A stretch of 23,745 nt of DNA from Candidatus Heimdallarchaeota archaeon (lineage in GTDB: Archaea; Asgardarchaeota; Heimdallarchaeia; Heimdallarchaeales; Heimdallarchaeaceae), in the NCBI GenBank assembly GCA_016840095.1, contig JAEOSZ010000008.1, positions 1 through 23,745 of the forward strand, read 5' to 3'. Below the pieces are notes generated by a model, which did not search any database, was not told the DNA's origin, and saw nothing but the letters and a program-made list of their open reading frames with translations. Positions 1 to 23,745 of the stretch are shown one piece after another; within the stretch, counting starts at the first letter, position 1, and each line of letters begins with the position of its first letter. A program made the translations under genes and the position numbers.

Positions 1-561
1 AACTTTCTTAACAGAATTGTTTTCCACTTTAATGTTATTCACTGATTCTTTGAAGAAATATTCTGCTCCTTGAAGCTTAGATTGTTTTTCCATTACAGAC
101 AGAGTTTTCAAAGGTGAAGAATTTCCATCTTCTGGAGAATAAGTTCCTCCCCTAAGACTTTCCTCTTCAATTCCAGGTACTAGTTCCATTATTTTATCTG
201 TATCAACCCAGTTGATATTCAAACCTGCTTCCTTCTGTATCTTCAGATTATCCTTCATGAGTTGTTCGTGGTCTTCATTATATGCAACAAACGTATATCC
301 ACCTTGGAACCATTCAACATCATGTCCATACTTCTTCTCCCAGTTTGAAACCATATCTATGGAATCTTGACACAGTAGAATCTTTGAAGCATTAGTGTGT
401 GTTGCTCTTATTCCACCAATAGCCTTCTTATTCTGACCTTGACCGACAGAAGGTAGAGATTCAATTACTGCAACTTTCAATCCAGCTTTAGTTATTGCAT
501 ATGCCGCTGGAACACCTATACTTCCAGCTCCAATTATCAAGACGTCATATCTCTTATCCAT
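1..561 (-). CDS. FAD-dependent oxidoreductase, DAO/sarcosine oxidase beta / L-proline dehydrogenase beta-like subunit (3' end runs off the window)
   Basis: Not in the ORF track. Manual translation from ATG at 561 gives MDKRYDVLIIGAGSIGVPAAYAITKAGLKVAVIE...GQNKKAIGGIRATH, a GxGxxG Rossmann fold. It starts 1 nt after the stop of the upstream gene. Confidence 0.85.
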   Translation of the reverse strand, partial: MDKRYDVLIIGAGSIGVPAAYAITKAGLKVAVIESLPSVGQGQNKKAIGGIRATHTNASKILLCQDSIDMVSNWEKKYGHDVEWFQGGYTFVAYNEDHEQLMKDNLKIQKEAGLNINWVDTDKIMELVPGIEEESLRGGTYSPEDGNSSPLKTLSVMEKQSKLQGAEYFFKESVNNIKVENNSVKKV

Positions 562-562
562 T

Positions 563-2653
563 TTACTCGTCCTCCTCAGATCCTGTGAAATATCTCAAAG
601 GTACTTCAATGAATAGCGGTCTTTGTACAAATGGTGTTATTTCATCAAAAGCAATTCCTTCTTCTCTGAATAATTTGTCTATCAGTTTTGAACATGTTTT
701 AGCTCCACAAGCTCCCATTCCTATTTTCGTTATTGCCTTCAATTCATTAGCATCAATTATTCCTTGTTTTATTAGCTCTCTTATCTCACCAGCTGTTATT
801 CTCTCACATCGACAGATTATAGCTTCATCTGGAATAATTTCTTGAAACTTCTCAATTTCCTTCATTTTGAAATCTTTGGAAATCTTGAAAGATACAGCTT
901 TCAAAGCTACTTCCTTTGGCAGCTTCACTGTGACCAATTGTGTTTTGGGATATTTTTTAAGAGTTCGAACTTTCTCTACTTTCTGAATCCCCAAATCATT
1001 TCCATCCTCATCAACTACAATTAGTTCTTCTCCTTCCTCAATTTTACGGACGAATACTTCAGTAGGAATTGTAACTTTAGGTTGATTGGAATCTTCTCTA
1101 TAATCTACGAGTGTAGCTGCTAAACCTGGACAAACAGCAACACATTGAGCACAGCCTATACACTCCACATCTTTTTGTTGAAACTCAGGTAAACCTAGAA
1201 TTCCTCCTTCTGGAATCACAATTAACTCTTTTGGACAAACTGATGTACAAGGATTACAAGGTATCTCTTGGTTACAATGAAAGACTGGATAGACTCCTAC
1301 TTCTTCAATCGGTTTTTCTCGTTTAATTACAGGACCAGGATGACTCTTAAGAATTTCAGCCTTCTCTTCCCATTCTGTCGGAACGTCTTCATCTGTCAAT
1401 CCCAAAGATTTACCAATTTTCATACCTGATATCTTTCCGCTGAACATTGCAGATGAAGCTTCAGCTATCTCTAAAGCATCACCAGCTGCCCAAACATCCA
1501 AACCAAATTCTTTTGCTTTTGTGTAAAATTCATCCACTGGATCAAGACCAATTGCGATAAGAACTGTATCAACTTCGAAAGTTCTTTCTGTTCCTTTTAT
1601 AGGTTGAAATTTTTCATCTATTTCGGAAATAGTAACTGATTCAACATGATTCTTTCCATGAACTGCAACAACTGTATGACGAGTGAAAATGGGAACATTC
1701 AATCTTCTGAGTTTATCTTCATGTACTTTATATCCACCACATTTAGGTAGAGCTTCTACTAATCCCACTACTTCAATACCAGCTTGGATAGCATGGTAAC
1801 CAGCAATAATACCAACATTACCTCCACCAATGATGAAAATCTTTTCACTTGATTTTACTAAATCTCTGTTTACTAATGTCTGAAATGCTCCTGCCCCATA
1901 TACACCAGGAAGAGAGTTACCTGGAAAAGCAAGCATCTTCTCCCGTGCTCCAGTAGCTACTAATAATTTCTTAGGATTTATATGAACATACTTTTCCTTT
2001 TTCAAAACTCCAACAAGTTTATCTGAAAAGACAGCAATACAGGGGCTATCGAGCCAGATTTCAATGTTTTCAAACTCCTTTAATTGGTCTTCAAGAATCT
2101 TTGCAATATCAATTCCTCGAGTCCCAGCAAAGGAATCTTTCACTGATCCAAAGAATTTGTGCGTCTGTAGGAGAAGCTTTCCTCCCAACTTATCTTTATC
2201 ATCAATGAGTATAATCTTAGCTCCTAACTTTCCTAATGTAAGAGCTGCTTGTAATCCAGCAGGACCAGCTCCAATTATCAGAACATCAGTATCTATTGTT
2301 GGAATTGGTTTGAATACAACTTTTTCATTGTCATCAGGTAAAGGAGGATAATCATTAACACTTTCTATTTTCTGTCCTTCTTCCAAAGGTGTCATGCAAG
2401 ATTTGAGAGCTAATCCATCAACAAGAACTGTACATTGAGCACATTGTCCATTTGCACAAAAAATACCTAGAGGTGCTTTATCTTTAGGATGATTTCCAAA
2501 AATCTGGATTCCATTGGCTATTAGAGCGGAGGATATCATCTCTCCCCTTTTTCCAAAGAATTCCTTACCATCAAAGGTAAATTTAGTTAACTCATACTCT
2601 TCTTCGTCTAGAATTGGATGCTCCTTTATTCTTCTCTGTTGGTTGGAAAACAT
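563..2653 (-). CDS. Multidomain FAD/NAD(P) oxidoreductase: 2Fe-2S + pyridine nucleotide-disulfide oxidoreductase + 4Fe-4S dicluster + BFD-like 2Fe-2S (proline dehydrogenase/sarcosine oxidase alpha-type)
   Basis: FCANGQCAQC...SC (2Fe-2S); IIGAGPAGL and IIGGGNVG (FAD/NAD); CNPCTSVCP and CIGCAQCVAVCPG (4Fe-4S); ICRCE...GMGACGAKTC (BFD-like). Confidence 0.88.
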   Translation of the reverse strand: MFSNQQRRIKEHPILDEEEYELTKFTFDGKEFFGKRGEMISSALIANGIQIFGNHPKDKAPLGIFCANGQCAQCTVLVDGLALKSCMTPLEEGQKIESVNDYPPLPDDNEKVVFKPIPTIDTDVLIIGAGPAGLQAALTLGKLGAKIILIDDKDKLGGKLLLQTHKFFGSVKDSFAGTRGIDIAKILEDQLKEFENIEIWLDSPCIAVFSDKLVGVLKKEKYVHINPKKLLVATGAREKMLAFPGNSLPGVYGAGAFQTLVNRDLVKSSEKIFIIGGGNVGIIAGYHAIQAGIEVVGLVEALPKCGGYKVHEDKLRRLNVPIFTRHTVVAVHGKNHVESVTISEIDEKFQPIKGTERTFEVDTVLIAIGLDPVDEFYTKAKEFGLDVWAAGDALEIAEASSAMFSGKISGMKIGKSLGLTDEDVPTEWEEKAEILKSHPGPVIKREKPIEEVGVYPVFHCNQEIPCNPCTSVCPKELIVIPEGGILGLPEFQQKDVECIGCAQCVAVCPGLAATLVDYREDSNQPKVTIPTEVFVRKIEEGEELIVVDEDGNDLGIQKVEKVRTLKKYPKTQLVTVKLPKEVALKAVSFKISKDFKMKEIEKFQEIIPDEAIICRCERITAGEIRELIKQGIIDANELKAITKIGMGACGAKTCSKLIDKLFREEGIAFDEITPFVQRPLFIEVPLRYFTGSEEDE

Positions 2654-2728
2654 TGATTCACCTAGTGAAATTCAATTCAGATTTTCCCAAATCTGTTATA
2701 AATCTTCAGACATGGACTTTGTTGATAG

Positions 2729-5692
2729 CTAATAATAAGACTTTCTCCTACGAATGAAGAATTTGTATGTTTCAAGCGTTACTAAAGGTATAGCTATTGC
2801 TATTAACACCACCAGCCAGTCAACTATCCCTAAAGGTATGAACTCAGGTAAGAAGGGGAAAATCTTCCCAACTAAAAGCTGGAGAGGTTTGATATACATT
2901 AGCAGAATATGAAGAATTGGTACAATGAACACTAAAATGAAGACAATCCATTTTCTATCTTCTTTGAACGTTCGAAAGACAGACTTATTCAATCTTCTCA
3001 AACTTAAAACAACAAGACTTTCAGCTATAACAAGAACTGTGACAAACATTGTTCTTGCTTTAGCATGTCCAAAATTGATAGGAGAAGAGATACTTGAACC
3101 AGGATCACCGCGGAGAATTGGAAGGATTCCAGTGAGGTTAAAATCAGTAATCTGAAGAATATTGAGATATCCAAATAGATATACAATTCCTCCAGAGAAA
3201 GCAAGTGTCAAAGCTAGAACAACTAGAGCTAAAACATACCTTTTATTGAAAATTTCTTCATCATCTCTAGGAGGATAATCCATTATCTCATCTGCAATAC
3301 TATCGAAGATAAAAGCAAATGGTGGTATTAGATGTGCGGTAGAGAAAATATAAACACGCTGGAAGTCATTAACAATATGAAATCCTGTGATGAAAGAACT
3401 AGCAAAATAAAGGATAGCTTCAGCAATGTTGAGAGTAATGTAAAAGAAAATCATAACACGAATACGATCAAACAATCCACGACCTTCACGTATACCTAAA
3501 ACAGTACTAGTAAAACTATCATCAGCAATGACTACATCAGAAGCTTGTTTAGCAACTTCAGTACCAGCGATGCCCATACAAATTCCAACATCAGCATTGG
3601 TCAAAGCCAATGCATCGTTGACACCGTCGCCTGTCATTGATACAATTTTGTTTATTCCCTGATACTTCCCTACTATTGTCTGTTTGTGTTGTGGAGAAAC
3701 TCTAGCAAAAATTCTTGTATTGAAGAACTCCTTATCAGTTAATTTCTTTATTTGATTCCCTTCTACTGCTAATTCTCCTCCTCTTATCATCCCTACTTCT
3801 TTTGCTATTGCTTTTGCAGTTACTGGACTATCTCCAGTTATCATTATTGGTGTTATTCCTGCTTGATAACATTCTTCGACTGCATTTTTCACTCCATATC
3901 TTGGTGGATCTAACATACATACAAAACCGTTGTATATCAGCTCACTTTCTGCTTCTGCTCTGCTACTTGGTATAATCGTATCTGCTTCCATTGGTCGCAG
4001 TGCTAGAGATATTACTCTGTATCCTTGAGCTGCAAATTTTGTTACATGTTCCATTATCTTTTCTTTGTCTTGTTTTGTAATTTCTCTATTATTTTCTGGT
4101 CTTCCTATATGGGTACATAATGGTAGTACTGTTTCACTTGCTCCTTTGCAGAACAATGTATATCCTTCCGTATCTTGGAAAGTTTTACTCATTCTTTTGA
4201 GCACAGAATCAAAATTAAATTCTGATAGATATCCATATTGTTTTCTTACTTCTTTCTCTATAATTCCTGATTTGTTAAACAGTGCAAGAAACGCTCCATC
4301 TGTTGGATCTCCAGTAGTCTTCCATGATATCTGATGGTGAGGTTCAAACACTTCCTCAACAATTAAATGAGCATTATTATTGAGTAATCCTCCAATTAGC
4401 AAATATTCTAATTCTGAATCTTCTGCAAATGGTTTAAGCGAATCTGGCAGGTGATATTCATCAAATGATTCTGGGTACTCTTCTCCAAGAGGATAAATCG
4501 CTCCTTTGCTACTATAACCAACACCTGATACGCCGTAAAATTGATCTGTATCCCATATTCTTTGAATGGTCATCTGGTTTGAGGTTATTGTTCCTGTTTT
4601 ATCACTGCATAAGATTGAACTTCTCCCTAAAGTTTCAACGGCTGATAAGTTCCTGATGATCACTCTATCTTTAGCCATTGATAATACTCCTGTGAGAAGA
4701 ATTAATGTTGTTAATAGGGGAATACTAATGGGCATAATTGCCATCGATGTTGTTACTGATATTACTATATCCTCTAGAAATGCAATATCTCCTAGAGTTC
4801 CATCAATGGAATGTAATATTGATTTGTATACAACTGAAACAACAAGAAAGGCTACAACTGCTAATCCAAGCCATTTCGCTAACCTATTAACTTTAGAACG
4901 AATTGGGATTTCATTTGAACCTATCTCTTGAAGTTCTGTTGACAATTTTCCTAATTCAGTATAAACTCCAGTACTTGTTACTATAGCTATTGCTCTTCCC
5001 ACTTCTAGAAAAGTTCCTGTATAGAGCATGTTTACTCTTTGAGAAATTGGTGTATCTTCTTCGAGACATTCTTGTGGAGTGTTTGTTTTCTCTACTGCTA
5101 CAGATTCACCTGTAAGTGCACTTTCATTTACCAAGCAATTACTCGCATAAATAATCCGAGCATCAGCAGGTACTCTGTCTCCTTGATCTAATTCTATCAA
5201 ATCTCCAGGAACAAGTAAATCAGCTGTAATACTTTCAGGAACTCCATCTCTAATAACTGTAGATGATGGGGCTGACAGCTTATGTAACGCATCAAGTTTG
5301 AATTGAGCCCTAATTTGCTGAAATATTGTAAATACTATGTTTGCACCTATTATAGCCATCCAGAAACCTATTTGACTCCAAACATCTCCGGAATCAGCTT
5401 TATACACAAATGCTTTGATTAAACCTAAAATGACCATAATTAGAGCAACTATTAGATAAATATTGATTAACCAATTGAGAAGAGGGGAGATATAGACATC
5501 CCATATTGAACCTTTTACCTTAGGAATTACATTGGTTCCGTACTGTTCCAGTCTTTGCTCAGCAATCTCATGCTTAAGACCAAATTTGATATCGGTTTCT
5601 AGCCCATAAGTTATCTTGTCTATTGTTGCATTATGTGGACAAATTTCTATTTGTTCATCATATGTCTGCTTTTTTTTCCCCATGATGTTCAA
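2729..5692 (-). CDS. P-type ATPase, P2-like scaffold with atypical membrane ion-binding residues; substrate unknown
   Basis: PGD, LTGES, CSDKTGT, GDPTD, KGA, DPPR, MITGD and TGDGVND motifs; about 10 TM segments; M4 reads PISIP instead of PEGLP. Confidence 0.93.
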   Translation of the reverse strand: MNIMGKKKQTYDEQIEICPHNATIDKITYGLETDIKFGLKHEIAEQRLEQYGTNVIPKVKGSIWDVYISPLLNWLINIYLIVALIMVILGLIKAFVYKADSGDVWSQIGFWMAIIGANIVFTIFQQIRAQFKLDALHKLSAPSSTVIRDGVPESITADLLVPGDLIELDQGDRVPADARIIYASNCLVNESALTGESVAVEKTNTPQECLEEDTPISQRVNMLYTGTFLEVGRAIAIVTSTGVYTELGKLSTELQEIGSNEIPIRSKVNRLAKWLGLAVVAFLVVSVVYKSILHSIDGTLGDIAFLEDIVISVTTSMAIMPISIPLLTTLILLTGVLSMAKDRVIIRNLSAVETLGRSSILCSDKTGTITSNQMTIQRIWDTDQFYGVSGVGYSSKGAIYPLGEEYPESFDEYHLPDSLKPFAEDSELEYLLIGGLLNNNAHLIVEEVFEPHHQISWKTTGDPTDGAFLALFNKSGIIEKEVRKQYGYLSEFNFDSVLKRMSKTFQDTEGYTLFCKGASETVLPLCTHIGRPENNREITKQDKEKIMEHVTKFAAQGYRVISLALRPMEADTIIPSSRAEAESELIYNGFVCMLDPPRYGVKNAVEECYQAGITPIMITGDSPVTAKAIAKEVGMIRGGELAVEGNQIKKLTDKEFFNTRIFARVSPQHKQTIVGKYQGINKIVSMTGDGVNDALALTNADVGICMGIAGTEVAKQASDVVIADDSFTSTVLGIREGRGLFDRIRVMIFFYITLNIAEAILYFASSFITGFHIVNDFQRVYIFSTAHLIPPFAFIFDSIADEIMDYPPRDDEEIFNKRYVLALVVLALTLAFSGGIVYLFGYLNILQITDFNLTGILPILRGDPGSSISSPINFGHAKARTMFVTVLVIAESLVVLSLRRLNKSVFRTFKEDRKWIVFILVFIVPILHILLMYIKPLQLLVGKIFPFLPEFIPLGIVDWLVVLIAIAIPLVTLETYKFFIRRRKSYY

Positions 5693-5848
5693 CCAATATT
5701 ACAGTTACAGAATATAATTATACATCAAGTATAAATCTTTAACGCGAAAATGAAGTAATCGCATTCTTTATATCTTGAGCAAAGTTTAAGAAAACTATCA
5801 CAAATTGGTTATCATATAAAACCTATAACAAATAAACGAGAGATTACA

Positions 5849-6661
5849 ATGAGTGAGCAACCATCCGGTCCTCCAACTGGTCCTCCAACTGGTCCAACAG
5901 GTTTACCTCCACGAGGTCCAATGTTTATGAGGGATGAATATCAAAACCTTATTGATGAATTTACTAAAGACGTTAAAGCTGATTTGAAGAATGAAGTAGA
6001 TTGTCTTCTTCTAGTAGGAAGTGTTGTTACTAAAGAACACATTGCAGGAGAATCAGACTGTGATTTTGTGATGATTCTCAAAGACAAAGCAGCTGGAGAT
6101 AACTTAGAGAAAACCATGGAGAAGATTAGTGAAGTTGTTGCACATTATTTAGAAGATCCTCTATATAGTTCTCTTCTAGATGTGGAAGTATTAACAAGCG
6201 AAGAAATCCCCACTGATGGAGTAGAAACTGATTATCCTTGGACAAGAGTTCTTGTTGCTCAGATGGGTAAAACTCTGATTGGGAAAAATCCATTTGAAAA
6301 GGTAAAATTAAAAGAAGAGGATATCAAAAAGTCAGCAAAACAAATGGCAGAAATGTTCCTCGAACAAATGGTTGAGATTCCTAAATTGAGTGAAGAGGAA
6401 GCAGATGAATATGATAAACTCTATCTTACTGTTGATGCTGTTTTAGGCTGTGGTTGTGCTTATCTTTATTACCACGGTGAGAAGGAATTTTACAGAAGTT
6501 CTGCTATTATCTTATTTGAAGATAAATACAAAGATAAGATTAACATTGAACCCATTCAGATTAGTCACAGATTACGATTAGCTGCAAAGACAGTAAATAC
6601 AGATAAATTTACTGAAAAATCACTAAAATTCTGTAAAGAAGTTGTTAAACAACTTACATAG
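5849..6661 (+). CDS. Pol-beta superfamily nucleotidyltransferase with Pro-rich N-terminus and helical C-terminal domain
   Basis: LLVGSVV...GESDCDFVMIL (GS + DxD) and a third carboxylate in LDVEVL. Confidence 0.75.
   Translation: MSEQPSGPPTGPPTGPTGLPPRGPMFMRDEYQNLIDEFTKDVKADLKNEVDCLLLVGSVVTKEHIAGESDCDFVMILKDKAAGDNLEKTMEKISEVVAHYLEDPLYSSLLDVEVLTSEEIPTDGVETDYPWTRVLVAQMGKTLIGKNPFEKVKLKEEDIKKSAKQMAEMFLEQMVEIPKLSEEEADEYDKLYLTVDAVLGCGCAYLYYHGEKEFYRSSAIILFEDKYKDKINIEPIQISHRLRLAAKTVNTDKFTEKSLKFCKEVVKQLT
5867..5895 (+). repeat. 12-bp coding tandem repeat GGTCCTCCAACT x2.4 (GPPT repeats)
   Basis: ggtcctccaact ggtcctccaact ggtcc read directly from the sequence. Confidence 0.85.
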
Positions 6662-6674
6662 GAAGGATGAGAAT

Positions 6675-7331
6675 ATGTCAGTTCAGCCTAGAATCGATAT
6701 GCTTGTTCAAAGTGTCGAGAGTGCTTTGATACTTATGAGCGGAGAATCTGGAACTACAAAAGAAAAGCTAGCTCAAAGGTATATTGAAGATGGACTCACT
6801 AATGGTGATACAATTCTAATTGTTCTTTTTGCTTCTTCAGTCGATGACTTCATCAAAGAACTTAAACCAAATATTACAGGTCTAAAAACACACATCGATA
6901 CAGGAAGAATTCATTTCATAGATTCAATCTCATATAGATCATTCCCTGAAGAATTGCCAAAAAATACTTTTTACTTAGATCATGCAAGTGATTTACTTAC
7001 ACTCTCTGTTACAATCGATGATTTATCTGAAAAAACTAAAAATCTCAGGATTGTTTTTGATCAATTAGCAATTTTAATGTTATACAATAAGCCAATGCAA
7101 GTACTGAACTTCTTACAAACTCTTGTAGCTAGAATAAGAACAAGAAAGCAATCAGCTCTTTTACTACTTGATTCAGGAGTTATAGATGAACAAACAGAAA
7201 ATACTCTCCATACAATTGTTGATATAGTAGTAGAAACAAAACGAGAGGATGAACCTGAAGGCCTTCAACAACTTGTAAGAATCAAGTTTGCTAAAGGTGA
7301 TTTTGAGCCAAGATGGGTTCAAGTTCTTTGA
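6675..7331 (+). CDS. KaiC/GvpD/RAD55-family RecA-fold protein, probably catalytically inactive
   Basis: ILMSGESGTTKE (degenerate Walker A), IHFIDSISY, RIVFDQL (Walker B-like), IVDIVVE, VRIKFAKG. Start placed at ATG 6675 after GGAAGGA, which avoids overlap with the upstream gene. Confidence 0.72.
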   Translation: MSVQPRIDMLVQSVESALILMSGESGTTKEKLAQRYIEDGLTNGDTILIVLFASSVDDFIKELKPNITGLKTHIDTGRIHFIDSISYRSFPEELPKNTFYLDHASDLLTLSVTIDDLSEKTKNLRIVFDQLAILMLYNKPMQVLNFLQTLVARIRTRKQSALLLLDSGVIDEQTENTLHTIVDIVVETKREDEPEGLQQLVRIKFAKGDFEPRWVQVL

Positions 7332-7357
7332 ACTATTACTTTTTACCCATTTTGCAT

Positions 7358-8374
7358 TCATTTTTTGAATCTAAAATATCCCAAGAGAATAACTGTTGCT
7401 CCAAAGAAGCTTAAACCTATAATGAAAGCTGTTAAAACCCACCCTTTTTCTTCTACTTCTTCTGGAGATAGAAGAGCAAGTAAGTCATATTCTATCATAT
7501 CAATGTAGGTGAAGACATTATTTATTCCAAGGAGTGGTGTAAGTTTTGCTAGTTTCGCATTTGTATCTCTAGCAATTTGAAAAATTAGTCTTTCCTCTAT
7601 TTGAGGTTGAGTTACTATAATTGAAACATTTTCCGTTATCATTGTATTAACGATTTCTTCAATGTGTTGAGCTGATGGTTCAGATCCTTCATGTTCTTCA
7701 ATAACGCCCATTCTCTCAATTCCCAATAAATTCAAAAGATAGAGAAAAGATGGATGGTGTACAACTACTCTTAATCCTATAGTCTGATTATAGGGAGCTT
7801 CTTGTATATCTAACAGCAAATTATCAAGCTCCACAAGATAACTATCTCGGTTTGTTTCATATTCTGCTTGGTGAGCTATGTCAAGTAAAACAACTTCTGT
7901 AGTTATATTATGAACGAAATTCTTAACATAGTTTGGATCCATCCACAAATGAGGATTCTTATCACCTGTCAATGGATCAGTTTCCATCATATCATAAGTA
8001 GCTAATTCTAATACATTTAAACTTGAATATTCTGAAGCATCTAAGTCTATCCAAGATTCTAAACCTGGTAAACCCATGATTATGAAAAGATCAGATTCTA
8101 GAATCATCTTGATATCACTTGGCAACAGCTCAAATGTATGAGGGTCCTCTCCCCCTGTAACAACAGCTGCGGGAACAAATAGACCTTCACCAATTTCAGT
8201 TGCCCAGTCAGCGATTACCGATATACTTGCAACAACTTTGATTTCACCCGTAGGTTCATCTGCATACCTTAAAACAGCATCTATTTCTAAAACATTTCCA
8301 GAAACAGCTGATGCTGTAAATAGTATCATTAACACTGTACTAAAGCAGGCAATTCTTCCTAATTGGAGGTTCAT
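7358..8374 (-). CDS. znuA: Zn/Mn ABC transporter substrate-binding protein (ZnuA/TroA family) with C-terminal membrane anchor
   Basis: N-terminal signal peptide; EDPHTFE, NPHLWMDP, VHHPSFLYL, EPSAQHI; C-terminal TM helix followed by RFKK. Confidence 0.87.
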   Translation of the reverse strand: MNLQLGRIACFSTVLMILFTASAVSGNVLEIDAVLRYADEPTGEIKVVASISVIADWATEIGEGLFVPAAVVTGGEDPHTFELLPSDIKMILESDLFIIMGLPGLESWIDLDASEYSSLNVLELATYDMMETDPLTGDKNPHLWMDPNYVKNFVHNITTEVVLLDIAHQAEYETNRDSYLVELDNLLLDIQEAPYNQTIGLRVVVHHPSFLYLLNLLGIERMGVIEEHEGSEPSAQHIEEIVNTMITENVSIIVTQPQIEERLIFQIARDTNAKLAKLTPLLGINNVFTYIDMIEYDLLALLSPEEVEEKGWVLTAFIIGLSFFGATVILLGYFRFKK

Positions 8375-8434
8375 TCAAATTACTTTCCTTCTAACTTATT
8401 TATTATTTGTCGTTAAACCACAATTAACAAATAG

Positions 8435-9556
8435 TTGAAGACTTTAAAATATCTCATGGCTCTTGCAGATAGGTTTCTGAATACATACAAAGAAACTCCA
8501 TACATCAAAGCACTCTTAATGTTAATAGTGTTAGGTGGTCTCGTAGCTATTACTGTAGTCTTTATTGATAATTTTCTCATTAGAGCTCTTGCTACAGCTC
8601 TGATAATAGGAATTTTAGGAGGAGTAATTGGTGTTTTTGTCCTACTAAAAGGAATGGTTTTCCTTGGAGAAGCTATTGCCCATTCAGCTTTTGCTGGTGC
8701 AGCACTAGGAATATTGTTGGGAATTGATCCTTTAATCACAATTATCGCATTTGGTTTGGTAGCTTCTTTAGGGGTAGGTTACGTTAATGAGAAGAAAATA
8801 ATGAAAGATGAGGTAATTATTGGCATAGTGTTCACAAGTTTTATGGCTCTAGCAATTTTGTTTATTGGTCTCATGCCTTTTTATTCAACTGATGTTAGGT
8901 CTATACTATTCGGAAATATTTTTCTTGTTACAATTGAGAACATAGTCATTCTCTTTTTTGTTGCCCTTTCAGTTCTAACAATAATCTTCGGTCTAAAAAA
9001 GGAATTATACTTCATGACATTTAACCAAGAAATGGCTTCAATTAATGGAATTCCTGTAAGATTTCTGAACTATCTGTTTTTAGCTTTGATGGCAATCACT
9101 ATTGATATTTCTCTAAAAGCTGTAGGAGCTATTTTGGTCTTTGCTATGATAATTACTCCAGCAGCTGCAGCATATCAATGGACTTTCAAATTGAAAAAAA
9201 TGATGATTTTAAGTAGTATTTTTGGTGTTTTATCAGGATTCTTAGGTGTTGCAATGTCTTATCTTTGGGATTTGCCTTCTGGATCAACTATTGTTGGAAT
9301 AGCTACATTGATTTTCATTATCTCATTCGTAGCGTCTCCAAAACGAAGAAAATCAGGAACTGGACACGTAGTGGCAGACTGTGAATATTGTTCAAGGACT
9401 ATTTTAGGGAAGCAATATTGTTTAGAAGACAGTTGTGTTGCAAAAGATATTCCTCATAAACATGATGAAAAGGGATTGATCATCTATAAAACCGATGTAG
9501 GGAAAAAGAAAGTACCTACAAAACATAAACATGATATCGGAGGGGATGAACAATGA
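8435..9556 (+). CDS. znuB: Zn/Mn ABC transporter permease (ABC-3 family) with Cys/His-rich C-terminal extension
   Basis: GEAIAHSAFAG, LFGNI, VGAILVFAMIITPAAAA motifs. Start may instead be ATG 8456. Confidence 0.88.
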   Translation: MKTLKYLMALADRFLNTYKETPYIKALLMLIVLGGLVAITVVFIDNFLIRALATALIIGILGGVIGVFVLLKGMVFLGEAIAHSAFAGAALGILLGIDPLITIIAFGLVASLGVGYVNEKKIMKDEVIIGIVFTSFMALAILFIGLMPFYSTDVRSILFGNIFLVTIENIVILFFVALSVLTIIFGLKKELYFMTFNQEMASINGIPVRFLNYLFLALMAITIDISLKAVGAILVFAMIITPAAAAYQWTFKLKKMMILSSIFGVLSGFLGVAMSYLWDLPSGSTIVGIATLIFIISFVASPKRRKSGTGHVVADCEYCSRTILGKQYCLEDSCVAKDIPHKHDEKGLIIYKTDVGKKKVPTKHKHDIGGDEQ

Positions 9557-10293
9557 GTGTTACAACATCAGATGAAATTGTTATCTGTTTGAAAGATATC
9601 AATGTTGTTTATGGAAATTTAGTTGCTTTGTATGATGTTAATGTTGATATTCATAAAGGAGACTTTCTCGGTATCTGTGGTCCAAACGGTTCAGGGAAAA
9701 CAACTTTGTTGAAAACAATTATGGGATTACTTAAGCCATTGACAGGTCAAATTGCTTTATTTGGTAAAGAACTTGTAGATACAATTCCCAAAGAGACCAA
9801 ATTTAGATTTGGCTATGTTCCTCAAATTTCTGAAATAGATAGAAATTTCCCAGCTTTAGTAAGAGATGTAGTGGAGATGGGGAGATATGCAAAAGCTGGT
9901 TTAGTAAAATCACTGAAAAGTGAAGACAAACAAAAAGCAATTGACGCTCTAAAACTGGTAGAAATGGATCACATGTTAGAAAGACCTATAGGTCATCTTA
10001 GTGGAGGACAACAACAAAGAGTTTTGATCGCACAAGCACTCGCAGCTGAAGCTGAAATATTGTTATTAGATGAATTCACAAGTGCTTTAGATTTTAAAAT
10101 GACTGAGGAAGTTATGGAACTATTGGATTATCTAAATCACACTCATGGACTTACAATTGTAACTGTTGGCCATAATATTGAGTTACTTAGAGCTTATTGT
10201 AATAGAATAGTTTGCATTGATAAGATAATCGCATATGATGGAGTTCCAGACACCCCTGATCTAGATGTTGTTATAGGACAAATCTTCCACTAA
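9553..10293 (+). CDS. znuC: Zn/Mn ABC transporter ATP-binding protein
   Basis: GPNGSGKT, GYVPQ, LSGGQQQRV, LLLDE and H-loop; ATGA overlap with the permease gene. Confidence 0.92.
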   Translation: MSVTTSDEIVICLKDINVVYGNLVALYDVNVDIHKGDFLGICGPNGSGKTTLLKTIMGLLKPLTGQIALFGKELVDTIPKETKFRFGYVPQISEIDRNFPALVRDVVEMGRYAKAGLVKSLKSEDKQKAIDALKLVEMDHMLERPIGHLSGGQQQRVLIAQALAAEAEILLLDEFTSALDFKMTEEVMELLDYLNHTHGLTIVTVGHNIELLRAYCNRIVCIDKIIAYDGVPDTPDLDVVIGQIFH

Positions 10294-10314
10294 TATAAAA
10301 TATGAAAATATAGG

Positions 10315-10341
10315 AAAATAAAAGAAACCTCGTCGTAGGTT
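10315..10341 (-). terminator. Possible hairpin + U-tract terminator of alba, between convergent genes
   Basis: Minus strand reads AACCT-ACGACG-AGGTT followed by TCTTTTATTTT. Confidence 0.4.
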
Positions 10342-10357
10342 GTTTTGTGCTTTTATT

Positions 10358-10645
10358 TTATGTTTTACGTTTTAGTCGTATATCTATGGTAGAAACTGTT
10401 TTTGGTTGTCCATCACTATCTAATTCCTCTGAACCAATAGTGACATCGGCAATTTCGACTATTTCTGGTAAAAATCTTCTTTTAGTGATTTCTGCCACAT
10501 CAACAGCTTTGGAAATTGATCTACCTCTAGCTCGTATTGTACATTCTTCTTCTCCTTTATTGAAGATTGTAACTACAACTAGACAGTAATTCATAGTACC
10601 TTTTCTACCAATGTAGATTGCGTTCTTTTTCTCGTCTTTTGACAT
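10358..10645 (-). CDS. albA: DNA/RNA-binding protein Alba
   Basis: IYIGRKGTMNY, IRARGRSISKAVDVAEI, VTIGSE, VSTIDIRL. Confidence 0.95.
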   Translation of the reverse strand: MSKDEKKNAIYIGRKGTMNYCLVVVTIFNKGEEECTIRARGRSISKAVDVAEITKRRFLPEIVEIADVTIGSEELDSDGQPKTVSTIDIRLKRKT

Positions 10646-10736
10646 TTGTTATCCCCGCTGTAAATAAGAGGCTAGTACATAATACATATGTACTTTTTTA
10701 AATCTTTTTTCAAAAAAGAGTATTTAATGAGAAATA

Positions 10737-11753
10737 CTACTTAGAATCTGGTAGCCGCTCAAATTTGCGTTTTTTAAAAGTATCCTCATATTTTTCATGA
10801 AAGTATGATTCATCATATTCAGCTTTGTATTCTCTATCTTTAGGAACAATCAGGTTTATTGCATCATCAATCCTTTCAGTTTCAACCACAGGACTCTCAA
10901 AATTATATATTTCTCCTTCTGTTGAAAAGATTAAAGGTTCTCCATGTGACTCGATTACAACTTTCCTTCCTCTTGAGCACCAAAATCCTTCTATCCCAAT
11001 ATGCTTTCCTGGGATTGCTTTTGCTAGCATAGCTATTCTAGCCATCCCTTTCTTTCCATGTAGAATTCCTATCCCTAAATCATTGTTCTTTTTACTAAAA
11101 ACAGTGTTTCCAGGAAGTACTCTAAAACCAGCAATGTCATCGGCTAAGGAAACAAAGATATTAGTTAATTTTTCAATTAGGAGAGGTTCATTGTCATCAA
11201 TAGTGACGGTACAAGGAACATTTTTGAATTTAAGAACATATTTGACTGCAAGATAATTGTATTTGATAGCACCAATTTTCATCCATTTCATCTCATGATG
11301 TGCAGCGTAAGATGCTTTTCCTGTAAACCCTGCATCAGTCATATCAAAAGAATAAGATTCTTCATCTCCCTTACATTTTATTGCGGCGAATTTTTCACTA
11401 TGCCCTTCTGCTAGTACAGCTAAACTTTCTTCTATATCATAAGGAATTGAATTGGTTCTATGCCAATCACACATTGATCCAGCAGAAATTAATCCTAAAG
11501 TTACATCAGGATGGTTAACAACAACATTTCCCATGTTTGTAGCTGTTCCATCGCCTCCATAAGCAACCAATGTTTTGTAGCCTTCATCAATGGCTTTTTG
11601 TGCCAATTCAATCTCATGTCTTGGTCCTTCTGTTGTTGCATAGTCGAAATCCCCAAGATATTCTTTGGCAAGTGCAACTGATTTCTCTAAATTCTTTCCC
11701 AATCGACCTGTATTTGCGTTAGGGTTAACTACAACGAATGGATCTTTAATCAT
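10737..11753 (-). CDS. Diacylglycerol/sphingosine kinase family lipid kinase (YegS/DgkB-like)
   Basis: VVNPNA, GGDGT, AGSMCD (variant of GTxND), EGE near the C-terminus. Confidence 0.82.
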   Translation of the reverse strand: MIKDPFVVVNPNANTGRLGKNLEKSVALAKEYLGDFDYATTEGPRHEIELAQKAIDEGYKTLVAYGGDGTATNMGNVVVNHPDVTLGLISAGSMCDWHRTNSIPYDIEESLAVLAEGHSEKFAAIKCKGDEESYSFDMTDAGFTGKASYAAHHEMKWMKIGAIKYNYLAVKYVLKFKNVPCTVTIDDNEPLLIEKLTNIFVSLADDIAGFRVLPGNTVFSKKNNDLGIGILHGKKGMARIAMLAKAIPGKHIGIEGFWCSRGRKVVIESHGEPLIFSTEGEIYNFESPVVETERIDDAINLIVPKDREYKAEYDESYFHEKYEDTFKKRKFERLPDSK

Positions 11754-11875
11754 ACACTTCAGCTGATACAGACTTCTATATAAAATTAATGTAAAATAGC
11801 TTTATACTCACGTCAAACCATCGATTCACCACTTCTAATGGATACATTTTAAAAGGATGACTAACAAAAAGGTAA

Positions 11876-12205
11876 ATGAGAATTATGAAATGTACTCAAT
11901 GTGGAACTGAAAATGCAGAACATGCAAGTTTCTGCGGAAAATGTGGTAGAGAAATGGAAGTTGCTCCTACCCCACAAGCTGCTCCCGCACAACCTGTTCA
12001 ACATACTAGACCTGCAAAGTTAGTAAGGTGCGCAGATGATAAGTCAATTGGAGGAGTTTGTGCAGGTGTAGCACGCTATTTCGGATTAGATGTTGGCTTA
12101 GTTAGATTATTGGCCATACTTGGTTTAATTTTTGGAACTGCTACTTTCTGGATATATATTGTCTTATGGGCAGTTTTAGATGAAGTTGAATGTGGACCAT
12201 ATTAG
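11876..12205 (+). CDS. Zinc-ribbon + PspC-domain membrane protein
   Basis: CTQCG...FCGKCG, a Pro/Ala linker, then the PspC signature DKSIGGVCAGVARYFGLDVGLVR...YIVLWAVL. Confidence 0.85.
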   Translation: MRIMKCTQCGTENAEHASFCGKCGREMEVAPTPQAAPAQPVQHTRPAKLVRCADDKSIGGVCAGVARYFGLDVGLVRLLAILGLIFGTATFWIYIVLWAVLDEVECGPY

Positions 12206-12214
12206 AATCTAATT

Positions 12215-13003
12215 TTATTTTTCTTTTTTTTCTTCAAAAAAATCTTCTAATTGTGCACTCTTTGATCTCTTTATAGTTGGAAAGACTTGATCCCATGCAA
12301 TTTGTTTGGCTTCTAAGTAATTTTTATTAAGGTATTTCAAAACTTTGTCAGGAAAATTTGGCGCAACTAAAATTCCTTTTACAGATTTTTTCTCTTTTTC
12401 AGTGAAATATTCTATATATCTTTTGAGTTGATGAGCATCAGCAGGTGTTGCATTTCTCTTCTTCACTTCAATAATTGTTTCTCCATCTTTTCCTATACCT
12501 CTAATATCTACAGGTCCAACATCTGTATTATACTCTGTCCGTATTACTTGAAATCCATCTTCTATAAGCTCAGGATTCGCAACTAGATATTTCACTAAGT
12601 CACTTTCATCCCCATAGATAGTAATTGCAGTTTCATCTTGAGCATGCCATAATGCAACAAAGGCTATTTGGGAAAAAACAATAGATAGAATCTCTTTAGT
12701 CTTTGTCCTTTCAGTTATCATTTCTAAGAAGTATTCTTTGAGTGAAAAACTAATAGGACCCGCTTGTGGTTTTTGCCAATTTAGAGGTTTTACACCAATA
12801 GGTCCATGCATAATAATGGATAGGTCTCTTTTAATTACTAATAGTCTATCTCCTTCATCTAAGAATGATTTGATTCTTCCATCAAAGGTTGCAGTGCATT
12901 TTCCTGAAATAATAATCATCTTATCTCCAACTGCAGAATTTAGTCGTTTAGCAAGTTCAGATAATGGTTCTACAGATAATTGCTCGAAGTTTAAGGGGAA
13001 CAT
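12215..13003 (-). CDS. nucS: Endonuclease NucS/EndoMS
   Basis: C.ATFDGR, KPLNWQ, GDESDL, EYNTDVGPVDI, IEVKKR, QLKRY, GILVAP. Confidence 0.93.
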   Translation of the reverse strand: MFPLNFEQLSVEPLSELAKRLNSAVGDKMIIISGKCTATFDGRIKSFLDEGDRLLVIKRDLSIIMHGPIGVKPLNWQKPQAGPISFSLKEYFLEMITERTKTKEILSIVFSQIAFVALWHAQDETAITIYGDESDLVKYLVANPELIEDGFQVIRTEYNTDVGPVDIRGIGKDGETIIEVKKRNATPADAHQLKRYIEYFTEKEKKSVKGILVAPNFPDKVLKYLNKNYLEAKQIAWDQVFPTIKRSKSAQLEDFFEEKKEK

Positions 13004-13119
13004 GATGAATCCTACTGATGGTTATACTAGTTAAAACGGAATTTTTGTTTTATTTCAAGTTTTCCAAAAAACAAGGTAAGCTTTTTAATAATATTATTTA
13101 TTTGAAAAAATGAGAAAGA

Positions 13120-13935
13120 ATGGCGGACCCATTTATTGTTTATCAAACTATGTTATACATTCAGATGTCTGTTGTTATAGTATGTTTACTATTTGGATCA
13201 ATTATGGACTTGATAAAAAGAGAAGTTTCAAACATACCTTGGATAATAATGACGGTTACTGGAATAATTACTTCAATAGTTCTCATTGTTTTCGCAGCAG
13301 ACAAAGGCAAAGTTGGAACCATGTTTGGTGTTAATATTGGTGTTGGAATAGTTATGGGATTATTACTCTATTATACTGGAGTTATGGGGGGTGCTGATGC
13401 TAAAGCTGTTATGGCTCTCTCTTTCAATACACCCGTTTATTTCTTCAATTTTGCTTTCTTATTAGCTCCAATATATAATTGGGTACCACCAATTTTTAAC
13501 ACATTCTTTAACTGGTTATTGGCAATGGTAATCTTCTATCCACTACCTTTACTATTTTACAATATATATTATAAATTAAAAGGGAATGTTCTATTCGAAA
13601 AATCTGATGGAAATTTTGCTTCGAAAATACTAATGCTTATTTCTGGATATCTAATTCCAGTTGAGAAAGCAAAAGATAGGCATGATATTGTTTATTCAGA
13701 AGAATATGATGAAGACACAGAGAAATGGGAAATAAAGCATTTCATGCAAGTAGTTGAAGTTGAAGAAGAAGAAGAATTCAAGAAAGAAGTAGAAGAGGAT
13801 ATAGAAAAAACTGGAAGAAAGAAGATTTGGGTCAAAGTTCTCCCTCCAGGAATAGTATTCTTACTCATTGGGTATGTAGTTAATATCCTTCTTGGAAATA
13901 TTTTCTTTCTTATTTTCTACTATACTTTGGGATGA
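13120..13935 (+). CDS. Prepilin/prearchaellin peptidase (A24, FlaK/PibD-like)
   Basis: Catalytic aspartates in IMDLIKREV and MGGADAK; multiple TM segments; C-terminal IWV..LPPGIVFL. Confidence 0.85.
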   Translation: MADPFIVYQTMLYIQMSVVIVCLLFGSIMDLIKREVSNIPWIIMTVTGIITSIVLIVFAADKGKVGTMFGVNIGVGIVMGLLLYYTGVMGGADAKAVMALSFNTPVYFFNFAFLLAPIYNWVPPIFNTFFNWLLAMVIFYPLPLLFYNIYYKLKGNVLFEKSDGNFASKILMLISGYLIPVEKAKDRHDIVYSEEYDEDTEKWEIKHFMQVVEVEEEEEFKKEVEEDIEKTGRKKIWVKVLPPGIVFLLIGYVVNILLGNIFFLIFYYTLG

Positions 13936-13993
13936 ATCTTTTGATAATACAGAGAGTATAAATATGTAAAAACTCTCTTTCTTCTTGATACAA

Positions 13994-14674
13994 ATGGAAC
14001 CAAAAGAAATAGCAGAAAAGGTTCTCAGTTTGATTAAGAGTGGAAACCAAGCTGATATTTTATTACTTTTCACTGAAGTTTATGATAATGAAAGAGAGGT
14101 TCTTAAAGGACTTGTTACAGTTCAAAACGAACTCAGAAAACTTGGTGGAGATTGGCCTCCAGTAGGTAAACAAATAGAAACGATGGACGAAATAATTACA
14201 TTCTCAAAAATAGCTATTGAATATGCTCTAGAAATGGGTGATAATCTAACATCTGGTAAACTAAACCACAACGTTGCTTCTTGTTGTTTCCCTAATATGG
14301 ATGATGGAGTAGATTCAAAATACATAGAACCTGGTTATCAAGCAGCTTTAGCTGATTATGAGTTGAGACAAAAAATTGATGAAAAAGTTCCATTACTTTG
14401 GGCAAAATGGCTTCTAGGAGTAAGCGAGTTTATTAGAGGAGATGCAGAAGGATCAATAAAAACTTTGGAAGAAACAACATCTATGGCATTAGAAGACCCA
14501 GAAGACAAAGGATTAGCAGCTTGGGCAGATATGATGAAAATCAAGTTTCAGATAAAATCAAATTTTATCACTAAAGATGAAGCAGAAAAAGATATCAAGA
14601 AAGTTGAAAAAATTCTTACTAAACTTGATGACAAGTACGGTCTGGGGACTCTTGAACAAATAAAAGAATTATAA
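13994..14674 (+). CDS. Hypothetical helical-repeat (TPR-like) protein
   Basis: Long ORF of amphipathic helices with host-like codon usage; no family motif recognised. ATG 13994 preferred over TTG 13985. Confidence 0.6.
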   Translation: MEPKEIAEKVLSLIKSGNQADILLLFTEVYDNEREVLKGLVTVQNELRKLGGDWPPVGKQIETMDEIITFSKIAIEYALEMGDNLTSGKLNHNVASCCFPNMDDGVDSKYIEPGYQAALADYELRQKIDEKVPLLWAKWLLGVSEFIRGDAEGSIKTLEETTSMALEDPEDKGLAAWADMMKIKFQIKSNFITKDEAEKDIKKVEKILTKLDDKYGLGTLEQIKEL

Positions 14675-14686
14675 AAAAAGAGGAGA

Positions 14687-15478
14687 TTAAGAACTAGCTT
14701 CTACTTGTAATTCCAGTTCTCTATCTATTTTTTCCTTTACATCTCCTAAAATGTAGTTTAACACTTCGTTATAATCTACTTCGATTCTGAATGATCTTTT
14801 GAAGAAGGGTAGAAGCGAACTAAGATCTTTTCTTAAAATTCTATATGCTCTTGTTAAAGGTATAAGTGGAGATCCATATGTTACTGCATCTTTTAGAGCA
14901 AAGTTTTTTGCTTGCAGAAAGTCTATTGCAAAAACTTGATTGTCATAAAAGAGTAAATTATGTTCACTGAAATCTCCATGCACATATCTTGCTTTGAACA
15001 TATCATATAGAATGTCTATACACTGTTCAAGTATTTCAGAAGGATCTTCAAAGAAATCCTTACTCAATTCTCTTAACAGAGGAGCTGGTCCATTTTCATC
15101 TCCTATGAGTTCCATTGAATAACTAAATCCTGCATACTTGTAAGGTTTAGGAACAGGTAATTTTGCTTCATGTAGATCCAAATTCTTGTAATATTCTAAC
15201 TTTGCAAATTGGGCAATTACAGCATATGGGGAGGTTCTGTGAGTACCATGTATAACCCCTCGATGTGTAGTTCTATAGATTTTGTAACTCTTCACAGCAA
15301 CTTGTTGTTGAAATCTATCAGTTCCCCAGCAAACGAAAGCTTCTTTTCCTTGACCTATTACTTGCTGTACTTCTACCAAAAGTTCATTTTCGATAGCCTG
15401 TGCTAAGGCTTCTTGAGCAGATAACTCAGTAATTTCATTTTTAATATCTCGTTTTTCTAGATATTCTCTGTTTAACAC
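14687..15478 (-). CDS. RIO-family atypical Ser/Thr kinase (Rio1-like, no winged-helix domain seen)
   Basis: IGQGKEAFV, VAVK, VHGDFSEHNLL, IDFLQA. Confidence 0.88.
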   Translation of the reverse strand: MLNREYLEKRDIKNEITELSAQEALAQAIENELLVEVQQVIGQGKEAFVCWGTDRFQQQVAVKSYKIYRTTHRGVIHGTHRTSPYAVIAQFAKLEYYKNLDLHEAKLPVPKPYKYAGFSYSMELIGDENGPAPLLRELSKDFFEDPSEILEQCIDILYDMFKARYVHGDFSEHNLLFYDNQVFAIDFLQAKNFALKDAVTYGSPLIPLTRAYRILRKDLSSLLPFFKRSFRIEVDYNEVLNYILGDVKEKIDRELELQVEASS

Positions 15479-15565
15479 TTTTGATACACTTCCACAAAGA
15501 GGGGGTCAAGACAAAAAGACTACAAATACTAGCAAAAAGTGGTTAAATTGAGAAAGTTTCAAAGA

Positions 15566-15646
15566 TTAAAACAATATCTTAGGTGTCATAGTGACTATTT
15601 TTTTGCCAACAAATGCATTTTTTTGTAAACTTCTACTTACAGTCAT
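15566..15646 (-). CDS. Putative 26-aa leader peptide MTVSRSLQKNAFVGKKIVTMTPKILF
   Basis: Manual translation; preceded by GGAGGTG; lies within an inverted-repeat structure upstream of the RIO kinase. Confidence 0.3.
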   Translation of the reverse strand: MTVSRSLQKNAFVGKKIVTMTPKILF

Positions 15647-15661
15647 TTTATCATGACACCT
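15581..15661 (-). promoter_or_regulatory. Putative structured leader RNA (multibranch stem-loop)
   Basis: 9-bp inverted repeat AGGTGTCAT (15581-15589) / ATGACACCT (15653-15661), an inner TGACT/AGTCA helix and two small internal hairpins. Confidence 0.45.
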
Positions 15662-15721
15662 CCGAACTTCGTATATTAAGAACCATGTAAAGAATTAATA
15701 AGTTTAACGCATCAAGTGAAT

Positions 15722-15934
15722 TTACAAATCATCATCTTCAATGATTATCCTTTGCATATAAATTTCACAATCTTTACAAACTAGAAAATCAAAAGATTCT
15801 TTCTCTTTATAATAGATTGTAAAAAACATTGATTCATTACATTTACCACATTTTATATCAGATTCTTCTTCTGAAACGAAAAGAAGCTCATTCATATCTA
15901 CTTTGGGAGTAATATAACGACTCAATTTAATCAA
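15722..15934 (-). CDS. Small zinc-ribbon protein
   Basis: CGKC...CKDC; start codon uncertain. Confidence 0.6.
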   Translation of the reverse strand: MIKLSRYITPKVDMNELLFVSEEESDIKCGKCNESMFFTIYYKEKESFDFLVCKDCEIYMQRIIIEDDDL

Positions 15935-16053
15935 CTTGAACCAATTTTCTTTAATTATTATATATTATTTCAACTAACTATTTATTTATTTTCTATTTTG
16001 TTTCTCTTTCTATCAAACAATATAAATAGGGGTTCAGATTCTGGAGGTTCGAA

Positions 16054-16425
16054 ATGATAGGAGATAGATATAGTATTAAGTTTACTATACCTGGCAAAGG
16101 AGAAGTGCTAGGAGAGTTAGTTCGTATCAAAGGACCTCATCTGACTGAAATCATCAATAGAAATTTACCTATTAATTCTAGAGGTTTAGTAAGAGAAGGA
16201 ATGTTTGTAATTCCTACAAACGTACTATATGCAATTGAAAAACCTGCTAAAACTGGAAAGAAAGGAGATATTGTTTACGATTCAAAAGCTAAGGCAATAA
16301 TCATTCTGCTAGAAGAGAAGCGTTTTGATTCAAAGATGGCTAACATAGGTGAAATAACTAAAGGTCTAAAGATCTTCGAATCATTGAAAATGTCTTCTGG
16401 CGTAAGAATTGAAGCAGTTGAGTAA
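16054..16425 (+). CDS. Cyclophilin-like fold protein (DUF369/TM1367-like)
   Basis: GGAGG RBS; P.L.E.I...LPI, EKPA...KKGDIVY, NIGEI pattern. Confidence 0.6.
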   Translation: MIGDRYSIKFTIPGKGEVLGELVRIKGPHLTEIINRNLPINSRGLVREGMFVIPTNVLYAIEKPAKTGKKGDIVYDSKAKAIIILLEEKRFDSKMANIGEITKGLKIFESLKMSSGVRIEAVE

Positions 16426-16434
16426 ATCATTCTA

Positions 16435-16620
16435 CATAAATTTCTGAAGAGAAAAGAACATTTATGATGAGTTTTTATCATGTTGGCATCTTAGCAATAG
16501 CCAAACATTGTTGAGCATTTTTCATAGTCGATGTGGGCATCATTCCTTGTGGGTCCACACACACCCTACGTGGGTACATCACGTACCCTCCTACCCCATC
16601 AGCACGCCTAGGAGGAAGTG
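16435..16620 (-). ncRNA. Predicted TnpB omega/reRNA scaffold overlapping the tnpB 3' end
   Basis: Hairpins CCTCCTA/TAGGAGG, GGGTAC-GTGAT-GTACCC (16572-16588), ATGTT(T)GGC/GCCAACAT and CATAAAT/ATTTATG (16435-16466); position matches known TnpB loci. Confidence 0.5.
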
Positions 16621-17794
16621 CATTAGGATCGCTTTTGAGTAAAATATTATAGGCAGCATTCACATCAGCATTGATCATGTAACCTTGGGCAGAAGTAAAT
16701 ATTCCTCGAGGATGACGTTTTCCTGAGTATGTAGCTCTTCTTTGAGGGAATTCATTATCCAGAATACTGCTTTTCGAAGTGTAGTCCTCTAAAACAGTAT
16801 TCACGAGTATACCGTGTTCCTCTGCTTTATACTTCAACAAATTGATGATTTTTAGAAAAGGGATGTTAACGAATAGCTGAGTTTTCTTCTTTCCCAGATT
16901 TAACTGTTGTTTCCACTTAGGATTGTACCCTATGATCACCTCATGAAGCTCGCGTTCAGCGAAGAGCTCGACTAAGTAAGTTGTCAAATGATGAAGAGCG
17001 TTCTTAAGTTTCTTCCTATATTTCTCTCGTAATTTATAGTAAGCTGGTCCATAGATTAACTTCTGCTGGTTTTTCAATCTTTTTTTCTGCTGTTGCACAT
17101 ATCGTGCCCGTAATTCTTTCTGCTTTTTCTGATAAAATTGTATAATGCTTTTGATTCCTTTTCCGTGATCCTTGACAACAATCGGCTGGTTTCCGAGGTT
17201 ATCCACGAAGGCCACGAGGTTGTTAGTCCCTAAATCGATCGCTCCCTTCCTAGTTCTCTTATGCATTTGTTTTGATAGGATTTTCACATACACTACTTCC
17301 AATGTATATCCTACTTTTCTAGGTACTATTCTCACTTCCCTCAATTTACATCTAGCTGTTAAGCGAGTTTTGTAATGAAATCCAACTTTATTGGGTAAAA
17401 TCAACCATCCATTCTTTATCCTTGTTTGTTGATTGGTTATAATCGTCACTCCTTCTCCGTCTTTAGGTTTGTATTTAGGTGCTTTAGGTTGGTTCAGAAA
17501 CTTCTTAGGATGAATTTTCCATTCTTCTAAAGCTCGAAAATAAGCTTTCCAGTTTCTTACTAGCAATTTGAGAGTATGTTGAGCTGTATGAGCTGGAAGA
17601 ATATTGTAACACTCCTCAGTCTTAAGCAAATTGTTGAGTCCGTAATAACTAGGAAAATCACTGTTCATAGTAAGTGCTTGTTTTATGAGATAATTTGCGC
17701 GATTATAGAGATTCTTCACTTGATGACATAGTCTACTTAAAACTGGTGTAAATGCCAATTCTATACATTCTACTCTCCAAACTAGTGTCATCAA
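16478..17794 (-). CDS. tnpB: RNA-guided endonuclease TnpB, RuvC-II-rearranged type
   Basis: KNLYNRANY, LREVRIVP, GAIDLG (RuvC-I), IIGYNPKWKQ, LKYKAE, EDYTSK, INADVNAAYNI (RuvC-III). Confidence 0.92.
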   Translation of the reverse strand: MMTLVWRVECIELAFTPVLSRLCHQVKNLYNRANYLIKQALTMNSDFPSYYGLNNLLKTEECYNILPAHTAQHTLKLLVRNWKAYFRALEEWKIHPKKFLNQPKAPKYKPKDGEGVTIITNQQTRIKNGWLILPNKVGFHYKTRLTARCKLREVRIVPRKVGYTLEVVYVKILSKQMHKRTRKGAIDLGTNNLVAFVDNLGNQPIVVKDHGKGIKSIIQFYQKKQKELRARYVQQQKKRLKNQQKLIYGPAYYKLREKYRKKLKNALHHLTTYLVELFAERELHEVIIGYNPKWKQQLNLGKKKTQLFVNIPFLKIINLLKYKAEEHGILVNTVLEDYTSKSSILDNEFPQRRATYSGKRHPRGIFTSAQGYMINADVNAAYNILLKSDPNALPPRRADGVGGYVMYPRRVCVDPQGMMPTSTMKNAQQCLAIAKMPT

Positions 17795-17950
17795 CTGTAC
17801 TATTTTATTTCTCTATAAAAGCCCCCGTAATATCTTATTTTCAAGCTGTGTACAAACAGATTCACTGTCACTTTAATATGACTATCTGACAATATAATTT
17901 ATAAATAGATTATCAGTCTTTAAGTCGAGAGAATAAAATAGGGGAAATCT

Positions 17951-18295
17951 ATGAGCATCCGACAAACTATTGGCAAAACATTCAAATCCATAAGAGAAGA
18001 ATATGGAAAAACAGAATTTGGAGACAAAATTCTAGATTTAATTTCTATTACAGGAGCAGTTTTATTCGTTGTTTCATTCATTTCTGTTTGGCTTGGAGAC
18101 AAAGCTTTCAACGCAGTTAATATCGTATTTATGCTCTATCCATTAGGTTTGGCAGGGATTGCATCTTCTTTCAGAATGAAGAGAAGAGATAAACCTGAAG
18201 ATACTGGCAAAATGTTTAAAGAATGGACTTGGATTATGGGAATACTTACTCTCATTTGTGTAATAATTGTAATTCTTGCATATATATTCGCATAA
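17951..18295 (+). CDS. Small membrane protein (3 TM), unknown function
   Basis: GGGGA RBS-like sequence, TTTATAAA upstream, hydrophobic segments. Confidence 0.72.
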   Translation: MSIRQTIGKTFKSIREEYGKTEFGDKILDLISITGAVLFVVSFISVWLGDKAFNAVNIVFMLYPLGLAGIASSFRMKRRDKPEDTGKMFKEWTWIMGILTLICVIIVILAYIFA

Positions 18296-18356
18296 AACTA
18301 AATTTACTTTCGTTATATCAGCAATTTTTTTATATTAAGTTAAGTTAGTTTATCTA

Positions 18357-19787
18357 ATGACTCAAGAAACTTACCGTATTTATTCGAGGGTACTCAAGTT
18401 TGGACAAAGGATTGGTCTTCGAAGATTTGTTGAAACATTAGTCTTTGGTATAACAATTTTCGCAATTTCATTAGTATATCTATTTGTTATTATCCTTTCA
18501 CCAATCGGTCCAACTGGAAAATATATCTTCTTTCCCTTAGGATTCTTCTTTGAATTAGTTCTGATTCTTAGTTACATTGAAAATCATTACTTCATAGATA
18601 TTTTTGGTGACAATACTAACAAATTACTATCAGTTTTAGGAGTTGTTTCTCTAACTGTAATCATCCTTTATGCAAGTATTCCTGGTTTCTACATCATTGT
18701 TGATACAGGTGATCCTTTGGGACATATTCATGCGCAAAGTGTAGCTCTTATAGTGTTATTCTTCTTGCTAAATGTAATAGAAACGGCGTATTTTCTGTTT
18801 TCCATTCCTAGAACAGATAGATCTGATACATTTGGATTAGAATACCAATTTTCTATTCTTGAGAAAGGTCTAGAAACAAAAAGATTGGGAGATCTCAATA
18901 TTGATAAAGCAATGACTAAGGGATTATCTGCTTTGAAACGTAGAGTTTCTGAGGAAGGATTTTGGGGAGACTTTAATCCTACATTTGAAACAGCATGTGT
19001 GCTGGAACTTTTCAATAAATTAGGATACAATGAAGACACTGAATGGACAATCAATACAGAAGAAGGAAAGAAAACAGTAACTTTAGGTAAGTCTATTGAA
19101 AGTCTTAAGGCAGTAGTGGATACTGTAGAAACAATTGATAATTCATATGAACAATTCTATGTTCTGTACGTTCTTAGTCTCTTTGATCCAACAATTTTCG
19201 ATACACGGATTGAATTAGTTGATGAATTCTTTAATTCAGCCTTTGAAGAAACAGAATGGGATTTCATCAATAAGCTGAACAGATTCACTTCGAATCTTCG
19301 TTCTAGAACAACACCCCTACATATCATAATGAGCTATGTAGGAGACATCACAGGAAATATTAAGTTACTTGACAAAATGGCTAATCTTTTCTCAGCTTCA
19401 ATAGATATAATTGTTAAAAGAGGCTATGCTAGATTTTCTACATCACAGACTGGTAAAACACCAATTGAGATGTTTGCTAGAATGATGCTTGCATTACATG
19501 ATATTAGAAGAGCTCCAACAAGAAGACAACAATTTGTACAAGCAGTTGTAGGAACCCAATTTATTGAAGGTTCTTGGGCAGCAGATATCGGAACTACTGG
19601 ATATGTCATTCAATCACTTCTACCAAGTGAAACAGCTGATTCCCTACCACTAAAGAAATCTGCAATTTATCTTGCTGCAATTCAAGATAAAGAAGGTTTG
19701 TGGAATTCTAATATTGAAGAAACAACCATTGCATTAACAGCATTAAATGGCTTACAGCATCTTTCAGATCAAGAAACAGCAATTTAA
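18357..19787 (+). CDS. Membrane protein (4 N-terminal TM) with C-terminal prenyltransferase/squalene-cyclase QW-repeat alpha/alpha domain
   Basis: SEEGFWG...ETACVL, QFIEGSW...TTGYVIQSL and YLAAIQDKEGLW...ETTIALTAL repeats. Confidence 0.68.
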   Translation: MTQETYRIYSRVLKFGQRIGLRRFVETLVFGITIFAISLVYLFVIILSPIGPTGKYIFFPLGFFFELVLILSYIENHYFIDIFGDNTNKLLSVLGVVSLTVIILYASIPGFYIIVDTGDPLGHIHAQSVALIVLFFLLNVIETAYFLFSIPRTDRSDTFGLEYQFSILEKGLETKRLGDLNIDKAMTKGLSALKRRVSEEGFWGDFNPTFETACVLELFNKLGYNEDTEWTINTEEGKKTVTLGKSIESLKAVVDTVETIDNSYEQFYVLYVLSLFDPTIFDTRIELVDEFFNSAFEETEWDFINKLNRFTSNLRSRTTPLHIIMSYVGDITGNIKLLDKMANLFSASIDIIVKRGYARFSTSQTGKTPIEMFARMMLALHDIRRAPTRRQQFVQAVVGTQFIEGSWAADIGTTGYVIQSLLPSETADSLPLKKSAIYLAAIQDKEGLWNSNIEETTIALTALNGLQHLSDQETAI

Positions 19788-19830
19788 GCTTGAAAATTAC
19801 TTTTATATTTCTTTATTTTTATTTCAGTTA

Positions 19831-20307
19831 ATGAATAACAAAGAAAAGAATGTATACATCGCTTGTTCAATGATAAAAGCCAAGCAATTAGATTTCTCTT
19901 TACTTGATATTCTAATAGAATTTACAAAATCACAAGGGTATAATCCATTTGTTCCAGGAAAGATGGAAGATGCTTCATCAAAAGAGATTTTTGAGAGAGA
20001 TATGAACTGGTTAAGAAATTCATCTAAGATTATTGCAGACGTTAATGAACCATCTCATGGAGTAGGAATGGAAATAATGTATGCATATCAAAATGAGATT
20101 CCTATTATCTGTTTACTGAATGAGAAGAACAAACCTCTTTCAAGAATGGTAGAGGGAAGTCCAAATACAGTGGTTCTAATGTATCATTCCAAAAACGAAA
20201 TAGAAGAAAAATTATATAATTTCGAATTGGACAAAACCAAGATTCTGTTTTGCTCTGAATGCAATGAGAAGACTATTCATTTAGATAAAAAGTGTTTAAA
20301 ATGTTAA
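19831..20307 (+). CDS. Nucleoside 2-deoxyribosyltransferase / DNPH1(Rcl)-like N-glycosidase with C-terminal zinc ribbon
   Basis: VYIACSM, IFERDMNWL, IIADVNEPSHGVGMEIMYA, LSRMVEG; CSEC...CLKC. Start placed at ATG 19831 to avoid overlap. Confidence 0.82.
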   Translation: MNNKEKNVYIACSMIKAKQLDFSLLDILIEFTKSQGYNPFVPGKMEDASSKEIFERDMNWLRNSSKIIADVNEPSHGVGMEIMYAYQNEIPIICLLNEKNKPLSRMVEGSPNTVVLMYHSKNEIEEKLYNFELDKTKILFCSECNEKTIHLDKKCLKC

Positions 20308-20308
20308 A

Positions 20309-20382
20309 TGGCAGACCCAAGGCGATTTGAACGCCTGCCACAGGATCCAGAGTCCCGTATCCTTCCACTAGACGATGGGTCT
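20309..20382 (-). tRNA. tRNA-Gln(CTG), CCA encoded
   Basis: Acceptor AGACCCA/TGGGTCT; anticodon arm CGGGA-CTCTGGA-TCCTG; T arm AGGCG-TTCAAAT-CGCCT; ends G-CCA. Confidence 0.9.
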
Positions 20383-20488
20383 GTATTTTCTATCGAATTG
20401 AATAAATTATAAGGAAATTTTAAAGTTTTGGTAGACGCTTCAAATCATTGAAGAAAGCTGTTATAAATGTGTAATTTCTACAGATAAC

Positions 20489-21199
20489 ATGAAGAAAATT
20501 TTCATAACAGGAGCTAGTAGAGGGCTGGGATTAGAATTTTCAAAACAGTATCTTGAAAGAGGAGACACTGTAATTGCTAGTTGTAGGAATCCAGAAAAAG
20601 CTGAAGCTTTGAAGGATTTGAAATCAATTTTTCCCGATAATCTAACTATAGTTCAGCTTGATGTTGTTGATGAACAGTCACGAAATGATGTCTTTACTAA
20701 TATTGAGAAAGAGTTTGATGCAATTGATATTCTAATCAACAATGCAGGTATTATTTCTGGGAATGAGTCAGAATCTTCAGTATTGGGGGAAATTTACAAA
20801 GAAGATTTCAGAAAGGTTTTTTCAGTCAACACCATTGCACCTTTATTAATGAGTGAAAAATTATTACCACTTCTAGAGAAAAGTAGTAATGCAAAAATAG
20901 TCAACATCTCTTCCCAAAATGGAAGCATTGCTCTGCGAAGTGTGGGTGGAAAATACTCCTATGCAGCTAGTAAAGCAGCTCTTAATATGGTTACAAAAGT
21001 TTTGTCAAATGATTTGAAGGATAAGGGGATAATTACTTTAGCAATTCACCCAGGTTGGATAAAAACAGACATGGGAGGTTCAAATGCTCCATTGGAGATA
21101 GAAGAGCCCATTTCACAGATAATTAGCTTAACAGATAAAAGCAGTCTCAATGAATCAGGAAAATTCCTAGATAGAGAAGGAAAGGAAGTACCTTGGTAA
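20489..21199 (+). CDS. Short-chain dehydrogenase/reductase (CsgA/C-factor-like)
   Basis: TGASRGLG, NNAG, YAASK, HPGWIKTDMGG. Confidence 0.92.
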   Translation: MKKIFITGASRGLGLEFSKQYLERGDTVIASCRNPEKAEALKDLKSIFPDNLTIVQLDVVDEQSRNDVFTNIEKEFDAIDILINNAGIISGNESESSVLGEIYKEDFRKVFSVNTIAPLLMSEKLLPLLEKSSNAKIVNISSQNGSIALRSVGGKYSYAASKAALNMVTKVLSNDLKDKGIITLAIHPGWIKTDMGGSNAPLEIEEPISQIISLTDKSSLNESGKFLDREGKEVPW

Positions 21200-21214
21200 A
21201 GATCGTTTGAGGAG

Positions 21215-21943
21215 ATGAAACTGATGAAACAGATATTAATTACAGGTAGTAGCAGAGGTATAGGTTTTGAATTTGTAAGGCAATTTCTCAATGCAGGAAA
21301 TAGAGTAATTGCTTGTAATAGGAACCCAGCTAAATATCCAGATCTTTTAGAGTTGAAAGAGAAATTTAAAGAAAACTTGATTCTTATTGATTTAGACGTT
21401 TCTAGTAAAATCTCTATAATCAATGCATATGATACACTTTCTAAAGAAATAGATAGATTGGACATTTTAATCAACAATGCAGGCATCCGGTTTGGAGGAG
21501 ACGAAAAACATTGTGATAAAATAGGTTTACTCTTCAAAGAAGATTTCAGTAGAATCTTTGCTGTCAACACTATTGGCCCAATTCTACTAATAGAGAAGTT
21601 CTTACCTTTAATCAAAAACGGAACCAATCCTATTATCGTAAATATCTCTTCAACAAGTGGAAGTATAGGTAGAAGAACAAGACCTGGTGGAGGGTACAGT
21701 TACAGTGCAAGTAAAGCAGCATTAAATATGATTTCTAAAGTTCTTTCTATAGATTTGAAAGATGATAATATCATTGTAATTTCCATGCATCCAGGGTGGG
21801 TAAAGACTACAATGGAACTTACAGAAAACGCTCCTTTAACAACCTATGAGTCTGTTAAAGGAATAACTAAAGTGCTAGATAATTTGACAATGGATAAGAC
21901 TGGAAAGTTCTTCGATTGGGAAGGCAATGAACTTCCATGGTAA
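21215..21943 (+). CDS. Short-chain dehydrogenase/reductase (CsgA/C-factor-like), tandem paralogue
   Basis: GAGGAG RBS; TGSSRGIG, NNAG, YSASK, HPGWVKT. Confidence 0.92.
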   Translation: MKLMKQILITGSSRGIGFEFVRQFLNAGNRVIACNRNPAKYPDLLELKEKFKENLILIDLDVSSKISIINAYDTLSKEIDRLDILINNAGIRFGGDEKHCDKIGLLFKEDFSRIFAVNTIGPILLIEKFLPLIKNGTNPIIVNISSTSGSIGRRTRPGGGYSYSASKAALNMISKVLSIDLKDDNIIVISMHPGWVKTTMELTENAPLTTYESVKGITKVLDNLTMDKTGKFFDWEGNELPW

Positions 21944-21960
21944 AATTTAAAGAAAAGAAT

Positions 21961-22035
21961 TGGTAGCCCTGAGAAGATTCGAACTTCCGTCTGTTAACCG
22001 AAACCAACAATGCTTGGCCACTACACCACAGGGCT
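21961..22035 (-). tRNA. tRNA-Gln-like gene with aberrant 6-nt anticodon loop (TTTCGG); tRNA-like ncRNA or pseudo-tRNA, CCA encoded
   Basis: AGCCCTG-TG-GTGTAGTGGCCAAGCAT-T-GTTGG-TTTCGG-TTAAC-AGAC-GGAAG-TTCGAAT-CTTCT-CAGGGCT-A-CCA (75 nt). Confidence 0.8.
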
Positions 22036-22162
22036 GGAATTGTAACTAATTCTTTTTCTTTCCAATTCAGATTTTAAATCCTTCCTTTGAAACCTAAAGA
22101 ATTATGAGAATAAGGAATCTTTATTATTTATTTTAAAGTAGAAGAAAAGTAGGGAATTAAAA

Positions 22163-22651
22163 ATGAGTTTTCACACAGATTACGAAAAATGGTTATTGTA
22201 TTCTAGAGAAGAAAATTGTCCTGTTTGTAAGAAGTTACCAGCTCCAGTGGATGATGTAGATATAAAAGAATTTTCGAATTCATGGTTGTGCGCTCATCCA
22301 AGAGTATGTCTGAAAGGCACATGTTATCTACTATTGAAATCACATGCGGTTGAATTATTTGATCTAGATGAGGAAACACTACTTTCTTACATGAAAGAAG
22401 CTCAGATTAGTGCCAAAGCTCTCAAAGAAGTTACAAAAGCAATTAAAATTAATTATGAATTACATGGAAACACAGGACCCCACTTACACATGCATCTTTT
22501 TCCAAGGTATTTAGATGACCCTTTTCCTGGAAAACCAATTGATTACAATAAAATAGAACCATCAGTTTATCAAGAAGGAGAGTTTGAACAATTTGTTCTA
22601 CAGATGAGAAGAGAAATAGCAGAATTGTTGGGAGAACAACAAAAAGGATGA
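22163..22651 (+). CDS. HIT-family nucleotide hydrolase
   Basis: CPVC; KINYELHGNTGPHLHMHLFPRY (HxHxHxx). Confidence 0.9.
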   Translation: MSFHTDYEKWLLYSREENCPVCKKLPAPVDDVDIKEFSNSWLCAHPRVCLKGTCYLLLKSHAVELFDLDEETLLSYMKEAQISAKALKEVTKAIKINYELHGNTGPHLHMHLFPRYLDDPFPGKPIDYNKIEPSVYQEGEFEQFVLQMRREIAELLGEQQKG

Positions 22652-22658
22652 ATAAAAA

Positions 22659-23090
22659 ATGGAATATAATGAGATTAAGAAGGATCTATTTTCAGTTTCA
22701 GATGACTATTATCTAGCTCATTGTATAAGTTCAGATTTTGTAATGGGTGGAGGAATAGCTGTTCTTTTTAATAAGAAATTCAATCTTAAAGAACAATTCA
22801 AACAAATAAAAAAAGAAGATTCTAAACTCCTAGAACATCCAACTTGTATACTGGTTGTAAGAGTATTCAACCTAATTACCAAAAAACTTGTTTTTCACAA
22901 ACCTACCTATGAAACAATGAGAGGTGCTTTGGAAAAAATGAAAGAGATTTGTGATGAAAATAATATAAAGAAAATAGCAATGCCTAGGATTGGGAGTGGA
23001 ATTGATGGGTTAGACTGGATTCAAGTCAGAGAAATTATCCATGAAGTTTTTGGCAATTCTGAAGTCGAGATTCTAGTTTGCTACATCTAG
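22659..23090 (+). CDS. Macrodomain ADP-ribose hydrolase, TARG1/OARD1 (Poa1p/DarG-like) type
   Basis: [35 protein letters not shown] and [15 protein letters not shown] match the TARG1-type motif set. Confidence 0.9.
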   Translation: [143 protein letters not shown]

Positions 23091-23149
23091 AACTTTTAAG
23101 TGATACAAAAGAAAAAACTGAGAATTATCTTTGATATCCAAATTGCTTT

Positions 23150-23485
23150 TTATCGTAACTCATTTCCGCATTCTGGGCAGAATTTAGCATGTACTTTCAA
23201 AGCTTTACCACAGTAGATACATTTCTCTTCCTCTTTCTCTATAAAGATTGAAATAACATACTTAAAACCAAATGCCATGAAACCTATTGCGAAAATACCT
23301 AGAACTGAAAAATCTACAATTACAAGTATTAGAAAAGTGATGTTCTTATCATCAAAAAACTCAACAAGAGCTATTATTAACAAAGCTATAGCAAGAAGAA
23401 CAGCTATCAGTAATAATAAAATTAAGAATGGTTTCAATGAAAGCCAGACTTTGTGCAACTTCTCATTATTCTTCTTCACCTTCAT
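23150..23485 (-). CDS. 2-TM membrane protein with C-terminal zinc ribbon
   Basis: GAAGGTGA RBS; two hydrophobic helices; CIYCG...FCPECG. Confidence 0.75.
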   Translation of the reverse strand: MKVKKNNEKLHKVWLSLKPFLILLLLIAVLLAIALLIIALVEFFDDKNITFLILVIVDFSVLGIFAIGFMAFGFKYVISIFIEKEEEKCIYCGKALKVHAKFCPECGNELR

Positions 23486-23562
23486 AGTTTCACCTTCGAA
23501 ATAAGTTCATTAAAAAATGTGAATATTCATATATAACTGTTAAGTTGCTTTGTGAAAAAGAT

Positions 23563-23638
23563 TGGTAGTCCCTGGGAGATTTGAACTCCCGGCGCCAGAT
23601 TCAAAGTCTGGAATGTTTCCAGGCTACACCAAGGGACT
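23563..23638 (-). tRNA. tRNA-Gln(TTG), CCA encoded
   Basis: Acceptor AGTCCCT/AGGGACT; CCAGA-CTTTGAA-TCTGG; GGGAG-TTCAAAT-CTCCC; ends A-CCA. Confidence 0.92.
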
Positions 23639-23643
23639 AAAGT

Positions 23644-23665
23644 GTTGTCAAACTTCTTTGACAAC
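23644..23665. promoter_or_regulatory. Perfect 9-bp inverted repeat GTTGTCAAA-cttc-TTTGACAAC just upstream of tRNA-Gln(TTG)
   Basis: Read directly from the sequence; function (operator or leader hairpin) unknown. Confidence 0.45.
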
Positions 23666-23745
23666 CGTTGATTTCTTGTTTCAATTTTAAATTTTTCTAA
23701 TGCTCTGCTATTTCTTAGCCCAAGAATCTCTCAAAGTAATAATCC

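Follow-up and report, generated by a model that had tools for sequence, protein, structure and literature searches.

The transport specificity of P-type ATPases can be read from a handful of residues in M4, M5, M6 and M8. The P2A Ca2+-ATPases, represented here by LMCA1 (PDB 6zhf/9euq), SERCA1/2 and SPCA1, have E309 in M4 and N796, T799 and D800 in M6 (SERCA numbering). Among the P4-ATPases a CDC50 beta subunit is found with the P4A and P4C pumps only, and the P4B pumps work without a subunit. In the A domain the P4-ATPases carry the motif DGET, the Asp of which is unique to them, and a P4-specific insert sits in the linker between M4 and the P domain (PMC11460456). In the plant P3A H+-ATPases M4 reads GGIPIAMP (PMC9708826). 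A review of 2023 expects further prokaryotic P-type families and describes the P6 pump CtpE, in which the PEGL of M4 is kept and the M6 Asp is replaced by Ile (PMC10654040). CtpE and the likewise prokaryotic, unassigned pumps CtpH/CtpI are precedents for P-type families that are confined to prokaryotes, have a remodelled M6 site and show unexpected transport.

We analyzed a P-type ATPase gene in a window of 23,745 nucleotides from a Candidatus Heimdallarchaeota archaeon. The gene lies on the reverse strand at positions 2729–5683, codes for 984 amino acids beginning with MGKKK and ends with the stop codon at 2729–2731. A preliminary description of this DNA had placed the upstream end at 5692, where an in-frame TTG precedes the ATG at 5683 by three codons. 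Because the homologues begin at MGKKK, we consider the ATG at 5683 to be the real start; residue numbers (e.g., TGES 194–197) are nevertheless counted from the TTG at 5692. An Asgard host, considered earlier as a possibility, was confirmed by the 90% identity to a protein of Heimdallarchaeota AB_125. The Asgard archaea are the closest prokaryotic relatives of the eukaryotes.

The P2 scaffold proposed in the preliminary description is seen both in the domain architecture and in the fold. Pfam detects Cation_ATPase_N, E1-E2, Cation_ATPase, Hydrolase and Cation_ATPase_C, and with the AF2 model (pLDDT 84) all of the top 50 Foldseek hits are SERCA, SPCA, LMCA1 or Na,K/H,K pumps. Among solved structures the protein is closest to LMCA1 (1.9e-108) and SERCA2, and M5–M10 used alone as query matches only P2A and P2C chains. 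The catalytic motifs are all intact, as had been stated: TGES, the A-domain dephosphorylation motif (residues 194–197, positions 5102–5113 on the reverse strand, as for all following motifs), the phosphorylation motif D364-KTGT (4589–4603), the nucleotide-binding K516-G-A of the N domain (4139–4147), DPPR, TGD and the P2-type hinge motif GDGVND of the P domain (3614–3631). TGES is invariant among 57 aligned family members. Domain order, fold, TGES, DKTGT, DPPR, TGD and GDGVND are common to the present protein and the P2A Ca2+-ATPases, which are its best sequence and structure matches. Judged from its sequence, the gene is predicted to code for a functional P-type pump of the E1/E2 kind that belongs to the P2 lineage. 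The top NCBIfam models are IIA2, IIA1 and IID with 397–416 bits, each under its own equivalog cut-off (412 bits with a cut-off of 703 for TIGR01116, 416 bits with a cut-off of 798 for TIGR01522). On these two P2A equivalog models the two PEGLP pumps encoded in the same genome reach 614–634 bits.

The ion-site residues of the protein differ from those of the Ca2+ pumps. The translation of 2729–5692 (reverse strand) reads 'TTSMAIMPISIPLLTTL...CSDKTGT', and Pro321 of the M4 motif P321-I-S-I-P325 (4718–4732) is, as previously noticed, exactly 43 residues N-terminal to Asp364. This Pro-to-Asp spacing is the one of the P2A Ca2+-ATPases and puts I322 at the position of SERCA E309; in the AF2 model the M4 helix is broken at residues 320–322. 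Alignment to SERCA2 and LMCA1 bore out the earlier assignments in the other helices. In M6 (QRVYIFSTAHLIPP, 3320–3361) F783, A786 and H787 (nucleotides 3332–3334) correspond to N796, T799 and D800, and in M5 N755-I-A-E758 (3419–3430) corresponds to N768/E771; E891 of M8 (3020–3022) is the equivalent of E908. The M5 N..E and the M8 Glu are thus common to the protein and the P2A pumps, whereas the acidic residues at the cytoplasmic ends of M1 and M2 in canonical relatives are neutral here. The additional M6 Arg pointed out before (R779) is indeed present in this protein and is not conserved across its family. In terms of the SERCA sites, Ca2+ site II has lost its side chains, with the hydrophobic residues Ile and Phe in place of E309 and N796, and the site-I positions remain as Asn755, Glu758, His787 and Glu891. 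The protein probably does not handle Ca2+ in the canonical way, as had been suggested.

These substitutions are not a peculiarity of a single gene. In our tree the protein falls inside a clade of 139 tips with a support of 1.0, separate from the P2A Ca2+-ATPases, and it scores 1549 bits on the profile of this family. The family signature consists of P-(I/V/L/F/W)-(N, in our protein S)-(I/L/F)-P in M4, typically PINIP, together with N..E in M5, His in M6 and Glu in M8. Among the 139 members 94% have Ile directly after the M4 Pro, which is seen in none of the 98 canonical relatives compared, and His occupies the D800 position in 99% of the family and again in none of the 98, which have the M4 Glu (99%) and the M6 Asp (93%) instead. 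The M4/M6 motif has thus not arisen by chance. All members but one combine His at D800 with Glu at E771 and E908; the M5 Glu is invariant, and among the family representatives only P0131 departs from Glu in M8 (Gln). Across the family the equivalent of T799 is not retained, whereas the Asn, Glu and Glu positions of site I are. Besides I322 and H787 the residues P70, Q126 and Q130 are family specific (E, D, Q, E and E, respectively, in canonical relatives). To our knowledge, no characterised pump combines His in M6 with a hydrophobic residue in M4 and the kept M5 and M8 Glu.

Among the 121 Asgard genomes sampled, 67 have a family member scoring at least 950 bits; beyond them the family occurs sporadically in other archaea and in a few bacteria. 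The scores separate well: among 17 matches inspected, those with at least 783 bits all had the PxNxP/His signature and those with at most 711 bits all had PE[GAS]LP/N..TD. A pattern search derived from the family alignment settled on generic flanks (TGES and ADDSF), and most of its matches were ordinary P2A pumps. A locus scan with back-translated PINIPLLTT yielded 80 loci for inspection, 73 of them true P-type ATPases and seven chance bacterial matches. A transporter census lists a 'putative Ca2+ ATPase TC 3.A.3.2.21' for all Asgard proteomes, and our literature search on Asgard taxa and P-type ATPases found no description of the PxNxP/His family. We conclude that it is a monophyletic, mostly Asgard and conserved orphan subfamily which is apparently uncharacterised.

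The homologues are annotated as Ca2+-transporting ATPases in the databases, and with the equivalents of N768, E771 and E908 retained, the protein could be a Ca2+ (or Mg2+) pump in which one hard divalent cation occupies site I alone, the mirror image of the site-II-only pumps PMCA, SPCA and LMCA1. CtpE moves Ca2+ despite its changed M6 Asp (PMC10654040). CtpE has kept the M4 Glu and has Ile in M6, whereas in our family the M4 Glu is replaced and M6 carries His. We regard a Ca2+ pump as improbable: D800, which bridges both Ca2+ sites of SERCA, is the very residue turned into His, the gating residue E309 has become hydrophobic, and the equivalog cut-offs are all missed by wide margins. The genome moreover already encodes two ordinary pumps with PEGLP and N..TD, which suggests that the gene studied here provides an extra specificity and is not the Ca2+ pump of the cell.

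The preliminary description had put forward a different substrate and considered the protein a candidate proto-P4 lipid flippase because of the PISIP motif. In such a pump the M4 Ile would form a hydrophobic gate for the head group, and the family would be the archaeal sister of the eukaryotic P4-ATPases. In the clade of our protein Ile at the E309 position is indeed followed by Ser as in the PISL of P4 pumps, and the cytoplasmic end of M6 has a Pro-Pro both in the family (..LIPPFAF..) and in real P4 pumps (..ALPPFAI..). The host phylum would also suit this idea, as would a sister subclade in which a conserved, co-directional YhhN (lysoplasmalogenase-family) gene lies directly upstream of the pump gene. 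The Ser, however, does not hold up within the family. When PIS[IL]P was checked for conservation, PISIP turned out to be the mark of a 27-tip Heimdallarchaeaceae-like subclade nested in the 139-tip family, and thus a local variant of PINIP. Within this subclade the third residue of the motif varies between S, A, T and M, with A, T or M in the basal members, so that from the alignment the Ser appears derived and unconstrained. The M4 Asn lost in this clade is a likely ligand in the rest of the family. Nor is an Ile at this position a hallmark of P4 pumps only, as had been assumed, since P3A H+-ATPases carry Ile or Val there (PIAMP, PVAQP).

Compared with the P4-ATPases (ATP8A1-type, P0284–P0301) the likeness is confined to the Pro-Ile-Ser, found in the clade of our protein only, and the Pro-Pro of M6. 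The PISL of the P4 pumps lacks the second Pro, whereas in our protein Ile-Pro follows. Six real P4 sequences have a Pro-to-Asp spacing of 53, with a linker 10 residues longer; our protein has 43, and so do its paralogues of the P2A and P1B types, MgtA and P3A. The A domain has DGET in P4 pumps and TGES in our protein and all family members, the hinge GDGANDV instead of GDGVND, M5 a YKN (Lys-Asn) instead of LNIAE, which together with the M8 Glu gives our protein two membrane carboxylates where a P4 pump would have none, and the PhoLip_ATPase_N/C domains take the place of Cation_ATPase_N/C. On the P4 model TIGR01652 the protein obtains 88.9 bits (cut-off 431), less than the PEGLP paralogues of its own genome (101.9 and 99.1 bits). 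The family HMM leaves the M4 of a real P4 protein unaligned. P4 proteins score 9–17 bits higher on this HMM than on the canonical P2A HMM; since the two P1B controls shift by +20 and −10 bits, we do not take this small excess as affinity.

The trees were calculated with a sample that held animal ATP8A1-type P4 sequences only, one MgtA and one partial P3A, and no P5, P2B-D or P4B. With LG+G4 the P4 group was placed beside the P1B outgroup, where long branches meet, and a tree constrained to join the family with P4 was 1.76 lnL better and not rejected by the AU test (p=0.5). With LG+C20 the P4 group, whose stem measured 6.2 substitutions per site, moved to the P2A/P3 side. The attachment of P4 is therefore not informed by these trees, and a proto-P4 ancestry is not formally refuted. 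As already noted, no CDC50-like gene was found in the window. Neither CDC50 (PF03381) nor YhhN was found in the 89%-complete genome, and the P4 HMM matched nothing at E<=1e-45 over 121 Asgard genomes. As neither the CDC50 search, for which prokaryotes offer no positive control, nor the P4 search had such a control, we treat these two negatives as weak. All in all, almost nothing marks this pump as a lipid flippase. With PIS a local variant and the other tested P4 hallmarks failing, we consider it very improbable that the family is a flippase or proto-P4. Equally improbable is the broader idea that it does not pump cations at all and instead carries polar organic or lipid-like molecules past the hydrophobic M4 gate, or that it survives as the archaeal sister of the P4 (or P5) ATPases, which are confined to eukaryotes. 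On present evidence the family has no bearing on the origin of the eukaryotic lipid flippases.

Probably, then, the protein would be a pump for a small ion, distinct both from the canonical Ca2+ pumps and from the lipid flippases, and most likely a single-site pump for a small cation, either a borderline metal or H+. One small cation would bind next to the unwound M4, in the remodelled site I (the geometry being taken from the alignment to SERCA), would be occluded when Asp364 is phosphorylated and would then be released on the other side.

For a proton pump one could imagine that a buried Glu758–His787 pair replaces the Asp684/Arg655 of P3A and that the hydrophobic M4 residue seals the old site II as in the plant PIAMP. 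In the P3A H+-ATPases, as in our protein, the M4 Pro is directly followed by a hydrophobic residue, a second Pro stands four residues on and M4 has no Glu. The loss of the acidic residues in M1 and M2 would suit a substrate for which a cation funnel is unnecessary; a gene that is widespread and often in tandem among Asgard genomes would also fit. A single-proton site would not need the Asn, Glu and Glu positions of site I, however, and the M6 Asp, the essential proton acceptor of P3A, is exactly the residue which has become His787. The protein reaches 300 bits on the P3A model TIGR01647 (cut-off 615.5), in contrast to the 919.7 bits of a Methanobacterium P3A with PVAQP in M4, and in the C20 tree P3A and P3B lie on the canonical P2A side, apart from the family. 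H+ transport by the Glu–His pair, argued by analogy, is on its own unlikely and comes close behind a borderline metal.

A borderline divalent metal (Mn2+/Fe2+/Zn2+/Co2+/Ni2+) is the leading candidate, a tentative one, because His replaces the hard-oxygen Asp. The neutral entry funnel of M1/M2 fits poorly with the capture of a divalent ion from the cytoplasm, and the loss of the M4 Asn in the clade of our protein likewise speaks against a small-cation pump. In the clade of our protein the genomic context is weakly metal related: a ZnuABC system lies 1.7 kb from the gene, in a synteny shared with a 78%-identical homologue, and DtxR-type repressors are found 2–5 kb away in three related loci, one of which also has a Ni-SOD. 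This context is not general across the family. Seven contexts inspected gene by gene differ, with no neighbour common to the whole family, and when 12 candidate neighbours were searched by tblastn against 73 further family loci, ZnuA, ABC-3 and Fur gave no match; only YhhN (6 loci, one subclade) and DtxR (once) were found.

The family is among the commonest P-type pumps of the Asgard archaea, and its genes are often tandemly duplicated in Asgard genomes. If its substrate were identified, a well-studied superfamily would gain a new class of specificity, and it would become clear what Asgard archaea pump beyond Ca2+ and Cu/Zn. The cultured carriers of the family include Lokiarchaeum ossiferum and the named strains Dehalogenimonas etheniformans and D. 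formicexedens, so that the question of the substrate is directly testable.

The P-type ATPase is encoded on the minus strand by an open frame (2729-5692) that translates without a stop. Since close homologues begin at MGKKK, the real start is the ATG at 5683, giving a protein of 984 residues; residue numbers are counted from the TTG at 5692, as in the preliminary description. The nearest named relative (90% identical) comes from Candidatus Heimdallarchaeota archaeon AB_125, and further close matches carry the label Heimdallarchaeaceae, which makes the host an Asgard archaeon. The host assembly (3.44 Mb, 89% complete) contains five P-type ATPases, namely two CPC-type P1B pumps, two ordinary P2A pumps with PEGLP and N..TD motifs, and the pump studied here.

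The residue assignments made earlier from the sequence were all reproduced. The M4 sequence is AIMPISIPLL; nt 4718-4732 encode PISIP, and the spacing from its Pro321 to Asp364 of DKTGT is 43 residues. HMMER alignments to LMCA1 and SERCA2, which run without gaps across the M4, M5, M6 and M8 segments compared, place I322 at the M4 Glu (E309 in SERCA) and F783, A786 and H787 of M6 at N796, T799 and D800, with N755 and E758 of M5 (N768, E771) and E891 of M8 (E908) retained. At site II hydrophobic side chains have replaced the original ones; site I keeps its positions as strongly conserved Asn/Glu/His/Glu. The catalytic core is intact, and its motifs TGES, DKTGT, KGA, DPPR, TGD and GDGVND are all invariant in a 57-sequence family alignment.

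Pfam finds the complete P2/P3 set of domains (Cation_ATPase_N, E1-E2, Cation_ATPase, Hydrolase, Cation_ATPase_C). The top NCBIfam models, IIA2 (416 bits), IIA1 (412) and IID (397), all score far under their equivalog cut-offs. In an AlphaFold model with the family alignment as input (pLDDT 84, pTM 0.79) the M4 helix breaks at residues 320-322. The top 50 Foldseek matches to this model comprise nothing but SERCA, SPCA, LMCA1 and Na,K/H,K pumps, and a PDB search with the M5-M10 half alone matched P2A and P2C chains exclusively.

Combining a word-indexed search with an exhaustive HMMER search we collected 266 relatives. In a FastTree tree of 237 sequences the 139 lacking the M4 Glu are grouped in a single clade (support 1.0) that contains no canonical sequence. 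The family signature in M4 is P-[I/V/L/F/W]-[N or S]-[I/L/F]-[P or V], accompanied by N..E in M5, His in M6 and Glu in M8. The two M6 residues singled out beforehand behave differently: the His is kept throughout the family except in P0131, the sole representative off-signature at the M6 His and M8 Glu, and the Arg is not conserved. Further family-specific positions are P70, Q126 and Q130 (Q, E and E in the canonical relatives), which map to the cytoplasmic ends of M1/M2. The deepest branches (proteins P0148, P0150, P0161, P0146, P0159 and P0174; loci L029 and L030) carry PFNFP, PWNFP, PWSFP and PVNFP, described as aromatic at the E309 position. PISIP is restricted to a subclade of 27 tips (support 1.0) nested among PINIP sequences, and the basal members of this subclade have PIAIP, PITIP or PIMIP. 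The M4 Ser is therefore derived and loosely constrained, and does not represent an ancestral character resembling that of flippases. Literature searches found no paper describing this PxNxP/M6-His family; a 2023 superfamily review expects undescribed P-type families in prokaryotes and restricts P4 and P5 pumps to eukaryotes (PMC10654040).

The preliminary description had proposed from PISIP that the pump is a proto-P4 lipid flippase. For comparison, a 40-residue ATP8A-type seed was used solely to retrieve real database proteins, which were ATP8A1-type flippases with PhoLip_ATPase_N/C domains. Their M4 reads NNLIPISL(Q/L)V without the second Pro, the Pro-to-Asp spacing is 53 instead of 43, and they have DGET, GDGANDV and YKN in M5. 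The spacing of 43 is shared by the pump, its P2A and P1B paralogues, Paenibacillus MgtA and a Methanobacterium P3A H+-ATPase. According to a recent review, P4 features include the Asp of DGET, the Ile gate of PISL and an insert in the M4-to-P-domain linker that is specific to P4 (PMC11460456). On the P4 HMM (cut-off 431) the pump scores 88.9 bits, no better than the canonical pumps of its host (101.9 and 99.1). Other family members reach 100-147 bits, the top score belonging to the deep-branching P0148 and still being far under the cut-off. Reciprocally, real P4 proteins gained 9-17 bits on the family HMM over the canonical P2A HMM; the two P1B controls moved in opposite directions, by +20 and -10 bits. 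The M4 of a real P4 was left wholly unaligned by the family HMM. P4 is not alone in having a hydrophobic residue follow the M4 Pro: plant P3A pumps have GGIPIAMP (PMC9708826), and the Methanobacterium P3A (919.7 bits on the P3A model TIGR01647) has PVAQP.

In an LG+G4 tree of 73 rows one branch sets off the family (SH-aLRT 98) and another the canonical P2A set (96). P4 groups with the P1B outgroup, which is a case of long branches meeting. Constraining the family with P4 gave a tree 1.76 lnL better (AU p=0.5), so this data set cannot place P4. With LG+C20 PMSF on 47 rows, MgtA and P3A added, P4 came to lie on the P2A/P3 side, its stem being 6.2 substitutions per site long, and the family was split off (SH-aLRT 83 and 93). 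The proto-P4 ancestry thus receives no support from the characters and is not resolved by either tree. Lipid transport by the pump is unlikely.

We propose instead that the pump would carry a small cation, bound at a single site. A borderline divalent metal is the cargo suggested by a His that replaces the hard-oxygen Asp beside two carboxylates. At 7358-10293, 1.7 kb away, is a Zn/Mn-type ABC uptake system: genes for an ABC-3 permease and an ABC ATPase (ABC_tran) on the plus strand and, divergent from them, one for a ZnuA-type binding protein on the minus strand. The system is syntenic at L006, the locus of a 78%-identical homologue where the gene order around the pump is repeated. Support for the metal from this local synteny, and from DtxR and Ni-SOD genes scattered among the neighbours, is weak and does not extend to the whole family. 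Protons would fit nearly as well as a metal, given the Glu-His pair, the P3A-like M4 and the neutral M1/M2 entry funnel.

Downstream of the pump, after a 75-nt gap, follow a co-directional gene for a 696-aa Fe-S flavoprotein (Fer2_4, Pyr_redox_2, 4Fe-4S, BFD-like 2Fe-2S) and a DAO-type FAD oxidoreductase gene that runs off the window (1-2653, minus strand). The same trio occurs at L006, so that it may be an operon in the pump's clade. Upstream and divergent (5849-7331, plus strand) are an unannotated 270-aa gene without Pfam match and a 229-aa KaiC/DUF7504-like gene. Farther away are a DAGK_cat/YegS-type lipid kinase homologue (10737-11753, minus strand), also near the pump at L006, a NucS endonuclease gene (12215-13003, minus strand) and an archaeal type-IV prepilin/preflagellin peptidase gene (A24 with Arc_PepC_II; 13120-13935, plus strand).

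The neighbours of distant family members differ from these. In one subclade (65-89% identical to the relative P0072), whose M4 reads IKAMSVVPINIP, a YhhN-family gene lies co-directionally upstream of the pump, at about 90 nt in L011 (5207-5908, pump at 6001-9009) and at 150-230 nt in five further loci (L119, L134, L138, L174, L176). The YhhN proteins (PF07947), membrane proteins of the lysoplasmalogenase family, are only 36-38% identical to each other in most pairs, yet the pairing persists, and the two may form a functional pair. No YhhN was found in the 89%-complete host assembly.

The family is mostly, though not exclusively, Asgard. Family-profile matches of at least 950 bits were present in 67 of 121 sampled Asgard genomes, often as tandem pairs. 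Among 17 matches inspected directly, the PxNxP/His signature was present in all that scored 783 bits or more, and PE[GAS]LP/N..TD in all that scored 711 bits or less. A scan with back-translated PINIPLLTT, using one genome per prokaryotic species, gave at least 73 true P-type ATPases; seven of the 80 loci inspected among the matches listed were chance matches. The true hits among these were almost all Asgard, including the cultured Lokiarchaeum ossiferum, the other carriers being two Nitrososphaeria, one Bathyarchaeia and one Aerophobetes bacterium. Members also occur in Dehalogenimonas and Korarchaeota.

Tandem family pairs are common in the Asgard genomes, for example at 1220-7492 of contig C86 in G025 and at 125900-131733 of C32 in G040, and were also seen in G049, G113, G071, G008, G057, G030, G019 and G083. 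Within some pairs the M4 motifs differ, as in G040 with PINIP beside PINLP. At locus L013, a family member on a 599-kb contig is preceded, about 4 kb upstream, by kdpC and the gene for a KdpB-like P-type ATPase (1-1681), so that in this genome Kdp systems co-occur with the family.

What the first reader, a model, noticed from the sequence alone, without database searches (positions are those of the whole stretch)
21961..22035. tRNA-Gln-bodied RNA whose anticodon loop is 6 nt / a UUCG tetraloop: candidate non-decoding tRNA mimic
Seen: acceptor stem (7/7 pairs, A1-U72), D arm, T arm, A73 and CCA are all intact and resemble canonical archaeal tRNA-Gln. The anticodon arm is GUUGG-UUUCGG-UUAAC: a 6-nt loop, alternatively a 6-bp stem capped by U(UUCG)G, or an 8-nt loop if the G-U pair opens. 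Both real Gln isoacceptors flank it, so it is not needed for decoding Gln. An AT-rich TATA-like TTTAAAA lies about 40 nt upstream. Known: decoding needs a 7-nt loop; 8-nt loops cause +1 frameshift suppression; UUCG is a stable tetraloop, best with a C-G closing pair. Inference: change confined to the anticodon arm suggests selection for a tRNA-shaped RNA with another job, such as a non-ribosomal aminoacyl donor, a decoy/substrate mimic for tRNA-targeting toxins or repair enzymes, or a frameshift tRNA. A pseudogene or a 1-nt assembly error remains possible.
Basis: partly seen in the sequence, partly recalled or inferred. Interest (0 to 1): 0.75.

Follow-up and report, generated by a model that had tools for sequence, protein, structure and literature searches.

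The report
Conserved anticodon-dead glutamine tRNA look-alike
A Heimdall-group (Asgard) archaeon and six sister species keep, under selection and behind a normal tRNA promoter, an extra glutamine-tRNA-shaped gene whose anticodon loop is one base too short to read codons normally, so it is probably a tRNA mimic with an unknown job, not an error or a decaying gene.

Summary
Window 21961-22035 (minus strand) encodes a 75-nt tRNA with a Gln-type body and a 6-nt anticodon loop, UUUCGG. It is not an assembly error. Seven species of the genus and two metagenome contigs have the same 6-nt loop, UUUNGG. Contigs from two samples show no indel.

The RNA is under selection:
- It is 88-100% identical between species, while the downstream flank is mostly about 50-70%.
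- All 105 stem cells pair, and three pairs changed on both sides.
- A BRE/TATA block like that of real tRNA genes is conserved upstream.

The UUCG-tetraloop idea fails, because orthologues have UUAG and UUUG. Both normal Gln isoacceptors are present in every carrier, so this gene is not needed for Gln decoding.

New here:
- A sister clade lacks this gene but carries a second anticodon-dead Gln-like tRNA at another locus, with a pyrimidine at position 37.
- Another genus has a 74-nt variant.
- The host family alone has GlnRS, encoded beside the tRNA-Gln cluster, and it also keeps GatDE.

Best reading: a non-decoding tRNA-Gln mimic that acts through its acceptor end and elbow. Its partner is unknown, and expression is untested.

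This scan had already found the same RNA in sister genomes.

The parts
21961..22035 (-). Odd tRNA ('type A'): 75 nt with a Gln-type body, A1-U72, A73 and an encoded CCA (21963-21961)
   Evidence: ARAGORN tRNA-???. Rfam tRNA 44.2 bits. Model R1 scores it 102.5 bits. Orthologues in 6 species and 2 metagenome contigs.
21993..22008 (-). Anticodon arm: 5' strand GUUGG (22008-22004), 6-nt loop UUUCGG (22003-21998), 3' strand UUAAC (21997-21993)
   Evidence: Read. The loop is UUUNGG in all 9 sequences (N = C, A or U). The stem is kept through U-A<->A-U, U-A<->U-G, G-U<->G-C changes.
22069..22085 (-). Conserved promoter-like block GGAAGGATTTAAAATCT (BRE/TATA-like; TTTAAAA at 22078-22072, -43 to -37)
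   Evidence: Identical in all type A loci, while the 32 nt between it and the tRNA diverge. Real tRNA genes of this genome carry the same TTTAAAA box at about -35 to -55.
21941..21960 (-). T-rich trailer (ATTCTTTTCTTTAAATTTTA) directly after CCA, a likely archaeal terminator
   Evidence: Read. A T-rich tract follows CCA in every orthologue although its sequence is not conserved. That it terminates transcription is an inference.
23563..23638 (-). Normal tRNA-Gln(UUG), upstream neighbour in the transcription direction
   Evidence: Present in all type A genomes. It lies only 105 nt upstream of the odd gene in G010, G013 and G024.
20309..20382 (-). Normal tRNA-Gln(CUG), downstream neighbour
   Evidence: Present in all type A loci.

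Best explanation
The gene encodes a non-decoding tRNA mimic derived from an archaeal-type tRNA-Gln(UUG) that lost nucleotide 38 of its anticodon loop.

Inferred steps:
- It is transcribed from its own canonical tRNA promoter and matured like a tRNA.
- It folds into a normal L-shape.
- It cannot present a standard anticodon, because it has a 6-nt loop whose central base differs between species.

Selection therefore acts on the acceptor end and elbow (A1-U72, A73, CCA, the ancestral D loop AGUGGCCAA, the T loop) and on the mere existence of an anticodon stem.

The most likely mode of action is binding to a protein that recognises tRNA-Gln independently of the anticodon. Candidates are GatDE, the non-discriminating GluRS, or the GlnRS encoded beside the tRNA-Gln cluster in sister genomes. 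The RNA would act as a cofactor, stabiliser or sponge, much as mammalian mascRNA binds GlnRS without being charged.

Shown here: the structure, its conservation, its redundancy for decoding, and its genomic context. Inferred: expression, processing, and the protein partner.
For: 1. Conserved loop length. The loop is 6 nt in 7 of the 25 genomes searched in the genus and in 2 metagenome contigs: UUUCGG, UUUAGG, UUUUGG. No indel appears in contigs of two samples.

2. Selection on the fold. All 105 stem cells pair, and 3 pairs changed on both sides (7-66, 29-41, 49-65). Slid controls give 32-51% pairing and no double changes. Of 11 variable columns, 9 lie in stems and all keep pairing.

3. Conservation above the flanks. 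The tRNA is 0.88-1.00 identical between species. The 30 nt downstream are 0.47-0.70 in most pairs.

4. Promoter. The block GGAAGGATTTAAAATCT is conserved at -49 to -33 in all orthologues. The same TTTAAAA box lies upstream of genuine tRNA genes of this genome.

5. Not needed for decoding. Every carrier has normal tRNA-Gln(UUG) and (CUG). Three of the four species whose loop shows UAG (G010, G013, G024) have a normal tRNA-Leu(UAG); it was not found in G008.

6. Gln ancestry. The best matches of the body in sister families are ordinary tRNA-Gln genes with loops such as UUUUGGU and CUUUGGA. Type A therefore looks like that loop minus nucleotide 38.

7. A parallel case.
- The sister clade lacks type A. 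It keeps a different Gln-bodied tRNA ('type B') with loops AUGUUCU, AUGAUCU, AUUUAUU and AUAUUUAU. Position 37 is a pyrimidine.
- Type B also has compensatory stem changes and its own conserved upstream block.
- It sits where a third clade has a functional tRNA-Gln(CUG).

8. Context. GlnRS sits next to the tRNA-Gln cluster. It is restricted to this family: 21/30 genomes against 0/16 in sister families. GatE and GatD are kept.

9. Precedent. mascRNA is a tRNA-like RNA without a conserved anticodon loop that binds GlnRS, is not charged, and stabilises the enzyme (review PMC9976931).
Against: - No RNA data exist. No RNA run holds the locus, so expression and processing are inferred only.
- The gene is not universal in GlnRS-bearing relatives. 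It was not found in clade C of the genus or in genera g10, g12 and g13, two of which are single-contig genomes. Any function is therefore dispensable or lineage-specific.
- Type A has a single origin and its carriers form one clade. The number of independent lineages behind the covariation is small: 5 distinct sequences, and 20 of 500 shuffles reach the observed values.
- Five of the six loop bases are invariant. This suggests that something reads the loop, which a pure 'body-only' model does not explain.
- No direct evidence links the RNA to GlnRS, GluRS or GatDE. Adjacency to glnS simply follows from its membership of the tRNA-Gln gene cluster.
Confidence: 0.55

Rival explanations
1. It is a functionless relic. 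An older tRNA-Gln copy became redundant through gene-family turnover after the family gained GlnRS. A loop deletion inactivated it, and it has simply not decayed yet.
For: - The tRNA-Gln family in this lineage is in flux, with four body types, gains and losses.
- The odd gene was not found in clades B and C or in genera g10, g12 and g13.
- All carriers form one clade, so its presence can reflect shared descent.
Against: - Flanks have diverged to about 50-70% identity while the tRNA stays at 88-100%.
- Every stem substitution keeps pairing, including three changes on both sides.
- The promoter block is invariant while the spacer diverges.
- A second, independent anticodon-dead copy shows the same pattern.
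Confidence: 0.2
2. It is charged, with Glu or Gln, and serves as an aminoacyl donor for a non-ribosomal reaction. The broken anticodon loop keeps it off the ribosome.
For: The acceptor stem, A73, CCA, A1-U72 and the T arm are all conserved. Precedent from my own knowledge: the non-proteinogenic tRNA-Gly of staphylococci used for cell-wall synthesis.
Against: - U35 and G36 are major determinants for E. coli GlnRS, with up to 10^5-fold losses when mutated, and GluRS-type enzymes also read the anticodon (PMC9976931). Here base 35 is C, A or U and the loop is short.
- No glutamyl-tRNA reductase, ATE or FemAB homologue was found in the 89%-complete genome. The LanB search was uninformative because its control was silent.
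Confidence: 0.1
3. It still decodes in an unusual way: as a frameshifting or quadruplet reader with an 8-nt loop if G31-Y39 opens, as a doublet reader, or as a UAA or other suppressor.
For: - Loops of several relatives can display UUA: UUUAGG in four genomes and one metagenome contig, and AUUUAUU in G023 and G043, which ARAGORN calls tRNA-Stop.
- One carrier (G013) has an in-frame TAA in the adjacent SDR gene.
Against: - The triplet differs between close species on one unchanged Gln body: UCG, UAG, UUG, or UUC, UUA, UUU in the other register.
- G31-Y39 is G-C in most sequences, so an 8-nt loop is unlikely.
- Type B has a pyrimidine at position 37.
- The in-frame TAA occurs in one MAG only, and the same gene is intact in the other UUUAGG carriers.
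- SDR genes end in TAA in these loci.
Confidence: 0.07
4. It is a decoy or sponge for a tRNA-targeting nuclease, toxin or viral factor aimed at tRNA-Gln. The variable central loop base would reflect an arms race.
For: Only base 35 of the loop varies while its neighbours are fixed. Two independent anticodon-dead Gln-like genes exist in sister clades.
Against: No nuclease or toxin gene is consistently linked. The neighbouring HIT and macrodomain genes are missing from most type A loci. A decoy with a 6-nt loop would be a poor mimic of the real target loop.
Confidence: 0.05
5. It is an assembly or sequencing error: a 1-nt deletion in an ordinary tRNA gene.
For: None found.
Against: The loop has the same length in 7 independently assembled species genomes and 2 metagenome contigs. 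Contigs of two samples show no indel.
Confidence: 0.01

Closest known systems
Canonical archaeal tRNA-Gln(UUG) of sister Heimdallarchaeia families (e.g. loci L012, L016, L017)
   Same: Acceptor stem AGCCCUG with A1-U72, A73, the D arm GUGU-AGUGGCCAA, a 4-nt variable region ending GAC, the T loop UUCGAAU/UUCAAAU, and loop bases U33 U34 .. G36 G37.
   Different: It lacks one loop nucleotide (6 instead of 7), base 35 is not fixed as U, and it is redundant with two normal isoacceptors in every carrier.
mascRNA (MALAT1-derived tRNA-like RNA of mammals)
   Same: It folds as a cloverleaf without a functional anticodon loop. According to the review PMC9976931 it binds GlnRS, is not aminoacylated, and stabilises the enzyme. 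This is a precedent for a Gln-system tRNA mimic.
   Different: mascRNA is cut out of a long non-coding RNA and gets its CCA added. This RNA is a stand-alone gene with its own promoter and an encoded CCA, it clearly derives from tRNA-Gln, and binding to GlnRS is untested.
Bacillus cereus pseudo-tRNA tRNAOther (PMC3399842)
   Same: A chromosomal tRNA-like gene that does not function in translation yet has a cellular role.
   Different: Different domain of life, different body and no short loop. The role of tRNAOther was shown by deletion, whereas nothing is shown here.
Frameshift-suppressor tRNAs with altered anticodon-loop size (e.g. sufG-type tRNA-Gln; recalled, not checked here)
   Same: A tRNA-Gln-derived molecule with an anticodon loop of non-standard size.
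   Different: The known suppressors have enlarged loops of 8-9 nt. This one is shortened, and its triplet varies between species.

Membership tests
tRNA (Rfam RF00005) | Cloverleaf scoring above the gathering threshold | tested here: met
   44.2 bits against 29. It is the second-lowest of the 41 tRNA hits of the genome that pass the gathering score.
Decoding (elongator) tRNA | 7-nt anticodon loop with U33 and a purine at position 37 | tested here: not met
   The loop is 6 nt in all 9 type A sequences. No alternative register gives a 5-bp stem with a 7-nt loop, as checked by hand on the sequence.
Archaeal tRNA-Gln | A1-U72, A73, and a body homologous to tRNA-Gln | tested here: met
   the nearest relatives of the body are tRNA-Gln genes.
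Archaeal tRNA-Gln | Anticodon YUG | tested here: not met
   Depending on register, the loop offers UCG or UUC in this genome, UAG or UUA in four species, and UUG or UUU in one.
UNCG (UUCG) tetraloop hairpin | Conserved U-N-C-G with a C-G closing pair | tested here: not met
   The third base is C, A or U across orthologues, and the closing pair would be U-G.
+1 frameshift-suppressor tRNA | Anticodon loop of 8 or 9 nt | tested here: inconclusive
   An 8-nt loop arises only if G31-Y39 is open. That pair is G-C in 5 of the 9 sequences and G-U in 4, so it always can pair.
Non-decoding tRNA mimic (mascRNA or pseudo-tRNA kind) | tRNA fold kept by selection while the anticodon loop is non-functional | tested here: met
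Non-decoding tRNA mimic (mascRNA or pseudo-tRNA kind) | Expressed, processed, not used by the ribosome, and bound to a specific protein partner | not testable with these tools
   No RNA run holds the locus. This needs tRNA-seq and biochemistry.
GatDE substrate | A1-U72 and a tRNA-Gln-type D loop (recalled from the GatDE-tRNA-Gln structure; not verified here) | tested here: inconclusive
   A1-U72 and the ancestral 9-nt D loop are kept, and GatD and GatE are present in the family. Binding was not tested.

The most novel reading that the evidence does not exclude
Heimdallarchaeia of this family maintain a dedicated, expressed, anticodon-dead tRNA-Gln mimic. It would regulate or stabilise the glutamine-tRNA machinery (the acquired GlnRS, or ND-GluRS/GatDE) where two routes to Gln-tRNA coexist. 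That would make it a prokaryotic counterpart of the mascRNA-GlnRS relationship, evolved twice in sister clades from different displaced tRNA-Gln genes.
Probability: 0.2. Interest if true: 0.8.

Novelty: new variant of a known kind. Interest (0 to 1): 0.6.

Why it matters
Non-decoding tRNA look-alikes with real functions are known from a few bacteria and from mammals. I found no description of one kept under selection in archaea (literature searches). The recent census of Asgard tRNA genes excluded predicted pseudogenes.

This one sits in the closest prokaryotic relatives of eukaryotes. Its host family has both the direct (GlnRS) and the indirect (GluRS + GatDE) route to Gln-tRNA. It could therefore show how cells manage the change-over between the two routes, a step in the history of the genetic code machinery.

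It also gives a simple, testable object: a 75-nt RNA, three recombinant enzymes, and a natural series of loop variants.

Tried and rejected
- **Assembly error:** rejected by orthologues and by contigs of two samples.
- **UUCG tetraloop:** rejected, because the third loop base varies.
In G010, G013 and G024 the upstream neighbour is tRNA-Gln(UUG), 105 nt away. In clade B the HIT gene is present without the odd gene.
- **Need for decoding:** rejected. Normal Gln(UUG), Gln(CUG) and, in most carriers, Leu(UAG) genes are present. A normal tRNA-Arg(UCG) was not found in this 89%-complete genome, but about ten other expected tRNAs are also missing, so this says nothing.
- **Ochre suppression:** one in-frame TAA lies in the SDR gene of G013 only. 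This is taken as a lone mutation or error.
- **RNA evidence:** no RNA holder is listed for the locus.
- **Known aminoacyl-tRNA or Glu-tRNA users:** no match in the own genome for PF05201, PF04377 or PF02388. The PF04738 search was uninformative because its control matched nothing.
- **Literature on 6-nt anticodon loops:** the library search found nothing relevant.
- **MFE folding of whole tRNAs:** it did not return the cloverleaf even for the genuine tRNAs, so it was not used.
- **Not done:** a class-wide search for other anticodon-dead Gln-like tRNAs outside this order.

Full report
**What is there**

On the minus strand of window 21961-22035 lies a 75-nt tRNA gene.
- ARAGORN reports it as tRNA-??? 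with a two-base 'anticodon'.
- Rfam's tRNA model scores it 44.2 bits against a gathering score of 29, with a deletion in the anticodon loop.
- Read directly, the RNA is AGCCCUG UG GUGU AGUGGCCAA GCAU U GUUGG UUUCGG UUAAC AGAC GGAAG UUCGAAU CUUCU CAGGGCU A CCA.
- The acceptor stem (7 bp, A1-U72), A73, the encoded CCA, the D arm, the T arm and the usual core positions (U8, A14, G18 G19, G53-C61, the T loop UUCGAAU) are all in order.
- The anticodon stem has 5 bp, but the loop has six bases (window 22003-21998).
- Normal tRNA-Gln(CUG) at 20309-20382 and tRNA-Gln(UUG) at 23563-23638 flank it on the same strand.

**It is not an error**

The window is contig C28 of a 3.44-Mb, 89%-complete MAG.
- Records with the same gene are titled Candidatus Heimdallarchaeota archaeon, among them AB_125. 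The runs that hold the stretch are marine-sediment metagenomes.
- Six other species of the genus carry a 75-nt orthologue that is 91-93% identical.
- A scan of 185,579 species genomes looked for the D arm, any 17 bases, then the variable region and T arm. It found the same six records. A metagenome scan found two more contigs.
- All nine sequences have a 6-nt loop: UUUCGG (this genome, G009/AB_125 and one metagenome contig), UUUAGG (G008, G010, G013, G024 and one metagenome contig) and UUUUGG (G012).
- Logan contigs of two samples span the gene without an indel. One of those samples may be the source of the assembly.

**It is under selection as an RNA**

- On the cloverleaf, all 105 sequence-by-pair cells form standard pairs.
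- Three pairs changed on both sides: 7-66 G-C/A-U, 29-41 A-U/U-A, 49-65 G-C/A-U. Five further pairs changed through wobble intermediates.
- Sliding the 3' partners by 1-3 columns drops pairing to 32-51% and removes all double changes.
- Of 11 variable columns, 9 lie in stems.
- Between species the tRNA is 0.88-1.00 identical. The 30 nt after it are mostly 0.47-0.70 identical, and the 36 nt before it fall to 0.58-0.61 in the most distant pairs.
- Caveat: the sample holds only five distinct sequences from one clade, and 20 of 500 shuffles reach the observed values. The covariation alone is modest. Together with the contrast to the flanks it is convincing.

**It has the signals of an expressed tRNA gene**

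- A block GGAAGGATTTAAAATCT (window 22085-22069; TTTAAAA at -43 to -37) is identical in all type A loci. The spacer between it and the gene diverges.
- Genuine tRNA genes of this genome (Gln, Leu, Asn, Val, His, Ser and others) carry the same TTTAAAA box 35-55 nt upstream.
- A T-rich tract follows the CCA in every orthologue.
- Expression itself could not be tested, because no RNA run holds the locus.

**It is not needed for decoding**

- Every carrier has normal tRNA-Gln(UUG) and tRNA-Gln(CUG) genes.
- Three of the four species whose loop offers UAG (G010, G013, G024) have a normal class II tRNA-Leu(UAG). It was not found in G008.
- The possible triplet changes between close relatives on an unchanged Gln body: UCG/UAG/UUG in one register, UUC/UUA/UUU in the other. 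This is hard to reconcile with any decoding role.
- The UUCG-tetraloop reading fails for the same reason. The third base is C, A or U, and the closing pair would be U-G.
- An 8-nt loop would need G31-Y39 to stay open, although it is G-C in five of the nine sequences.

**Where it came from**

- In the other families of the order, the best matches of the body are ordinary tRNA-Gln genes. They have the same acceptor stem and D arm, and loops such as UUUUGGU or CUUUGGA.
- Type A is that loop without nucleotide 38. G012 still shows UUUUGG.
- The host family stands out in a second way. In sister genomes a true GlnRS lies directly upstream of tRNA-Gln(UUG). It scores 691 bits on TIGR00440 (cut-off 425.8) and 814 bits on NF011291 (cut-off 681).
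- GlnRS was found in 21 of 30 genomes of the family and in none of 16 genomes of the three sister families.
- GatE and GatD are present almost everywhere, this family included. GatE scores lower in this family: 375-410 bits against 560-640.
- In this genome the contig ends 107 nt beyond tRNA-Gln(UUG). For that reason glnS is not seen, GatE is cut by a contig end, and GatD is not assembled.
- The family therefore has both routes to Gln-tRNA and a tRNA-Gln gene family in flux, with four body types: AGUCCC, AGACCC, AGCUCC and AGCCC.

- A tree of the conserved neighbouring gene (window 18357-19787) splits the 13 genomes with assembled loci into three well-supported clades.
- Clade A has the short-loop gene, always between the SDR gene and tRNA-Gln(UUG).
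- Clade B (G001, G016, G020, G023) has no gene at that place. It carries a different Gln-bodied tRNA, 76-77 nt long, upstream of the neighbouring gene.
- The clade B loops are AUGUUCU, AUGAUCU, AUUUAUU and AUAUUUAU. They have a pyrimidine where all decoding tRNAs have a purine (position 37).
- Clade B genes also have compensatory anticodon-stem changes (CAGUG/CACUG, CAGAG/CUCUG, CAGUG/CGCUG) and their own conserved upstream block.
- Clade C (G005, G011, G017; by tRNA sequence and synteny also G002 and G022, which were not in the tree) has, at the position of the clade B gene, a functional tRNA-Gln(CUG) with the same body.
- So two different displaced tRNA-Gln genes became anticodon-dead in two sister clades. 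Each clade keeps exactly one, and each is conserved in fold and promoter.
- In another genus of the family (G043), a 74-nt gene lies 13 nt downstream of tRNA-Gln(UUG). It has the type A-like body AGCCCCA...AGUGGCCAA and an aberrant arm: either a 5-nt loop, or a 7-nt loop AUUUAUU without nucleotide 26.
- Genera g10, g12 and g13 showed only the two normal genes. Two of their genomes are single contigs.

**How it most likely works**

- What is conserved is the acceptor end, the elbow, and the existence of a stem. What is broken is the part the ribosome and the anticodon-reading synthetases use.
- For E. coli GlnRS, U35 and G36 are major determinants, with losses of up to 10^5-fold when mutated (PMC9976931). 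Efficient charging by the bacterial-type GlnRS therefore seems unlikely.
- From my own knowledge, not checked here: GatDE recognises tRNA-Gln through A1-U72 and the D loop, not the anticodon. Both features are kept.
- The same review describes mascRNA: a cloverleaf without a conserved anticodon loop that binds GlnRS, is not charged, and stabilises the enzyme.
- My best reading (about 0.55) is a non-decoding tRNA-Gln mimic acting by protein binding within the Gln-tRNA machinery. The identity of the partner is a guess.
- Against a strong claim: the RNA is missing from several GlnRS-bearing relatives, five of its six loop bases are invariant for reasons this model does not explain, and expression is untested.

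**Rivals**

- A functionless relic not yet decayed (0.2). This is contradicted by the contrast with the flanks, by the compensatory changes, by the promoter and by the parallel case.
- A non-ribosomal aminoacyl donor (0.1). No glutamyl-tRNA reductase, ATE or FemAB gene was found in the genome, and the LanB search was uninformative.
- An unusual decoder or suppressor (0.07). The single in-frame TAA in the SDR gene of G013 is not shared by the other UUUAGG carriers.
- A decoy for a tRNA-targeting nuclease (0.05).
- An assembly error (0.01).
- The HIT and macrodomain genes beside the gene in this window are not consistently linked to it.

**Relation to earlier notes of this scan**

The same RNA had already been noted and followed up in sister genomes (e1-2482440, e1-5718942, e1-2485995), with the same core verdict: conserved, short loop, probably non-decoding, linked to the gain of GlnRS. 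The GlnRS was noted in e1-5550995 and e1-5718941. I re-derived these points independently on this window. I add the second anticodon-dead lineage, the clade mapping, the G043 variant, the promoter comparison and the phyletic counts for GlnRS, GatE and GatD.

I do not use that result. The search was repeated with a proper reference.

**Verdict**

The feature is real and it is not an artefact. It is a new variant of a known kind, the non-decoding tRNA mimic. It is of moderate to high interest because of its host lineage, its link to the Gln-tRNA pathway change-over, and the apparently repeated evolution. Its function remains open.

Noticed in passing
L050:2052-3977 (G008); also L082:31-1431 (G009), L084:105-1430 (G012): A true GlnRS gene lies directly upstream of tRNA-Gln(UUG). 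It scores 691 bits on TIGR00440 (cut-off 425.8). It was found in 21/30 genomes of the family and 0/16 in sister families. In this genome the contig ends before it.
   Followed up: partly
L041:1980-2055 (G020), L042:1459-1534 (G023), L043:3266-3341 (G016), L044:6400-6476 (G001): A second family of Gln-bodied tRNAs with non-canonical 7-8-nt anticodon loops (AUGAUCU, AUUUAUU, AUGUUCU, AUAUUUAU; pyrimidine at position 37). They have a conserved upstream block and sit where clade C has a functional tRNA-Gln(CUG).
   Followed up: partly
L058:212-575 (G043, another genus of the family): A tandem of three genes. tRNA-Gln(UUG) with an intron is followed after 13 nt by a 74-nt odd tRNA, then after 96 nt by tRNA-Gln(CUG) with G1-U72. 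The odd tRNA has an A1-A72 mismatch and a 5-nt loop UUUAU; ARAGORN calls it tRNA-Stop UUA.
   Followed up: partly
L009:1-65 (G018, contig end): A truncated tRNA with the same 5' half as type A but a 7-nt loop CCCUGGA, giving anticodon CUG with C instead of U at position 33.
   Followed up: no
order-wide searches: GatE scores 375-410 bits in the GlnRS-bearing family against 560-640 bits in sister families, while GatD scores alike everywhere. G025 carries two GatD-GatE pairs, one of each kind (C214 and C94).
   Followed up: no
L002:1682-1789 (G024), L047:1462-1566 (G005); also G009, G012: tRNA-Gln(UUG) carries a roughly 30-nt intron inside the T loop in some species. It is intron-free in this genome, G008, G010 and G013.
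   Followed up: no
L051:5839-6555 (G013): The SDR gene next to the odd tRNA has one in-frame TAA at codon 104. The gene is intact in all other loci examined.
   Followed up: partly
window 20489-21199 and 21215-21943: Tandem short-chain dehydrogenase paralogues about 47-53% identical. Some sister species keep only one copy.
   Followed up: no
window 22163-23485: A HIT-domain gene, a macrodomain gene 7 nt downstream, and a small zinc-ribbon ORF on the other strand fill the space between the odd tRNA and tRNA-Gln(UUG). This insert is variable between species: from 105 nt to about 3.8 kb with different genes.
   Followed up: partly
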